Shown here one piece after another: positions 1 to 64,000 of a stretch of DNA of 64,000 bases. The notes beneath the pieces were generated by a model, which saw only the letters and a list, made by a program, of their open reading frames with translations, was not told the origin of the DNA and ran no database searches. This stretch comes from an uncultured Candidatus Saccharibacteria bacterium (lineage in GTDB: Bacteria > Patescibacteriota > Saccharimonadia > Saccharimonadales > EFPC-124): positions 257,641-321,640 of the forward strand of contig CBDDBE010000001.1 in NCBI GenBank assembly GCA_965225085.1. Direction: 5' to 3'. The translations under genes were made by a program, and so were the position numbers. How positions within the stretch are numbered: position 1 is the stretch's first letter; each line of letters opens with the position of its first letter.

Positions 1-1
1 C

Positions 2-484
2 AATGTCACTGGCGTCCCCGAAGAAATGATGAAAGAAAACACTCCGCACATTTGTCTCGATAAAAACCACCGGCTGATTATACGCATACGCCAGAATTGC
101 ACTGGCGGTGTTGTGGCCAATACCCGGTAGCGCCACCAGCGGGTCCTCAGCATCAGGAATCTGGCCTTGATGCTTCTGTGTGATAATACCCGCTGCGGCA
201 TGCAGAAACTTTGCACGGCGGTTATAGCCAAGGCCATTCCATGCAGAGAGCACCTCCGCCAACGACGCCTTGCTCAGCGCCTGCACAGTGGGGAATCTCT
301 GCATAAACTCCTGATACTTGCCCGTTACGCGACCGACCTGCGTTTGCTGTAGCATCATCTCGCTGACCAGTACATGATACGGCAAAGGATCGTCGCGCCA
401 GGGCATGCTGCGCGCGTTTGCACGGTAGAAATCCCACACTATTTCCCGAAAATCATGTACCTGCTGCTCAGTTAGTGGCGTCAT
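2..484 (-). CDS. mutY: A/G-specific adenine DNA glycosylase (MutY), N-terminal part; gene runs off the left edge
   Basis: Hand translation of the reverse strand from ATG 484-482 gives MTPLTEQQVHDFREIVWDFYRANARSMPWRDDPLPYHVLVSEMMLQQTQVGRV...WNGLGYNRRAKFLH...LPGIGHNTASAIL. This is the MutY/HhH-GPD N-terminal signature. The frame is open to position 2 and is absent from the ORF track because there is no stop in the window. Confidence 0.85.
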   Translation of the reverse strand, partial: MTPLTEQQVHDFREIVWDFYRANARSMPWRDDPLPYHVLVSEMMLQQTQVGRVTGKYQEFMQRFPTVQALSKASLAEVLSAWNGLGYNRRAKFLHAAAGIITQKHQGQIPDAEDPLVALPGIGHNTASAILAYAYNQPVVFIETNVRSVFFHHFFGDASDI

Positions 485-761
485 CGATTGCTTGTGCCAG
501 CTCGATATCCAATTGCGTCACACCACCCGCGTCGTGGGTAAAATTGGTGATTTCGACTTCACTGTAGCGCAATGTGACCTCTGGGTGATGGCCCTTCTGT
601 TCTGCGGCCTGGCCGATTTTATCGACCATTGCTAGCCCTTCGGCAAAGTCATGCGTTGGTAGTACCCGCACCAGTCCTTGGCCGGGAATGTGGGACCATC
701 CTACGTTCAGTTTGGCAACTTCGGCCTCAATACGTTCGTCAGATAAAACTTGTTCACTCAT
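468..761 (-). CDS. pterin-4-alpha-carbinolamine dehydratase (PCD/DCoH family)
   Basis: 97-aa ORF with GHHPEVTLRYSEVEITNFTHDAGGVT, typical of PCD. Its 3' end overlaps the mutY start by 17 nt. Confidence 0.85.
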   Translation of the reverse strand: MSEQVLSDERIEAEVAKLNVGWSHIPGQGLVRVLPTHDFAEGLAMVDKIGQAAEQKGHHPEVTLRYSEVEITNFTHDAGGVTQLDIELAQAIDDATN

Positions 762-794
762 ACCCTCATTGTACCGCAGTCCCGCGCCTCTGTT

Positions 795-2567
795 CTAATA
801 AAATCCAAACCGGTTGCTGGGCGCGCCCGGTTGCTCACTGGCGGTGGCATCGGTGATCTTGTGAGGGTCGCCACCAGTCGATGGGATGGCATAGTCGGTG
901 GTTTGGCTAGCGTCATTTACCCGGTACGTTACGACGTTGCCAACCATGCGAATCGGCCCGGCTAGGCCGCCAGCTGAATAAAGCTTCTGGATCGCCCCTG
1001 TTGCCATATTCTTTGCCAGCAGCGCGTATTTGCCATCGATACGCGAAACCATCAATCGCTGGCCTCCATCGGCGCTTAATGCCGCCAAGTATTGCACTGT
1101 CGTATCAACGCCTATTGGCTGGGCGATAGTCTTTAGGTTGTCGGTGTTGAAATTGTACTCGTGCCAGGCCTGATCCTGTGCGGTCTTGAAATCGATGCGA
1201 TCAAAATCGATCTGCGCGTAACTACCATAATCAACCTGCTCGCCCAGCGTTTTCATGCCCGTGCCGTTCACTTGCGCCACACGTAGAACAGGGCTGGTCG
1301 GTTGATCAGGGCCGGAGCTGATGATCTTTTGGTACGCAACCCGGTCAAATGCAACCGTACTGACGCTAATGCTCTCGGCAGTTTCAAAGTTGTAAATACG
1401 CTGCGTGGTCGCATCAACACTGCGAAGTGTGGTCGGGTATGCATTGCCTGTGCTGTCATACGCTGTCGTAGTATAGACCAAGGTATCACCTGACCAGTCC
1501 GCGAAGGCAACGGCCACACCCTCGTCAACCCGGGTCAGCTGCTTGGTCTGCAGGTTGACGACATACACGCGCTGCAGCACATCGTGCCTGGAGTTTCGCG
1601 CTCCATCGCGGCTCGAACTCAGAATGCCATATTTGCCATCCGGGCTAACCGCAAATGCTATTTCGCTGGTTTCCTGCCCCGTCCCGGTGACGATCGGCTG
1701 GACGTCCGAACCATCGAGATTAATACCGTAGACCGTCAGCGTGCCATCGCGCTTACTCACAAAGTAATGACGCCCACCAGGCACTACGCTCACCTGCTGG
1801 TTTGGCGCGCCTAGGGTAATATCGAATTGTTTGTCCACGTAGCTTCCGCCAAAATTAGTCGTCACGGTCACCTTGCTGGCATCCGTCCCGGGAATCCTAA
1901 GCGATACTTGCCCCTGGTCATCCGGCTTGGCCACGACGTCGCCAATGGTAAATTCGCCGGCCGTCACGGGCTTGCCGCTCAGCGCGTCGACTACTTTGAA
2001 TGCCACAGGTATACCGGTCCCTGCGAGGCTCAGTTCAATAGACCGCGCAGCGTCATCCTGGGCCTTACCGCCAAATTTGTGCAGGAACGGGTCAAAATCG
2101 AGATTAACACCGTAGTCAATACTCTGATATCCAGCCTTACTCGCGATGATCGCAACATGACCATATGGCACGCCCGGAACGGTTAGCTTCCCCTGGTTGT
2201 CGGTATGATATTGCCGCCCATTGACGGTGACGGTGACGTTCTTGAGGCTGGCTGGCTTTGACTTACTGCCCTCACCAGGCGAGATCGCCGTGATACTGAG
2301 CGTATTGCGTGCCCCGAACAGGTTAACAGCCCACCACCGTGCCGGTTGAGTAAACCACACAATGATACTCGCAAATAACAAAACACCAACAAGCCCCAGC
2401 CAGAACTTCCAGCTCTTCAGCAGCCTTGTTATCTTTCGCCCAAACGAATGCTTACCCGCCGCGGGTTGTATGGACTGAGGCGCGGGCTGAAGGGGTTGCG
2501 TCTGGGTATTGGGCGCAGATGGCTGCTCGTTTGGTAGAGAATTTTGTTGTTGGTTTTCGGGGTTCAT
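795..2567 (-). CDS. membrane-anchored extracytoplasmic protein with beta-sandwich domains and a TolB-like beta-propeller
   Basis: 590-aa ORF. It has a Gln/Pro-rich N-terminus and one TM helix (WKFWLGLVGVLLFASIIVWF). Carboxypeptidase-regulatory-like segments follow. The C-terminal part has repeated SPDGK/DG...Y blades (FAVSPDGKYGILSS, LSADGGQRLMVSR). Confidence 0.55.
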   Translation of the reverse strand: MNPENQQQNSLPNEQPSAPNTQTQPLQPAPQSIQPAAGKHSFGRKITRLLKSWKFWLGLVGVLLFASIIVWFTQPARWWAVNLFGARNTLSITAISPGEGSKSKPASLKNVTVTVNGRQYHTDNQGKLTVPGVPYGHVAIIASKAGYQSIDYGVNLDFDPFLHKFGGKAQDDAARSIELSLAGTGIPVAFKVVDALSGKPVTAGEFTIGDVVAKPDDQGQVSLRIPGTDASKVTVTTNFGGSYVDKQFDITLGAPNQQVSVVPGGRHYFVSKRDGTLTVYGINLDGSDVQPIVTGTGQETSEIAFAVSPDGKYGILSSSRDGARNSRHDVLQRVYVVNLQTKQLTRVDEGVAVAFADWSGDTLVYTTTAYDSTGNAYPTTLRSVDATTQRIYNFETAESISVSTVAFDRVAYQKIISSGPDQPTSPVLRVAQVNGTGMKTLGEQVDYGSYAQIDFDRIDFKTAQDQAWHEYNFNTDNLKTIAQPIGVDTTVQYLAALSADGGQRLMVSRIDGKYALLAKNMATGAIQKLYSAGGLAGPIRMVGNVVTYRVNDASQTTDYAIPSTGGDPHKITDATASEQPGAPSNRFGFY

Positions 2568-2611
2568 GACTAAAACTAGTTACGCTAGTAGTATACCGCT
2601 ATAATACCACC

Positions 2612-3247
2612 ATGACTACCGAACGACGACAGATCATGACCGCAGCCGCCGACCATTTAGCTGCCCACGACGCGGCGTTTAGGCCTATTATCGAACAAGC
2701 CGGCATATGCACCATCGAGCCACACGACAACTATTATCAGGAGTTGGTTGAGGCCATCATCAGCCAACAGCTGAGCATCAAAGCATCCGCCACTATCATC
2801 AAACGCTTCGTGGCACTATTTGACGACACATTTCCTACCCCCGCCCAAATCCTATCGCGCAGCGTTGATGAGCTTCGGGCGGTTGGCATGTCACGCTCAA
2901 AGGCAAGCTACGTGCTCGACCTAGCGCTTCACATCGAGGAAGGCCGACTCCACCCCGAGACCTTGCCAGAATTACCCAATGATGAGATCATTCGCGAGCT
3001 CACTACCGTCAAAGGCATCGGCGAATGGACCGCACACATGTTCCTGATATTTAGTCTGGGGCGACTCGACGTACTAGCCACGGGCGACCTTGGCGTGCGC
3101 ATGGCCATGAAAAAGCTCTACCACCTCGACCAGCCGCCAAAACCCGACGAAATGCGCGCCATCGCAGGCAGCTACAGCTGGCATCCTTATGAGTCAATTG
3201 CCTGCTGGTATCTATGGAAATCGCTGGATAACGAGCCCAAGGCTTGA
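2612..3247 (+). CDS. DNA-3-methyladenine glycosylase II family protein (AlkA-like, HhH-GPD)
   Basis: 211-aa ORF with IISQQLSIKASATI...LTTVKGIGEWTAHMFLIFSLGRLDVLATGDLGV, the HhH-GPD motif with catalytic Asp. Confidence 0.8.
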   Translation: MTTERRQIMTAAADHLAAHDAAFRPIIEQAGICTIEPHDNYYQELVEAIISQQLSIKASATIIKRFVALFDDTFPTPAQILSRSVDELRAVGMSRSKASYVLDLALHIEEGRLHPETLPELPNDEIIRELTTVKGIGEWTAHMFLIFSLGRLDVLATGDLGVRMAMKKLYHLDQPPKPDEMRAIAGSYSWHPYESIACWYLWKSLDNEPKA

Positions 3248-3731
3248 TGACTCAGACGAAGGCACGAATCAGAACTGAGATATACGACGCTGCCAAATTA
3301 AGCCCTGCCTGGGCATCGGTACTCACGAGAGAGCGCGGGCTCCATATTGCTATCATGCGTGAACCATTTCTATCGTACATTTTGACTGGCAAGAAAACTG
3401 TCGAATCAAGATTCTCGATCAACCGAATTGCGCCGTACCAGAAGGTTGGACCAGGCGATATCATCCTCATGAAATCCGGCCCGATCATCGGATGTTTCGT
3501 AGCGGAATGGGTGAAATTTTACGACCTAACCGAAAAGCCAATCGAAGACATAATTGCGACTTTGGCCATGAGATTTGCGGCGATAGCGACTTTTGGCGTC
3601 AGAAAAACAACAAGCGATATGCGACGCTCATTGGCATCAACGATGTACGTCAGCTAACGCCAGTACCTATCACGAAGAACGACCGACGGGGCTGGATTGA
3701 TCTCCCGGCGGACACGCAGACACATAGTTAA
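3244..3731 (+). pseudogene. ASCH-domain protein, apparently disrupted by a 1-nt frameshift near 3553-3557
   Basis: Frame 1 (3244..3657) encodes an ASCH N-terminal part (FLSYILTGKKTVESRF...GDIILMKSGPIIGCFVAEWVKFYDL). The expected ASCH C-terminus (HEICGDSDFWRQKNNKRYATLIGINDVRQLTPVPITKNDRRGWIDL) lies in the -1 frame (ORF 3492..3731). Confidence 0.5.
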
Positions 3732-4467
3732 TTGATATGTCATGCGCCATGAATTTCCGTTCGTAGTAGGTCGTGGCTTTGTAGTCATCCGGTAGATCGC
3801 TTTTGTGCAGATCGAAGGCCAGCTCGCGAATGACCCATCCCTCGGCTACTAATTGTTCTAGACTCCACAAAAAGAGCTCGCGATTGTCGGTTTTGAAGCG
3901 CAAGATGCCCGGCCGGTGCTGGACCTTCGTCAGAACAACATCTGCGTTCCCTGCAGACTGAGGCGCTGTTTGCGCCGAGGGCCGTTGTGAGGATGAAGGT
4001 CGAGCGCCGGGCGTACCATCCTTCAGCAACTCACCATACACTCGTAGAAATGCCGGATGCGTCAGCCGGTGCTTAGCCTGCCTGACGCGCGGAAACGGGT
4101 CAGGAAACGTCACCCACAGTTCGTCTATGCTCCCGGGTTCAAAAAGCTCGCGCACCTGCCGGAGCTGCGCGCGGACAAACAGAATATTGCGCAGGTCATC
4201 CTGCTGGGCCGCCTTGGCACCGGCATACAACCGATCAGATTTGACATCAATCGCGATAAAGTTACGTTCAGGATAAAGCCGCGCTAACTTACAGCTAAGG
4301 TCGGCCGTACCGGCACCAACCTCAACAATTAAAGGCTGATGGGTATCAAAATAGTTAGATAACCCGCCCGGCTTCACGTCACTGGCCTGCATGCAGTTCG
4401 ACCACTGGTCGAAGTGCGCAAACTTCCACTTTTTGCGTTTGCGCGTAATAAAAAGCGTCTCGCTCAT
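3670..4467 (-). CDS. trmB: tRNA (guanine46-N7)-methyltransferase
   Basis: 265-aa ORF with LIVEVGAGTADL (SAM motif), WVTFPDPFPRVRQAKHRL and ILRFKTDNRELF. It carries a roughly 30-aa low-complexity insertion (TPGARPSSSQRPSAQTAPQSAGNADV) between conserved blocks. Confidence 0.85.
   Translation of the reverse strand: MSETLFITRKRKKWKFAHFDQWSNCMQASDVKPGGLSNYFDTHQPLIVEVGAGTADLSCKLARLYPERNFIAIDVKSDRLYAGAKAAQQDDLRNILFVRAQLRQVRELFEPGSIDELWVTFPDPFPRVRQAKHRLTHPAFLRVYGELLKDGTPGARPSSSQRPSAQTAPQSAGNADVVLTKVQHRPGILRFKTDNRELFLWSLEQLVAEGWVIRELAFDLHKSDLPDDYKATTYYERKFMAHDISINYVSACPPGDQSSPVGRSS
3922..4001. repeat. palindromic repeat element, copy 1 (inside trmB CDS)
   Basis: The core at 3953-3993 (gcagactgaggcgctgtttgcgccgagggccgttgtgagga) is 39/41 identical to 45632-45672. 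It is flanked here by the 7-bp inverted repeat gaccttc (3922-3928) / gaaggtc (3995-4001). Confidence 0.7.
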
Positions 4468-4962
4468 CTAGTAGCAGCCCGCTCCCTGTAGCGTCGTGCC
4501 GTCGGTGTTGCTGGTGCTCATGGCCTGTGGTGTCTGGATGGTATTGCCCGGAACATTTTGCAGCATCATACCGACAGATTGCGGGTTGGTGCTATCGCCG
4601 GCGCTGCCCTGCGTGCTGCCATTCGTGCAGACACCACCGCCATTTTCCAAAAGTTTATCTGCATCAGCAGACGTTTGGCCCGATTTGGTCATATCGTTCG
4701 ATGATGCGGCGCGCTGAAGGGACAATACAATAGCCACGACAAGTGCCACCCCCAGAACAGCAAGCGCAACAAGCCCGACAACCCACCTTCGGCTGACGGC
4801 AGACTGGGGCGGACTATCGGCTACAAGAGTATCCTGCTCGATTTTTTCAGGCTCCGGGCTGACAGGCTGAGCCGCCGCAGACTTGCCAGCAGCAACCTTA
4901 GGCGCCGAGGTTGCCTTAAGCTTACGAGCGCGACGAGTTGGTTTGGTTGCTTTCTTGGCCAT
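4468..4962 (-). CDS. hypothetical membrane-anchored protein (basic N-terminus, one TM, Ser/Thr/Gly-rich exterior)
   Basis: 164-aa ORF abutting trmB, with TM segment WVVGLVALAVLGVALVVAIVLSL. No recognisable domain. Confidence 0.55.
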   Translation of the reverse strand: MAKKATKPTRRARKLKATSAPKVAAGKSAAAQPVSPEPEKIEQDTLVADSPPQSAVSRRWVVGLVALAVLGVALVVAIVLSLQRAASSNDMTKSGQTSADADKLLENGGGVCTNGSTQGSAGDSTNPQSVGMMLQNVPGNTIQTPQAMSTSNTDGTTLQGAGCY

Positions 4963-4984
4963 ACACCCAGTGTACCACTGCCCG

Positions 4985-6304
4985 CTACGGCGTCAGGCGA
5001 TTTATATCGCGCGGGAAGAGCGTGGCTTCTTTGACATTGCCGAGGCCAATCGTCTTCTGCACCAAGCGATCGACGCCAAATCCGCAACCGCCGTGCTGAG
5101 GCAAACCGTATTTGAAGGCCTGAAGGTAATATTTGAATCCTTCGTGGGTGACGTCCAGGCCGGCGCGCGTCATCTGCTGAATCATCTTCTCATAATTATT
5201 CTCGCGGAGTGGAACGGTAGCGATTTCTAGGCCACGGAATAGCAGGTCACCCCAAGCAACGGTGCCGTCGTCCTTAAACTTGTGGTAAAACTTGCCGGCC
5301 GACGCCGGAAAATCAACCGCATACACCAAATCGGTCCCGAGCTCCTTACGGGCATAGTCTGAAATCCAACGCTCTTCGTCAGGTGTCAGGTCCTTCTCGG
5401 CTGTTGTGTCGGTCTTGGTAGCCTTGGTGTACATCTCGTGAATCTGCGAGATGGTAAAACGCGGAACCTTGCCATCAGATGGCAATTTCAATTCAGGCGC
5501 GTTCAAGGTCTTCAGATCAGCCGCATGCTCGTCATATGCGTGCTTCAGTGCGTACTGGGTCATATCGGCGACTGTGTCCAGCACCTCGTCGTGGTTCTCG
5601 ACAAATCCCATCTCGATGTCGAGCATAGTTAGCTCGGTCAAGTGCCTGGTGGTCGCGCTGGGCTCGGCACGGTAGCTGTGGTTAATCTCGAACACGCGCT
5701 CGAACGCGCCAACCATTATCTGCTTATAAAACTGCGGACTCTGGGCCAATGTTGCAGTCTTGCCAAAATAATCCAGTTTAAAAACCTCAGCACCGCCCTC
5801 GGTTGCTTCGGCCAGAAGCTTAGGCGTGTCAATCTCGACAAATTCATTCTGATACAAAAAGTCACGAATGTAGCGAGTCAGGCTGGCGCGAATGCGGAAG
5901 ATCTTCTGCTCGGTCAAATTGCGAACGTTGAGCACACGGTACTCAAACAGCGTGTCGAGGTTCTCGTGTTTGTGGCTGATTGGCTTGTCGATCTCGATCG
6001 GTGGCTCGTCCGTTACCGGGACTTCAACAGTGATCTTTACGTCGTGTAGCTCAGCACCGCCAGGTGCGCGCTGGTCCTCGACAACCATGCCTTCAAATCG
6101 CACGACCGTTCCGATGTGCAGCCCGCGCAGCTTCTCCAGTTCGTCCTTGTCCTCGACCAAGGCCTGGGCAATGCCGCTGCGATCGCGAATGGTCAAAAAG
6201 TTAAGCCCGCCGAGCAGGCGTTTCTTGTGCAGCCATCCGCGTACGGTTACGGTCTGGCCAATTTGTGATGAAAGTTCCTGAGTAAGAGTTCGCATAGTGT
6301 TCAT
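4985..6304 (-). CDS. aspS: aspartate--tRNA ligase, archaeal/eukaryal type (probably non-discriminating)
   Basis: 439-aa ORF with an OB-fold N-terminus (VTVRGWLHKKRLLGGLNFLTIRDRSG) and class II motifs (FRIRASLTRYIRDFL; FEINHSYRAE; GGCGFGVDRL). The size is typical of short type-2 AspRS. Confidence 0.9.
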   Translation of the reverse strand: MNTMRTLTQELSSQIGQTVTVRGWLHKKRLLGGLNFLTIRDRSGIAQALVEDKDELEKLRGLHIGTVVRFEGMVVEDQRAPGGAELHDVKITVEVPVTDEPPIEIDKPISHKHENLDTLFEYRVLNVRNLTEQKIFRIRASLTRYIRDFLYQNEFVEIDTPKLLAEATEGGAEVFKLDYFGKTATLAQSPQFYKQIMVGAFERVFEINHSYRAEPSATTRHLTELTMLDIEMGFVENHDEVLDTVADMTQYALKHAYDEHAADLKTLNAPELKLPSDGKVPRFTISQIHEMYTKATKTDTTAEKDLTPDEERWISDYARKELGTDLVYAVDFPASAGKFYHKFKDDGTVAWGDLLFRGLEIATVPLRENNYEKMIQQMTRAGLDVTHEGFKYYLQAFKYGLPQHGGCGFGVDRLVQKTIGLGNVKEATLFPRDINRLTP

Positions 6305-6378
6305 TGTTCCTTACAGCATAATCTGTTTATGTGGCAAAACGCAAGCAAAAGCGTTTCGAGTTATCAGAGGTGGGCGGT

Positions 6379-7425
6379 CTACGACTTGCCGGGCTTTCGG
6401 CGATTGCCGGCGACCAGGCGAGACACCGCCCGCATATCGTCGTATTGGTCGAACTCATCACCAATCTTGCGGCCGATTATGGCTTCGAGCACGTCTTCGA
6501 TCGTAACAATCCCCATCACCTCCTCAAACTCATTCACGACCATGAGTATGTGATGCTTGGTATGCAAAAATGCCTGCAGAGCGTGCTCGATCTGACGGTC
6601 CTGGTGCACATAATATACCCGCCGGTCCATCACATCGGCGACACTCCTAGATTTTGGGTCCAGCAGCACCAGGTCGCGCATATGCAGCACACCTTGCACG
6701 TGGTCCAGATCCTCGTGGATCACCGGGTAGCGCGAATGGCCGGCGTGATGCAGTCTGTCGAGCAGCAATGGGCCGATCGTATCATCGGCCGCGACGGTTA
6801 TCACAGCTGTGCGCGGCGTCATTATGTCCTTTACGAGTATATCCCTGTAGGCCAATGCCTGGTGTACCAGCAATTTTTCGTTCCGATCAAGAATTCCTTT
6901 GTCATGATCGATCTCGGCGAGGAGCTCCTGCCTGGAATGATATGCGGCGCTCTGAGTAGCAATTGGGGCACTGACAAAATATTGCAAAAATGGCTTCGCG
7001 ACCGTTGTCGCACGAATAAGCTTCGGCTGATTGGCATAAAACACCTTTTGAGCCAGCCTTCCCAGCCATGTCTGAACGCTAAGCAGTTCAATCATTACAA
7101 GCCATAGCACCAATAACCCCGCAGCCAGTACGGGCGAATACGCACACATAAGGGCAAGCGTAATCGCACTTATCAGCACTATGATACCTACACGCCGAAG
7201 CGCATCTAGCTGAGGCAGCGCCGCACGGAATGTCGCCTCGTCTTGGGCTGCATTGTCGCCAGCCTTTACTCGACGCCGTAGCTCAAACTCACTCAGCCGG
7301 CTAGCCTCGAGGCGCAGGCTCTTCGCAAATGCCGCAACCACTACAAATATAAGGACAAGGAATTGAATAATAATTTGAAGCATATACAGGTCAAGTATAG
7401 CAGAGGTGGGCGAGCTGCTACTCAT
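6379..7425 (-). CDS. CNNM/CorC-family transporter-associated protein (DUF21 membrane domain + CBS pair)
   Basis: 348-aa ORF with N-terminal TM helices followed by a CBS pair (VKDIMTPRTAVITVAADD...; VADVMDRRVYYVHQD...HILMVVNEFEEVMGIVTIEDVLEAIIG). Confidence 0.85.
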   Translation of the reverse strand: MSSSSPTSAILDLYMLQIIIQFLVLIFVVVAAFAKSLRLEASRLSEFELRRRVKAGDNAAQDEATFRAALPQLDALRRVGIIVLISAITLALMCAYSPVLAAGLLVLWLVMIELLSVQTWLGRLAQKVFYANQPKLIRATTVAKPFLQYFVSAPIATQSAAYHSRQELLAEIDHDKGILDRNEKLLVHQALAYRDILVKDIMTPRTAVITVAADDTIGPLLLDRLHHAGHSRYPVIHEDLDHVQGVLHMRDLVLLDPKSRSVADVMDRRVYYVHQDRQIEHALQAFLHTKHHILMVVNEFEEVMGIVTIEDVLEAIIGRKIGDEFDQYDDMRAVSRLVAGNRRKPGKS

Positions 7426-7447
7426 GCAACTCGCCCAACCATCCCTT

Positions 7448-8368
7448 CTAGTACAGCTCTACGCGGATATGGCGCCCCAGCTCAGGCACCAGCTGACGCT
7501 GTATGTAGAGCAGATCGGGCCCATACTTCGCAGGTGCGCCCGTCGCCAAGTGGTCCAATCGGATCTCGACCAGTCGGCCCTCCTGAACGGTGAGCATCAC
7601 GACATCACCCCCGCGGCACATCGCCAAGAGCGGCACATCGTCCCAAGGGGTAATGTGTGCATCCGCCGGTCGCAGCATGGCCACAAATTCACCGGTAAAC
7701 ACTCGCATCAGCGACAGCCCAATGCTGTCGCTTCCCCGATCGACACGGCCAAAAAGGCCAGTGAGTTGCTGTGCCGATGCGCTAGGCTCGCGCCTTCCGT
7801 GGTGCAGCAGCACGCCCTCGCCCAACGATGTAGCCCGAGGGAGCGTGCTCATATCGGTCTTTGCGCCATCCGAAGCGACCCGCATAACTCGTTTGCCGTA
7901 CGGCATACACCAGTACAACGGCCCAGTCACGTCGCAGATGTACGCACCTCGGGCCACTCCGTCTATCAGCACGCCAAGCATGGACGACACCTCGCCCGGC
8001 CTGGGCAAGCGGCCTTCCTGGAACGCTCGTATAAGCGAGCGCGTACCATCAGCCGGATCGATCGTAATCACGACCGAACTGCCGGGGAGGGTGCAAGGTC
8101 GAAACAGGTCGCTCTCCTCGCCGATAAACCCGACTCTTGGAGGCAGGTCGGCCTCAGCTATCTGCACGCATTCCTGTTGCGCCCGAAGATCCGCGCTAGT
8201 GACGACGTCGCTATTGCGCTGCCCCGAGTAGCTCGTCTTGCTGTAGACGACGAGGGTGGGCAGTTCTTCCATTACTATCGCTGTCATTACAGGAGCGATC
8301 TTGCAGCACGCCTCGTGGATATCCGCCATCAACGACAGATCCATGTAGCCTTTTCTTGCAGGCGTCAT
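7448..8368 (-). CDS. inositol monophosphatase / FBPase-family phosphatase
   Basis: The ORF contains FIGEESD and ITIDPADGTRSLI (IMPase metal-binding motifs). The start is placed at ATG 8368, preceded by GGAGG at a 7-nt spacing. The track's longer start at 8452 is less likely. Confidence 0.65.
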   Translation of the reverse strand: MTPARKGYMDLSLMADIHEACCKIAPVMTAIVMEELPTLVVYSKTSYSGQRNSDVVTSADLRAQQECVQIAEADLPPRVGFIGEESDLFRPCTLPGSSVVITIDPADGTRSLIRAFQEGRLPRPGEVSSMLGVLIDGVARGAYICDVTGPLYWCMPYGKRVMRVASDGAKTDMSTLPRATSLGEGVLLHHGRREPSASAQQLTGLFGRVDRGSDSIGLSLMRVFTGEFVAMLRPADAHITPWDDVPLLAMCRGGDVVMLTVQEGRLVEIRLDHLATGAPAKYGPDLLYIQRQLVPELGRHIRVELY

Positions 8369-8469
8369 AGTACGCCTCCATCCTGTGTAGAAGGAACAAT
8401 CAATAGTATAACAGCATACTCTTTCGGGATTAGCAATTTTGTAAAATAGCACATCAGCGGTATGATGAA

Positions 8470-9165
8470 ATGGTTATGACAAAAACTCGATGGATTATTT
8501 TTGCAGTGATTTGCCTGAGCGTGTTAGGGCTCGTCATCGCGACGAACAAGAAAGACACTGTAGTCGCGTATAAAGGCGACGCAACCAAGATTATTACCGA
8601 CGGACCGATTGCCGATCACGTCTTTGGCAGCAATCAACACAAGGCCATGCTGATCGAATACGGTGACTACGAATGCCCCGGGTGCGAGTCGCTATACCCT
8701 ATCGTCAAGACCCTTACCAATCAATATAAGGACCAGCTGACATTCGTATTCCGCAACTTGCCGCTCACTACCATCCACCCGAATGCGCTGGCCGCCGCAA
8801 CCGCTGCCGAAGCTGCAGGGCTGCAGGGCAAATACTACGAGTATCACGACCTGCTGTACGACAACCAGAATGCCTGGAACCAAGCCTCGGTAAGCGATCG
8901 CAGTACTCTCTTCGAAGGCTATGCCAAGCAACTAGGCCTGGATGTAAATAAATTCAAAAATGATCTCACCAGCAGCGACGTCACCACCAAAATCAACCGC
9001 GACCGTTCAACTGCTGCCAGTTTTGGCTTTGATTCCACGCCGACCCTTATGCTGGGTGGCCAAAAGGTCGGCCAGGATATTGTGTTCGACCAGACCAAAC
9101 TCGGCCAGGCAATTAACGACGAGTTGAAAAAAGCCGGCATCACCGTGCCAGCTGTCACCAATTAA
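8470..9165 (+). CDS. DsbA-family thiol:disulfide oxidoreductase, membrane-anchored
   Basis: 231-aa ORF with an N-terminal TM helix, a CPGC active site (YGDYECPGCESLYP) and a thioredoxin fold (FVFRNLPL...HPNA). Confidence 0.8.
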   Translation: MVMTKTRWIIFAVICLSVLGLVIATNKKDTVVAYKGDATKIITDGPIADHVFGSNQHKAMLIEYGDYECPGCESLYPIVKTLTNQYKDQLTFVFRNLPLTTIHPNALAAATAAEAAGLQGKYYEYHDLLYDNQNAWNQASVSDRSTLFEGYAKQLGLDVNKFKNDLTSSDVTTKINRDRSTAASFGFDSTPTLMLGGQKVGQDIVFDQTKLGQAINDELKKAGITVPAVTN

Positions 9166-9168
9166 ATA

Positions 9169-9211
9169 ATCATCACATGGACGCCCAAACCCAGGGCGTC
9201 CATGTGATGAT
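9169..9211. terminator. bidirectional hairpin between convergent genes
   Basis: Perfect 16-bp stem catcacatggacgccc (9171-9186) / gggcgtccatgtgatg (9194-9209) with a 7-nt loop. It is extendable by 2 A-T pairs and lies between the dsbA-like stop (9165) and the stop of the 9218 gene. Confidence 0.7.
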
Positions 9212-9217
9212 AGTGCC

Positions 9218-9559
9218 TTACCCTCTGGTTTCCTGCAGGCCGCGCCTCAGAGCCCCCAGAGCCACGTTACGCACGACTCCTGGCGGAGTCAGAGCCTTGA
9301 CATACTGGGGCAGGTTGGCCACATAGCCATCCAGCAGTAGCCCGATTGCGCTCCTGCCCTCTTCGCTGGTAGCTTCCTCAAGACGCTGGCCAGCCGCCCT
9401 CGTTAGCGCCCTCACCAGTGTCAGCACATCGACAGCGTGTCCCGCAAGCGTACTTGCGACTTGGGGGTAAACGTTGACCCGTAGCCAAGAGTCAGCGTCC
9501 ACGCCACACAGCAGCGATTCCAGGCGCGCAGCACCGGGCATCTGAACCGTTTCACTCAT
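9218..9559 (-). CDS. hypothetical protein
   Basis: Start placed at ATG 9559 (MSETVQMPG...), preceded by GGAGCAAAG. A TATAAT box lies at 9593-9598 (reverse strand). No recognisable domain. Confidence 0.5.
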   Translation of the reverse strand: MSETVQMPGAARLESLLCGVDADSWLRVNVYPQVASTLAGHAVDVLTLVRALTRAAGQRLEEATSEEGRSAIGLLLDGYVANLPQYVKALTPPGVVRNVALGALRRGLQETRG

Positions 9560-9619
9560 CTTTGCTCCAAGTGATCGAGAATGTTCCGTAAGATTATACA
9601 ATAAATCCCTGAAAATATA

Positions 9620-9644
9620 AATAGAGCCCCGATAGGGCTCTATT
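9620..9644 (-). terminator. Rho-independent-like terminator downstream of the NRAMP gene
   Basis: Perfect 10-bp stem aatagagccc / gggctctatt with a 5-nt loop, followed on the reverse strand by tatattttc. Confidence 0.55.
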
Positions 9645-9866
9645 AGTGCTTGGCTAGTGGGCTATGTATAGTTGCCACTCGGCGGGAACGATTTCCACCT
9701 CAATACGCTTGATCCTGGAAGGGACCTTGCGAATGTCAATGGGCATAATAGGAGGTACTCCTGTTTATTAATCGCGCGGCCGGTCGCTACGCGGCAACAC
9801 AAAGACAAATCTACCAAACGCAGCTCCAAGAGTCAATCATAAGCGCTTTCAATAGTCAAGGAAAAT

Positions 9867-11273
9867 CTACACCAATGAAGTGATGGCGGCCAGGCCGGCG
9901 ATTGCCATGACCCCTGTTATTATCCACCCCAGCACGGTTGTTGTTCGCTTGTTTACCCATTCACCCATGACCTTTTTGTTTGCGCTCAGACGAACGATGA
10001 GGAACAGAATAACCGGCGCGACGAGTCCATTTGCCACGGCCGAATATATCAACGCTTTGATCGGGTCCAGACCGATAAAATTCATGCCCAGCCCCACCAC
10101 CATGGAAATGATGATCGTCCCATAAAACGCATAGGCTTGTTTCAGCTTGCGATACAGCCCAGCGCGCCATTTCAGACTCTCGGCCAGCGCATAGCTGCTA
10201 GAACCTGCCAGTACCGGAATTGCCAGCATACCCGTACCGATGATGCCAACCGCAAACAGGAAGTATGCCGCATCACCCGCAAATGGCCGTAAGGCTTCGG
10301 CCGCCTGTGCTGCACTGGTAATATTGGTAATCCCGTGCGTGAACAGCACGCCGCCACATGCCGCGATAATAAAGAACATCACCACATTGCTGAGGAACAT
10401 ACCGCTCCACACGTCAGTACGCATCTTGCTCACGTCTTCCTTCGACGCTCCACGGCGCAGAGCAATTGAGGTCTCGCCAAGCAGAATTTTTTCCTCTACC
10501 TCTTGCGACGTTTGCCAGAAGAAGAGATACGGCGAAATAGTCGTGCCCAGAATCGCGCAGATCAAGAGCAGCTGATCGCGACCAAGTGTCAAGTGCGGCA
10601 AGGCAGTAGCCCTCAACACTTCACCCCAATTCGGATGTGCCAAAAATGCCGACACAACGTATGTGAGCAGTATCATCGCCAGCCATTTGAGATAGCGAGC
10701 GTATTTGACGTATGGGGTAAAAATCTGTAGCCCGACACTCAGCGCCGCAAAGGCAATTACTAAAAACGCAAAGCTCAACTGCGGATACAGCAGCTGTAGG
10801 CCCTTTGCCATGGCGCCCAGGTCCGCCCCAATGTTAAACGCATTGGCCGCAAACAATAACGTCGTGCACGTATAGAGCACTTTCTTAGAAAAATGCACGC
10901 GGATATTTCCAGCTAATCCCCTACCGGTCACTAGGCCGATGCGCGCACACATCTCCTGCACAACAGCCATCAACGGAAACGTCAGCGGAGCTAGCCACAG
11001 CAGTTGGAAACCATACTGCGCACCAGCCTGCGAATATGTCGCAATTCCCGATGGATCGTCATCAGACGCTCCGGTCGTAAGGCCTGGGCCTAAGGAGCGC
11101 CAATAATTTTTGGACCTGGTAATTGCCTTGCCGCTACTGATGTAGTGGCCGGCTTGTTCGGTCAGTTCGATTGTCTTCTCTAACGCCTCAGCGGGTAATT
11201 CTGCGCTGCGGGTAATAAAATCCTTTTTAGCGGACATACTGCTTGTGCTCCTCGCGATGTCCTTACTATACAT
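9867..11273 (-). CDS. NRAMP-family divalent metal cation transporter
   Basis: 468-aa polytopic ORF with GPGLTTGASDDDPSGIATYSQAGAQYGFQLLW, the NRAMP signature region. Confidence 0.85.
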   Translation of the reverse strand: MYSKDIARSTSSMSAKKDFITRSAELPAEALEKTIELTEQAGHYISSGKAITRSKNYWRSLGPGLTTGASDDDPSGIATYSQAGAQYGFQLLWLAPLTFPLMAVVQEMCARIGLVTGRGLAGNIRVHFSKKVLYTCTTLLFAANAFNIGADLGAMAKGLQLLYPQLSFAFLVIAFAALSVGLQIFTPYVKYARYLKWLAMILLTYVVSAFLAHPNWGEVLRATALPHLTLGRDQLLLICAILGTTISPYLFFWQTSQEVEEKILLGETSIALRRGASKEDVSKMRTDVWSGMFLSNVVMFFIIAACGGVLFTHGITNITSAAQAAEALRPFAGDAAYFLFAVGIIGTGMLAIPVLAGSSSYALAESLKWRAGLYRKLKQAYAFYGTIIISMVVGLGMNFIGLDPIKALIYSAVANGLVAPVILFLIVRLSANKKVMGEWVNKRTTTVLGWIITGVMAIAGLAAITSLV

Positions 11274-11310
11274 TCAAACCAGAACAACACCAATACCGCT
11301 AGTGCATACC

Positions 11311-12240
11311 TTAGAAAATACGCCGCTTACGCGCCACCACAAAGACCAACCAGCTTAATGCCAAACTCAAAGGAAACACAAATGCAAACGCCCACGGCTC
11401 GTGCTGAAACGGCAGCGGAATATTCATACCGTAGAGCCCATATATGACATTTGGCAAGGTAATCAGAACCGTAAATGCGGTCAGTACCTTCATACTGCGA
11501 TTTAGATTATTGGAGTTGATAGTCGAATATGCCTCGCGAATGTTGATAATCGTCTTGATGTTGCTATTACAGCTCTCGATAGACTGCTCGTTATTTAACA
11601 GTAGGTCCTCGACCAGATCTTGGTCTTCCTCGTATAGCTGCATGTGCTTACCCAGCAGGAGCCGCCGCAGGATTGCCGTGGTTGGCTGCAGTGCACTGAG
11701 GAACTCGTTCAGCTCGTCCTCTATCATCACAAAATCGATAAAATCTTGATTGCTAATCTCGTGCCCGTGCAGTCGCGCACGAATAGTCTTGGTCTGGCGA
11801 CTGATGTTGTTGATAAAGATCTCGTACTCGTCAACGATCTGGTATAGAATTTGCAGAACCAGCTTGGCACGCTGGGTCGTGGCGAACTCGACCTTGCCAG
11901 TCATGAAGCGCTGCAGACGCGGCAGCTCACGAAGGGCTACTGTTATCAAAATGTCCTGCCCGACGATAAACAGTAGCGGCGCAGTCGTTAGCTCCAAATC
12001 ATCGTTCGTATAGGCATACCGCGTAAAGATATAGCTTTTGTCGCCCTCTTTCTCTAGGCGAGGCATCTCGTCCTCGTCCAGCGCATCCTCCATGTGGCCT
12101 GGCTCCAGCTTGAAACGCTTAACCAAAAACTCTATCTCGTCCTCGGTTGGTTGCTGCACACACACCCACGAACCAGGATGGTATTCATCCAGTTGGCTGA
12201 CCTGCTTGCTGCGAAGGTTTTTGTAATAATAGGTAATCAT
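11311..12240 (-). CDS. corA: CorA-family magnesium/cobalt transporter
   Basis: 309-aa ORF with a cytoplasmic N-domain, two C-terminal TM helices and the GMN motif (IYGLYGMNIPLP). Confidence 0.85.
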   Translation of the reverse strand: MITYYYKNLRSKQVSQLDEYHPGSWVCVQQPTEDEIEFLVKRFKLEPGHMEDALDEDEMPRLEKEGDKSYIFTRYAYTNDDLELTTAPLLFIVGQDILITVALRELPRLQRFMTGKVEFATTQRAKLVLQILYQIVDEYEIFINNISRQTKTIRARLHGHEISNQDFIDFVMIEDELNEFLSALQPTTAILRRLLLGKHMQLYEEDQDLVEDLLLNNEQSIESCNSNIKTIINIREAYSTINSNNLNRSMKVLTAFTVLITLPNVIYGLYGMNIPLPFQHEPWAFAFVFPLSLALSWLVFVVARKRRIF

Positions 12241-12292
12241 ATTTTCAAATCAAATAATTGCTACGTGTGATTTTAGTATAACAGCTACATAT

Positions 12293-12332
12293 GAAAACGC
12301 CCCGCCGCATCGCTCACTGCGACGGGCGGGGC
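12293..12332 (-). terminator. Rho-independent terminator after the 74-aa gene
   Basis: GC-rich stem gccccgcc (12299-12306) / ggcggggc (12325-12332), followed on the reverse strand by GTTTTC. Confidence 0.6.
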
Positions 12333-12337
12333 CTGCG

Positions 12338-12562
12338 CTACTTGGCCTCGGGTGGAAAGTACTGGTCGGCCTCGGGGGTCCAGCCGGTATTCTCGACCCA
12401 AATGTTTGGGTAATGGCCATCTTCCACACAGATTCTGGCCAAATTCCACATGCCGAACCCGGTCTGATTCCGTGCGTAGTGCAGGAGCTCGTCCCGCGTA
12501 TCTCCATACACATACGCAGTCTGGGCACTGTGCCCGGTGTAGACCGCAACGAACTTTGCCAT
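12338..12562 (-). CDS. hypothetical small protein (74 aa)
   Basis: Start placed at ATG 12562 (MAKFVAVYTG...), preceded by GGAGGGGAAGCT. No recognisable domain. Confidence 0.5.
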   Translation of the reverse strand: MAKFVAVYTGHSAQTAYVYGDTRDELLHYARNQTGFGMWNLARICVEDGHYPNIWVENTGWTPEADQYFPPEAK

Positions 12563-12603
12563 AGCTTCCCCTCCAAAATAGGAACGCAACGATTGTACTT
12601 CAC

Positions 12604-12659
12604 GAGTGAGAACTCCCGCCGTACCAAAGATCGGCCCGGCGGGAGTACCCCCCTCACTC
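12604..12659 (-). other. strong intercistronic hairpin
   Basis: Perfect 10-bp stem actcccgccg (12612-12621) / cggcgggagt (12637-12646), extended by the outer pair gagtgag (12604-12610) / ctcactc (12653-12659). It overlaps the stop codon of the upstream gene. Confidence 0.6.
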
Positions 12660-13028
12660 TGCGTGCAGGAATGCTCTTGCGCGTTCCCTGAGGAGCTCAG
12701 GGTTTGAGCTGATCAGATCTGCGTTGACCGTACCCAATGGGTTGTAATCATGGTCCTCCAGCCACCACTGGGCAACCGCAAACGGAAGATATCGTCGAGC
12801 AAGCCCATAGTTAATGACTCTGACGACCTTATGGATGCCGCCATTCTGGTCGTACTGCCACACGGGGAAAAGGGGCCCGCTGTATGTCTCTAGGCGGATT
12901 GCCATGGGATCATTTTGGTTGCCGCCAAGACGCTGTAGCTCTTCGAGCGTGCATACCGAACGTCTAGTCACCAGCCAGGCCATCTCGCCAGCCAGCAGCT
13001 GCTTCATCCTATCGACATGATGGTCCAT
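12654..13028 (-). CDS. hypothetical protein; C-terminal part weakly resembles Xre/MbcA/ParS-type antitoxin toxin-binding (DUF2384-like) domains
   Basis: Start placed at ATG 13028 (MDHHVDRMK...), preceded by GGGAGG. The segment AVAQWWLEDHDYNPLGTVNADLISSNPELL recalls the W...P...LgG.sP.dll pattern. This similarity is from memory only. Confidence 0.45.
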   Translation of the reverse strand: MDHHVDRMKQLLAGEMAWLVTRRSVCTLEELQRLGGNQNDPMAIRLETYSGPLFPVWQYDQNGGIHKVVRVINYGLARRYLPFAVAQWWLEDHDYNPLGTVNADLISSNPELLRERARAFLHAE

Positions 13029-13053
13029 TCTAGCCTCCCAGGGTGCTCCATTC

Positions 13054-13066
13054 GCCAACCGTTGGC
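13054..13066. promoter_or_regulatory. candidate operator palindrome upstream of the 12654..13028 gene
   Basis: GCCAAC-C-GTTGGC has perfect 6-bp arms. It lies 26 nt upstream of the ATG, in the divergent region shared with the kef-type gene. Confidence 0.35.
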
Positions 13067-13142
13067 AAATGGTCATTACATGTTACCAAACCTAAGTCAA
13101 ATATTCTACACCCGCCCCCGGTGTGTCATACTATAGACAACT

Positions 13143-14831
13143 ATGGAACTCAGCTTGTTTGGCATTCTTAGTCTGGTTATCGTCCTGGCAGCGACCGTGT
13201 CGGGCCTGATGCGCTTGATGCGCCAACCATTGATCGTCGGCTATATTCTGACCGGCATACTCCTGGGGCCGGCATTCCTGCATGGGGTGCCGGACAATGC
13301 GGCGTTTACGGTATTTAGCAATATCGGCATCGCTCTTTTGCTCTTTATCATTGGTCTGGGGCTGAACACCACCATAATCAAACGGCTCGGGAAGGTTGTG
13401 CTACTGACGGCGACTGTGCAGATGCTGGTGACACTGGGCGCAGGATACCTGGCCGCACAGGCATTCGGGCTTGGCCAGACAACGGCGCTAATCGTCGGTG
13501 TCGCGCTGATGTTTAGCAGCACCATCATCATCGTCAAAGTCCTGAACGACAAACGCGAGCAAACGCGACTGTATGCGCAGATTAGCATCGGCGTGCTGCT
13601 ATTGCAGGACGTGGTGGCTAGCATTGCACTCGTACTTCTGGCCGCAGGGCATACGGGAAACCTCTCAGCTGGCGATGTTGGACTTTTGCTGGCCAAGGGC
13701 GTGGTGCTGGGCGGCCTGCTTCTCTTTGCAAGCAGCCAAATCCTCACCCGCCTCGCACGCTTCATCGCCGAGAGCCAAGAATTCTTGTTTCTGTTCGCGC
13801 TCAGTTGGGGGTTTGGAATTGCTACGGTCTTTGAGCTGGCGGGCTTTTCGATAGAGGTCGGGGCATTGTTTGCCGGTGTCAGCCTGGCTGCGATGCCCTT
13901 TGCTCAGGAGGCAGCTGCTCGGCTGAAACCACTGCGTGACTTCTTTGTGGTGGTGTTCTTCATTGCGCTGGGCGAAAAGCTCAACTTCGCGCACTTCGGC
14001 GACGTCATTTTGCCTGCAATCGCCTTTTCGGCCATTGTCATCGTCATCAAACCCTTTGCCACGCTGCTAAGCCTGGGCTGGCTGGGCTATACCAAACAAA
14101 CCAGCTTCAAAAGCTCAATAACCCTCGCACAGGTCAGCGAATTCTCACTGATTTTTGTCGTGCTGGCCGCCAGTAATGGGCTTGTGCCCGAAAACGTCAG
14201 CACCGCCATCACCATCACCGCCATTATCACCATCGCTTTCTCGACCTACCTCATGAAGTACGACGATAACCTGTTCCACATATTCGAAAACGGCCTGCGC
14301 CTATTCGAGCGCAAAGTAGTCCGCACCGAGCATTATCAAACGGCACAGCATACCTTGGTCCTCTTTGGATATCACAAGGGTGGCCAGGAATTCGTCAAGG
14401 CCTTCCGTGCAATGCGCCGCAAGTTTATCGTGGTCGACTACAACCCGGAAATTGTGGAAGAGTTAGAGCGCAAAAATATCGATTTCTTGTACGGGGACGC
14501 GACCGACCTGGAGCTGCTGGAGGAACTCAACATCGCCAAATCCAAGCTTATCGTCAGCACCATCACCGATTTTGACACCAACCAGGCGCTCCTGGCCCAC
14601 ATCATGCGCGTCAACCCACATGCTATCGTCATCTGCCACTCCGACAGCTATGAGGAAGCCGCTGCGCTGTACCGCCTGGGCGCAACATATGTCATGATGC
14701 CGCATCTTATCGGCAGCGAGCGCATCAGTAACTTCGTGCGGCGGGCAGGCCTCAGCCACAAGGAATTCCAAAGCTACCGTGAAAAACACCTTATTCTTCT
14801 GGAATCTCAGCTGAAAGCTGCTGCAAAATAG
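13143..14831 (+). CDS. CPA2-family cation:proton antiporter with C-terminal RCK/TrkA-N domain (Kef-type)
   Basis: 562-aa ORF with about 12 TM helices (PLIVGYILTGILLGP...) followed by a Rossmann-like RCK domain (HTLVLFGYHKGGQEFVKAF...VVDYNPE). Confidence 0.85.
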   Translation: MELSLFGILSLVIVLAATVSGLMRLMRQPLIVGYILTGILLGPAFLHGVPDNAAFTVFSNIGIALLLFIIGLGLNTTIIKRLGKVVLLTATVQMLVTLGAGYLAAQAFGLGQTTALIVGVALMFSSTIIIVKVLNDKREQTRLYAQISIGVLLLQDVVASIALVLLAAGHTGNLSAGDVGLLLAKGVVLGGLLLFASSQILTRLARFIAESQEFLFLFALSWGFGIATVFELAGFSIEVGALFAGVSLAAMPFAQEAAARLKPLRDFFVVVFFIALGEKLNFAHFGDVILPAIAFSAIVIVIKPFATLLSLGWLGYTKQTSFKSSITLAQVSEFSLIFVVLAASNGLVPENVSTAITITAIITIAFSTYLMKYDDNLFHIFENGLRLFERKVVRTEHYQTAQHTLVLFGYHKGGQEFVKAFRAMRRKFIVVDYNPEIVEELERKNIDFLYGDATDLELLEELNIAKSKLIVSTITDFDTNQALLAHIMRVNPHAIVICHSDSYEEAAALYRLGATYVMMPHLIGSERISNFVRRAGLSHKEFQSYREKHLILLESQLKAAAK

Positions 14832-16605
14832 CCGCCTCCAGCGCCTCGGCCTCCCGACCACCGATGTGACTGCCTGCTTCGTCAACGTATATAGTGTGTG
14901 CGCCGCCGACGATAATCAACTGCTGGCGAACATAGGTGGCCGCCCCGATCTGATACGCCCGGCCGTACTCTAGGCGTAGGCGAGGGCGTCGTTCGACCAA
15001 GTCTTCAATGCCACTAGCCTTCTGCTCGACCAGCCCCGGACGGCGTGTCAGCTCGCCGGTTGCTTTATTGACAAACGAGCCACACGAATTGCATGTCATG
15101 CGATCCACCGTCTCCGTAGCGTTGACCTTTTGCTCACAGCACGGGCATTGTACGCCTTCATGGATGGTAAAACCCTTATCCCGAATCTCTTCGCAGTGCT
15201 TCATAATGCGTAGCGCTTGCTCGAGCGTCACGTTCATCTTCCGAGCTAGCTCGGCCGCAGAGGCGATAGAGCCTGCACCCGAAGCGACAGCCTCCAGGGC
15301 AGAGGCGGCTGTCGCCGTCTCGCAACCCGCAAATGCCTCTCCATTGACTGCCGCTTCGATGCCGTTACTGCTAGCCGCATCAGCGTACGAATCCATAAAG
15401 TCGCCATCGCTCGTATACTCCAGCTGCTCGACCGATCCCGTTTCGACAAACCGACCATACAGCCGCGTCATGGTGGCGTGATGGTCGTACACCAACAGCT
15501 CGCGGCAGTTCATTGCCATATCCATCGTGACACTGCCGCTCTGTAGCTGCACACGCAGTCGGTTCAGTTTATCCTGGCTCAGGACGCTATGCCCAGCTTG
15601 TTGCTGTCCATCCAAACACTTCAACAGATATTTCTGAAGTGAAGAATGCAACCGCTGGCCCGCCAAATGCTGCGCCAGCAGATCGTTGTATGCCAGATAC
15701 CCTGCCCAATACTCGCCACAGTGCTCGTCAAAAAACTCATGCGCATCTGGCTTATCATCAGTCCGGCCAAAACGATGCTTCTTGCCCGTTTTAGCCTCGA
15801 GCGCTTCATCGTATACGCTCACACGCGCCGCGATGACAACTTCGATCGGCACGTGCGTCGTATTGCCAGTGGTCAAATATTGCCCGTACTGGTGCGACGG
15901 CAACGACCTAAAATCAACATCCGCATGCCCGTATGTCTGCAACACCGCTGCATGCCCTTCAAGGTCGCTGCTATCTAACCTCGTAGCGCTCAGCTCCAAG
16001 CGGCCATCTGCCAATCGCCGCGCGGTGTAATCGAACGCTTTTCGCTGCTCTAGGTTGTAAAAGCGCGAATTCAGCAGTCGCACCGCCTCGTCGATATCGC
16101 TCGTCAGCTCGCTGGCAACCGGGCATGTCGATATCATCTGTATAGTATCGACATTCCGGTAGGCACCCTGGCGGTGCATCATCATCTCGATCGCTTCATA
16201 AAATTCCAGGAACAACTCGTCACGCTTCAGCTGAAAATCCAGCCCTGGCTCACGCTCGACGTCAGCTCGCGTTTTCTCTAGGCCATTTTGATAGACATCA
16301 CGAAGTGTCAAGCGCGGCCGCAAGCCATCAGTTTCCTTCACGATAACATCCCTGCCGTCGAACAAAAACCGGTCTATATGGCTATGCGGTGCGTTCAAAA
16401 TCTCGGCTGCCCACGTGCGCTCCTCGACATCCACACGCTCCATCGTCTCGGGCCGCACGTGACCATGCGCGCGAATGTCATCTATCAGCATGCGCGTCGT
16501 AGCAAATCGCGGATCAGAAGCATGCAGCCGCTCCCACTGCTGATATGCCTCGTACCTTTGTTCCCCAATTTGCTCCCGCGCGAGCACGTCCGTCGCTACT
16601 GACAT
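14791..16605 (-). CDS. large orphan protein with C-terminal CxxC...CxxC zinc ribbon
   Basis: 604-aa ORF preceded by a GGGGGAGGGG RBS. It has no recognisable catalytic domain. The zinc-ribbon segment is GVQCPCCEQKVNATETVDRMTCNSCGSF. Its 3' end overlaps the kef-type gene by 41 nt. Confidence 0.65.
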   Translation of the reverse strand: MSVATDVLAREQIGEQRYEAYQQWERLHASDPRFATTRMLIDDIRAHGHVRPETMERVDVEERTWAAEILNAPHSHIDRFLFDGRDVIVKETDGLRPRLTLRDVYQNGLEKTRADVEREPGLDFQLKRDELFLEFYEAIEMMMHRQGAYRNVDTIQMISTCPVASELTSDIDEAVRLLNSRFYNLEQRKAFDYTARRLADGRLELSATRLDSSDLEGHAAVLQTYGHADVDFRSLPSHQYGQYLTTGNTTHVPIEVVIAARVSVYDEALEAKTGKKHRFGRTDDKPDAHEFFDEHCGEYWAGYLAYNDLLAQHLAGQRLHSSLQKYLLKCLDGQQQAGHSVLSQDKLNRLRVQLQSGSVTMDMAMNCRELLVYDHHATMTRLYGRFVETGSVEQLEYTSDGDFMDSYADAASSNGIEAAVNGEAFAGCETATAASALEAVASGAGSIASAAELARKMNVTLEQALRIMKHCEEIRDKGFTIHEGVQCPCCEQKVNATETVDRMTCNSCGSFVNKATGELTRRPGLVEQKASGIEDLVERRPRLRLEYGRAYQIGAATYVRQQLIIVGGAHTIYVDEAGSHIGGREAEALEAAILQQLSAEIPEE

Positions 16606-16846
16606 TCCTTAAAACCCCTCCCCCGCTACGGAAAAAGAGGCCTTGAAAAAATCAACGCGTACAACCTTCCTGCTCGGGAGTATCACTCAGCTGATGTATC
16701 GGACTTCTTGCTTATCGGCAAGTTACCGTTGCGGCACAGTTCACGATTTGCACGTGATTCCACCAACTGAGCGGATAATTGTTAAGTTCGTTATTTTAGT
16801 ATAGCAGATGAGACTGACGCTGCTTTTACTTTTAGGCGTGCCAAAC

Positions 16847-16865
16847 TTTGCAACTTCGTCGCAAA
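16847..16865. promoter_or_regulatory. candidate operator (imperfect palindrome) upstream of the Fur-family gene
   Basis: TTTGCAAC-TTC-GTCGCAAA matches 7/8 between arms. It ends 17 nt upstream of ATG 16883. Confidence 0.35.
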
Positions 16866-16882
16866 AAATATACAATCAACCC

Positions 16883-17302
16883 ATGCATGATCGGCTTATC
16901 TCTACGCTCAAAAGTTCCGGGTACAACATCACGCGGCCTCGACGTGAAGTTTTCGATGAGCTCCACAAGGCTACGCCGATTACAATTGCAAGATTATCGC
17001 AAAGATGCGCACAAACGCTCGACAGAGCAACCGTGTACCGCACCGTTGCCCTATTCGAGAAACTCGGCATCGTAAACCGTATATGGCACGGTTTCAAGAG
17101 CCAACTCGAGCTCAGTGAAATTTTTACCCCACACCATCACCACGCCGTTTGTCAGTCGTGCGAACAGACGATAGACCTGGTCAATACAGAGCTCGAAAGC
17201 GCAGTTTCGCGGTTGGGTCGTGAGCATAATTTCCTGACGCTCGGACACACAATCGAGCTCAGCGGCTACTGCCAACAATGCCAAAATCAAACTAGAGGTT
17301 GA
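16883..17302 (+). CDS. Fur-family transcriptional regulator (Fur/Zur/PerR type)
   Basis: Start placed at ATG 16883 (MHDRLISTLKSSGYNITRPRREVF...). It has a winged helix, an HHHH AVCQSC motif and a C-terminal CQQC, the Fur-family metal sites. Confidence 0.85.
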   Translation: MHDRLISTLKSSGYNITRPRREVFDELHKATPITIARLSQRCAQTLDRATVYRTVALFEKLGIVNRIWHGFKSQLELSEIFTPHHHHAVCQSCEQTIDLVNTELESAVSRLGREHNFLTLGHTIELSGYCQQCQNQTRG

Positions 17303-17454
17303 CATTCCTTGCCTTTAGTCGATAATGTTATTTAGACAGGTCTTTATGTGCGCTAAAAAAGATCCCTACGAATCATTGGTTCGGACGATCCCAAGATATA
17401 TGTCGCATTGAGTGGTCGTCCTGTCACGAAGATTTAGAATAGGTATCAAGCACT

Positions 17455-17781
17455 GTGAAACTTTACGTTGGAAACTTGCCATACAGCACAACCGAAGAAG
17501 ACCTGAAGGAGCTTTTTAGCGCCCACGGTACGGTTGCGTCTGTACGGCTTATTAGTGACCGAGACACAGGCCGCTCGAAGGGTTTTGCATTTGTAGAATT
17601 CGACAGCGACGATGAAGCTAAGGCTGCAATCGACGCCCTGAACGGTCATGAATTTGGTGGTCGCGCACTCGTTGTAAACGAAGCTCGACCACAAACCGAG
17701 CGCCCTGCTCGTCGCGAAGGCGGCGGTGGTGGCTCTCGTGGCAACGGAGACTTCAACAGCTTCCGCCAGCGCAGCTGGTAA
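17455..17781 (+). CDS. RRM-type RNA-binding protein with Gly/Arg-rich tail
   Basis: GTG start. RNP2 is LYVGNL and RNP1 is KGFAFVEF. The C-terminus is RREGGGGGSRGNG. Confidence 0.9.
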   Translation: MKLYVGNLPYSTTEEDLKELFSAHGTVASVRLISDRDTGRSKGFAFVEFDSDDEAKAAIDALNGHEFGGRALVVNEARPQTERPARREGGGGGSRGNGDFNSFRQRSW

Positions 17782-17793
17782 GCTCGTCTCTTC

Positions 17794-17826
17794 AAAAAAC
17801 CACTTCAGAAATGAGGTGGTTTTTTG
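17794..17826 (+). terminator. Rho-independent terminator
   Basis: aaaaaaccacttc-agaaat-gaggtggtttttt: a stem with one G-U pair, an A-tract and a T-tract, 13 nt after the stop. Confidence 0.8.
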
Positions 17827-17887
17827 ATACTTGCCAAACAGCCGGGTTGGCGTTACATTGTATACTTAGTAATACAAATCATACCTC

Positions 17888-18154
17888 ATGCAATCAACCG
17901 AGGATCCATTTACACCACTTCTTACCACGGCAACGGTCGGCACCAAGGGACAAATTGTGATCCCCCTTGAGGCGCGCGCCCGGCTCGGCATCAAGCCAGG
18001 CGACAAAGTAGTGGTGATGATGCGCGATCGTCACGCGGCTGTCGTGCTTCCGATGGAAGGCATGAGCCGGTGGCTCGATAAAATGACAGCCGATTTTGCC
18101 GAGCTCAAAACGCTTGCCGCAAACGAGGTAAAAAAAGAGAAAGGAACAACCTAA
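17888..18154 (+). CDS. AbrB/MazE/SpoVT-family DNA-binding protein
   Basis: 88-aa ORF with the swapped-hairpin motif GTKGQIVIPLEARARLGIKPGDKVVVM. Its stop directly abuts the next ATG (TAAATG). Confidence 0.75.
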   Translation: MQSTEDPFTPLLTTATVGTKGQIVIPLEARARLGIKPGDKVVVMMRDRHAAVVLPMEGMSRWLDKMTADFAELKTLAANEVKKEKGTT

Positions 18155-19804
18155 ATGTTTCATCACATCACCCCTCGCGAGAAGATTCTCGTGCTGGTCG
18201 CGGTCCTATCCGGGCTTTTCCTGGCGGCACTCGACCAAACCATCGTTGGGACAGCCCTGCCCAAGATCTTGACCGAGTTCAATGCTCTGGACAAACTCAG
18301 TTGGGTTGTAACAGGCTACTTGCTAGCATCCACCGTTACCGTGCCTATTAGCGGTAAACTCAGTGACATCTACGGACGACGCAAGCTGCTGCTTATCGGC
18401 ATTAGTATCTTTGTCGTGGGCTCCATGCTCTCGGGTGTGGCGCAAAACATCGACCAGCTCATCGCCTTCCGAGCCTTGCAGGGTATCGGCGGTGGCGTAC
18501 TGTTTGCCAATGCTTTCTCGATTGTGGGCGATCTATTCGTCCCCGCGGAACGTGGCAAATGGATGGGCGTTTTTGGCGCAGTCTTTGGCCTGAGCTCAGT
18601 AGTTGGCCCTTTGCTAGGCGGCTGGCTAACGGATGGACACAGCCTTCTGGGCGCTACGACCGACTGGCGTTGGAACTTCTATATTAATGTGCCCGTGGGC
18701 ATTATCTCGTTCGGTATGATCTGGCGATACCTGCCGACCATCGTCTCCAAAGTCAAACACTCTATCGATTACCTGGGCGCAGCATTGCTTACATTCGGGC
18801 TTGGCTCGCTGATACTTGCGACATCGCTGGGCGGCACACAGGACTGGGCCTGGGACTCGGCACGAATTATAGGGTTGTTCATTGCGGCAGTCGTACTACT
18901 GGTGACGTTTATACTGGTTGAACGCAAAGCGGCTGATCCAATCCTGCCGTTGCACTTCTTCAAGAATCCAATCTTTAACGTTGCGTCGATGCTTATCTTT
19001 ATCTTTGGTATCGGTATGTTTGGCGCTATTATCTACATTCCGCTGTTTGCGCAGGACGTTCTGAACTTCACCGCCACAAATGCCGGGATTATTCTGCTAC
19101 CGATGATTCTGGGCTTGACCATCGCAAGCGCCGTTGCCGGGCGAGTCGTGTCCAAGATTGGCCGGTACAAAACCATCCTCATCATCGGTATGGGCATTGC
19201 CGTCGTTGGTATTTTCCTGCTGACTGGTCTGACACCGCAGAGTGATTACTGGGATATGGCGTGGCGAATGGTTATCACCGGTCTTGGTCTGGGCGTAGGT
19301 ATGCCGCTGATTAACCTTGCCGTCCAGAACTCGTTCCACCAGCGCGAGATTGGCACCGCCACGGCGTCGGTTCAGCTATTCCGCAGCGTGGGCAGTACTG
19401 TCGGCATCGCCATCATGGGCGGCTTGCTCAACAACATCCTGAGCGACAAACTAAAGGGGCTTCAGGACGATCCATTTGTCAAAGTTGCAGCGGCTAGTGG
19501 ACAAGGGGACAAGCTCAGCAACATCAACGTCAACTCCGTGCAGGGTATCTTGAGCCAGCAGGGTCAAAACAGCATCACAGCCCAACTGCATCAACTACCC
19601 ACACAAGCATCTGACGCGGCGCTCACCGCCTTTCACGGCTTTGTCGCAACGCTGCAGGCTGCACTCGCCAACTCGATCACCCGCGTGTTCTTTGTGTCGG
19701 CCGGTCTGATGAGCGTTGCATTCGTGCTGAGCTTCTTCATCAAGGAAATCCCACTCAAGCATCACACTGGCGACGAAAAAGCCACTCCGTCGCCTTCAGC
19801 CTAA
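18155..19804 (+). CDS. MFS transporter, DHA2 (EmrB/QacA-like, 14-TM) efflux family
   Basis: 549-aa ORF with LDQTIVGTALPKI, GKLSDIYGRRKLLL and 14 predicted TM helices plus a soluble insertion near the C-terminus. Confidence 0.85.
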   Translation: MFHHITPREKILVLVAVLSGLFLAALDQTIVGTALPKILTEFNALDKLSWVVTGYLLASTVTVPISGKLSDIYGRRKLLLIGISIFVVGSMLSGVAQNIDQLIAFRALQGIGGGVLFANAFSIVGDLFVPAERGKWMGVFGAVFGLSSVVGPLLGGWLTDGHSLLGATTDWRWNFYINVPVGIISFGMIWRYLPTIVSKVKHSIDYLGAALLTFGLGSLILATSLGGTQDWAWDSARIIGLFIAAVVLLVTFILVERKAADPILPLHFFKNPIFNVASMLIFIFGIGMFGAIIYIPLFAQDVLNFTATNAGIILLPMILGLTIASAVAGRVVSKIGRYKTILIIGMGIAVVGIFLLTGLTPQSDYWDMAWRMVITGLGLGVGMPLINLAVQNSFHQREIGTATASVQLFRSVGSTVGIAIMGGLLNNILSDKLKGLQDDPFVKVAAASGQGDKLSNINVNSVQGILSQQGQNSITAQLHQLPTQASDAALTAFHGFVATLQAALANSITRVFFVSAGLMSVAFVLSFFIKEIPLKHHTGDEKATPSPSA

Positions 19805-20439
19805 AGAGGTCGGATAATTGCCAGGCTTTTGGCCACCTGCAAGCGCGCCGGATGAGTTTTTAACCACTCATCTACGGCGCGTTTTGCGCCCGGCAAGGCC
19901 TCGGACTGATAATCATCCACAACAATCACCGCCCCGCTACTCAGCCTGGGCCACACCAACCGCAAGCTATCTCGAATAGATTCGTAAAAGTCACCGTCCA
20001 GGAATGCGAAGGCGACCCGCTCGGGCACATGACCAGGCTGCAACTCGCCGAACCACCCCTTGTGAATAACCGGTAACGGTAGACCGGCCTGTTTGAAATG
20101 ACGTATGAAGGCCTGCCTCCCGGCCTTCAATTCACCAGCCTTGAACTGCTCGCCCGCTGGGCTGAGGTCGCGAGCCGTCTTGTCTGGCAGCCCCTCGAAC
20201 GAATCGTACACGTGCAGCGTCCGCCCAATGCCCTCAGCCAGCACCATCCGCTGCAAGAAGAGCGACGTCGTACCAACGTAACAACCAAATTCTACAACAT
20301 CACCGCCTATTCCTCGCCCCTGGACCGTTTCGAATTCATCCAAAATTTTTTGCAGTTCTGCGCGGTCAACTTGGTCCGAAATAATGGAAAACGTATCGAG
20401 AAGCTTCATGCCTCTATTGTAAAGGTTACGAAATTGCAA
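19801..20439 (-). CDS. TylF/MycF-like class I SAM-dependent O-methyltransferase
   Basis: The ORF has GDVVEFGCYVGTTSLFL, VYDSFEGLP and FLDGDFYES motifs. The start is uncertain: TTG at 20439 or ATG at 20409. Confidence 0.7.
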   Translation of the reverse strand: MQFRNLYNRGMKLLDTFSIISDQVDRAELQKILDEFETVQGRGIGGDVVEFGCYVGTTSLFLQRMVLAEGIGRTLHVYDSFEGLPDKTARDLSPAGEQFKAGELKAGRQAFIRHFKQAGLPLPVIHKGWFGELQPGHVPERVAFAFLDGDFYESIRDSLRLVWPRLSSGAVIVVDDYQSEALPGAKRAVDEWLKTHPARLQVAKSLAIIRPL

Positions 20440-20478
20440 GGAAATATCTCATTTGAGGTGCATGCTAAGATTAAATGT

Positions 20479-21123
20479 ATGGAACAGCACACTTCATTCA
20501 TCGAATTCCTCAAAAAATTCCCGGTGCGCCGTTTTCAGAAAGGCGAGATGATCGTCTGTGAAGGCCTTGCACCGCGCAAAAGTTACGTCGTCAAAAATGG
20601 TTTCGCAAAAGTATTTCTCACCACTCGCAGCGGCGAGGAAAAAGCCGTGTCGTTTGTGACATCGCACGACCTATTTCCGCTAACATGGATCTTTGGCAAA
20701 TCGGACGTCTCGCTCTACTACTATCAAGCCTACACCAACTGCGACATGGTCGAAGTGCCACGCGAGGAGCTAATACAACGCGTCGAGGAGGACCCACAGA
20801 TGATGCGTCGCGTCCTGGAATACGTCATCGACCTGGACGTCGACCTGATGCAGCATATCCACAGCCTCGAGCAGGCCAAGGCATCGGACAAACTCATGCA
20901 TGCGTTTAATTTCTTGACGCGCCGCTTCGGCAAGCGCATCACCAAGAGCCGAACCCGAATGCTGCTACCATTGACACAGCAAGATCTGGCCAACTTCCTG
21001 GGACTGACCCGCGAAACGACTGGCGCTCAGCTGAAAAAATTACAGAGGGACGGCGTCATCAACTACGAGCATCAACAATACGTCGTGCACACCGAGCGTC
21101 TGCGCACATTGCTGGAAGGCTAG
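20479..21123 (+). CDS. Crp/Fnr-family transcriptional regulator
   Basis: Start placed at ATG 20479 (MEQHTSFIEFLKKFPVRRFQKGEMIVCEG...). It has a cNMP-binding beta-barrel and a C-terminal HTH (QQDLANFLGLTRETTGAQLKKLQRDGVI). The track ORF from 20098 is an over-extension through the divergent gene. Confidence 0.85.
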   Translation: MEQHTSFIEFLKKFPVRRFQKGEMIVCEGLAPRKSYVVKNGFAKVFLTTRSGEEKAVSFVTSHDLFPLTWIFGKSDVSLYYYQAYTNCDMVEVPREELIQRVEEDPQMMRRVLEYVIDLDVDLMQHIHSLEQAKASDKLMHAFNFLTRRFGKRITKSRTRMLLPLTQQDLANFLGLTRETTGAQLKKLQRDGVINYEHQQYVVHTERLRTLLEG

Positions 21124-22467
21124 CTACTTCGTGGCATTAGGTACGGGGTTGCGTACCAGCCAGAACGACAACAGTCCCGCGCCAAGCGCCAAACATCCGC
21201 ACAAGATCACCGCAAATTGATACACATACGCTGCGCCCAAAATGCCCAACACCGCAACAACCACCAGCGATGACACTCGGGCCATAGCGTTATTGATGCC
21301 CGATGCAATCCCCGAGTCTTCCTTACTAACAGCGGCAAACACGGTCGTGGTAAGTGGCGCAACTGTCAACGCCATGCCCAGCCCAAACAGAACAATGCCC
21401 GGAAACACGCTCAGCCAATACGAAGTCCCTGCATGCAGCGGCAGCAGCGTCAAAATACCGACGCCCGCCAACACTGGGCCAAACGTCATGAACAACCGCG
21501 GTCCATATTTGCCTGATAATGCGCCGGCTTTTCCAGAAAGGGTAGTCAGCAGTATTGACACTGGCAGACCAGCCAGACCGGCCTCGATGCTGGTGTAGTG
21601 CAGCGATGTTTGCAAGTAGATTACCAGCGCAAAAAAGAAACCGCCCAGCCCACCGTACATAGCAAATGTCGCTGCATTTGCGCCCACAAAGTTCCGTGAT
21701 CTGAACAATCGGAGCGGGACCATCGGGTCTTTGTGTCGAGCCTCGTACAATAGGAACGCCACAAATGCCACAATACCTGCGCCTAATATCGCCAGCGTCA
21801 TCCATGGCCATTGCCGCATCGGCCCCTCGATCAGCCCATACGTTATCCCGGCCAGCGCCGCTACTGCCAAAAGCGCACCGCCAATGTCAATGCGCCTCGC
21901 TGCGCTAGTTCGGCTCTCTTTTATAGATGCAGCGCCTAGCCACACCACTAACGCAAGCAGCGGCGCATTTATCAGAAAAATCCAACGCCACGAAGCCACA
22001 TCTATCAAGTACCCGCCCACCAGCGGCCCAACCGCGATAATACCCGACGTCGCGGCTGTCCACAGCCCAATCGCCTTGCCCCGGAGGTCGGATTCAAAGT
22101 TAGTATCTATAAGTGCCAGCGAACCCGGGACCACCATGGCCCCGAACACACCCTGCGCTATACGCGCTGCAATCAGCACGCCGATTGTTGGCGACACAGC
22201 GCAGGCAAGCGACGCCAGGCCAAACCCAGCCGCGCCCCAAAAGTACACTTTTTTCTGTCCATATATATCCCCCAACGATCCACCCAGCAGTATTAGTGCC
22301 GACAGCGTCAAGGCATATCCGTCAACCACCCACTGCTGACCCGATAGGCCTGTTCCTAGTGCATCCGCCATCTTTGGCAGCGCCAGAGTAACCACGGAGC
22401 TGTCCAAGAACACCACTCCGCTCCCAATAATAGTCGCAAGCAAGGCCCGCCGTTGATTCGATGTCAT
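21124..22467 (-). CDS. MFS transporter, DHA2 efflux family
   Basis: Start placed at ATG 22467 (MTSNQRRALLATIIGSGVVFLDSSVV...). It has the motif GSLGDIYGQKKVY and 14 TM helices. Confidence 0.85.
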   Translation of the reverse strand: MTSNQRRALLATIIGSGVVFLDSSVVTLALPKMADALGTGLSGQQWVVDGYALTLSALILLGGSLGDIYGQKKVYFWGAAGFGLASLACAVSPTIGVLIAARIAQGVFGAMVVPGSLALIDTNFESDLRGKAIGLWTAATSGIIAVGPLVGGYLIDVASWRWIFLINAPLLALVVWLGAASIKESRTSAARRIDIGGALLAVAALAGITYGLIEGPMRQWPWMTLAILGAGIVAFVAFLLYEARHKDPMVPLRLFRSRNFVGANAATFAMYGGLGGFFFALVIYLQTSLHYTSIEAGLAGLPVSILLTTLSGKAGALSGKYGPRLFMTFGPVLAGVGILTLLPLHAGTSYWLSVFPGIVLFGLGMALTVAPLTTTVFAAVSKEDSGIASGINNAMARVSSLVVVAVLGILGAAYVYQFAVILCGCLALGAGLLSFWLVRNPVPNATK

Positions 22468-22684
22468 ACCCCTAGCGTACCCTCTGAGAGTCAAAAAAGC
22501 CAAGGTAAGATCGCATGAAAAACCCTGCTCCCCACCGAGCAGGTTGTCGTGGCTCCGCCCCTTCACAGGTGGGCCTGGTTAGAACAAGAGATGTGGGAGC
22601 CAGCCGGGCAGTCGTCGTACTCAGCGACGCCGCCCGGCCAGCCTTGGCGCCATTCCTCATTGATCCTGAGATCTTCTGGCAACC

Positions 22685-24736
22685 TCAGCTCGGCACGGAA
22701 TACAACACATTGGTCGTCGGACTCGCCCCTCCGCCCCAATACGTCTCGTACACTACGTTCCCCACCGAGCTGTAGATCTGCTGGAAGCTTCCATCATCGC
22801 TCTTGTCCAAGCTCGTGATGGTCCCACCAGAGGGAGCCGTGAAGACGGTGTCTATCCCGTTGGTGCCGTTGTCCAACCACCAGAACTCCTGGATGTGGTC
22901 GGGCATGGCGGAGTACAACTCGTGCGAGCCACCGTAGTTGTCCTTTCTGATCTGGAAGGCGCCTGCCTGACCGGACATGGCTGCATGAGTCTCGATGCTG
23001 GAGCCTGGAGTCCAATAGCTCTGCCAAGCAGTCGTGGATGTTCCGGTGTACAGGAGCTGACCGTTGCTCTGGAAGGTGTCCCACGATAGGGAACGGATGT
23101 CTCCCTGGGTGATGTTCACCATGGAGCGTGCGTTCACGCCCTGCCCTGGCAACCACCACAGCTCGTACACCCAGGTCGGGGTTGCTACGAAGACCTCGTA
23201 GGAACCATCCGATCCAGTGCCGGCGGCCATGGCCACCCCACCTGCGATGTTATTCAGGCGGTCGACATGTACGCCGTCACCACCATCCTTCCACCAGGCT
23301 TCGTATGGTCCGTCAGACGCCAACAGGTACAACCGATGGACGAACTGACTTCCCTCGTAGACGTTGGCTGCGATGACCTGGCGGACACCTGAGAGCCCAG
23401 TGACAATCTTGGCACTGGATACCCCAGTCCCTGACCGCCACCATGATTCCCACACTCCATCTGGTACAGCGGTATACACCGCTTGCGTTACACCGTCAGG
23501 CATATTTACCTTGTCGATGCCGACGATGTTGGTCTGAGAGATGGTGATGATCTGGTCAACCCTCACGCCGTCCGCGCCCGGATGCCACCAGCCTTCGGTT
23601 ACCGTCGAGTTGGTTGCTGCGTAGACCTCGTGGGTCGTACCGTCCGGAGCCAAGCTGCGCTTGACCTGGAGGATGGTAGGAGGGGGCGGGGGTGTGGTGT
23701 TGTCGGGCGAGCTCACCACCGGCCCCGAGTTCGGGTCCGGAGCTGTATACGACCCAGACGTCGCAGGCAACACACTTGGATTGAGCGCATTCCGCTTCCG
23801 GACTGCCGCCCAAGCGATTTCTGCTGCCGAGCAGGATATCCAGCCATAGTGACCAGGGCATACCTGACTGCTGCCATCCTGATATTTTGTGCCGTGCACG
23901 TCCCCAAGGAGAGACACGTAACCGGCGCACATAACATCACCAGCCGCGCACCAGCTTCCGAAGCGACCGACGAACCGCCCGAGTACATAGGGTGCTCGCT
24001 GACCAAGGATACCGTTATTCAGTATCAGTCCGAAATCACGGTATCCTGGGTCATCTCCGCGCACCCACCACCACTGCGAGCTGAAGTAAACCCGGTTCAC
24101 CCGGTCGCTGAGCGGACCCGCATAGAACTTTGGATCGCCATAGAGCGCCACGAAGCCGATGTGATCCCCGACCGCCGGCAGCAGGTTGCTGCTTTGGAGC
24201 GCCCAACCCACCACGTCCGCGCCCTGTGAGTAGCCACCAAGCACGATGGATTCGTAGGGGCATTTCGTCACGCGATTGTTGAGATGGGCGACCAGCTCGT
24301 ACATACCTATGGTGACGCTTTGGTCGTACATCTGCACGCTTAGCGGATCGGTAGATGTTTCGAGGATGTTGGCAGGGTACTCATCTGAGGCGTTGGGCTT
24401 AGGCGGAGTGACACCCGAGTAGTCCGGGCTATCAGCCATATTGACGTATACATCGCCGTCTTCGTTGCCCAGCTCAGAGAAAGCGAAACTGACATGGCTG
24501 CCATCACTTGCCGTACTAGCCTCGACAGCTTGCTTGACTGACAGGTAGAACTGGTGGGCTCGCTTGTCGTTGAGATGCTCGTACGACCCGTGTACGAACA
24601 TGGCGTAAACGCCACCATTCACACAGCCCGGGTCCGCTTTGGCCCTCTCCGCTGGCCCAACGATGGTACCGAGCAGCATCGCTGTGGCGAGCGTGATTGC
24701 TCGCATACGGCGTGGGTAATGCGCTTTGGAGCGCAT
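22685..24736 (-). CDS. secreted cutinase-like serine esterase fused to a 7-repeat WW-motif beta-propeller (lectin-like)
   Basis: Start placed at ATG 24736 (RBS GAGAAGGTGAG) with signal peptide MRAITLATAMLLGTIVGPAERAKA. The exact cutinase nucleophile elbow G-Y-S-Q-G is present (Ser codon at 24227-24229). A Pro-rich linker (TTPPPPPT) follows. Seven repeats then end in EGWWHPG, ESWWRSG, EAWWKDG, ELWWLPG, QSYWTPG, EFWWLDN and ETYWGGG. Confidence 0.7.
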   Translation of the reverse strand: MRSKAHYPRRMRAITLATAMLLGTIVGPAERAKADPGCVNGGVYAMFVHGSYEHLNDKRAHQFYLSVKQAVEASTASDGSHVSFAFSELGNEDGDVYVNMADSPDYSGVTPPKPNASDEYPANILETSTDPLSVQMYDQSVTIGMYELVAHLNNRVTKCPYESIVLGGYSQGADVVGWALQSSNLLPAVGDHIGFVALYGDPKFYAGPLSDRVNRVYFSSQWWWVRGDDPGYRDFGLILNNGILGQRAPYVLGRFVGRFGSWCAAGDVMCAGYVSLLGDVHGTKYQDGSSQVCPGHYGWISCSAAEIAWAAVRKRNALNPSVLPATSGSYTAPDPNSGPVVSSPDNTTPPPPPTILQVKRSLAPDGTTHEVYAATNSTVTEGWWHPGADGVRVDQIITISQTNIVGIDKVNMPDGVTQAVYTAVPDGVWESWWRSGTGVSSAKIVTGLSGVRQVIAANVYEGSQFVHRLYLLASDGPYEAWWKDGGDGVHVDRLNNIAGGVAMAAGTGSDGSYEVFVATPTWVYELWWLPGQGVNARSMVNITQGDIRSLSWDTFQSNGQLLYTGTSTTAWQSYWTPGSSIETHAAMSGQAGAFQIRKDNYGGSHELYSAMPDHIQEFWWLDNGTNGIDTVFTAPSGGTITSLDKSDDGSFQQIYSSVGNVVYETYWGGGASPTTNVLYSVPS

Positions 24737-24932
24737 GATACTCACCTTCTCTCTTGTTCTGTAGATGTGCCATACCCGCCCACTCCCTTTATACTTCTGG
24801 GAGGGCTGGCATTCCGAACAGGATAGCATACGTTGGGTGTGATGCAATAGGGGTTCTAGGAATTTTAGGTCTATATTGTGTTTTGAGGGAGTGTACCCTA
24901 TATTGGGGGAAATCTACATAGGAACTCTTTGC

Positions 24933-25463
24933 ATGAAGAAACGGCTCTCACTCTGGCAACGCATTACGGATAAACCATGGAAACGAACCCTAACGACCCT
25001 CGGCATTGTTACCGGAGTTGCTCTAGTTCTCTTTATCGTTGCTGAATATAGCTACCAGCTCCGTGTACAGAAGCTCGTGCATACTCTGGACGAGGTTGGG
25101 CAGGTGGCCTTAAAGTCGCGAGATGCCGTTAGTCTCACCGGGGCTGGCGTTGGAGGGCACTGCGTTCACATCATCGACGCAGCAACCGCCATTGACACGG
25201 GGCCGTGTCCAATTGCCGCAGCGACTTGGCTCGCGCTTATCACAAAAGGACAAGAAGCTTCTTTCATGACATCCGTACTTCAGAAAGGTGGAGTATCCAA
25301 CCCTGTGATTATGGAAAGTTGGGAAGCGGGCGGAACGACTGCTAGTGGCACGAGTCTCAAGGTGGAGGCATTACCGGTAGAGGGGAACAGTGAAAAGGTT
25401 CCCTACCCGGCTCCCGAAGGAAAGGAGTGGGTGCACATAAACCTTGATGCGCAGGAGCGTTAG
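24933..25463 (+). CDS. hypothetical membrane-anchored protein
   Basis: Start placed at ATG 24933 (MKKRLSLWQRITDKPWKRTLTTLGIVTGVALVLFIV...). It has one TM helix and no recognisable domain. Confidence 0.5.
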   Translation: MKKRLSLWQRITDKPWKRTLTTLGIVTGVALVLFIVAEYSYQLRVQKLVHTLDEVGQVALKSRDAVSLTGAGVGGHCVHIIDAATAIDTGPCPIAAATWLALITKGQEASFMTSVLQKGGVSNPVIMESWEAGGTTASGTSLKVEALPVEGNSEKVPYPAPEGKEWVHINLDAQER

Positions 25464-25930
25464 AGTCGAACCGTTGCGCTTCCTGGTTCGTAGATTGGCC
25501 GATTAGACCGAATCCAGACAAAAGGACTGGAGAAGTCAGGCAGTACGCTGTAGCAAGCGTGATAGCTCGTGCGTGGCGCTGCTGAGCACAAATATCAGCA
25601 ACGCGTGAGTGCGCTCGAAAACGAAGCTGAGGCGTCTTGGCGGGAATCCGTCAAGCCCGTCGGAGGCATAGCCAAAGGCGATCATGTCCAATGCGCTCAT
25701 TGGACTGACACGATAGGACTTTCCGATACAAACTGCCCGCCGGGAGCGTTGGAAGAGCACGGAGCCTTTAGGCCTACCCGCCAATGCGGCTTCCGCTGGG
25801 GCGCAATGGCTTGCCCCTGGCTTAACGGCAGAGCAATAGAGCGGTTGAGTTCGCTGATTGAAACAGCCCCGCCCTTGACATCCCTGCCCGCCTACACAAT
25901 CATTAGGGGAGTACTGACGGAGATTTGCGT

Positions 25931-26368
25931 ATGGACAGAACGGTCAAGGTTATACTATCGGCTACCGCGGGGGCGCTGATTTTTGGTGGGATCTGTCTGG
26001 TCGGACTGCAGAGCAAGGCCAATAGCAACAACGGCAGCACCAACAATCCTCCGTCTGCCTATACCAATCCGACGCCCAACGCCACCCAAGACAAAGATGT
26101 GGTACTGACCCTCACTTACACTGGCAAAGGGTTTGAGCCTAACCTTGCTACCGTAAAAGCGCGCAGCATGGTCCGTATCCGCAATCGTTCGGTGCGGCTA
26201 CTGCAGTTCGTGTCCGACCCCTACCCTGCGCAAAGTGACGACCCCGAGCTAAACCTTGGCCAGCTAAAACCAGGCGACCAAAAGACGTTCTTTGTGAGCC
26301 AAAAAGGCAAATGGGGCTACCACAACGCCCTCGACCCCAGCGAGGTCGGGACGCTGACGGTAGAATAA
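25931..26368 (+). CDS. membrane-anchored cupredoxin-like (beta-sandwich) domain protein
   Basis: ATG at 25931, one TM helix, then VVLTLTYTGKGFEPNLATVKARSMVRIRN...GTLTVE. This is the cupredoxin-like pattern without obvious Cu ligands. Confidence 0.55.
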   Translation: MDRTVKVILSATAGALIFGGICLVGLQSKANSNNGSTNNPPSAYTNPTPNATQDKDVVLTLTYTGKGFEPNLATVKARSMVRIRNRSVRLLQFVSDPYPAQSDDPELNLGQLKPGDQKTFFVSQKGKWGYHNALDPSEVGTLTVE

Positions 26369-26614
26369 CTACTTCTCTTCGCGCTCAACGGCGATAGTAC
26401 ACTCGGTGACCAAGGCTGCAATCGCACCGACAGCCGCAAGCGGCGCAGCCAACACAGCGCCTACCACACCAATTGTCAGTGGCATCTCCACAATCGTCGC
26501 GCCATCTTTACCCTTGACCGTGATTTTGCGCACGTTGCCTTCAGCGATCAGCTCTTTTACCTTCTTTAGTAAATCTTCACCGCTAACTTTGAATTCTTCG
26601 TTGCGAGTTGTCAT
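26369..26614 (-). CDS. DUF4342-like small protein
   Basis: 81-aa ORF: EEFKVSGEDLLKKVKELIAEGNVRKITVKGKDGATIVEMPLTIGVVGAVLAAPLAAVG. This pattern is typical of DUF4342 (from memory). Confidence 0.65.
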   Translation of the reverse strand: MTTRNEEFKVSGEDLLKKVKELIAEGNVRKITVKGKDGATIVEMPLTIGVVGAVLAAPLAAVGAIAALVTECTIAVEREEK

Positions 26615-26633
26615 AATTTCTCCTTGCGTTTAG

Positions 26634-27095
26634 TTAAAAATCAGCAATCACTATCTTCTTCATGCTCATCAAATGGCTAAATGCGTCTGGTCGTTTCATG
26701 AGCTCACCCATGTCCGCCGGTACAACTTGCCAGCTCAGCCCAAACTGGTCCTTGCACCAACCGCACTGCTCGGCCTGCGGAACGGTCGAAAGTTTGCTCC
26801 AATAATAGTCAATCTCTTCCTGGTCCTTGCAGGCGATGGCAAACGACACCGCTTCGTTAAACGTAAACTGCGGCCCAGCATTGATAGCCGTAAAATGCTG
26901 ACCGTTCAGGTCAAATTCGATCACCAGCTCCTTGCCGGCCATGTCTTTCTGGAAATCAGCCAAGCCTTCCTCGGCACTCTTGGGATAATACTCGGTCGAA
27001 GTTGCACGACTGTCCGGGAATACCGATGTATAGAAGTCCACAGCTTCCTTGGCGTTGCCGTCGAACCATAGGTTGGGTGTAATTTTTTGTTGCAT
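26634..27095 (-). CDS. VOC/glyoxalase-superfamily protein (PhnB / 3-demethylubiquinone-9 methyltransferase-domain type)
   Basis: 153-aa ORF with MQQKITPNLWFDGNAKEAVDFYTSVF...CGWCKDQFGLSWQV. Confidence 0.8.
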   Translation of the reverse strand: MQQKITPNLWFDGNAKEAVDFYTSVFPDSRATSTEYYPKSAEEGLADFQKDMAGKELVIEFDLNGQHFTAINAGPQFTFNEAVSFAIACKDQEEIDYYWSKLSTVPQAEQCGWCKDQFGLSWQVVPADMGELMKRPDAFSHLMSMKKIVIADF

Positions 27096-27219
27096 TTTAA
27101 TGAGTCCTCTTTCACTTAATATAGTAGCCCCTTACCATTGTTGGCATCAAGTCCTCAGCTTGACACCTCTGGTGGCGTCGTATATTGTAGCTCTGTTCCT
27201 ACGACCCCAAGGAGGTACT

Positions 27220-27750
27220 ATGCGGCTCACTCGCTGCGCTTCGAAAAACCCGATCAAGCTGGGCGCAATCACGGACGCGCTTCGGATCACCAGGCCCAAC
27301 GAGCTCTTCGATGTGCGAGGATTGCCAGTCGAGCTCCAATCAGCAATTGGGTTCGATGTTCATGCGCAACCGGAAGGCTTACAACAAACCCTCCTATACG
27401 CCCAAATGCGTCTGAGCGAAATGTGCAGCCAACACGGTTTGGTCGCGTCCCTCGACGTTGTTGTCGAGAGTGGTGCGATCGATGGCGAAGATGTTGCCGT
27501 CGTAGTGCTCAAAGCTCCAAGCATGCGCGAGATAACGGTGGTCCTGTCACGAGGTATCCCGTTCCCTCCCGGCGTGTTGGACGAGGCGCGCAGGCGAGGC
27601 TTCAGGGCCGTGACTGCCGGAGATGTCATCCACGAAAAGTGGCCGCACATACCCAGCAACAACTGGCACGAGCACTTCCCACCCTACGTCTCGCGTCGAA
27701 CGCAGATCAGAGACGCGGTCATCCAAGGGCTGCAGCAAGTGCGGCTCTGA
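27220..27750 (+). CDS. probable inosine/xanthosine triphosphatase-like NTPase (DUF84/YjjX family)
   Basis: ATG at 27220 is preceded by AAGGAGG. Motifs are SKNPIKLGAI, AQPEGLQQTLLYAQMRL and VVESGAIDGED. The track ORF from 27049 is an over-extension. Confidence 0.55.
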   Translation: MRLTRCASKNPIKLGAITDALRITRPNELFDVRGLPVELQSAIGFDVHAQPEGLQQTLLYAQMRLSEMCSQHGLVASLDVVVESGAIDGEDVAVVVLKAPSMREITVVLSRGIPFPPGVLDEARRRGFRAVTAGDVIHEKWPHIPSNNWHEHFPPYVSRRTQIRDAVIQGLQQVRL

Positions 27751-27759
27751 TGACCCACC

Positions 27760-27794
27760 ATGCCGACCGGGCTGCCCCCGGTCGGCATTTCATT
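27760..27794 (+). terminator. Rho-independent-like terminator
   Basis: Perfect 11-bp stem atgccgaccgg (27760-27770) / ccggtcggcat (27778-27788) with a 7-nt loop, followed by ttcatt. Confidence 0.65.
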
Positions 27795-27802
27795 GGTAAA
27801 TA

Positions 27803-27831
27803 TGTGCAATAGACAATATTTATGCTATAAT
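27803..27831 (+). promoter_or_regulatory. candidate promoter with extended -10
   Basis: TGcTATAAT at 27823-27831 (hexamer 27826-27831), with a weak -35 TGTGCA 17 nt upstream. It lies 37 nt before ATG 27868. Confidence 0.45.
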
Positions 27832-27867
27832 ATGTTAGTTATACCGTCCCCGACACCAGGAGATACT

Positions 27868-28212
27868 ATGTCGATCGTCAATCCCGACGAGCCCATCGAC
27901 TATGCCGGCTTGACCACGCCATCAAGCTACACGTGCGGAGAATGTGGCCGGGCCGGCGTCAAGCTTTGGCGCGACTACGAGATCACCCTCCATCATCAAT
28001 CCTTGCTGTGCGCCGACTGTACTGCTAAGGCGCAGCGGAAGGACATCTCTAGCATGGGCCAAGATGGCATCTGGACAAGCGACCAGGTCTCGACCGACCA
28101 GATCGGCTGGCGTGTTCCAGCCGTGCCCACGGCCGCAAATGACGGGTTCTGGGGGTACACCAGTGTGCCGGATGATGCGTGCGCATGGTGGAAACGCCTC
28201 CCGCTTCGGTGA
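27868..28212 (+). CDS. hypothetical zinc-ribbon protein
   Basis: ATG at 27868 is preceded by AGGAGA. The zinc-ribbon segment is YTCGECGRAGVKLWRDY...LLCADCTAK. No family recognised. Confidence 0.5.
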   Translation: MSIVNPDEPIDYAGLTTPSSYTCGECGRAGVKLWRDYEITLHHQSLLCADCTAKAQRKDISSMGQDGIWTSDQVSTDQIGWRVPAVPTAANDGFWGYTSVPDDACAWWKRLPLR

Positions 28213-28234
28213 TCTGCCCCCGCATTCCCTGAGG

Positions 28235-28268
28235 AAAACAGCCCCGGAATGCTTCGGGGCTGTTTTTT
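28235..28268. terminator. bidirectional Rho-independent terminator
   Basis: aaaacagccccg-gaatgctt-cggggctgtttttt: a 9-bp GC-rich stem flanked by an A-tract and a T-tract, between convergent genes. Confidence 0.8.
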
Positions 28269-28297
28269 ATTTTTCGGATACTTCCAGAGCTCGATCG

Positions 28298-30391
28298 CTA
28301 TGGATGGTTCACAAGATAGGTGTGAATTGCATCAGCCCAGGCTTGGTATCCATCCTGATTGGGATGGAAGGGTGAATTTTGAATGCCCTTGAGCACAGCA
28401 TCGAAGGCATCTTTGGCATGCGCCTGGGGACCGTTCTGCCAGAAGTCGAAAACGGTTTGTTCGTTCAACGGGTTGACCCACGGCGTGGGCGAGCAGACTG
28501 TATGATCCTGAAGCAAATTGAGCGAATCTACAAACTCGGCCTTACCGCCGGTATTTGCCGCCATGACGCTCTGGGCGATTGTGTCGTTGAGGCTGCTGGA
28601 TTCTTGGCTCAGCCACGCAACTGACTCCTGCGGCAGCATATCGCAGCTGGCGGGTGGACTCTGTGGGAAAATGTCAGGGTAGCCGGCGACGATTATCCGA
28701 GCTTGTGGTGCAGCGGCATGTATCTTCTGGTACGCGTCCATCAGGTTGGTGGGCAAGTTTGCAATGGCTTTGTCGACCTGACTCTGTTGAGCTTTCTTGC
28801 AGGCATTGTTTATCTTCCCAGCCTTTGCGGCATCCGAACCGCCGGACACACTAGCCTTGCCCACGGCATAGTAACAATTGGATAGCACATTGCCGAACCC
28901 AATGTCATCGCCACCCACCGTCACAGTCACGAGGCTGACGGGATGAGCATTGTTGTGGATGGTAAGGAAGCCGATTTGGCTTGCAAGGTCACTCGTCTTG
29001 GCACCGGTGCAGGCCAAATTGCTCGGCGCCGTCAAATGCAGGTCGGGGTGACCCGCCTGGAGGAAGATCGGGAAAGAATTGCCCGAAACACGGCATGTTG
29101 GGTCATTGTACGGTGGCGCACCGTCCCCCGAAGAGAAGGAATCGCCCAGTGCATCGTAGTAGTTGACGACAGGCGGCTGGGCGCCGGACCCATAGACTTC
29201 GGCCTGCGCCGACGGATTGCTGCCGTCGTATCCGCCAGCCATGAGATACACACCGTCGCTGACGGTAGTTAGGTAAGCGCTTATTTGCGGGCTCTGCATG
29301 ACAGCATCGTCGGTCCACGTGTTTGCCACTGGGTCGTATATTTCACTGGTCAACGTAGCGCTCGTACCATTAGAGCCACCGCTTACCAATACGCTCCCGT
29401 TCGACATAAGGACCGCCCTAGCTCCAGCCCTAGCGTGATTCATTGACGTCGCCGAGCTCCATGTGCCTGCAGCGGGGTCGTAGATCTCGGCCTCAGCTAA
29501 ATTAACCCCGCCGTCCCCGCCGCCAGCTAGCAATATATGACCGTCCTGCAGCAATGTCAGGGTTGGAGCGCCAATCCCGTGAGGCAAACTACCCGTCTCG
29601 CTCCATGCGTTGGTTGCGGGGTCGTAGATCTCAACCTCTGGGCTGTTAGTCAGCCAGGGGCCTTCCCCACCCAGTAGCATCACGCGGCCGTCCTGCATTA
29701 GCACACCCGCATCGTTGCCTTCGCGTGCCAAAGGCAGCTGACCAGTGTAGCTCCATGTGCCGGTTGATGGGTCGTAAATCTCGGCAGACGAAAGGAACCG
29801 ATTGCCATCGGGTACGCCGTGCGCCCCCGCAGCCAGCAAAACGCGACCATCGGCCAACTTGACAGCAGTCGGATAGCGCCGCGGTGTATTCAGGCTACCC
29901 GTGTAGCTCCATGTTCCAGTCGAAGGGTCATACAATTCCGCCGACGAGTAGTCGTTGGAGGCGGTGGCGTCCGTTCCACCAGCGATCAGTATCTTCCCAT
30001 TATTGAGCGTAATCGCATTCGAAAAAGCAGCGCGCGGCTGGTTGACCGGCCCGCTGGCGCTCCATGTCTTCGCCACCGGATCGTACAGGTCGGTCACCGA
30101 CGTCAATGAGTTGCCCTGTTGTATACCGCTGACTACCATAATACGGCCATCCAGCAGCTTGGTCGATCCACCCAGCATGTGACTGGTGGTCATCGGCGTA
30201 GGTGTCGATTGCCAACTATTACTGGGCGTGTCTGCGATAGCCTGCGACGTTGTTATAAACGACGCGTACGGCACCAGCAGCAATGCAGTTGCAATAAGGC
30301 GCCGCGTTCGCCCACCTCCACGTAATAAAAATAGCGCTCGAAAGCGCCAAATACTTCTGCCTAACCAGCCATTCGGGTCAAAAATTACCAT
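28298..30391 (-). CDS. secreted Kelch-repeat beta-propeller fused to a C-terminal SGNH/GDSL hydrolase
   Basis: 697-aa ORF with an N-terminal signal/TM segment. Six (L/I)YDP...TW strand motifs sit among about 7 Kelch-type blades, with DGR(V/I)(L/M)..GG strands. The C-terminal domain starts with YYDALGDSFSSGDG (GDS nucleophile block, about 29141-29170). Confidence 0.8.
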   Translation of the reverse strand: MVIFDPNGWLGRSIWRFRALFLLRGGGRTRRLIATALLLVPYASFITTSQAIADTPSNSWQSTPTPMTTSHMLGGSTKLLDGRIMVVSGIQQGNSLTSVTDLYDPVAKTWSASGPVNQPRAAFSNAITLNNGKILIAGGTDATASNDYSSAELYDPSTGTWSYTGSLNTPRRYPTAVKLADGRVLLAAGAHGVPDGNRFLSSAEIYDPSTGTWSYTGQLPLAREGNDAGVLMQDGRVMLLGGEGPWLTNSPEVEIYDPATNAWSETGSLPHGIGAPTLTLLQDGHILLAGGGDGGVNLAEAEIYDPAAGTWSSATSMNHARAGARAVLMSNGSVLVSGGSNGTSATLTSEIYDPVANTWTDDAVMQSPQISAYLTTVSDGVYLMAGGYDGSNPSAQAEVYGSGAQPPVVNYYDALGDSFSSGDGAPPYNDPTCRVSGNSFPIFLQAGHPDLHLTAPSNLACTGAKTSDLASQIGFLTIHNNAHPVSLVTVTVGGDDIGFGNVLSNCYYAVGKASVSGGSDAAKAGKINNACKKAQQSQVDKAIANLPTNLMDAYQKIHAAAPQARIIVAGYPDIFPQSPPASCDMLPQESVAWLSQESSSLNDTIAQSVMAANTGGKAEFVDSLNLLQDHTVCSPTPWVNPLNEQTVFDFWQNGPQAHAKDAFDAVLKGIQNSPFHPNQDGYQAWADAIHTYLVNHP

Positions 30392-30462
30392 ACACGCCCC
30401 CTATATTATGTCTGAAGCATACTGGCAAAATATTAAAAATTCAAGATACTTTGAAGGTAAGC

Positions 30463-30960
30463 CTAATATGGCCAGGTCTTGGTGAGAGTGCTCGCCTGGA
30501 TAGGTTGCTTCTCGAAGATAACCGCGTGATTTTGCCAAAAAGCATGGCTCTCAGCCGTTTCGTCAGCGCTACCTGGAAAGGCTGGTCGGTATGAGCCCAC
30601 CCATACATTTTCCAGACGGTACTGCCCATCCTCTTGTGGTCGTTGCAGCACCAACGTCAGATACTGCGTTGCGAGCGGTTTGTTACTTTTGACAAATCGA
30701 GTATACACCGTGCTTTTGGTGAGCTGAGCATAAAAAATCGTATCAGCATCTGTCGTCTCGATCACAAAGTCATACCCCACAACGCGCCCCATATCGTGCA
30801 CGATGTTCTCCTGCGCGCTTGTGGGCGCCGTGTGCTGCAAGGCCTCGGCGGCAAGCGTCAACAAATGTGGCTGCTGCGCAATAGGCTTGGCAGCATCCGA
30901 ACTAATAAGGTCAACTTCGACTGGGATATTATTCTGTGTGTGTCCTATAAGATGTATCAT
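30463..30960 (-). CDS. hypothetical protein (165 aa)
   Basis: ATG at 30960 is preceded by AAGGAG at a 5-nt spacing (MIHLIGHTQNN...). No family recognised. Confidence 0.55.
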   Translation of the reverse strand: MIHLIGHTQNNIPVEVDLISSDAAKPIAQQPHLLTLAAEALQHTAPTSAQENIVHDMGRVVGYDFVIETTDADTIFYAQLTKSTVYTRFVKSNKPLATQYLTLVLQRPQEDGQYRLENVWVGSYRPAFPGSADETAESHAFWQNHAVIFEKQPIQASTLTKTWPY

Positions 30961-31172
30961 ATTACTCCTTGCAGAGCCCCGCAGGGATGCGTATCGATAC
31001 TTCCAAAAACCGCCGAAAACTTCAGGCCGACCGCCCACAAAACCCGAACAAACGAGGCCCTAACCCCACCCTGAGTCTGGGCGTACGCAAATGGAGTACT
31101 GTAGCGCTCATGGCCATTGGCGCGCGCAACGAACAAACCATCTGGCGTTACCCAGCTAGGGCTCTGGCCCAT
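30957..31172 (-). CDS. possible small protein translationally coupled to the downstream gene
   Basis: The frame ends ...GVI* with an ATGA stop/start overlap with the 30960 ATG. The candidate start at ATG 31172 has a weak RBS. The long open frame upstream is partly a shadow of the RRM gene. Confidence 0.3.
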   Translation of the reverse strand: MGQSPSWVTPDGLFVARANGHERYSTPFAYAQTQGGVRASFVRVLWAVGLKFSAVFGSIDTHPCGALQGVI

Positions 31173-31233
31173 ATCCGATGCCGATCGGAACAAGAGTTCG
31201 GCAGTGCCTCGTTTTTGCTTGATCGTCGTCTGA

Positions 31234-31524
31234 CTAGCGTCGGTATCCAGACGAGTTGTCACGACGTGGACCGTCTTCCTTTGGGCGAGCGACGCTAACA
31301 ACGATGCTGCGGTCTTCAAATGTCGTGCCGTCAAGAGCGCTGATCGCTTTTTCAGCTTCTTCTTGGTTTTCCATCTCGACAAAGCCGAAGCCCTTGGAAC
31401 GGCCGTTGTCTCGGTCGGTTGCAACGCGAGCGCTGACAATTGTGCCGTACTGAGCGAATAGTGCGTGCAGACTGTCATCGGTCGTGTTGAACGATAGTTT
31501 ACCTACGAATAGTTTAGTAGCCAT
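31234..31524 (-). CDS. RRM-type RNA-binding protein (second copy)
   Basis: 96-aa ORF. RNP2 is LFVGKL and RNP1 is KGFGFVEM. Confidence 0.9.
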   Translation of the reverse strand: MATKLFVGKLSFNTTDDSLHALFAQYGTIVSARVATDRDNGRSKGFGFVEMENQEEAEKAISALDGTTFEDRSIVVSVARPKEDGPRRDNSSGYRR

Positions 31525-31735
31525 TATATTAAGAGCCTTTCTGTTAGCTGATACTACAGCGAGATAGGGTCTTCGCTAGCCGAGAATAGAATGAGCTTTT
31601 AAAATGGCCGCACTATACGCTTGGTTAAGGTAGAATAACTTGCTATATATACAGTAGCACATTTCCCTCCATAAGCCTAATAACAGCACGTCAAAACCTG
31701 CTAAGGGTATAATAGAGCCTGAAACGAGGTACTCT

Positions 31736-33958
31736 ATTACGGACAACCCTGTTCCCAGAACGATCAAACGAATAGTACTTGTTGGCAATTACCCTCCGCG
31801 TCAGTGCGGAATCGCAACTTTTACGCAGGACTTATGCACGAATCTCAAGCTTCTACTGCCAGAGGTAGAATTTACTATTTGCGCTATGAACGAGACCATC
31901 CTGGACGCCCACGCCTATCCCAGCGAGGTTGCGCACCAGATAGACCAAGAGGACGAAGCGGCATATACGCAGACCGCCGAGGACATCAACAAACATTGGC
32001 ACGAAACTATTGTCATCGTGCAGCACGAGTACGGAATCTACGGGGGAGAATCGGGCCAGATGCTCCTAAAACTGCTCAGGGCGCTCCGCTGCCCGATAGT
32101 TGCAACGTTGCATACCGTGGTCGCCAAGCCTGACCAGAAAATGCGTGCCGTCACTCAAGAAATCATCGCCCTTTGTGACAAGCTGGTGGTGCTTACTGAG
32201 AGTTCACTCCAGCTTTTCAACGACCTATACCCGGACTCTGCCGGCAAAACAGTCCGAATTTCGCACGGCATTCACCCCCTACCGTACGTCGACCCAGCCA
32301 GCATGAAGCCCACGTTCAAGCTGGCCGACCGGAGCGTGCTTACAACCTTCGGGCTATTAAGTCGGAGCAAGGGTATCGAGTACATCATCTCGGCACTGCC
32401 AATAATAAAGCGAAAAATCCCCAACATTCTGTACTTGGTCGTGGGGCGAACACACCCAGCAGTCGTACGCCGCGAGGGACAATCGTACCGGCTCGAATTA
32501 GTAAGCCTGGTCAAAAAGCTAAGGCTGCAGAATCACGTACGTTTTGTGGATGATTTCTTGCCCGTGCAGGACATATTGCAACATCTGCAAGCTACGGACG
32601 TTTACGTTGCGACGTCGCTCAACCCAGAACAAGCCGTCAGCGGCACCCTGTCGTATGCGCTCGGAACAGGCCGCGCGGTGATAGCCACAAACTTTGCCCA
32701 AGCCAAAGAGATCGTCACCAGCGACATCGGCAGGATCGTGCCGATACTTGACTCCACCGCTGTCGCTGCAGCTGCGATCGAGCTCTTTAGCGACCATGAC
32801 GCACTGCAATCAATGGGGCACGCGGCCTATTCCCGCACGAGGTCAATGCTGTGGTCGAACGTCGCCGATGAGTACGCTGCGCTGATCGCGGACGTGCAAG
32901 GGACTGCCCTGCACAGATGGCCAATCCTCAGTACCTCCCATTTGCAGGCTATGACGGATCGCTTCGGAATGTTGCAATTCTCAAAACTAGACATGCCGGC
33001 GCGCGTTTCGGGATACACGCTCGACGACAATAGCAGGGCCTTGCAGGTCCTTTGCGCGGCCCGCCAGGAGGGCATGCTCCCCTCGACGACAATGTTCGAG
33101 AACTTGTCGCAGAAGTACATGCACGTGTTGGAAGCTTGCCTCACCCATTCCCCGCAGGTGAATTACCTCTCGGCCAAGACAAAATTGCCCACCAAGCAGA
33201 ACTTGACGGAAGACCTCAGCGACAGCCTAGCCCGGGCGTATTATGCCCTCCAGACGGCCAAATATTCCGGCCAGAAAACCTTAAGCCGGCGTGCCGCAAG
33301 CCTACTCACACGCGTTCCCAAGACACTACGGAGCTCGCCCTATCTCAAGACCACGACCCAGCTGCTACTCGGTGCAGCACATGCACTAGATGCCGGCGAT
33401 AAAGCCGCTCGATCACTAGTGTGGGATCTATCGGCAACTATGCTAGCCGCGTATCGATCTAGCTCGACCGACGAATGGAAATGGTACGAGGATTCCATGA
33501 CATACGCAAACGGCCAAATGTGCAGCAGCATGCTCGAGGTCGCACGCGTCACCGGGTCGAAGGAATGCAAGGAGGTTGGCGTCGAATCACTGGCATTCCT
33601 ATCGCAGGTTTGTTTTATGGGTGAGGTGTACGTGCCCATAGGTCAAAACGGCTGGCACACCAAAAACGGCCCTCGAGCGCTGTTCGACCAGCAACCCGAG
33701 GACGCTTTTTCGATGATGCACGCGCTAGAAAGTGCTTACAAACTGACGAAGGAAACGGGTTACATCCTCCAGGCCAAGAAGGTCTTCAGCTGGTTCATGG
33801 GCAATAACTTGATCGGCGCACGCATGTACGACGACAGAACCGGCGGATGCTACGATGGCCTGACACCACAGGGCGTCAACCGAAACGAAGGCGCCGAGTC
33901 GACGCTCTCTTTCCTGGGCGCCCGGCTAATTATGGAGCGGCTAGAAGCCAAAGATTGA
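31736..33958 (+). CDS. GT4-family glycosyltransferase fused to a large C-terminal alpha-helical domain; start codon uncertain
   Basis: The track ORF starts at ATG 31886. The in-frame upstream sequence encodes the canonical GT4 N-terminus KRIVLVGNYPPRQCGIATFTQDL (31766-31834). There is no ATG/GTG/TTG after the stop at 31655-31657. ATT 31736 has a GAGG box 6 nt upstream. The C-terminal half (about 300 aa) is not a GT domain. Confidence 0.75.
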   Translation: MTDNPVPRTIKRIVLVGNYPPRQCGIATFTQDLCTNLKLLLPEVEFTICAMNETILDAHAYPSEVAHQIDQEDEAAYTQTAEDINKHWHETIVIVQHEYGIYGGESGQMLLKLLRALRCPIVATLHTVVAKPDQKMRAVTQEIIALCDKLVVLTESSLQLFNDLYPDSAGKTVRISHGIHPLPYVDPASMKPTFKLADRSVLTTFGLLSRSKGIEYIISALPIIKRKIPNILYLVVGRTHPAVVRREGQSYRLELVSLVKKLRLQNHVRFVDDFLPVQDILQHLQATDVYVATSLNPEQAVSGTLSYALGTGRAVIATNFAQAKEIVTSDIGRIVPILDSTAVAAAAIELFSDHDALQSMGHAAYSRTRSMLWSNVADEYAALIADVQGTALHRWPILSTSHLQAMTDRFGMLQFSKLDMPARVSGYTLDDNSRALQVLCAARQEGMLPSTTMFENLSQKYMHVLEACLTHSPQVNYLSAKTKLPTKQNLTEDLSDSLARAYYALQTAKYSGQKTLSRRAASLLTRVPKTLRSSPYLKTTTQLLLGAAHALDAGDKAARSLVWDLSATMLAAYRSSSTDEWKWYEDSMTYANGQMCSSMLEVARVTGSKECKEVGVESLAFLSQVCFMGEVYVPIGQNGWHTKNGPRALFDQQPEDAFSMMHALESAYKLTKETGYILQAKKVFSWFMGNNLIGARMYDDRTGGCYDGLTPQGVNRNEGAESTLSFLGARLIMERLEAKD

Positions 33959-34924
33959 AGCGAGATCGATAGTTGCCGTGCAAATAACCGTATCGCCACC
34001 GCTGTAATATAGCCGAACTTGGTCATCCACCAATACCGCACCGCAACAAAACACAGCCTTAGGCAACCTGCCTTGTTGGGCTAATTGCTGAATATCATCC
34101 GCGCCAAGCGTCTTCAGCCGCTTGAAGCCGCCCTCAATAATGTCAACAAGGCCAGATGTTTCGTATGGCTTTTCCGGCGTAAGGATTGGCTCCGTGCGTC
34201 TCCACAGAAGCTTCCGAGGCTCAGCCCTATCAAAAAGAGCCGCGCCCAGACAATACGTACGCTGAGCATCCATCCGATCGACACCATGATACAACGCTAG
34301 CCAGCCGTGATCGGTCAGCATAGGAGGTGGGCCCATCTCTACGTAGCCCGCGTCGAAATGCCCACCCCGTGCGCCCAGAACCGCCTCCGGCTCGACCTCC
34401 CAATTAATTAAATCATCCGAAGAAGCGGCCCATATGTGGCTATCCCCGAACAAAAGCCGATATTTCCCATCGATCTTTTCCGGATACATTGCCGCGGCCT
34501 TCGACCAGTTCGACGGCAAGTCTTCGCGCTGTGGCTGGTTCAGATCTGGGAACATCAGTGTACGTTTGCTCCACGTCTTGAGGTCAGTAGACGACGCCAT
34601 AGCCGCCCGTGCTGTATCGCCGTCGAACCCGGTATAAGTAATGTGATAGCTGTCGCCAAATTTGACAATCCGTGGGTCCTCGCAGCCCTTTTGCTCCCAT
34701 GGCTCTAGCGGCGAGAAGACCGGGGATTGCTCGATCGTAAAGTGCTCGCCATCGTCGCTATAGGCAATGCCCAACCTCGAAACCCAATCGTCGCCAATAG
34801 CTCGAAACAGCATCACGTACCTTCCACCCTGCCGATACACGCCACAGTTATAGACCTTCTTGCTGGCCCACGGCAGATCGGGCTGCGCCAACAGAATAGG
34901 GTTGAGCGAACTTCGTATAAGCAT
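33941..34924 (-). CDS. GH130-family glycoside hydrolase/phosphorylase (beta-mannoside phosphorylase-like, 5-bladed propeller)
   Basis: 327-aa ORF with NPIL...WASKKVYNCGVYRQGGRYVMLFRA, CEDPRIVKFGDSYHITYTGF, WLALYHGVD and VRLYYSGGDT. Confidence 0.85.
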   Translation of the reverse strand: MLIRSSLNPILLAQPDLPWASKKVYNCGVYRQGGRYVMLFRAIGDDWVSRLGIAYSDDGEHFTIEQSPVFSPLEPWEQKGCEDPRIVKFGDSYHITYTGFDGDTARAAMASSTDLKTWSKRTLMFPDLNQPQREDLPSNWSKAAAMYPEKIDGKYRLLFGDSHIWAASSDDLINWEVEPEAVLGARGGHFDAGYVEMGPPPMLTDHGWLALYHGVDRMDAQRTYCLGAALFDRAEPRKLLWRRTEPILTPEKPYETSGLVDIIEGGFKRLKTLGADDIQQLAQQGRLPKAVFCCGAVLVDDQVRLYYSGGDTVICTATIDLASIFGF

Positions 34925-35088
34925 ATGCTAAGTGTACAGGTATTACTCGGCAAAGACGACTTTGGCCGATTCGTATATTAAAAAGGACCTTGTCACCGAC
35001 CGCATCGACGAATAGCCGAGGGTCTCGCGTCCAGGTCCTTTGCCGGGAAGGTCTTCTTACCTTATCTTCCCGGCCTCCATGAGCTTGG

Positions 35089-35502
35089 TTAGCGAACCGT
35101 ACCATCCGGTGCTACGGTTTCGCCATTGGTTCGCTCATTATCACACTGCGGGCATGGGCCAACCGGCACTCCGCTCTCCTGCGTCCACTCTTCGCCGTTG
35201 TTGGCGCGGGCAATCCGCCCAGAGCTACGTGGATCGTGATGGTAGATACGAGATTGATCTGCGAACAGCCAATACCAGCAACAGGCGAACTGGCAGTCCT
35301 GCACAAATCGCACCGTCTGACCACCTCGGCGAGCAAGTGTGACTTCGTTAGGAATGTGCTGCGCGCCATTGCCCATGTCGGCTACATCCGAGCCCGGGAA
35401 CAGGCTGCCCCTGTCGCCCAAGCCCCTCATCAGGCTTGCCTGCAAGGCAAAGCGGATCGAATCTGGGTCCCCGCCTCCGGAAAACCGTCCTTGGTGTACC
35501 AT
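35089..35502 (-). CDS. hypothetical protein
   Basis: ATG at 35502 is preceded by GAAAGGTG (MVHQGRFSGGGDPDS...). No family recognised. Confidence 0.45.
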   Translation of the reverse strand: MVHQGRFSGGGDPDSIRFALQASLMRGLGDRGSLFPGSDVADMGNGAQHIPNEVTLARRGGQTVRFVQDCQFACCWYWLFADQSRIYHHDPRSSGRIARANNGEEWTQESGVPVGPCPQCDNERTNGETVAPDGTVR

Positions 35503-35610
35503 ATCCGACACCTTTCGATCTCTGGGGTTTTCTCCCTCTCGAACTTCTTACGAGTGTAAGATGTTTAGATATAATACCATATTATCTTAAAACGAACATC
35601 GGCTACAACG

Positions 35611-35640
35611 AAACAGCCCATCCGTATGGTGCTGTTTTTG
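35611..35640 (-). terminator. terminator downstream of the chromosomal NUDIX gene
   Basis: aaacagcccat-ccgt-atggtgctgttttt: a stem of about 9 bp with one bulge and A/T tracts on both sides. Confidence 0.55.
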
Positions 35641-35668
35641 TTAATTCGACCTAGGGCTGCCACCTACG

Positions 35669-36103
35669 TCAACCAAATATTACCCTAGCTAGCTCGGCTT
35701 TATCATACGATGGATTCATGTCGAGCTCTGCAAACTCGCCCTCCGTGAACCATCCCCATTTTTCGACATGATCGGTCTTCGTGATTTCGCTTTCTGGGAC
35801 TGTTACTCTGAAGAAAACATTCATTCTCGGAACCCCGTTCACAACTTTTCCAATATTGTAATGGACGATCTGAAAATCACTCGAGACTGCTAAACTCGAC
35901 ACGCCTATCTCTTCTTTAATTTCGCGCAAAAGACAATCTTTTAGAGATTCACCGTAGTCTACGCCACCACCGGGGATAGCCCACCAACCGCCCCCGTCTA
36001 CTTCCTTCACTACTAGTATTTTATCTGCAGATACAATCAACGCTCGGACGGCAACTCGATACAGCGAATCATCAATCTCTTCTAACCGTGGGTCAACATG
36101 CAT
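35669..36103 (-). CDS. NUDIX hydrolase
   Basis: 144-aa ORF with the NUDIX box GGGVDYGESLKDCLLREIKEEIGV. Confidence 0.85.
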   Translation of the reverse strand: MHVDPRLEEIDDSLYRVAVRALIVSADKILVVKEVDGGGWWAIPGGGVDYGESLKDCLLREIKEEIGVSSLAVSSDFQIVHYNIGKVVNGVPRMNVFFRVTVPESEITKTDHVEKWGWFTEGEFAELDMNPSYDKAELARVIFG

Positions 36104-36143
36104 GCATCAATAGTATCATTAGTTTTCAAGCCGCTTGGATATA

Positions 36144-36173
36144 AAAACAGAACTGAAGTAACAGTTCTGTTTT
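36144..36173 (-). terminator. Rho-independent terminator, inferred to be the original tRNA-Asn terminator displaced by island insertion
   Basis: Perfect 12-bp stem aaaacagaactg (36144-36155) / cagttctgtttt (36162-36173) with loop aagtaa. It lies 5 nt left of the attL repeat. Confidence 0.7.
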
Positions 36174-36178
36174 CACTT

Positions 36179-36193
36179 GTTCTATCTTGGCTC
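36179..36193. repeat. island boundary direct repeat (attL-like)
   Basis: GTTCTATCTTGGCTC is identical to 45474-45488. Confidence 0.75.
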
Positions 36194-36261
36194 ACAACGA
36201 TAGAGGACGTTATAACCGCGATAAAGCAGGATTTTGCGCTTATTTAGTGGGCCGCCCACAC

Positions 36262-36825
36262 CTAACTCTCTATGGCTATCTCTTTCACTAAGTACTTCCC
36301 GTCTTTCTTTATGTCCCTAAGAATAATCCATTTGCTGAAAGTAAGATTAGTTTCAGGGCGAAAAGACTGGTCGGTCATTAATCGCGCCTGTTTGGTATAA
36401 GGAATTCCAAGCCGTACAGAAATGTGTGGCAAAAATGCTAAGTGCTCGAATAAGCCAACGGAATAATTGTTAGCTTTCAAAGTTCTTAGTATATGCTTGC
36501 GGTACGCTTTCATCTCAGAAGACGCACGGAGCTGAACTTGACTCGAAACTCTGAACAAAGGGCTAAATATATTGGCTGGCCTCTGAATCGTTGCCGTAAG
36601 TGGCAGGTTTTTTGATACCTTCAGTAGCCGCTCCATATCCTGCAATAAATCCATGTCGCTCATTTGTGTCGGGGTTTTGATGGTTCGCAGCAACGTTACG
36701 TGCGGTGTGTCGTCGCGGTATGGTGTGGGCGGTAGCGTTTCGCGAATAGCTTCTATGGACTTTGTGGATTGACGATCAGGCAATAAGCATATAGAGAATT
36801 CAGAGGTCATGTCGCGTTGGTTCAT
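36262..36825 (-). CDS. 2H phosphoesterase superfamily protein (LigT / cyclic phosphodiesterase-like)
   Basis: 187-aa ORF with two H-x-T/S-x motifs at the canonical spacing: PHVTLL (H42) and PHISVR (H134). Confidence 0.7.
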   Translation of the reverse strand: MNQRDMTSEFSICLLPDRQSTKSIEAIRETLPPTPYRDDTPHVTLLRTIKTPTQMSDMDLLQDMERLLKVSKNLPLTATIQRPANIFSPLFRVSSQVQLRASSEMKAYRKHILRTLKANNYSVGLFEHLAFLPHISVRLGIPYTKQARLMTDQSFRPETNLTFSKWIILRDIKKDGKYLVKEIAIES

Positions 36826-36895
36826 AAAGTTATTTTAGCAAAAAAAGACTTCTAAAGAGGGCCTTCATTACGCTTAGCCCGGCTTATACTACTAG

Positions 36896-38044
36896 CTAGT
36901 TCTGTCTAATTCTTACCGGCAACTCAATCACCCTACCGCCTCGAAAACGCAGTATGAGTTTCACTGTGTCTCGGTCTAAATCGGGCATTGGGCGGTGATT
37001 GTTAAAATCGTAACTCATAAACACTACTAGCCTTTGCATCGCGTCGGCTGTAATTGGGTGGGGATGGTTCGGCTGCTCTTGCTCAAAGGTGAATCTATCG
37101 GTACTGAATGGTGTCCCGTCGGCATTTGTGCCGTCTACCCTTGCCTCTGTAATATAGTCGTTTCTGCCGCCGTAATTGTCCACGTCTATCACAGCCCGAA
37201 ACGAAGCTCCGTGACCACTATAGTTCGAAGCCCAGACTGCTTCAGGCTCGGACAACGCCGCCTGTGGTGCTTGTGGCGCTTGCGGTGTGGGTGTCTTAGC
37301 GACAGTTTGCTTATGCCGCTTCGGGGCTTCTGCTGCTTTTCTAACCTCGGCGTTATCAAGTAAGTGCATAGCGAGGCTACTGAGAGCCAGATATTCATAA
37401 GCTCGAACGGGGTCTTCGATCTTGCCGTCGGATGTGTGGCTTTTCTCGTTACGGAACTGGTCAATAGCCATAGTAAGGAACTTAACGGCCTCTTGAAAAT
37501 CATGCTCCACATTGTCGGCTGCTGCTCCCCTTATGAAGAGGCCGCCTTTGCCGAAAGCCTCTGAACCGGTCTCATGCTTAGTAAGCTCGCGCAGCCTGTC
37601 ACGAACTACCTTGAAGCCTTTTTCTACGGCTTCAGGATAGTTCTTGCTTAGATAAAGGCTTGAGCATTTTGCCTTAATCGCATGATGTAGTGCATCTAAG
37701 GTTCCTGCACTGATAGGCTCGGTCTGTTTGTTGCTTGAAACTGTGCTTTTCAAGAACTCTACTACTCCTGTTAGTAAACTGCGGTTGCTCTTTATATGAC
37801 TAAAATATGCTTTTGTGTCGCGCTGTGCATTTTCCGCCGGATTACCAGCTATGACAACCGAAGATGTTCCGTCGCGCAAACCGAAGTCTCGTACCTCATC
37901 TGAGCTATCACCAAGAATTTGCTTCAGTAGCAGCTCGGTATGTCTATGCCAAGCCTCGTATGCTTCGTGATCTTCTTGTGCTGCAAGGTTGTCGAGCTTG
38001 TCGATTTGTTCTGTAAGTAATGCGGTGGCTTGGTCAGGCTTCAC
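36896..38044 (-). CDS. HEPN-type (Ymh/TIGR02391-like) domain protein with helical N-terminus and unknown beta-rich C-terminal domain
   Basis: 382-aa ORF with a GTG start. The central segment is LHHAIKAKCSSLYLSKNYPEAVEKGFKVVRDRLRELT...FRNEKSHTSDG...AYEYLALSSLAMHLLD. The R-x4-H motif RNEKSH is encoded at 37436-37453. A Pro/Ala/Gln linker and a 115-aa C-terminal domain follow. Confidence 0.65.
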   Translation of the reverse strand: MKPDQATALLTEQIDKLDNLAAQEDHEAYEAWHRHTELLLKQILGDSSDEVRDFGLRDGTSSVVIAGNPAENAQRDTKAYFSHIKSNRSLLTGVVEFLKSTVSSNKQTEPISAGTLDALHHAIKAKCSSLYLSKNYPEAVEKGFKVVRDRLRELTKHETGSEAFGKGGLFIRGAAADNVEHDFQEAVKFLTMAIDQFRNEKSHTSDGKIEDPVRAYEYLALSSLAMHLLDNAEVRKAAEAPKRHKQTVAKTPTPQAPQAPQAALSEPEAVWASNYSGHGASFRAVIDVDNYGGRNDYITEARVDGTNADGTPFSTDRFTFEQEQPNHPHPITADAMQRLVVFMSYDFNNHRPMPDLDRDTVKLILRFRGGRVIELPVRIRQN

Positions 38045-38106
38045 TACCCCTTAGACTCCTTACCGACATTATACGCCCACAGGACGGAGCGGTACAGATG
38101 GGCTTG

Positions 38107-38565
38107 CTATGCTATTAAATTGAGTCGCTCAAAGAGTGTAATTGAGGGTGGTGTCAGCCTGTAGCCGCCGAGTTGTGAGAGTTTCATCCACTCCAATTTC
38201 ACTAGGTCGTCGCTTAGCTTTGTTACTATTGCGTCTGCATCTTTGCCTACGTCCACGCGGTACACATTGAACTTCATTTTGCAGAGAACTTTTTCGCCGG
38301 TATCTTTGAGTGTCTTTTCGGTTTCGCCGGTTCCTTTGTCGTCTGCCAGTGCAACCTTGCAAGTGTTAGTGTCGATGCCGACTTCTTCTAAAATCTCGCG
38401 CCTCAATGCTTCAAGCTGAGTTTCTCCCTCATCAACGCCACCGCCGGGAATGTGCCAACAATCTGCGTACACCCCGCCGCCTTTCGAGTCCTTCATACCC
38501 ATAAGCAGCTTGCCATCTCTAGAAAAGATGAGCGCTGATACGATTTCGCGGTGGATAGTCCTCAT
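38107..38565 (-). CDS. NUDIX hydrolase
   Basis: 152-aa ORF with the NUDIX box GGGVDEGETQLEALRREILEEVGI. It has an ATGA overlap with the upstream gene. Confidence 0.85.
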   Translation of the reverse strand: MRTIHREIVSALIFSRDGKLLMGMKDSKGGGVYADCWHIPGGGVDEGETQLEALRREILEEVGIDTNTCKVALADDKGTGETEKTLKDTGEKVLCKMKFNVYRVDVGKDADAIVTKLSDDLVKLEWMKLSQLGGYRLTPPSITLFERLNLIA

Positions 38566-38825
38566 ATCTTTGTGAACCGCTGTGCGGTTTTGCCGTCTAC
38601 CTCGACATCCTCAACCCAATTTGCTACCGGGCGTATCCACGTGAGCTTGTCGCCGTACTCTGCTTGGTAAATAACACAAGGCTCGTTGTCTTCTTCGCGA
38701 AGGGCGATTGCTAAAACCTTGTAACTCAACTGCTTGTAGTGCATGTAACGAGCGCCCACGACGACTTGTTTGTTAGCTTTGGCTAGACGTGCGGATAGTT
38801 GTGACTGTGTTTCTTTTTCGTTCAT
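38562..38825 (-). CDS. DUF1653-like protein
   Basis: YMHYKQLSYKVLAIALREEDNEPCVIYQAEYGDKLTWIRPVANWVEDVEVDGKTAQRFTKI fits the DUF1653 pattern (from memory). The start is ATG 38825; the alternative is GTG 38837. Confidence 0.65.
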   Translation of the reverse strand: MNEKETQSQLSARLAKANKQVVVGARYMHYKQLSYKVLAIALREEDNEPCVIYQAEYGDKLTWIRPVANWVEDVEVDGKTAQRFTKI

Positions 38826-38829
38826 CTGA

Positions 38830-39315
38830 CTAAACACCTACCAGCTTCTTAAACTGTTCATGATCGTATTTTACTTCTGGATTGGTGTCATCAACGTGGA
38901 TGTTGTTGTCTGGGTTGAATGGCGGCGTGTTAATGACGATTAGCACTAAGTCTTCTTTTGGGATGGTAAAGTGTGCTGTTTGGGGCGGCGTCACAATAAC
39001 ATCGCCACTCTTTATTTGCAGCTCTTCACCACCCACAACGGTTACGCCACTGCCCGTAAGAATAAAATAAATCTCCGTTTCGCCACCGCTGTGGTAGTGT
39101 GGCTCAGCTACTTTTATCTCGCGCATATCAGCAATGGCGAAGCTCTCGTCAGGCCGATCAAGTGGACTTGTGGGTTCATAGACTGGTCCGCAGTATGTCG
39201 CTTTAGGTGTTACGCCTTCAACTACGTTTTGCCAATCGCCCATTGTGGCAATGTGTCCTTGCCACGCGGCAATGAGTTCTTTTATTTTTGGATCGTTCGT
39301 GGTGTTGAATATCAT
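38830..39315 (-). CDS. cupin-domain protein
   Basis: Start placed at ATG 39315 (MIFNTTNDPK...). The cupin motifs are AEPHYHSGGETEIYFILTGSG and GDVIVTPPQTAHF. The track start at 39423 overlaps the divergent gene. Confidence 0.65.
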   Translation of the reverse strand: MIFNTTNDPKIKELIAAWQGHIATMGDWQNVVEGVTPKATYCGPVYEPTSPLDRPDESFAIADMREIKVAEPHYHSGGETEIYFILTGSGVTVVGGEELQIKSGDVIVTPPQTAHFTIPKEDLVLIVINTPPFNPDNNIHVDDTNPEVKYDHEQFKKLVGV

Positions 39316-39337
39316 GTAAACCATTATACTAGAACAC

Positions 39338-39826
39338 ATGAAGAAGCCATTTACTGACGAAGACGCAGCCAAGCTCGTAGACTGTGCCGTCGAACTAGCC
39401 CAAACGGTAGCCACCGACAACAAAGGTCCCCAGCCAATGGCTATCTGCTGTATGAAGGCCGATCAAGGCGTTATGGGTGTGCCCACGGCGTATCGCTGTA
39501 TGGATACGGTCAAGGCAACCAGCGCTACCTTTGCCATCCACAAAGCATTTACAGTGCTTCTTTACCAAGCTGATACCAAAAAACATGCTGACCGTCTTAA
39601 GGATGGCACTTGGAGCGAGGCCGATATGATATTGCAGCAGCACACCATTCCACAATTCACGCCGTGGGATGGCGGCATACAGGTGAAGGATGACGAGGGG
39701 AATGTGGTTTGCTCACTTGGTGGCGCTGGACGCACAAGCGAGGGTGATCGTCGGCTAATGGTTTTGGCTGCACACAAAATGGGGTATAAGACTAATTTTG
39801 ATGAAAAGGGCGATCCGTTAGCTTAG
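39338..39826 (+). CDS. GlcG/HbpS-like (DUF336, haem-degrading-type) protein
   Basis: 162-aa ORF with a fold pattern ending in WDGGIQVKDDEGNVVCSLGGAGRTSEGDRRL, comparable to GGG.P....G..vGaiGVSG....D. Confidence 0.6.
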   Translation: MKKPFTDEDAAKLVDCAVELAQTVATDNKGPQPMAICCMKADQGVMGVPTAYRCMDTVKATSATFAIHKAFTVLLYQADTKKHADRLKDGTWSEADMILQQHTIPQFTPWDGGIQVKDDEGNVVCSLGGAGRTSEGDRRLMVLAAHKMGYKTNFDEKGDPLA

Positions 39827-39835
39827 GATTTTTAG

Positions 39836-40216
39836 ATGACCAACGAGATTACTCTAGCTATATCAGCCTTGGGCGTCGGTGGGCTGCTGGGTGCCCTAGT
39901 TAAATCGGTACTCGATAAGCGCCAGTACAAGTTCTCAAAAGCCTTTGACTATAAAGAATCCCGCTACAAGGCGATGATGATTCTAATGTGGATTGCTATG
40001 AATCCTAATGAGCATGAGCTTAAACAGCTTCGCCTACACAGACCCCAGATCAAAAACGCAAAAGAGCTAGAAAATGAATTAAATCTGGAGTACCACAATG
40101 CTATGCTTTTCGCTTCGGACACGGTGCTAAATAATTTAATGGCTTTTATGAAAAATAAGAATCCCGAAAACTGGCAGCATACAGTCCGAGCCATGAAGAA
40201 AGACCTGTACTTATAG
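39836..40216 (+). CDS. hypothetical protein with N-terminal TM helix
   Basis: 126-aa ORF starting 10 nt after the GlcG-like stop, with TM segment ITLAISALGVGGLLGALV. No family recognised. Confidence 0.5.
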   Translation: MTNEITLAISALGVGGLLGALVKSVLDKRQYKFSKAFDYKESRYKAMMILMWIAMNPNEHELKQLRLHRPQIKNAKELENELNLEYHNAMLFASDTVLNNLMAFMKNKNPENWQHTVRAMKKDLYL

Positions 40217-40225
40217 ATTTCGCGC

Positions 40226-40699
40226 CTAAACGTGTACCGTGTCGTCAATCAGCCCTTGCTCTCGAAAACTAAAATAACCAGTCTTCGTGACAATAAAATG
40301 GTCCCGTAACGGAATGCCGAGCAATATCCCCGCCGCTATAAGCTGCTGCGTAGTCTTAATATCTTCCTTGCTAGGCTCTGCTATGCCGCTCGGGTGGTTG
40401 TGGGCAATAATAACGCTTGCGGCTCGATCCATTAGTGGCTCAGCGAACATTTCTCGCGGATGTACCAGACTGCTGCTTAGTAGCCCTATCGTCACCACGC
40501 GCCGCCGTATGAGCCGCCCAGCACTATCCAGCGACAATGTAACGAAGTACTCTTGCCGTCTATCTCTAAACGGCTTGAGACAGGCTAGTACGTCGTGGGT
40601 CGATCGTAGCGGTTTGGTGATGTTTGGCTGCTGACAGACCACACACGAGCTTCCTTCGCTCCTTTTGTAGGAGAGTCGCTTTTTTCGGCGACTCCCCAT
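40226..40699 (-). CDS. RadC-like JAB/MPN domain protein
   Basis: 157-aa ORF with the JAMM motif IIAHNHPSGIAEPSKEDIKTTQQL and the E-containing upstream block. This domain is typical on mobile elements. Confidence 0.85.
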   Translation of the reverse strand: MGSRRKKRLSYKRSEGSSCVVCQQPNITKPLRSTHDVLACLKPFRDRRQEYFVTLSLDSAGRLIRRRVVTIGLLSSSLVHPREMFAEPLMDRAASVIIAHNHPSGIAEPSKEDIKTTQQLIAAGILLGIPLRDHFIVTKTGYFSFREQGLIDDTVHV

Positions 40700-40914
40700 T
40701 ACCGTTAGGCTCCTGTACCGGAGCTGTCAGACCAGCTAACCATTTTTAACCCTGATTTTCCTTATTTTCTACTATTTATCACTGGTAGTATCGCCGTGAT
40801 TAGTTCTTCGTCGTCCTTTGGTAACTTCGGACCTTGGGGTCGAACCTTTGTTCCCCGCGGCGTAATGCTTGCCCTCATTTCTCTCATGATTTCCCACAGG
40901 ATTCTTGTTACTGC

Positions 40915-41379
40915 CTAGAACACAGCCTTAATTGGGGCAACTTGTGTTGCGTCCGTGGAGTGAATGTCTACTAACAGTGATCCCATTACAAGTACAGTGT
41001 CTGAGCTGTTTGTGAAATAGGATGTCTTTGCGCCCTCGGCCTTAGAATTGTTGGCGAACTCATACAGCTCGACATTCGTTTCGCCAACATTGTACTTACC
41101 GCCCTTGTTTGCACCAACCATTTGATAGTACGCGCCTTGGTCATTTGAAACCGTAAAGCCGGCAGCCTTCCAGGCGGCAACAGCCGATTTAATGTCAGTC
41201 ACTTTTGTAACTTCAACATTCTTGGTCTGAGTCTGTTGCTGTCCTTCGTCATTCGTAGTTGTAGTCTTAACTGCCACTGTCTTTTTATTATCGTGGTTGC
41301 CCATGACAACGGCCCCCACAACCACTGCCACTACGACAACTACGCTTGCTACTATCATTGTTATTTTCTTGCCACTCAT
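40915..41379 (-). CDS. hypothetical membrane-anchored exported protein
   Basis: 154-aa ORF with RBS AGAGGAG and TM segment ITMIVASVVVVVAVVVGAVV. No family recognised. Confidence 0.55.
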   Translation of the reverse strand: MSGKKITMIVASVVVVVAVVVGAVVMGNHDNKKTVAVKTTTTNDEGQQQTQTKNVEVTKVTDIKSAVAAWKAAGFTVSNDQGAYYQMVGANKGGKYNVGETNVELYEFANNSKAEGAKTSYFTNSSDTVLVMGSLLVDIHSTDATQVAPIKAVF

Positions 41380-41847
41380 CGTACTGCACTCCTCTGTATG
41401 GATTTAGTTAGTATTCGGCGGCATCAAAAAAGCTCGCCGCCAGCGATGCCCTTTCGGACACCCACAGCCGTTTCCGACTGCGACCATACAGAACAGTGCT
41501 CTGACGACGAGCTGTTTGTTCTGTATGGATTGATACGACCATACCTGTCCCTTACGGGTGGCTCTAGGTCTAGGCGATAAATCGCTTAATGCTACTATAC
41601 AACAATAACAGGAGTAAGTGTACTTTTTATCATCTCAACGCTCAAGGCCCGCTGGAGAGCTTCCAGAGAGCCCACAGAGGGTATTAAAAGCCTGTTCATC
41701 TTTTTGTATCGGAGGAGATGAAGCAATGCCGCCCAAATTTTTAAGCCAGATTTTGACCCCCTTAACGCCATTTTTCACTATTCACCGGCCCCCTATTTTC
41801 CATACGCCGAATCCCTTAAAAATCCGGCAAAAGCGTACAAGTTTTCA

Positions 41848-42087
41848 CTAACTTGTAAGGAAATTAAAGACTGCTTTGCGCTGGTTTTCTTTCGCAAGAG
41901 TCATCCGCTCCGCGAAGACTGGATTGCTATTGAAGTGGTAGTAGTACACCTGACGGCTTATACCCGCATAACGGCACGAATCTGTGATGCTGGCGCTGTG
42001 TGCTATCGCATCTGCCAATTTGAAAACTGTCCGCATGTTGATCTTAGTGGGTCGTCCCACTGCGTTTTTGATTGCTTTGGTTGCCAC
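41848..42087 (-). CDS. small helix-turn-helix protein (homeodomain/terminase-small-like HTH)
   Basis: 79-aa ORF: GRPTKINMRTVFKLADAIAHSASITDSCRYAGISRQVYYYH. Confidence 0.5.
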   Translation of the reverse strand: MATKAIKNAVGRPTKINMRTVFKLADAIAHSASITDSCRYAGISRQVYYYHFNSNPVFAERMTLAKENQRKAVFNFLTS

Positions 42088-42151
42088 GAGTAACTCCTTT
42101 ATTTTTGTAAAAACCTCTACTCTAATTATAAAAGACGAGCGCTTGAGAGAT

Positions 42152-42162
42152 GTTGCAGCAAC
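42152..42162. promoter_or_regulatory. candidate operator palindrome in the divergent HTH / 285-aa gene promoter region
   Basis: GTTGC-A-GCAAC is a perfect 11-bp palindrome. It lies 20 nt before ATG 42182 and 65 nt from the HTH gene start. Confidence 0.35.
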
Positions 42163-42181
42163 TGGTTACTGATGACTTATA

Positions 42182-43039
42182 ATGTTAATCAATCGCATGA
42201 AAGTAGCCGACCAATTAACGAACAATAATGATTATCCAGTTGTAAGGGTGCTAAACACTGTGGCCTTATCCGTTATTGCTTCAGTCCGAAAGGCTGAGGA
42301 AATGGATTTGCCTGAAGACTATGAGATTAACGAACTGAATCGTGCGTACGTGCTCCTCGTTCACGAGCTTGAGAAGTTGTACGGTCAAAACCCCAGCTTG
42401 GCTGAAATAGGGCCAGAACCATTTTGGAAACGATTCGATGTCCTGAAGCACCGATCCTGGAAGATGCTCGATGACTTAGACGATCCTGACAACGACAAGG
42501 GGCTAGCCCACATGCTTAAGCTGGATAAGTTATGTATCATTGCGGACAGTGAGACGCCTGAGTTATCGGCAGAACAAGTTAAGCTTATTGAGCAGGTGCT
42601 GGAAGCTGTCAAAAAGTACCGCCAAGTGCTTGATGATGCAAGACTCGATAAAAACGCAAGAATAGAAGACTCGTGGTACGTACCCGAATATAAGCTGAGC
42701 TATACCGACGGTATAATAGTTATAAATGATGTGCTTAGGCTGAAAAAGACTCACATCGATTCATCCATAGATAAACTGCTTGAACAAGCCTTCAAGAATC
42801 GGAATAAGTTATTTACTCCAGAATTGCCGCAAACAGCCCGTAACTTAAGCACTATGCTGAGTAGCGCTGGCTTCACGCCGACGCTTAGACAGCTCTTCTT
42901 CCCTGCTGTTGGTAAGCGTAGGGGTGTTTTATTTCGCCCAATCGTATCTAGCGTACAAGCTAGCAAAGAAAAGATAGACACAACTAAATTGGACCTGACG
43001 CTTCAAGCATTGGACGCAGTCGTTACGTTTTCTGAATAA
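42182..43039 (+). CDS. hypothetical protein (285 aa, mostly alpha-helical, acidic)
   Basis: Long ORF with AT-rich codon usage consistent with the island. No family recognised. Confidence 0.55.
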   Translation: MLINRMKVADQLTNNNDYPVVRVLNTVALSVIASVRKAEEMDLPEDYEINELNRAYVLLVHELEKLYGQNPSLAEIGPEPFWKRFDVLKHRSWKMLDDLDDPDNDKGLAHMLKLDKLCIIADSETPELSAEQVKLIEQVLEAVKKYRQVLDDARLDKNARIEDSWYVPEYKLSYTDGIIVINDVLRLKKTHIDSSIDKLLEQAFKNRNKLFTPELPQTARNLSTMLSSAGFTPTLRQLFFPAVGKRRGVLFRPIVSSVQASKEKIDTTKLDLTLQALDAVVTFSE

Positions 43040-43229
43040 CCAATATAAATCGAACCGAAAATCGCAGTAATGAACCGAAACGTTGGCAGCTTGAACCTTT
43101 TAGCTACGCCATAAAACCCATTCAACGACAAGAGACTTATAAAGATCTCTAATAGTGGCTAGGACGAATAATCCGAGTTCACCTAGCATTCAATCGTCCC
43201 GTTAGGCGAACTCTCCACGGAGAGCAGAA

Positions 43230-43379
43230 ATGCTGTTAAGTAAAGATTTAGTAGAACGGTTTCAAGCAATCTACGTTAATAAAAATGGTGAAATGATTGG
43301 CTACGCCGAAGCCGAGTCGCAACTCAAAGAGCTTGCAGAGCTAGTACGCTTAACCAGTGCAATGCAGGAGGTCAAATAA
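43230..43379 (+). CDS. possible small protein (49 aa)
   Basis: ATG at 43230 is preceded by GGAGAG. It encodes MLLSKDLVERFQAIYVNKNGEMIGYAEAESQLKELAELVRLTSAMQEVK. Its stop lies 1 nt before the next ATG, and the next gene's AGGAGG RBS sits inside its 3' end. It is below the track's size cut-off. Confidence 0.4.
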   Translation: MLLSKDLVERFQAIYVNKNGEMIGYAEAESQLKELAELVRLTSAMQEVK

Positions 43380-43380
43380 C

Positions 43381-43725
43381 ATGGCCAAATCATTCACGGT
43401 TGAAGCACAGGTCCATATGCCTATTCCACAAGGCTACCGCGTAAAGGTGTCGGTACTTGACATAGGTATGTATATAAACGGGATGGTGGTAATGCCGCCA
43501 AGCGAAAGTCACGATAACTGGACGGTATACCCACCATCTCAAAGGGCTGGCAGGGGTAAGTACTCCTACATTATAGAGTTCAATAAGCAACTCCCTTTAT
43601 GGCAAGAAATCTACGACGCTTGCGTCGATGCTGTAAAGCTCGAACTATCGTACGACAAAAAGGATGTGGTAATCACTGACTTTGATGAAAACGCGCCCAT
43701 TAACTTGGATGATATACCCTGGTGA
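43381..43725 (+). CDS. hypothetical protein (114 aa), faint SpoVG-like pattern
   Basis: ATG at 43381 is preceded by AGGAGG at an 8-nt spacing. The sequence is VKVSVLDIGMYINGMVVMPPSESHDNWTVYPPSQRAGRGKYSYIIEF. The family assignment is not secure. Confidence 0.5.
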   Translation: MAKSFTVEAQVHMPIPQGYRVKVSVLDIGMYINGMVVMPPSESHDNWTVYPPSQRAGRGKYSYIIEFNKQLPLWQEIYDACVDAVKLELSYDKKDVVITDFDENAPINLDDIPW

Positions 43726-43730
43726 ACAAA

Positions 43731-43816
43731 CCTTTACATTAGTAGACCTTTATATATAAAGATCACCTTTAACTATTAAAGATTATCTCCATATAAAGGT
43801 TCTACTAAGTAAAGAT
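43731..43816. promoter_or_regulatory. inverted-repeat / TAAAGAT-repeat region upstream of the recombinase gene
   Basis: Arms cctttacattagtagacctttatat (43731-43755) and atataaaggttctactaagtaaag (43791-43814) are inverted repeats differing by a 1-nt register shift. TAAAGAT occurs three times within 60 bp. Confidence 0.5.
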
Positions 43817-43886
43817 ATACATTCCTCGGGGAAGAACTATAATACAAGCCACAGAATTGGCGTATGCGCCAGAAAAGGATATAACT

Positions 43887-45524
43887 ATGAATAGCCGAAA
43901 TTTACAAAGCTTACGTTACTGCTTATACGCGCGAAAATCTACTGACACAGAAGATCGGCAAGTGCAGTCGCTAGACGACCAAGTAAAGGTCATGAAAGGA
44001 ATCGCTAAACGTGAGGGGGTTCGCATAATCGGCGAGCCTCTTCGCGAAAGCAAGTCAGCAAAACGGCCCGATGCTCGTCCTGTCTTTGGCGAACTGCTAC
44101 AAGAAATTGAGGATGGCAAAATTGACGGTATAGTGTGTTGGAAATTGGATAGGCTCTCAAGGAACCCTAGCGACTCCGGTCGTATCCAACAGCTCTTACA
44201 AGACGGTAAACTCAAGCATATTTTAACTGCTGAAAAGAGTTACTTCCCCGAAGACAACGCCATTGTGTTCAGTGTAGAGGCGGGAATGTCTAACCAGTAT
44301 ATTCGTGAGCTTGCGAGTAATACGAGACGTGGAATGCAGTCGAAAGCAGAAAAAGGTAATAAGCCAGGCGTGCCGCCCGTGGGCTACTTAAATGACCGAC
44401 TTGAAAAGATTGTTATTGCTGATCCTGATCGGTTCACTGCAATGCGTATGCTCTGGGATAAGATGCTGACAGGAACATACTCGATGGCTCAGCTGGTTCA
44501 TGTTGCAGACAAAGAGCTGCACATAACCACACCAGTTAGAGGCAAGACAGGTGGAGGGCCAATCGCCTACTCAAGCATGTGTGCTTTATTCAAAAACCCG
44601 TTCTACACGGGAAAGCTTCCCTTTAAAGGTCAGCTATACCCAGGCAACCATCCAGCAATGATTACAGAGGAGGAATTCGAGCGAGTGCAGCAGATTATTG
44701 ACCCGTTGCATACAACGCGCCCGAAAGACAAAACATATAACTTCCAGCTGCGTAACCTTTTCCGTTGTGGGGAGTGTGGCTTTGCGATAACCGCCGAGCA
44801 GAAGCATAAAACGATTAAATCTACGGGCGAAAGCAGAGAGTACGTCTACTACCACTGTACTGGGAAGAACAAGGCCATAAAATGCAGTCAGCCTAAACTA
44901 CATGTAAACGAAGATCAGCTAATTGAACAAATTAAAGAGAAGCTTAACAAATTCACGATTGACCCCGACTTCTACAAAATTGCTATCGAGGCATTGGCGC
45001 AGGAAGAAGATGAGGTCGTTGAAAAAGATCAGGCTAAAACACTGGCCCGTGATAAGGCTATCGAGAAAAAGAATCAAGCTATAACCAACCTACGTCGCAT
45101 GAGGTACAACGGAGAAGCTGATGATGACTCTTGGTACTTTGCTGAGATGCAGACGCTTGAAGACGAGCTGGAGGCGCTACAGAAGCAACGTAATGACGCT
45201 GAATATAAAGCTCGTGACTGGCGTGCCAAAGCCGACGAGGTGTTCACGTTTGCTCGCTATGCCAAAGAGGACTTTGACAGCGATGACTTAGAGAAGAAGC
45301 GCTCCGTAATTGTGAAGCTCGGCGAAGTGCTTACGATTTTGGATAGAACCATACAATTCACCCCTAATAAATTCTTCATTCCGCTTGAAAAAATGAATGA
45401 GCAGCAGAAACTGGCTCCAGAAATGGTTAGAACCGACTCCCAACAGAGGGGAATCGGTTCTAAACACGATGTAGTTCTATCTTGGCTCCGGGGGCGGGAT
45501 TCGAACCCGCGACCAATTGATTAA
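43887..45524 (+). CDS. large serine recombinase (integrase)
   Basis: ATG at 43887 (RBS AAAGGA). The resolvase-type catalytic domain has YCLYARKSTDTEDRQVQSLDDQ (nucleophile Ser) and DRLSRN. A recombinase domain, a zinc ribbon (FRCGECGF...YYHCTGK...C) and a coiled coil follow. The last 51 nt cross attR and the tRNA gene. Confidence 0.9.
   Translation: MNSRNLQSLRYCLYARKSTDTEDRQVQSLDDQVKVMKGIAKREGVRIIGEPLRESKSAKRPDARPVFGELLQEIEDGKIDGIVCWKLDRLSRNPSDSGRIQQLLQDGKLKHILTAEKSYFPEDNAIVFSVEAGMSNQYIRELASNTRRGMQSKAEKGNKPGVPPVGYLNDRLEKIVIADPDRFTAMRMLWDKMLTGTYSMAQLVHVADKELHITTPVRGKTGGGPIAYSSMCALFKNPFYTGKLPFKGQLYPGNHPAMITEEEFERVQQIIDPLHTTRPKDKTYNFQLRNLFRCGECGFAITAEQKHKTIKSTGESREYVYYHCTGKNKAIKCSQPKLHVNEDQLIEQIKEKLNKFTIDPDFYKIAIEALAQEEDEVVEKDQAKTLARDKAIEKKNQAITNLRRMRYNGEADDDSWYFAEMQTLEDELEALQKQRNDAEYKARDWRAKADEVFTFARYAKEDFDSDDLEKKRSVIVKLGEVLTILDRTIQFTPNKFFIPLEKMNEQQKLAPEMVRTDSQQRGIGSKHDVVLSWLRGRDSNPRPID
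45474..45488. repeat. island boundary direct repeat (attR-like)
   Basis: GTTCTATCTTGGCTC is identical to 36179-36193. Its last 6 nt are the complement of the tRNA 3' end GAGCCA. Confidence 0.75.
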
Positions 45525-45557
45525 CAGTCAACTGCGCTACCGCTGCGCTACCCCGGA
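45483..45557 (-). tRNA. tRNA-Asn (anticodon GTT), CCA encoded
   Basis: Hand-folded 75-nt cloverleaf. The acceptor stem TCCGGGG/CCCCGGA has 7 perfect pairs. The D arm is GCGC-AGCGGTA-GCGC. The anticodon arm is GTTGA-CTGTTAA-TCAAT. The variable loop is TGGTC. The T arm is GCGGG-TTCGAAT-CCCGC. The discriminator is G, followed by CCA. Confidence 0.95.
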
Positions 45558-45568
45558 ATACAGATGTC

Positions 45569-45597
45569 ATTATACGAATTTTGGAAACAGAGGTCAA
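45569..45597 (-). promoter_or_regulatory. sigma70-type promoter of tRNA-Asn
   Basis: On the reverse strand: TTGACC (45597-45592), a 17-nt spacer, then TATAAT (45574-45569). The -10 box ends 11 nt upstream of the mature tRNA 5' end. Confidence 0.65.
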
Positions 45598-45607
45598 TGG
45601 CTATCGA

Positions 45608-45693
45608 GTGCACATCCCAAAGGATCCTCCCGCAGACTGAGGCGCTGCTTGCGCCGAGGGCCGTTGTGCGGAAGGACCCTCTGGGATGTGCAC
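45608..45693. repeat. palindromic repeat element, copy 2 (intergenic)
   Basis: The core at 45632-45672 is 39/41 identical to 3953-3993. Here it is enclosed by the perfect 12-bp inverted repeat gtgcacatccca (45608-45619) / tgggatgtgcac (45682-45693). Confidence 0.7.
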
Positions 45694-45733
45694 CAAAAAA
45701 TACAGCCTTCCCTGCCGTGGCAAGGAAAGCTGT
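45694..45733 (-). terminator. Rho-independent terminator of the 45772..46131 gene
   Basis: On the reverse strand: acagctttccttgcc / ggcagggaaggctgt, a 15-position stem with 2 G-U pairs, followed by TTTTTT. Confidence 0.7.
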
Positions 45734-45771
45734 ATGTGGGCGTTTGGTTTACTATATACTACCCGCTAGGG

Positions 45772-46131
45772 CTACGAGAAAATGTTCGATACAAAATTAA
45801 TCGTGACGTTGACGACACCTCCGACTGCATTTTGAATCGATACAAAAATGCTAGGGTGGTTATCGTTGTGACCACCATTGCCACCATATCCTCCCCCATG
45901 GCCATGACCATGAGCGGCGACGTAGCTTAGACAAGCCTGCTTGGTTGCAAAGCCAAAGTGCGCAAAGCCAGGGTGGTCACACTGGCTTGCGACGACAGGC
46001 GGATTTGCCATATTACCGCTGTGAGCGGAAACTGAAGCTGATGCGAATACATTTGCCGACAGCGTCAATGCAAACGCGGCAACACCTCCGACAAAAAGCT
46101 TCCTTAGTTGTGATCTAGTTTTGAAGGTCAT
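45772..46131 (-). CDS. small secreted Gly/His-rich protein
   Basis: Start placed at ATG 46131 (RBS GGAGGGA) with signal peptide MTFKTRSQLRKLFVGGVAAFALTLSANVFASA. It contains the tract HGHGHGGGYGGNGGHNDNH. Confidence 0.5.
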   Translation of the reverse strand: MTFKTRSQLRKLFVGGVAAFALTLSANVFASASVSAHSGNMANPPVVASQCDHPGFAHFGFATKQACLSYVAAHGHGHGGGYGGNGGHNDNHPSIFVSIQNAVGGVVNVTINFVSNIFS

Positions 46132-46243
46132 CGTAATGAGAGTCTCCCTCCACTTAATTTTTTGCCCACGCAGGCCAATGTAGCAAAACCAGATTTTTCG
46201 GGCAAGCGAGTTTATTACTCGACCAAAGGTGATATTGCACTGG

Positions 46244-46681
46244 TTAATGCCTGAACCAAAACTTATTTTCGTGTCGAGCTTCAATGGCGAACATCACCAG
46301 CCCAAAACTTAGCAACTCGTAGGCCATGGTTGCCATGGTTTGCGCCAGCGTGGCAGCACTGGCCAGTTCCAGCCCGGTCATATATATAAGTGCCAGCACA
46401 GCCAATACAAGCGCCGCGCGACTAGGCAATCGCATGCATAGCGCCACAACGCCGCATGCCGCCGCCAGCACGGCCCCAACCATGCCCAGCCAGGCGAGGC
46501 CGAATAAAATCGGCGAGACTAGCACAGCTACCATGATGTCCCACGCTTTCTGCCGCTTCCTCGCTGGCACCGCAGACACTTTGGCGAAGCGCGGAGCGGG
46601 CGTGGGGCTTTGCCTGGAAGTGCTCGGTCTGGCCACCTTTCGGCGTGGTGGCTGGACTACATCTATAAAGCGCCTGTTCAT
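46244..46681 (-). CDS. hypothetical membrane protein (basic N-terminus, 3-4 TM helices)
   Basis: 145-aa ORF with an ATGA overlap with the upstream gene. Confidence 0.55.
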   Translation of the reverse strand: MNRRFIDVVQPPRRKVARPSTSRQSPTPAPRFAKVSAVPARKRQKAWDIMVAVLVSPILFGLAWLGMVGAVLAAACGVVALCMRLPSRAALVLAVLALIYMTGLELASAATLAQTMATMAYELLSFGLVMFAIEARHENKFWFRH

Positions 46682-48273
46682 CGCGCGACCACCCGGTACA
46701 GCCTCAGCGTCGGCGTATCGCGAACAAGTCGTACATCTGGCTGCCGGTCAAGAGCATCGTAATTCCGATAGTCATACTCCTTGGCTAGCAAAATATAGCC
46801 GATATGCAACCGGGTCAGCTCAGCTGCGACGGGCTCGCCCCGTTCGAGGCGCGGCAGGATGGACTGCTCTATGGTAGCCTTGGTCGCATCAACTGTCTGT
46901 GGCCACACGCCTGCCAGGTCTGGATTGTCGCCGGCGATGATAGGCGCATCGAAGAAAGCACTTGCCGGACTGGCAATAATTCGCCCACTGGCAAATCCAT
47001 AGCTCATATACAGATGCCATGGCAGGAACAGCACACGTTGCCGCTCCGCGCTGCCTAGTTGCTGGTTAATGTCGTACCAGCCGCGGGGGTAGTTGGTCGG
47101 CTGGAGTTGCCCGCCAAAGCCCCACCACATCGTCGGCGTATAGGCGACCAACAGAGCCACAATCATGCCTGCTACAATCCACTGCCGTCTGCCCATCCCG
47201 CTTAGCCGCCAAACCGCCAACGCCATGAAATACGCTAGCGCAAATGCAACAACGGCTACAAACTTTTGCGGCTCACGGTATCCCGCGAAGAACGGAATGT
47301 GCTGCGCCAACCAATCGCCACCGAATCCACTGGCGATGACCGCCGCAACCGCTACAATTGCGCTCATATATATAGCCCTGCCTTGTTGTTGCCTCCACGC
47401 CACAACAACGCCACAGATGACCAATGCCCATACCAGCAGCTGCAGGGCGCCCCATCCACCCATGGCATCAATGGGGACCACGAAAATCCCACGATTCTCC
47501 TGCCAAAACCCTTGCAGTCCCAGTACCGACCCAAGTGGGCCAGTGCCATTGGCATCGATGGTTGTAAAGGCATGTCGCTCGCTAGGACCAAAGGTGCTGA
47601 GTGAATCGGCGATCTTGCCATGGCCGAGCATTGTCGGTGGCAACCAGTAACTGCTTGCCAGTATGAAGGCCACTGCTGCCAGCATCCCATGCGTGGCAAT
47701 TGCCTTCCAGCCTGCCCGGTCGCGGCCTGCGATGCCAGCTAGGGCAAGGCCCAACACCACCACGTATCCTAGCGAATGAATAGACACAATACTCATAGCC
47801 GTTACCCAACTAGCAACAGCTAGGCCGCCCCGCGCACTCGGAGCACGCACAAATGACAACAGCGACCTGCAAAACCACGGCAGCAGCGCATACCCCAGCA
47901 GCACCCCGTACTGCCCCGCCATAAACCGATCGTACGTAAACGGATTGACCATATAAAACCCACCGGCTATATACGTAGCGACACGGCCGACCTTTGGCGC
48001 TTCTGTTCGCAGAAAGCGGTCCATCCCCACACCGCTAAGCAGCAGTATCGCGAACAGCAATGCTTTTTCGATCAAATCCGCCGGCAGTACGACGTTCAGA
48101 ACATGCAGTAGCGTATAGAACAGAAACGTATTATCCACCTGGTGCGGCATCCGAATCTGCGGCGTAAAAACCATATCCATGCTCAGCACAAAGCCTGGCA
48201 ACAACAGCGGAGCCATTACGGCCAGCGATATGGCCACATACGGAAGATAGCGTAGGAACGCGCGAAGCTTCAT
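46678..48273 (-). CDS. polytopic membrane protein, GT-C-fold-like putative glycosyltransferase/polymerase
   Basis: 531-aa ORF with more than 10 TM helices. The first loop motif SMDMVFTPQ parallels WDWVFPYY of the neighbouring giant protein. It has ATGA overlaps on both sides. Confidence 0.55.
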   Translation of the reverse strand: MKLRAFLRYLPYVAISLAVMAPLLLPGFVLSMDMVFTPQIRMPHQVDNTFLFYTLLHVLNVVLPADLIEKALLFAILLLSGVGMDRFLRTEAPKVGRVATYIAGGFYMVNPFTYDRFMAGQYGVLLGYALLPWFCRSLLSFVRAPSARGGLAVASWVTAMSIVSIHSLGYVVVLGLALAGIAGRDRAGWKAIATHGMLAAVAFILASSYWLPPTMLGHGKIADSLSTFGPSERHAFTTIDANGTGPLGSVLGLQGFWQENRGIFVVPIDAMGGWGALQLLVWALVICGVVVAWRQQQGRAIYMSAIVAVAAVIASGFGGDWLAQHIPFFAGYREPQKFVAVVAFALAYFMALAVWRLSGMGRRQWIVAGMIVALLVAYTPTMWWGFGGQLQPTNYPRGWYDINQQLGSAERQRVLFLPWHLYMSYGFASGRIIASPASAFFDAPIIAGDNPDLAGVWPQTVDATKATIEQSILPRLERGEPVAAELTRLHIGYILLAKEYDYRNYDALDRQPDVRLVRDTPTLRLYRVVAR

Positions 48274-51200
48274 TTCTTCTTACCCTTGCCCGCGGCGATC
48301 ACATGCCGATACACGCCCTCACTCGCCAGCTGGCGTTTGTGTCGCCGGTGTGTCACGGCAATATAACCGCCAGCCACAACGAGTGTTGCAACCGAAATGC
48401 CACGACTCACCACGAACCATCGCTGCGGCACAAACTCAGCTACCAGGTCGATGTCGTAGCTGCCATCACTGTTATGTCTACAACCTTGGGCGTTGGCGGC
48501 GCACAGCTGGGCTGGGTCGATGTACCACGCATTCTGGTAATTATTGAGCTGGAAATGATTGCCGGCGGCATCTACCCGTGCAAATGGCGACCACGCATTC
48601 ACTCGGCTCAGCTGGGCATTATCAAGCTCCAACCGCCACCCGGCATGGTATGTCTCGCTCAGGCTCAGAACAAATGGCGCCGATACATGCTGAACATGAG
48701 CAGCTTTTTCGGTAACGCTAATGGACCGGAATGCGATCTCCCCAGGCTTCGATAACGGTCGAAGTGGCTGCGACACCGCGTAGAACTGCTGGTCGACAGA
48801 GGGGACTGCTATGAGTTTAACGTTATCGTAGCGCACCACACTCTTTGTCCGACCGTCGCTTTCGTAAGCGTGCAGATACAAACGCCCGGCCGTCACAACC
48901 TGAGGCGTATGCACCCTGGTCGTGAACGTGTGCCACTGATTATCAGCGATGGGGATCTGTTCCTGCTTGCCAGAATCAGCACCCGTAAACTCCATATAGT
49001 AACCAGCTAGCTGCGCAGGATCGCCCTTATAGTCAAACCTTAGCAGATAGTCCGTATCGGGTTGAACGGCTACATCGACATGCTCGCAAGCCGTGTGGCG
49101 GGTCGCCTCCAGTTGCAAGGAATGCTCGCCATCGCTGGCATCGCCGCTGACGCTCGCCATAATACTGCCGGATTTGTCGTAATTATTACAATCAGCAGCC
49201 TTGTCCTGCCACGCACCTTGCTCAAACGAGCCATTGGCTATGATGTTACGGAAATCGAATGAATCGTCCTGCAGCCGCACGTTCACTGACCCCCGGGCAG
49301 GAGCCGTGTAGGCATGGTAGCTCGACTTCGGCGTCGGTATATCGAGCTTGCCCACCTCCTGCAGCTGGACCAAGCTTACATTGTCGTAATGGTTAATAGC
49401 CGGCTGGTCAGCATCGCTCGCGAGGGCATGGAGCGTCAGCTGGCCCTCGTGCGCGTTCTCTGGCGTCGTGATGAGCTGTGTTGCCTTATGCCAATCGGCG
49501 TCGGATGTGCTTTGGGTGCTACGCAGGGCACCCTGATCGGAATTGTTGAATCGCATGTACGAACTCGCCGACTGCGTATGCTGACCCTTGTAATCATAGC
49601 TCAGCACGTACGTCGCATTGGCGCTCAACGGAAAATTTGTATACGTGCAGGCATCGTGTCGGCGCGCTGTCAGCTCCAGGGAACGGCTGCCGTCCGTCGC
49701 GTCTTTGTCGTCCAGGTTCATCTGTATATCGGCATTTTTGTCGTACGCGTTGCAGTCGTTTACTTTTTGCTGCCACAAGCCCGATTCAAATGAAGAATTG
49801 GTAATTACATTCTGGGCATTAGAAACAAATACCTCCAGCATGCTATCCCCGTCCAGCCCGCCAATACGGCCCGACCCTGTCGTAGGGATTTGCACAATCC
49901 CTCCGTTCAGGCTGGCATAGTATTGCACGCCTTTGACGATACGGATGCGGCCTAGCACCTTGGACGACAGACTGTCGTTGTCCTGAACCAGCTGATCATT
50001 GGCGTACAGCTTACCGCTACTGGCCGTATAGAACACAATCGAGCCGCCTTCCACGCGGTACATGACCTCGCCAGGTATGCTGTTACTATATATGGTCACA
50101 TTGGTGTTCTGGGGCGGCGGCGTGACGGTCTGAGTAAGCGAGCTACGGTGTTGGTCGATGAGGCCTGGGCTATTTGGATTGGCAAAAAGCGGTGTAACCG
50201 AACCAAACGTCCCAGCAGGCGGATGGTCGCTGGGCGTAACGTAGCTAAACTGCCGATCTGGAAACGTCTGCTGCACAAATGACCGTGCCGCTTCGGCGTC
50301 GTCGGTCGAGCTCGCCTGGTACACCGAACTGACCGACGAGATACGCGGTGCATAGTTGGTAACCTCCAGGATATGCGGGCTCACAGCCTTTAGCTTGCCC
50401 GGATTGGCCTCGAGCAGCTGCGATAGAAAATCCGGATTGTTCTTGATAAGCGACACGTCGCCGCCGTATGTCGAGGGCGGGACGTAACGATCATAATATG
50501 ACTCGTATATATTGCTGAGGTCATAAATATACCGCACATTGTAAGGCTGCAGTACATCGACATTCATCGATTGAAGTAACCGGTACTGGACCGAGCTCTT
50601 GAAATCCTGAGGTTTGACGGAATTTTCAACAAATTGCTGGCTGCTAAATGCACTGAGGCTGTCATGACCACTGTTGCGAAGTGGCAAATTGTCCTGGAAC
50701 CGCATCGGAAACTTCGTAAGCGCCAGCTGGTCAAAGAACGGATACACCAGCGCGCGCTGGTCGGCATCGTGGTGTGTAGCCGCAAATTGCTGGAACTCGG
50801 CAAACTGCTGCCGCACGCTCGCAAAGCTAATAACCTGCGTATCGGCGCGGTATTTCACAAACCCAATCACCACCACAATCATCAGCCACGCCACGCTGAG
50901 CCATTTCATCCAACCCCGCGGCATCAGACGCGCCATCAGCACCAGCAGCGCCAGCACTGCCAGCGGCGCAAAATGCCCCACCTCGCGGAACATCGGATAC
51001 AGCATAGTGATGGGACCGAGGTTAAAAATCTGGAACATCCCGGTCGCCAGAAACAACATCACTAGCATAAAGCTCATCAAAAACACATCTTCGACCTGCT
51101 TGCGTTTGGCCCGCAGCAGCATCAACACCACCAGGATAAACAGCAGCCCATACAGGAGCAGCTCAGGCGTGCTATAAAACCGCGATATCAACGTTGCTTT

Positions 51201-51998
51201 CGAGAAGCTAAAGCTAAAAATATTGAGATAATTGGCGTCGGTCAGCCCCTTGAACGTCGCCTTGGCCGCCTGGCCGCTGACGGCAGCCAAGTTTGCTCCG
51301 CCAAACAGAAAGTTCGACAGCCACACCAAGCTCAGCAGTATGGGGATGGCCATAGACACTACGCCATACCTTAGCCGCCACACGTCTGGCCTAAAAACAA
51401 AAAACAATCCAATACATATGCCCGCCACGACAAATAACTGGATCTGCACACCTATCACGGCAACCACCAACCCCAGCACAATCGCACTTCGCAGTGTTGC
51501 CCGGTATCTATACAGGAGGAAATACACCAGATAGATGAACGCAGCATACGCGACCAGATAGTCAACATATCCCGCTATAAAGTTATAAAAAATCACCGGA
51601 TTGACGAATGCCATCAACCCCAACAGAAACGCCGTTCCTGCGCCAGTATGACGCCTGGCAATCAAATACGTCAGATACGCGCCAACGGTAAAGGTCGCAA
51701 CCAATACACCAAACAGCAGCAGCTCTGGTGGCACAAATCGGAAAAGCCCAATAAAAAACCGCAGCAGATAGTCGGTCGAATAGCCGAGTGGGCTGCCATT
51801 ACCGTCGCTCGTCCATGCTTCTGCCGCCCGGCCAAAGAAATTGCCGATCTCGCTGGTATAATACGGGAACACCCAGTCCCAATACTGGCCAACGCCGCCA
51901 GCGGCTCGCCCCAGCAGTAGCATAAAGAACGCCGCGTAAAGTATCACGACCATCCCCCTGCCCTTTGGCACAAACCGGCTCAGGCGTTTACTATTCAT
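48270..51998 (-). CDS. giant membrane protein: GT-C-like polytopic N-domain + extracytoplasmic region with two tandem CBM-like modules + C-terminal TM anchor
   Basis: ATG at 51998 (the track's TTG at 52010 is the alternative). The N-terminal about 400 aa is polytopic. The repeats begin ITNSSFESGLWQQKVNDCNAYDKNADI... and IANGSFEQGAWQDKAADCNNYDKSGSI.... The C-terminal TM helix is WFVVSRGISVATLVVAGGYIAV. Confidence 0.7.
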   Translation of the reverse strand: MNSKRLSRFVPKGRGMVVILYAAFFMLLLGRAAGGVGQYWDWVFPYYTSEIGNFFGRAAEAWTSDGNGSPLGYSTDYLLRFFIGLFRFVPPELLLFGVLVATFTVGAYLTYLIARRHTGAGTAFLLGLMAFVNPVIFYNFIAGYVDYLVAYAAFIYLVYFLLYRYRATLRSAIVLGLVVAVIGVQIQLFVVAGICIGLFFVFRPDVWRLRYGVVSMAIPILLSLVWLSNFLFGGANLAAVSGQAAKATFKGLTDANYLNIFSFSFSKATLISRFYSTPELLLYGLLFILVVLMLLRAKRKQVEDVFLMSFMLVMLFLATGMFQIFNLGPITMLYPMFREVGHFAPLAVLALLVLMARLMPRGWMKWLSVAWLMIVVVIGFVKYRADTQVISFASVRQQFAEFQQFAATHHDADQRALVYPFFDQLALTKFPMRFQDNLPLRNSGHDSLSAFSSQQFVENSVKPQDFKSSVQYRLLQSMNVDVLQPYNVRYIYDLSNIYESYYDRYVPPSTYGGDVSLIKNNPDFLSQLLEANPGKLKAVSPHILEVTNYAPRISSVSSVYQASSTDDAEAARSFVQQTFPDRQFSYVTPSDHPPAGTFGSVTPLFANPNSPGLIDQHRSSLTQTVTPPPQNTNVTIYSNSIPGEVMYRVEGGSIVFYTASSGKLYANDQLVQDNDSLSSKVLGRIRIVKGVQYYASLNGGIVQIPTTGSGRIGGLDGDSMLEVFVSNAQNVITNSSFESGLWQQKVNDCNAYDKNADIQMNLDDKDATDGSRSLELTARRHDACTYTNFPLSANATYVLSYDYKGQHTQSASSYMRFNNSDQGALRSTQSTSDADWHKATQLITTPENAHEGQLTLHALASDADQPAINHYDNVSLVQLQEVGKLDIPTPKSSYHAYTAPARGSVNVRLQDDSFDFRNIIANGSFEQGAWQDKAADCNNYDKSGSIMASVSGDASDGEHSLQLEATRHTACEHVDVAVQPDTDYLLRFDYKGDPAQLAGYYMEFTGADSGKQEQIPIADNQWHTFTTRVHTPQVVTAGRLYLHAYESDGRTKSVVRYDNVKLIAVPSVDQQFYAVSQPLRPLSKPGEIAFRSISVTEKAAHVQHVSAPFVLSLSETYHAGWRLELDNAQLSRVNAWSPFARVDAAGNHFQLNNYQNAWYIDPAQLCAANAQGCRHNSDGSYDIDLVAEFVPQRWFVVSRGISVATLVVAGGYIAVTHRRHKRQLASEGVYRHVIAAGKGKKK

Positions 51999-53118
51999 AT
52001 TTGTCGGCAAATTCCTGATAGGCGACCCTTTGCTCCAAATTGATGCTGCTCACGGCAAAAAAACGCTTCGCAACGTCCTCATAATGATGATATATGCTCC
52101 AAAATTGCTTCGGCAGATCGCGCAACGCCTCGAGGTCGATACAGTGTTCGGAGATATTATTGTCGTGGAAAAACGAGCTAACCTTTGGACGATAGGCAAT
52201 CCCGAGACACGGCGTGGCGTTAAAGGCCGCCAAGATGTTGGCATGCAACCGCGTACCGATCATTAGATCAAACGAACCAATTGTTTCGATCAAATCCTGC
52301 AGTGATTGAGGGCGATATATTTCGCACGCTATACCAGCTTCGCGCAGGCGTATTTGCAACTGCTGCGATGCCCACAGGTCGTCCCGCTTTTCGCTTTTGC
52401 TGACCAGCATCGGCAGCAAAATGACGCGGAAATCACCAGCCGGCAGCGACGCAATAAATGTCGACACGTGCTCGATCAGCCTCGGAAAATTCCGATGCGG
52501 ATCGGGAAGGTGATAAAGCAACGACACACCAATGACGAACGGTTGGCCTTTTTCAGGAAGCCGATGCGTACGCGGCTGATAAAATGGCAAGTTGACAGCC
52601 AGGTCCGTCAGAACCGTAGCCCCAGGAATATTCAGAATGCTTGCCGAACGCTGCTCGCGCAGGATGACTGTCGTTGCCAACCTGGCAGAAAGTCGCGCCA
52701 GCCACAACGAATAACCACTCAGCTTGCCAATACCGCACCCGACATAGTGAACCTTCTTGCCAAAGGCTCGCGCGAGTATGTTCAGCCCGATCATCTTGTA
52801 TAGCGGTTGGCGTGGGAACCGGTTACCATACCACTTTACCCACACATCACCGCCCCAGTACACTATGCTGTCAACCTCCAGGAAGACTCGGACCTTTTTC
52901 CAGGCATCGCGCACGCTGGTTGTCGAGATAGTTGTTACTAAGCTCTTTGCAATATCAGGCAGCAGGTCATCGTGAGCCGAGTTGATATACAACCTATGTC
53001 CTGCAAATAGCTGTGCAGCAGCGACCAAGAAAACATCATCGCCCAAATTGCCACGCCCGTATGAGCCAAGGAGCAATGTGGCCCGCTGCTTGGCTATTTT
53101 TTTTCGCCTGCCTATCAT
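51991..53118 (-). CDS. polysaccharide pyruvyl transferase family protein
   Basis: 375-aa ORF with LLLGSYGRGNLGDDVFLVAA, IGTRLHANILA and a CsaB/WcaK-like layout. Confidence 0.8.
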   Translation of the reverse strand: MIGRRKKIAKQRATLLLGSYGRGNLGDDVFLVAAAQLFAGHRLYINSAHDDLLPDIAKSLVTTISTTSVRDAWKKVRVFLEVDSIVYWGGDVWVKWYGNRFPRQPLYKMIGLNILARAFGKKVHYVGCGIGKLSGYSLWLARLSARLATTVILREQRSASILNIPGATVLTDLAVNLPFYQPRTHRLPEKGQPFVIGVSLLYHLPDPHRNFPRLIEHVSTFIASLPAGDFRVILLPMLVSKSEKRDDLWASQQLQIRLREAGIACEIYRPQSLQDLIETIGSFDLMIGTRLHANILAAFNATPCLGIAYRPKVSSFFHDNNISEHCIDLEALRDLPKQFWSIYHHYEDVAKRFFAVSSINLEQRVAYQEFADKYE

Positions 53119-54251
53119 GCCGCTTCGCTCATAAATTCATACTCACGGGCCGCCACTTGCTCGACGCTAAACTGCCGGGCGTACTTGGTGATGCGGTCTT
53201 GCTCGGCCTGGTAGGCTGCCGGGTCGCGGGCGTACTGGCTCAGGAGCTCGCTCGCTCGCGCCGTCATACCGGCCACATCGCGAAGCGGCGTCAGCGTTAC
53301 TGCGTCGCCAAATACCGCCGGATACACGGGCAGCTCATAGGTAACCACCGGCGTGCCCACAGCCAACGCCTCTGCAATTGCGATCCCCCAACCTTCTTCA
53401 ACACTAGGGAAGACAAACAATTTCGCACGCGACAACAGATCAAACTTGGTCTGATCGTCAACATAACCAACTACGTCTATTGGCAATTTCTCGGTCGCCA
53501 CGTACTGCCGAATACGCTCCAACTCGGGGCCGCCACCGATCATCACCGCACGGAAATCCTTGATTGTCCGCGCCAACTTTCGACAGACCTCCACAAAGTC
53601 ATCGACGCCCTTTTGCCTCACCATACGCCCGCAAAAAACCAGCGTAATATCCTTTTGGGAATACTCCCGCGGCTGGGCCGATGGCCGCACAAAGTTGCTT
53701 GACAGCAGTATCTGCTGCTTCGTAAAGCCCATCTGGCGCAACCGGTCAGCCACTAGTTGGTTCACAACCACGACCTTCCCGAACCGATGGCGGATAAGCG
53801 CAAAGCATACCTTCTCTTGCCAGTTTGCCAGGCGTGTATTCAGATTTGCCGGGCGCTCCATGTCCTGAATAATGTGATGAATAAACACTACCTTTGCATG
53901 ACGGCTACGCTTCGCAAACGCCACAGGTAACACATCTGGCAGGAAGTGCGAACTAGCGACGAGTACATCCTGGCTCTTTACGATCTTGTTCACCCCTGCC
54001 GCCCCGCGCAGAGCCCGCAACACATATAGCGCTGCCACGGGTCTACGCACCGCCGGCTCGGGATGGGCAACCGTCCTCAGGCGCGGAACCTCGGGGTATA
54101 CGCTGGCCTGCCCGTCACCATGCGACATTACCAGCAGGGCTTCGACAGCCGGCCTAAAGTCGAGCAACCAGCCCAAAAATCCGCTCATGTGCATATCGCC
54201 GCCAGATACGTCGCCGATAAAACAGTTGCGATACACTACCAGCCTATTCAC
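53115..54251 (-). CDS. GT4-family glycosyltransferase
   Basis: 378-aa ORF with FVFPSVEEGWGIAIAEALAVGTPVV (the E-x7-E region). Confidence 0.85.
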   Translation of the reverse strand: MNRLVVYRNCFIGDVSGGDMHMSGFLGWLLDFRPAVEALLVMSHGDGQASVYPEVPRLRTVAHPEPAVRRPVAALYVLRALRGAAGVNKIVKSQDVLVASSHFLPDVLPVAFAKRSRHAKVVFIHHIIQDMERPANLNTRLANWQEKVCFALIRHRFGKVVVVNQLVADRLRQMGFTKQQILLSSNFVRPSAQPREYSQKDITLVFCGRMVRQKGVDDFVEVCRKLARTIKDFRAVMIGGGPELERIRQYVATEKLPIDVVGYVDDQTKFDLLSRAKLFVFPSVEEGWGIAIAEALAVGTPVVTYELPVYPAVFGDAVTLTPLRDVAGMTARASELLSQYARDPAAYQAEQDRITKYARQFSVEQVAAREYEFMSEAA

Positions 54252-55090
54252 GCTTGGTCTCCGTGCATTAGCGTACGCTTGGCACGCCAGTACCCCAGAC
54301 CACCGCTGGCGTATTCGGCGGTTTTGAGCACCAACATGCCGATACCGAGCAACGGATTGCGCAGTAGCTTACCCGGACGCGAGAAAAATAACTTATAGCG
54401 CTGAAGTGGCCCAGACTGATCGGTCAGAGCCGAACGAGTCGGATTCTTGGCGAAATATTCTGCCGCGTGCTGGGCGTAATAGTACATCTTGCCAACGGTC
54501 CGGCCAAAATGCAAACGCCCTTCGTTGTGCATGACGCGCGCGGTCGAACGTGCGACAGTCGAGACAGCAGCAACTCGCCGCGACAGGTCCCAATCTTCGC
54601 CACCGGTCATTTCCTCGCTATAGCCGCCGACCCGGTCGAAGACATCCCGCCGAAAAAACCGTGCCGCCTCAATGGCATCTTGCCCCACATAGAACGATCG
54701 CTCCAACCGCTTACACGCCGCCCAAAAGCCTTCGCCGAATGACTCCTCGGGGATAATTACACCGCCAGTCTCGGGGTCGGCCGTGATGGCCTGCACGCAC
54801 GACTCCACGACGCCAGGCTCTAGCTCCATATCCGAATCGATCACCAGGACATACTCGCCCTTCGACTGCCGGATCGCAACGTTGCGCTGGACCGAGCGCT
54901 CCGGGCCTTTGTTGTACACTTGGTCGGTGTAGCGCGCGGCGATGTCCTTGGTATCATCGGTCGAATTATTATCCACCACGATGAGCTCGGTTGGTTGATA
55001 TGTCTGCTGCGCGATCGTCCGCAGGCACGCATCGAGCGTATCATGGTTGTTGCGCGTCGTGACGATAACAGATACAAGCGGTCGGTTCAT
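54248..55090 (-). CDS. GT2-family glycosyltransferase
   Basis: 280-aa ORF with VSVIVTTRNNHDTLDACLRTIAQQTY, ELIVVDNNSTDDT and VIDSDME (DxD). Confidence 0.85.
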   Translation of the reverse strand: MNRPLVSVIVTTRNNHDTLDACLRTIAQQTYQPTELIVVDNNSTDDTKDIAARYTDQVYNKGPERSVQRNVAIRQSKGEYVLVIDSDMELEPGVVESCVQAITADPETGGVIIPEESFGEGFWAACKRLERSFYVGQDAIEAARFFRRDVFDRVGGYSEEMTGGEDWDLSRRVAAVSTVARSTARVMHNEGRLHFGRTVGKMYYYAQHAAEYFAKNPTRSALTDQSGPLQRYKLFFSRPGKLLRNPLLGIGMLVLKTAEYASGGLGYWRAKRTLMHGDQA

Positions 55091-56205
55091 GTGGCTACTC
55101 CTATCACACGTTTAAAATCCTGATAGCTTTGGTCAAAGGTAATTGTTTTGCTCCATTCCCACGCAGCACGGCGCATTCTCTCATACTCATTCCCATCGCG
55201 GAGTAACCGGGCAACACCATGAGCCAACGAGGATGGCGAGGAATGGGTCACAATCCCAGTCAACCCATGGCGCACGCTATCACGCAGCCCATTCACGTCG
55301 TACACAACGGCAGGCGTCCCTTGACTGGCGGCCTCGGTCACCGTCAAGCCCCATCCTTCGTGCACAGCCGTCTGCAAAATGGCGTGGCTTTTTTGCATTA
55401 ACGTGGCTTTTTGCGCTCGGCTGACTCGGCCAAGATACTCAATGTCACCCCTGTACGGACTCTGTGCAATACGCGCCAAAACCTTCTGACCATACGAGCC
55501 ATCCGATTTGCCGGCGATCTTCATGCGGGCGTGGGGCAGCGTAAGCTTCAACGTTTCGAAGGCCAGAATTTGGTCCAGTGTCCGCTTCATAGCGCGCATG
55601 GCGCCCAGGCTCAGAATAGTCGGACGCTCATATTTTGCGACGCCATCCAGCGATCCCAGCGGCTCTATCTCTATCCCTTCGGAAATAATGTGCATACCCT
55701 CAGGGTCAAAACCATGTTTCGCCAAATCGCTAGCCGTGCTATTACTAACCGTGACAACTGGCGTCCGCGACATACTCAGCAGCCGGCTTGCCGCTGGCTC
55801 CAGAATATAGCGACCGATCTGGCTGAGCGGCGGCTTGGTCTCGTAGGCCCATACCGGCCCATCCATCTGGTGATACAGCAGATATTTCTTGGCCTTGTCC
55901 TCAAATAGCACGCTAAAGTACGGCGAGACCTGTACTTCCTCGATCAAAACCTGATAACGATTACGCATATGCTTCAAGTAATATGCCAGCGCCTGAAAGG
56001 GGTGAGTATAGCGATTCCGACCCACGCGTATAACTTCGATGCCGTTCAGATTCTCGTGCTTTGGGGCATCGCCATACCCGCACGTCAGCATCGTCACCGC
56101 GTGCCCGTCGGCCAATAGCCGCTTGCTTAGCTCGCGAGCCACCACCTCGGCGCCACCAGCCTCGGGATGACGGTAATCCTTCCACGTCAGCCAAGCGATG
56201 TGCAT
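55087..56205 (-). CDS. GT4-family glycosyltransferase
   Basis: Start placed at ATG 56205 (MHIAWLTWKDYRHPEAGGAEVV...). It contains HEGWGLTVTEAASQGTPAVV. Confidence 0.85.
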   Translation of the reverse strand: MHIAWLTWKDYRHPEAGGAEVVARELSKRLLADGHAVTMLTCGYGDAPKHENLNGIEVIRVGRNRYTHPFQALAYYLKHMRNRYQVLIEEVQVSPYFSVLFEDKAKKYLLYHQMDGPVWAYETKPPLSQIGRYILEPAASRLLSMSRTPVVTVSNSTASDLAKHGFDPEGMHIISEGIEIEPLGSLDGVAKYERPTILSLGAMRAMKRTLDQILAFETLKLTLPHARMKIAGKSDGSYGQKVLARIAQSPYRGDIEYLGRVSRAQKATLMQKSHAILQTAVHEGWGLTVTEAASQGTPAVVYDVNGLRDSVRHGLTGIVTHSSPSSLAHGVARLLRDGNEYERMRRAAWEWSKTITFDQSYQDFKRVIGVAT

Positions 56206-56206
56206 A

Positions 56207-57199
56207 TTAACTCCGCACCTCTTCAAAAAGCTCAGCCTGCTGTGCGGCGCGCTCCTCGGGCCGCACAACGTACAGCGGTCGGTTAGTCACCTCAGCGTGA
56301 ATGTGGGCGATGTATAGCGCCATCAATCCCAGGCAGGCCAAAACCAGGCCAACCATAAAGACAATCATCACCGCCAGCATCGTCGTGCTGTTTGTCCCCA
56401 AGTGCAGGTAATCGTGCAGCATATATCGCTCGAAGTACAGGAACAGTCCACTCGGAATGCTCACCGCCAAAATAAACCCGCCCAGATACCCCGCCAAACG
56501 AAGGGGTAGCAGACTATAGGCTGTAAAGCTATTTACGGCCAGTGTCACCAGTTTGCGAAATGTATACCCGGGAGTGCCAAACTGCCGCGGCTGTTGCTCG
56601 AAATAGATGTATTCTCGGTCGAACCCGAGCCAATCGATCAGCCCACGGGTAATACGATTGCGTTCTGTAAACTGATTGAACACATTGATAACCTTGCGGT
56701 CCAGCAGGCGATAGTCAGTAGCATTCGGCGTGATCTTGGTGTGGGAAATGCGCTGCATAATCTTATAGAAAATCTTCGCCCCAGCCCTCTTCACCAGGCT
56801 CAGATTGCGCGACTTAAATACCCCCACGACCACCTCTGCCCCAGATTCCCACTTGTGTATAAACTGGTTCATCAGGCTCGGTGGCATCTGCATGTCAGCA
56901 TCCATGATAAGTGCGGCATTGCCGCGAGCTGCGTGCAGGCCAGCCGTGACCGCCGCTTCCTTACCAAAGTTCCGGCTAAAGCGGATAAGTCGTACTCGCT
57001 GATCCTTACGCGCAAAACGCCCTAACACTTTTGCCGAATCGTCGTGGCTGCCGTCGTCCACAAATAGCATCTCAAACTGATACGGTAGCACCCCGCTATG
57101 CTGCGCTATCTCTTTGTATAACATCGGCAAACTATCTGCCTCGTTATAGACAGGTACTATGATCGAAATGAGTGGCGCATGTGCATGTGCCTTCATCAC
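56207..57199 (-). CDS. GT2 polyprenyl-phosphate glycosyltransferase (GtrB/ArnC/DPM1-like, two C-terminal TM helices)
   Basis: The ORF has ISIIVPVYNEADSL, VDDGSHDDS and IMDADMQ motifs. The start is GTG 57199 or ATG 57196, overlapping the upstream stop. Confidence 0.85.
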   Translation of the reverse strand: MMKAHAHAPLISIIVPVYNEADSLPMLYKEIAQHSGVLPYQFEMLFVDDGSHDDSAKVLGRFARKDQRVRLIRFSRNFGKEAAVTAGLHAARGNAALIMDADMQMPPSLMNQFIHKWESGAEVVVGVFKSRNLSLVKRAGAKIFYKIMQRISHTKITPNATDYRLLDRKVINVFNQFTERNRITRGLIDWLGFDREYIYFEQQPRQFGTPGYTFRKLVTLAVNSFTAYSLLPLRLAGYLGGFILAVSIPSGLFLYFERYMLHDYLHLGTNSTTMLAVMIVFMVGLVLACLGLMALYIAHIHAEVTNRPLYVVRPEERAAQQAELFEEVRS

Positions 57200-58494
57200 G
57201 CTCGTCCCTCCTCTTTTTGCTTAAACATATACTGGCTGGCGGTGAGGCCAACTATCAGGAAAAGCATACCCAGGCTGCCCGCAAGCAGGTTCCAAACGAC
57301 GCCGCTCAGGGTCGAATGGTTGAATATCATCAGCACATATGTCAGCGCAGCGCCGGCCGTTGCGGCAATTGCGATCGCGTACCGACGCAGGGCCATGTAG
57401 TAGGCCGTCATCAGGTTCACGACAGACACCACAAAGATGGTAATGCTGAGCAACGGCAGTAAATGCGCATACGTTGCGTACTGACTGCCCATCAGAAGAC
57501 GAATAATCCACTGTGGCTGCAGAGCGAAGACAAGCAGGACCGGAACACCAACTGCCACCAGCATGTACAGCGATTTCCGAAGTAATTGGCTATTCTGCGC
57601 AGCGGTGTTTCGTAGCTTGACCGATGGCATGAGCACCTGCGAAATCGAACCAGTCACAAAGAAAATAATCCGTGCAACGGTTGCTATACCGGCGTACAAC
57701 CCGGCCGTCTGCGCGTCGAAGTAGTGCTTGACTACCAAGATATCGATGCTAAATTGCAGCGTCGTGATGAGCGACGTAATCAGCACGACACCTGAATATT
57801 TCAACTCTGGCGCAAGCAAACTCATGTCTGGCAGCCATCTGCTATCAGGAGTCTTCCTGAGCCCCATCTGTCGTGCCCAATACGCCACATACACAAAAGC
57901 CAGGAACTGCGCGGCCACCACGCCCCACATTGCGCCTGCCGTGCCGAGCCCAATCGCAACAAGCCCGGCTGACAGCACGATCTTGGTCGCTGACGCTAGC
58001 AAATTACTTATTGATGCCACGCCAAACGCATGACGCCCCCGCACAAATGAGCTACGAAAGGTAAAGGGCACGCTAACCACGATGGCCAGCACCAAAATAA
58101 CGAACGGCAGCGAATCATCAAAACGAAAGAAATGTTGCAACTGGTGCCGAAATACCACCGCTACCGCCAGCAGCACAAAGCTCGCCAGCAATGCAATCCG
58201 CTCCAGCTCGAATATCACTCTGTTACGGCGAGCTTCGTCGACATAGTTTGCCGCAATATTAACCGTCACCAGCCCAAGCACCGCGAGGAAAATACCCAGC
58301 TGCAAAAAAAACGATACCAACGTCTGCACCTCACCAAAGGCAGCTGGCGCCATAAGCCGCCCAATAACCGGATAATACAGATAGTTCAGCGCACCGACAG
58401 CGACTGATCCGACAAAAAATATAGCGTTGTGTCGGACGAATGAGTTCTGACGCAATGTTTTGAATATTTCCACCACCGGCACAATGTAGCACAC
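57196..58494 (-). CDS. polysaccharide flippase (Wzx-like, MOP superfamily)
   Basis: 432-aa ORF with a GTG start, about 12-14 TM helices and a typical oligosaccharide-flippase layout. Confidence 0.75.
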   Translation of the reverse strand: MCYIVPVVEIFKTLRQNSFVRHNAIFFVGSVAVGALNYLYYPVIGRLMAPAAFGEVQTLVSFFLQLGIFLAVLGLVTVNIAANYVDEARRNRVIFELERIALLASFVLLAVAVVFRHQLQHFFRFDDSLPFVILVLAIVVSVPFTFRSSFVRGRHAFGVASISNLLASATKIVLSAGLVAIGLGTAGAMWGVVAAQFLAFVYVAYWARQMGLRKTPDSRWLPDMSLLAPELKYSGVVLITSLITTLQFSIDILVVKHYFDAQTAGLYAGIATVARIIFFVTGSISQVLMPSVKLRNTAAQNSQLLRKSLYMLVAVGVPVLLVFALQPQWIIRLLMGSQYATYAHLLPLLSITIFVVSVVNLMTAYYMALRRYAIAIAATAGAALTYVLMIFNHSTLSGVVWNLLAGSLGMLFLIVGLTASQYMFKQKEEGRA

Positions 58495-58516
58495 GTGGTG
58501 GCGGGCGTAATGTGAG

Positions 58517-58969
58517 TTATTTCGCTATGTTTTGTTTCAATGTTTGCAATCGACTTTGAAAAGACCGGGCCGCGTCGCTAAAACCGAGTACATGAAGCGC
58601 ACCAACCAGAACATACAATTCGTCAAGCTGATCAGAATTGCGAGACTCGGCCTCGTGTCTGGCAAATTGCTTCCCGATGAGCTCGACGAGCCATTTTTCC
58701 TGCGCGCGTGTAACGGGCTTGGCGACGGGAACGTCTTTTGCGACCGCGTCGCATATCTCGAGCGAACGAGCTGAATTATCACGCTTGCGCAAGTGACCTT
58801 TTGCTATCAGATTGTCGATGTGCACGGCCACCGTCGAGACTGACTTGTAATCAAGCGCCCGCATAATCTCGCGGTAGCTGGGGCCATAGCCGTGCTGGGC
58901 GATGAATGCCTGGATAAATACCAAGAGCTCATGCTGTTTCTTGCTGGGGCGAACATCAGCCTCACTCAT
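58517..58969 (-). CDS. LexA-type winged-helix DNA-binding domain protein lacking the S24 peptidase domain
   Basis: The N-terminus KKQHELLVFIQAFIAQHGYGPSYREIMRALDYKSVSTVAVHIDNLIAKGHLRK matches the LexA DNA-binding domain pattern. The C-terminal 80 aa is helical and has no Ser/Lys dyad. It has an ATGA overlap with gtrA. Confidence 0.65.
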   Translation of the reverse strand: MSEADVRPSKKQHELLVFIQAFIAQHGYGPSYREIMRALDYKSVSTVAVHIDNLIAKGHLRKRDNSARSLEICDAVAKDVPVAKPVTRAQEKWLVELIGKQFARHEAESRNSDQLDELYVLVGALHVLGFSDAARSFQSRLQTLKQNIAK

Positions 58970-59430
58970 AATCCTAGCGACTCTCTGACGTGCCGAGGCC
59001 CCTTAAAGACCCACACCTTATCCATGGCATAATTCCAAAAAATCAAAAACGTCCACACGACAAATTTGCCTATGAACGGACTGATACCCAACCAATTTTG
59101 CATGGCCCAGAGCATGCCATACGTCAACAAAAAATTTACAAGTAGCAAGGTACCATATCGAAATGCGCTCGTTCTGAACTGCTCGCCAGTCGCGTTCTTC
59201 CTGAACACCCAATAGCGATTGAGCGCGTAACTGGTTACGAGGCCAGCAACGTATGCCACTGCCGTCGCGACAAGCAACCCAGATTGCACCGGATTATAAA
59301 AGACCCAAAACGTCGCGTAGTCGACAGACGAAACAACGGCACTGGTGACCAGATATTGCACAATTGTGCTGAGCTCACCAGAGCGCTGCAACTTATAAAA
59401 ATAGGGGGCACGATAGTACGGGTGAATCAT
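58966..59430 (-). CDS. GtrA-family membrane protein
   Basis: 154-aa ORF with 4 TM helices, SVDYATFWVFY and LNRYWVFRK, typical of GtrA. Confidence 0.8.
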   Translation of the reverse strand: MIHPYYRAPYFYKLQRSGELSTIVQYLVTSAVVSSVDYATFWVFYNPVQSGLLVATAVAYVAGLVTSYALNRYWVFRKNATGEQFRTSAFRYGTLLLVNFLLTYGMLWAMQNWLGISPFIGKFVVWTFLIFWNYAMDKVWVFKGPRHVRESLGL

Positions 59431-59506
59431 AAGTATTCTGGTATCATCGTACTACATCTTGGACCCAAGCGGGTACTGCGCCGGCAAATGAGCTCTAGCC
59501 CACAAA

Positions 59507-60796
59507 CTAATCTTTACCTACATACAACCCTGCAAATGCCCACCAGGTGAGGGAAGTCGGATCATCAGCCCATCCATGCAAAAACAGATTTATCAATGAT
59601 ACGCCAGCAACGCTAGCCAGCAACGCTATTGGCAATAGTTCACGCCGACGTCGCACAATTGCCAAAACCGTTAACCAATTGATAGCCACAAAGAGGCCGA
59701 GGCCGATTATGCCGACTTCTTGCGCTATTTGCACATAATAGTCCTCGCTCAAATTCGCCCCATTCGCATTGTAGAACGATGCCGGACCAGCGCTACCGGG
59801 GCCAGCCCCAAATGGATGTCGCACAACGTCTGCAATGCCGTGCGCCGTTGCCTGCCAATGCTTCACATTCGAGCCGACGTTCGCGCTGCTGTCATTGACT
59901 GCCGTGTGAAAAACCGCCAAATGCACAGATGGAATTTGCTCCGTCGCCCAGCCAACTACCCCTACAAGTACTACTAATACAACAATCCCCATCTTCATCC
60001 ATCGCCGAAAATGCAACCGCGGCAGCATGAGGACCCCAAGCGTCACCAGCATCGCCCCAGCGCCCAACCATGCGCTGCGTGAGCCACTTAGGCCAAGCGC
60101 AAGCAGTCCCAAAATTAACGCCGCCCAGGCTAGCACGTCTCGACGTTTTTTATACAACGTAAACACCGCAATCGCCAATGGCAGCAACAGGTACGCACCC
60201 AGGGCATTTGGCCCACGCATAGTTGCAAAGGCTCGCAGTGCGTTCGGGTCTTGATCTACGACGATATACGGCGCGATGGTCGTGTCTTTGTTGTAGCCAA
60301 ATTGGACCAGAAAATCCCTCGGCAGTACAAACACTTGCAATGCCGCCAGAATGCCGAGGCCCACCATCGCCCACAGCATAAAGCGTGGTATTCGCTCCTT
60401 CAACCATGCCAAGTAATCTGGATTGGCCTCGGCAATAATCTGGACAATAACAAAAATCGCCAAAAACCGCAGGTTCATCAGCAGACCCGCAATCACCGCT
60501 TGAGCTGAGGCTGTCGAGACAAAAGCAAGCCCAATATGCAGCAGAGCATACAGCGCGATGAGTTTATTGACCCAGCGCCCCCGCAAAATGCGTATAATAT
60601 CCGGTCGCAGCACGCCGTACCAAACCACGACCGGAATCAAACCAGCCAGCAGAATCTCTTTCCAGGATTTCCACACCAACAGCGGCCCGATTGCGGTGCC
60701 CAGCCACGTCGATACAAAGGCGTGGACAGGCATTACGACCACAATCAACACCACCACGGCCGTCATGAGCCATAGCAATCGCGATTCGATCTGCAT
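59507..60796 (-). CDS. O-antigen ligase/polymerase-like (Wzy_C) membrane protein
   Basis: Polytopic ORF with GSRSAWLGAG...; the large periplasmic loop has HPFGAGPGS. Start at ATG 60796; the track's TTG at 60844 is possible. Confidence 0.7.
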   Translation of the reverse strand: MQIESRLLWLMTAVVVLIVVVMPVHAFVSTWLGTAIGPLLVWKSWKEILLAGLIPVVVWYGVLRPDIIRILRGRWVNKLIALYALLHIGLAFVSTASAQAVIAGLLMNLRFLAIFVIVQIIAEANPDYLAWLKERIPRFMLWAMVGLGILAALQVFVLPRDFLVQFGYNKDTTIAPYIVVDQDPNALRAFATMRGPNALGAYLLLPLAIAVFTLYKKRRDVLAWAALILGLLALGLSGSRSAWLGAGAMLVTLGVLMLPRLHFRRWMKMGIVVLVVLVGVVGWATEQIPSVHLAVFHTAVNDSSANVGSNVKHWQATAHGIADVVRHPFGAGPGSAGPASFYNANGANLSEDYYVQIAQEVGIIGLGLFVAINWLTVLAIVRRRRELLPIALLASVAGVSLINLFLHGWADDPTSLTWWAFAGLYVGKD

Positions 60797-60857
60797 CGGA
60801 GTTCTTGTGTTCACTTCTGACAGTAATGATACAATGTTATGCAAGGATTACCTACCT

Positions 60858-62318
60858 ATGCCCACTCGAAACGCTCGACTCTACAGTATTGCTTTGGTCA
60901 TTGGCGACTTCGTCACGCTGTTGGCGGCTTTTACGCTGGCGTATGTTCTGAGGGTGCAGTTCGATACTCGCCCGCTCGTGGCCGAGATTCACGCGATTGA
61001 TTTCCTCAACACATCGCTACTACTGATTCCCTTTTGGATGATTGGATTTGCCAGCCTGGGCCTCTATAGTAGCAAAGTATACGCACGCCGCCTGGCCGAA
61101 GTTGGCCGACTTTTTGTAGGGTGCGTTATTGGCATTCTGATTGTCCTGGGGTATGCTTTTGTCGCTAGCCAACCAATCTTCCCGGCTCGCCTTGTCGCCG
61201 TCTATGCATTTGGCGGATCGTTCGCGTCGCTCGTCATCACAAGGGAGGTTATCCGGCAAGTTCGCACGCTGCTATTTCGGTATGGACGCGGGGTGAGCCG
61301 AGTGCTGATCATCGGCACGACAGATGCAGTCGCCGATATTGCCGCACAGCTGGATGACACTCGCCGGTCGGGATACCACATCGTCGCTATTGCAGGACCC
61401 AAGCGTATCGTGCCGGCACAGTTTGAAGGGCAACATTTTCCTCGAGCCGAGCTTGCCCTGCGGCACCTTGCGGAGCTTGGGATTACCACTATTGTCCAGA
61501 CCGACCTGTACGATTCGTCGCAACGCAATCAGCTGATAATGAGTGCCGCCCAGTCGCTCCATATTGACTACAACTTTATCCCTGGCGAGCCAGAATTTTA
61601 CTCTGGCAAGAACACTATCGATGTCTTCCTGGGTTACCCTGTTATCGCCGTGCATCAGACTCCACTGGTTGGGTGGGGCGAGGTCGTCAAACGCCTGTTT
61701 GATCTGATTGTGACCAGTATTATCATCGTGCTGCTCTCCCCGCTTCTGCTGGTTATCATTGTGCTCCAGAAGGTTCTGAACCCTGGACCAATCTTCTACG
61801 CTGCCCGTCGGCTCACCAGATATTCCACGCCGTTTGGCATGCTGAAGTTTCGCAGCATGCGGGCCGAATTTGGCACCAAGGATGCCATCCAGGATTTTCT
61901 CGACCTAGGGATGCCCGATCTGGCCGAGGAATACCGCATACATCGCAAAATCCTCAGCCGCCCAGACCCTCGCATCACACCGTTTGGACACTTTCTGCGC
62001 AAAACATCGCTCGACGAGCTACCCCAGTTCTTTAACGTGCTCCGTGGTGACCTGAGTCTGGTTGGCCCCCGCCCTATCGAGCCTATCGAGCTACCCCACT
62101 ACAAGGGGCGTGGCAGTTTACTACTGAGCGTCAAATCCGGCATAACTGGCCTCTGGCAGGTCTCTGGGCGTAATGACTTAGCATTCGAAAAACGCGTCGA
62201 GCTCGAGCTATACTATGCGCAAAACTGGAGTTTCTGGCTCGATATCAAGATCCTACTAAAGACACCTGGCGCACTGTTCAGACGTCGAGGCGTACCGGGC
62301 GCTCGCAATGGTGCATAG
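60858..62318 (+). CDS. polyprenyl glycosylphosphotransferase (WbaP/EpsB-type initiating sugar transferase)
   Basis: Start placed at ATG 60858 (MPTRNARLYSIALVIGDFV...). It has N-terminal TM helices, a central Rossmann-like region and a C-terminal Bac_transf block (LDELPQFFNVLRGDLSLVGPRP...GITGLWQVSGR). The track ORF from 60558 is an over-extension. Confidence 0.9.
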   Translation: MPTRNARLYSIALVIGDFVTLLAAFTLAYVLRVQFDTRPLVAEIHAIDFLNTSLLLIPFWMIGFASLGLYSSKVYARRLAEVGRLFVGCVIGILIVLGYAFVASQPIFPARLVAVYAFGGSFASLVITREVIRQVRTLLFRYGRGVSRVLIIGTTDAVADIAAQLDDTRRSGYHIVAIAGPKRIVPAQFEGQHFPRAELALRHLAELGITTIVQTDLYDSSQRNQLIMSAAQSLHIDYNFIPGEPEFYSGKNTIDVFLGYPVIAVHQTPLVGWGEVVKRLFDLIVTSIIIVLLSPLLLVIIVLQKVLNPGPIFYAARRLTRYSTPFGMLKFRSMRAEFGTKDAIQDFLDLGMPDLAEEYRIHRKILSRPDPRITPFGHFLRKTSLDELPQFFNVLRGDLSLVGPRPIEPIELPHYKGRGSLLLSVKSGITGLWQVSGRNDLAFEKRVELELYYAQNWSFWLDIKILLKTPGALFRRRGVPGARNGA

Positions 62319-63444
62319 CGACAAGAAACCTCGCGTCGCCATCGTGTGCGATTGGCTCACCAACATGGGCGGCGCCGAAAAGGTTGTGCTAGCCATGGCC
62401 AAGGCTTTTCCAGACGCACCGATTTACACGTCGGTTTTTACGCCGGACGACATGCCAGCATTTGCCCAGCTGGATGTACGCACCACGTGGCTACAAAAGC
62501 TCCCCGGATTTTTGCGCAAGCGCCACCAGCTGTTCCCGGTGCTCCGCGCCCAGGCTTTTCGGAAGCTAGATCTCAGCCAGTACGACATCATCATCTCGAG
62601 CGCGAGCGCCGAAGCTAAGGCGGTGCGCAAACGGCCGAGCGCTGTGCACATTTGCTATTGCCATACTCCCACACGCTACTATTGGAGTCACTATGATGAG
62701 TACCGACGCGAGCCAGGTTTTGGCCCGCTGAATCCCCTGGTGCGCCTGATCATTCCGCCATTCGTCGCCTGGATGCGGCGTCTAGATCTCCGCGCCGTGG
62801 CTGGTGTGGACTACTTTATCGCCAACTCGACCACCGTCGCCAAGCGTATCCAAACATACTACCATCGCGATTCGTTCGTGTTGAACCCACCGGTCGAATT
62901 GCAACGGTTTCGCAATCTTGCGATCGACACCGTGCGCTCGGACTTTGTGGTTCTGGGCCGCCAAGTTCCGTACAAGCGTGTTGATCTGGCGGTTCAAGCT
63001 TGCAATAAGTTAGCGCTGCCCCTCACCGTCTACGGCAACGGCAGCGAGCATGATCGGCTCGTGGCGATGGCCGGCCCAACTATCCAGTTTGTTACGAGTG
63101 CCGACGACCCGCACATTGCCAAAGCACTTACCACCGCAAAAGCCTTCATCATGCCGCAGGAAGACGACTTCGGCATCGTCCAAATCGAAGCCATGGCTGC
63201 GGGCACCCCAGTCATTGCCTACGGAACAGGCGGCTCGCGGGATGCGGTGGTGGATGGCAAGACTGGTATATTTTTCGACGAGCAAACCGCCGAATCACTC
63301 ACAGAAGCCCTCCAAGAATTCACAACTTTAGAGTTTAATCGCCCAACCATCCAAAAACATGCCGAAAAATTCAGCGAAGAACGATTCGTCAAAACACTTC
63401 GCGACTTTGTCGCAAAACATCACAAGCCTCACCAAGATAAATAG
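62308..63444 (+). CDS. GT4-family glycosyltransferase
   Basis: 378-aa ORF with IMPQEDDFGIVQIEAMAAGTPVIAYGTGGSRD. Confidence 0.85.
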   Translation: MVHSDKKPRVAIVCDWLTNMGGAEKVVLAMAKAFPDAPIYTSVFTPDDMPAFAQLDVRTTWLQKLPGFLRKRHQLFPVLRAQAFRKLDLSQYDIIISSASAEAKAVRKRPSAVHICYCHTPTRYYWSHYDEYRREPGFGPLNPLVRLIIPPFVAWMRRLDLRAVAGVDYFIANSTTVAKRIQTYYHRDSFVLNPPVELQRFRNLAIDTVRSDFVVLGRQVPYKRVDLAVQACNKLALPLTVYGNGSEHDRLVAMAGPTIQFVTSADDPHIAKALTTAKAFIMPQEDDFGIVQIEAMAAGTPVIAYGTGGSRDAVVDGKTGIFFDEQTAESLTEALQEFTTLEFNRPTIQKHAEKFSEERFVKTLRDFVAKHHKPHQDK

Positions 63445-63520
63445 TTGTGCTAATAGCAAATACATGCTACCATAAGCTGCACCTTTCCATTCCGAGCACT
63501 TTTTGAAAGAGGAGGATCGC

Positions 63521-64000
63521 ATGTCCTTCGGACTTGGCGACGCGATAAGTGCGGCCGGCATTCTGCTGTCCCTGTTCGGCTGCGGCAGTATCGCACTGCG
63601 GCGCATGGACGCACGTGGCAAAGCCGGGCTCATCTTTCTGATGACCTGGTCAGTGCCATACGCGATCGGCTACTTCTGTGACGCCGAGAAGCGCGGCCCT
63701 CTATGGGTACGCTGGCACTTACTCGATATCAGTTACGTCCAATGGGCAACCACACTCGGTGTGGCGATCTACGCGGTCGTGACGGCTCTGTGCTGGGGGA
63801 ACATCACGCAGCGCGCGATAATGATCGCGACCTTGGTTTCCTTCGTCCTGTTCATCGTAATGGGCTACGCATGGGAAATAGGCCAAACGCTGCTAGCAGC
63901 GCACAGCGCCGGGCTGAACGCCATCGACTGGGGTGACTACAGCTGCCTTGCGATCGGGAGCGGTATCACGGCCGTCTGTATCGCAATCATGTGGCGAACC
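63521..64000 (+). CDS. hypothetical polytopic membrane protein, 5' part (runs off the right edge)
   Basis: ATG at 63521 is preceded by GAGGAGG at a 6-nt spacing. The frame is open for 160 codons to the window end and has several TM helices. It is not in the track because there is no stop. Confidence 0.6.
   Translation, partial: MSFGLGDAISAAGILLSLFGCGSIALRRMDARGKAGLIFLMTWSVPYAIGYFCDAEKRGPLWVRWHLLDISYVQWATTLGVAIYAVVTALCWGNITQRAIMIATLVSFVLFIVMGYAWEIGQTLLAAHSAGLNAIDWGDYSCLAIGSGITAVCIAIMWRT

Follow-up and report, generated by a model that had tools for sequence, protein, structure and literature searches.

Rickettsia palindromic elements (RPEs) are palindromes of ~100-150 bp in small, reduced genomes, where they are located between genes as well as in-frame in housekeeping genes, in which they encode a peptide that is compatible with the fold of the host protein (PMC10969869). 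In RPE families, the sequence is conserved across the element, there are dozens of copies per genome, and in three of the families nearly half of the copies are inside ORFs (PMC10969869). Bacterial MITEs (e.g. QMITE1/2 of Coxiella, ERIC, BOX and those of Anabaena) are also small, non-coding and hairpin-forming, vary in their presence between genomes and are occasionally inserted in-frame (PMC5896051, PMC10969869). Here, we analyse a stretch of 64,000 nt from an uncultured Candidatus Saccharibacteria bacterium (from here on, the window), for which a preliminary description based on the sequence had proposed a palindromic repeat element inserted in-frame inside trmB. This proposal is borne out by an insert of 105 nt, an intact ORF and the existence of dispersed copies of the element.

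Most of the small palindromic elements known to be in-frame in essential genes come from Rickettsia and a small number of other bacteria. Saccharibacteria, which are part of the candidate phyla radiation, have genomes of ~1 Mb, and their mobile elements are barely catalogued. Several other types of small elements are relevant for a comparison. MITEs have terminal inverted repeats that are common to the copies and to a parent insertion sequence, and target-site duplications are usual. REP sequences and REPINs are hairpin-forming mobile DNA thought to move as a folded single strand by means of a RAYT transposase acting in trans; in a REPIN, the conserved REP sequence forms the stem and the loop is variable. 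IS200/IS605-derived elements have neither terminal inverted repeats nor target duplications and rely on single-strand hairpins, and they have a fixed 4-5-nt target and conserved subterminal hairpins. Finally, attC sites are recognised by their fold and are variable in sequence, with the boxes R''/R' (RYYYAAC/GTTRRRY) at the base and a variable centre. In agreement with the preliminary description, we found no report of palindromic elements, MITEs or REPs in Patescibacteria/Saccharibacteria in the literature.

The Pfam match of the TrmB protein encoded in the window ends at residue 151 (profile position 110 of 173), where the insert starts, and the TrmB structures 7nyb and 2fca in the PDB match the protein in two stretches, one on each side of the insert. 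A search of 5.8 billion proteins returned 1134 TrmB homologues. The other 119 homologues listed among these are 178-235 aa long compared to 265 aa for the protein in the window, and the 35-residue segment is absent from all 119; the identical sequence aside, the closest of the matches listed have 62-63% identity. Two of the homologues among the matches listed are named Candidatus Saccharimonadales. When the window TrmB was aligned with 14 homologues, the 35 extra residues were located exactly between the ...LLKDG and G(I/V)LRFKTDN blocks. These residues (152-186) are TPGARPSSSQRPSAQTAPQSAGNADVVLTKVQHRP.

Moreover, the 105-nt segment is missing at all seven syntenic trmB loci (L012-L018, from relatives and including 10-kb flanks). 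At the four of these seven loci checked at the level of codons, the sequence reads ...GAC GGC GTG CTG... or equivalent where the window has 105 additional bases. Because GG is present at both ends of the insertion, its boundaries (3910-4014) may be shifted by as much as 2 nt. The gene order aaRS - hypothetical - trmB - HhH-GPD is common to the window and L012-L018 and, therefore, trmB in the window is an orthologue and not a paralogue. The preliminary description had suggested an alignment of TrmB orthologues, and both the 14 aligned homologues and the syntenic loci identify the segment as an insertion; none of the homologues and loci examined supports the alternative that distant orthologues carry the same segment. 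The insertion of ~30 residues (26 of which were quoted) that had been proposed is thus correct in kind, but its actual size is 35 residues or 105 nt.

The element inside trmB (from here on, copy 1) had originally been placed at 3922-4001; this span is too narrow, and the element extends over approximately 3907-4014 (Table 1). The described match between a 41-nt core at 3953-3993 and the sequence at 45632-45672 was confirmed, with the two being in the same orientation and identical at 39 of 41 positions. A 37-nt part of this core recurs at one mismatch, and 0 matches are expected based on 100 shuffles. The internal hairpin ggcgc-tgttt-gcgcc was also confirmed at 3962-3976. The 7-bp inverted repeat gaccttc/gaaggtc that was thought to flank the element was found as well, but as a segment of longer arms (3991-4012 and 3907-3932) that pair imperfectly, with one C.C mismatch, one A.C mismatch and a 4-nt indel. 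Copy 1 has a predicted folding energy of -39 kcal/mol on the minus strand (z -3.6) and of -54.7 kcal/mol on the plus strand (z -5.7). Its core is identical to the full-length cores in other genomes and contigs at 53-55 of 57 nt.

Table 1. Coordinates of the hairpin element copies, the host gene and the empty site in the window
Feature	Position	Strand	Basis
trmB, tRNA (guanine46-N7)-methyltransferase, 265 aa, host of copy 1	3670-4467	minus	Pfam Methyltransf_4, E 1.8e-24
Net in-frame insertion, 105 nt = 35 codons, TrmB residues 152-186	3910-4014	minus	Protein alignment and codon-level comparison
Copy 1, whole hairpin, 106 nt	3907-4012	minus	Covariance model 105 bits, E 4.8e-26
Copy 1, outer stem, 5' arm, private C-rich sequence	3991-4012	minus	
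Copy 1, outer stem, 3' arm, pairs with 3991-4012	3907-3932	minus	
Copy 1, conserved core: internal loop, inner stem, hairpins 1 and 2	3933-3990	minus	nhmmer 76 bits
Copy 1, inner stem ACAAC/GTTGT, 5 bp	3984-3988 with 3935-3939	minus	
Copy 1, hairpins 1 and 2	3962-3976 (hairpin 1); 3941-3957 (hairpin 2)	minus	
Copy 2, intergenic, decayed	45608-45693	minus	Inverted repeat; covariance model 59.6 bits
Empty site, orthologous to the filled site in L001	60758-60817	minus	Flanks align, whole palindrome missing

Copy 1 belongs to a family of hairpin elements of which we identified eight copies. These occupy seven sites and come from at least six genomes or contigs that are Saccharibacteria-like: two are in the window (copy 1 and copy 2), and the others are in L001, L002, L004, L006, L013 and L014, with the copies in L013 and L014 being an orthologous pair that we counted as one site. 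An exact scan of species-representative genomes using a 23-base core pattern identified one further copy (L001), and a looser pattern used on the JGI metagenomes identified six loci, three of which are true copies (L002, L004 and L006). The other three pattern matches (L003, L005 and L007) are in DNA of 64-73% GC and were discarded as chance matches. Using a covariance model built on six copies together with a core profile, we detected diverged copies near trmB of relatives, i.e. in L014 (77 bits) and L013 (49 bits). Exact-pattern scans are too strict to gauge the spread of the family: it took the profile and the covariance model to detect these two copies. No further copies were detected in the rest of the window, in ~13 kb of extensions from the same genome or in the loci of the other five relatives. 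Thus, there are two copies in the 64 kb of the window and one site in ~145 kb from relatives. The preliminary description had called for a count of the core across genomes and relatives; the core occurs beyond the two sites in the window, i.e. in other genomes, in metagenomes and at the loci of relatives, and it does so in a conserved hairpin context.

Of the seven sites, at least five are intergenic and one, possibly two, are coding. The possible second coding copy is located at the 5' end of an O-antigen-ligase-like ORF in L001, a metagenome-assembled genome of an uncultured Candidatus Saccharibacteria in which the proteins flanking the element are 65-80% identical to proteins of the window. 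L006 carries a protein that is 84% identical to one of the window genome. In IMG/VR, two core and two arm patterns had 0 matches among viral contigs, and collections of phages and plasmids contained chance-level matches to the element only. Neither window copy matched a family in Rfam 15 at the gathering score; at the E-value threshold, there were only weak matches to hairpin-type microRNA precursors that are far below the cut-offs, and no family related to RPEs was among the matches. As a separate result of the Rfam scan, the window carries a LOOT RNA.

The elements have a length of ~87-110 bp, with an outer stem of 14-27 bp and a centre of 57-62 nt. The six copies that were folded (copy 1, copy 2, L001, L002, L004 and L006) share one shape, which consists of the outer stem, a small internal loop (TC/TC), a 5-bp inner stem (ACAAC/GTTGT) and two hairpins with the sequences GGCGC-AARCA-GCGCC and TCTGC-GGGGAAC-GCAGA. 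While the centres are 89-100% identical between copies, and those of L002 and L006 are identical at 57 of 57 nt, the 5' arms have an identity of only 18-45%. Irrespective of orientation, the longest string common to the arms of different copies is 6 nt, and shuffled arms give as much. As the preliminary description had recognised for the copies in the window, the outer stems differ in sequence and yet pair, and this is the case in every copy. In the six-copy alignment, 22 of the 29 outer-helix pairs are changed on both sides, and 80.5% of outer-helix cells pair compared to 31-43% when the partners are slid; none of 500 shuffles reached 80.5%. The 5' arms are C-rich (68 C vs 24 G in 151 nt), a feature that, given the complementarity of the arms, is valid on either strand. 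Arms are perfect in the copies with the least decay (24 of 24 in L001; 20 of 20, followed by a bulge, in L004).

Within the centre, each stem has undergone one compensatory double change: A-U to G-C for the inner stem (in L001), C-G to U-A for hairpin 2 (in L004) and G-C to C-G for hairpin 1 (in L013 and L014). Because all three core stems have compensatory changes, the fold is under selection somewhere, an observation that suits an RNA equally.

Copy 2 has a predicted folding energy of -65.9 kcal/mol (z -10.9). It has its own arms of 25-27 nt and a core that is conserved over 45629-45669 but lacks the 3' strand of the inner stem as well as the 3' half of hairpin 2. This copy occupies an interval of ~100 nt that is bounded by a strong terminator-like hairpin (45735-45700) and by an 11/12 match to a promoter (45597-45569), which is upstream of tRNA-Asn. 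A low-GC island that adjoins copy 2 encodes a large serine recombinase, and no transposase was detected in this island using Pfam. We considered, and rejected, a link between copy 2 and the recombinase because copy 2 is on the other side of tRNA-Asn and outside of the island.

A filled site could be compared to an empty site at three orthologous sites, i.e. at trmB, at the site of the L001 copy and at the site of the L014/L013 copy. At trmB, both arms are inside the 105 extra bases. The site orthologous to that of L001 is empty in the window (Table 1); with residual lengths of 33 and 34 nt, the filled and the empty site differ by a net 105 nt. The L014/L013 copy is located between the stop codons of a gene for an MscS-type channel and a convergent gene. 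In L012 and L015, this site is empty, with no more than a few bases separating the stop codons of the MscS gene and the convergent gene; in L010, which is from the window genome, and in L016-L018, the MscS and convergent genes are called 2-8 nt apart. Based on the three orthologous empty sites, we conclude that the stem and the centre insert as one unit. Reading the flanks by eye, we found no target-site duplication common to the seven sites; candidate duplications are GG at trmB and, possibly, TCAGC at L014. Likewise, a conserved target motif was not detected, the 5 nt of the left flanks being GGTAC, TTTTT, AACGA, TAGAA, CCCAC, ACAAA and TCAGC. Thus, with no shared terminal repeats, target duplication or target motif, no known transposition chemistry is indicated.

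Similarly to RPEs, the element in trmB is a palindrome of ~100 bp that is in-frame in a housekeeping gene, leaves the ORF intact and is predicted to form a loop. However, the Saccharibacteria element is conserved only in its centre, with stems that are private to each copy; it is in coding sequence at one, or possibly two, of the seven sites, and it seems to be present in few copies. Moreover, the host phylum is unrelated, and the likeness is drawn from behaviour and not from a comparison of sequences; the resemblance to RPEs proposed in the preliminary description therefore stands with respect to behaviour but not with respect to family membership. As for MITEs, the element is small (87-110 bp) and non-coding, and its presence/absence varies at three sites; by contrast, it has no terminal repeats common to the copies, the termini being the variable part, no common target-site duplication and no known parent element. 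Compared to REPINs, the layout is reversed with a variable stem and a conserved centre, and no RAYT gene was detected in those parts of the window that were scanned against Pfam. Like IS200/IS605-derived elements, the element forms hairpins and is without terminal repeats and target duplication, but there is no motif in the flanks and the conserved hairpins are central. Finally, attC sites have a similar length, and the inner stem CACAAC/GTTGTT has a faint resemblance to the R''/R' boxes; however, its box-like strands miss the consensus at two positions each and enclose a conserved centre, and the copies are solitary with neither a cassette array nor an integron integrase nearby. In total, the element behaves like RPEs and in-frame MITEs but fails the defining features of MITEs, REP/REPIN, IS200/IS605 elements and attC sites.

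Altogether, these observations make it likely that the segment in trmB is one copy of a mobile DNA element of Saccharibacteria that is short and non-coding and forms a hairpin. The unit that moves would be the whole hairpin, consisting of a private outer stem with the conserved centre at its tip. A structure-recognising enzyme supplied in trans would recognise the conserved centre together with a stem, whatever the sequence of that stem, and the moving form would be a folded single strand, as suggested by the lack of conserved ends and of a consistent target duplication. Most insertions would land between genes, and the inserted copies would be neutral relics that decay. The copy in trmB would owe its survival to a length divisible by three and to the lack of a stop codon in the frame used. 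A Pfam scan of TrmB, of four neighbouring ORFs including the serine recombinase and of the ORFs at 36-44 kb detected no mobilising enzyme.

An alternative to a mobile element is that the conserved centre is a functional structured RNA, i.e. a module for processing, stability or protein binding or an undescribed ribozyme, in which the closing stem is free to vary; the copies would then be RNA genes or cis-elements, and the copy in trmB would be accidental or act within the mRNA. Conserved loops together with a covarying closing stem are a classic signature of RNA, and the compensatory double changes in the inner stem and in hairpins 1 and 2 are consistent with this idea. Also, the three copies that are informative with respect to orientation (copy 1, copy 2 and L002) are co-oriented with local transcription, and the identity of the cores is higher than that of the neighbouring genes, the proteins of which are 65-80% identical between the window and L001. 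Nevertheless, we regard a functional RNA as unlikely. In addition to the lack of an Rfam family at either threshold, the positions of the element are not syntenic and its presence varies between genomes, with three sites being empty in relatives, and copy 2 persists between terminator-like and promoter-like sites without part of the core. The copy in L013 is truncated, lacking the 5' arm and 10 nt of the core, and between the orthologous copies in L013 and L014 there are 4 differences in 52 nt of the core and 3-4 in 23 nt of the arm; hence, the core drifts about as fast as the arms and is not clearly better kept. Moreover, the strand on which arm mismatches are compatible with G.U pairing differs between copies, indicating no consistent transcribed strand, and neither strand of the element folds consistently better. 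The preliminary description had left undecided whether the repeat is a structured RNA or hairpin-dependent mobile DNA; that resident copies decay speaks for mobile DNA rather than for a functional RNA gene. Because resident copies drift and decay, the near-identity of the cores reflects recent copying from intact sources and not constraint on each copy. That the cores exceed the surrounding genes in conservation would require either horizontal spread or master copies that are active.

The idea that the shared sequence is a protein module, in which a low-complexity linker with the sequence SQRPSAQ(T/A)APQSAG(N/S)ADV is selected as protein, is based on TrmB and the O-antigen-ligase-like ORF of L001, which have nearly the same peptide in the same frame. 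We consider this idea very improbable because the element is intergenic at five or more of its seven sites and because conservation is at the level of nucleotides, including third codon positions and even copies with in-frame stops; also, the peptide is predicted to be disordered. Among 1.84 billion representative proteins, no carrier of the peptide was found, and the insert peptide had just four low-complexity matches with 39-44% identity. A chimeric five-frame peptide query gave 15 candidates sharing words with it, none of which had an E-value of 10 or lower, which is a weak test for a 20-residue low-complexity match; similarly, a 41-column peptide profile gave no candidate in a search that is weak for a low-complexity match of ~20 residues, and other coding copies are possible. 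Finally, the window is from a metagenome-assembled genome, in which repeats can be mis-joined. The probability that the element is an assembly chimera or a chance similarity is, however, negligible: no chance match is expected from the shuffles, the reading frame and the gene order are both preserved, and five other genomes or contigs contain homologous copies. Moreover, in the Logan contigs of the runs SRR9179560 and SRR9179562 (L010 and L011), the junction from trmB through the 3' arm into the core is identical to that in the window. As the same junction is present in two independent assemblies, it is not a mis-assembly. Both contigs end at position 3982 of the window, inside the core of the element; beyond this position, the next 31-mer would lose the sole copy-specific base (T at 3952). 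We infer that the contigs stop at a graph branch caused by a further copy of the element in those samples.

Assuming that the element is mobile DNA, its private stems need an explanation. Since the cores of L002 and L006 are identical (57/57) while their arms are unrelated, ordinary substitution is not a ready explanation, and this suggests that the stem is replaced wholesale and is perhaps made at insertion. In one possible version of the mobile-DNA explanation, the stem is not inherited but rebuilt at each insertion: a single strand ending in the core would fold back on ACAAC/GTTGT, a polymerase would extend it, and the resulting perfect hairpin would be joined into a break. Several observations are consistent with such a route. 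In the orthologous L013 and L014 copies, by contrast to L002 and L006, arms and core diverge at similar rates; the least decayed copies (L001 and L004) have perfect arms; the inner stem sets the 3' end of the core beside its 5' end, which is a self-priming geometry; and the 5' arms are C-rich and, therefore, not random genomic sequence. However, rebuilding of the stem predicts that a copy of the arm is present in the flank of a donor, and no second match of any arm was found in 265 kb of related DNA, which is a small share of the genomes, and no arm pattern matched in IMG/VR. Moreover, in donors that already have arms, a simple fold-back would re-copy the same arm, and no gene for a polymerase, reverse transcriptase or end joining is linked to any of the copies. 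Rebuilding of the stem is therefore a tentative proposal with the odds against it, and we think it rather unlikely that the stem is made anew at each insertion, be it by self-primed fold-back or by capture of a short sequence, with only the 60-nt centre being inherited.

In the frame used by trmB, the insert contains no stop codon and encodes a hydrophilic peptide rich in Pro, Ser, Ala and Gln, while the remaining forward frames would encode Arg- or Cys-rich peptides. AlphaFold2, using an alignment of 15 sequences, predicted a confident Rossmann-like fold for TrmB with 123 residues at pLDDT ≥90; residues 153-182 were predicted to be coil with pLDDT <50. In B. subtilis TrmB (7nyb and 2fca), the insert maps to the GKGG turn preceding the strand SIHFKTDN, and the insertion point is between G146 and G147 in this surface turn. 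The prediction, which addresses the modelling proposed in the preliminary description, is thus that the 35 residues form a disordered loop on the surface. Given a hydrophilic peptide and a landing site in a surface turn, the insert would be read through as a disordered loop, and translation of the insert probably leaves a working enzyme.

The case of trmB extends in-frame palindromic insertion to Saccharibacteria. It is also a warning for annotation, because the insert splits the Pfam match of TrmB. Similarly, the repeat probably breaks short-read contigs, with two assemblies ending inside the core. The combination of identical centres with unrelated, perfectly paired C-rich/G-rich stems raises a question of mechanism. 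If the stems were rebuilt at each insertion, this would be a new mode of transposition that is undescribed for any bacterial repeat, and the hairpins that are naturally in-frame in genes of this phylum, in which genomes are tiny, would offer a way of studying it.

The element copy in the Saccharibacteria MAG L001 was open in the reading frame used by the trmB copy (…SQRPSAQTAPQSAGSADV…), and comparison of the filled L001 site with the empty window site gave a net length difference of 105 nt, as at trmB. Because it shares this open frame and the net 105 nt with the trmB copy, the L001 copy may be a second in-frame insertion, in this case in the N-terminal tail of an O-antigen-ligase-like protein. 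Should the true start codon be downstream of the copy, the copy would instead be part of a 5' UTR. In TrmB of the window, the C-terminal tail (residues ~253-265; window 3670-3710; …PPGDQSSPVGRSS) was ~8-13 residues longer than in most homologues and is predicted to be disordered.

The L013 copy had lost its 5' arm together with the initial 10 nt of the core, and therefore the stop codon of the MscS-type channel gene now abuts the core. In hairpin 1, a G-C to C-G swap was common to the L013 and L014 copies. On either strand, the 5' arms were C-rich and the 3' arms G-rich; in the seven full copies, the 5' arms together contained 68 C vs 24 G in 151 nt. Therefore, the element stems are not random genomic sequence.

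Two independent Logan contigs carrying the trmB-element junction terminated at the identical core base (L010 7371 and L011 3961, corresponding to window 3982), beyond which the next 31-mer would drop the sole base specific to the trmB copy. That both contigs end where this base leaves the 31-mer suggests that a further element copy with an AAACA loop variant is present in these samples. Weak core-profile matches (E 0.2-0.5) were detected within Sua5/YciO genes of three relatives (L015 16558-16586, L017 16956-16985 and L018 16942-16965), at positions that apparently correspond to each other; most likely, these matches are a coding-sequence coincidence.

Element copies outside the window and further features in the window
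Feature	Location	Strand	Remarks
L013 element copy	L013 15654-15709	-	orthologous to L014 copy; related genome
L014 element copy	L014 15626-15733	-	orthologous to L013 copy; related genome
L001 element copy	L001 2585-2690	-	within ORF 1308-2795
Long hairpin	window 9169-9211		18-bp perfect stem, 7-nt loop; unrelated to element
AdoCbl (cobalamin) riboswitch aptamer	window 16647-16788	-	53.5 bits, slightly above gathering score 50
Long hairpin	window 24000-24053		20-bp stem, 90% complementary; unrelated to element
LOOT RNA (Rfam RF03000)	window 41445-41570	-	61.9 bits, above gathering score; within low-GC island
Large serine recombinase	window 43857-45524	+	at end of low-GC stretch
tRNA-Asn	window 45483-45557	-	overlapped by 3' end of recombinase

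Both long hairpins in the window are probably terminators. The GC content was 0.45-0.48 across window 36000-45560 vs ~0.54 elsewhere, and the cargo of this low-GC island includes a 2'-5' RNA ligase family protein, a Ymh-family protein, NUDIX, cupin and HbpS-like proteins, and RadC. This stretch has the appearance of an element integrated at the tRNA-Asn 3' end.
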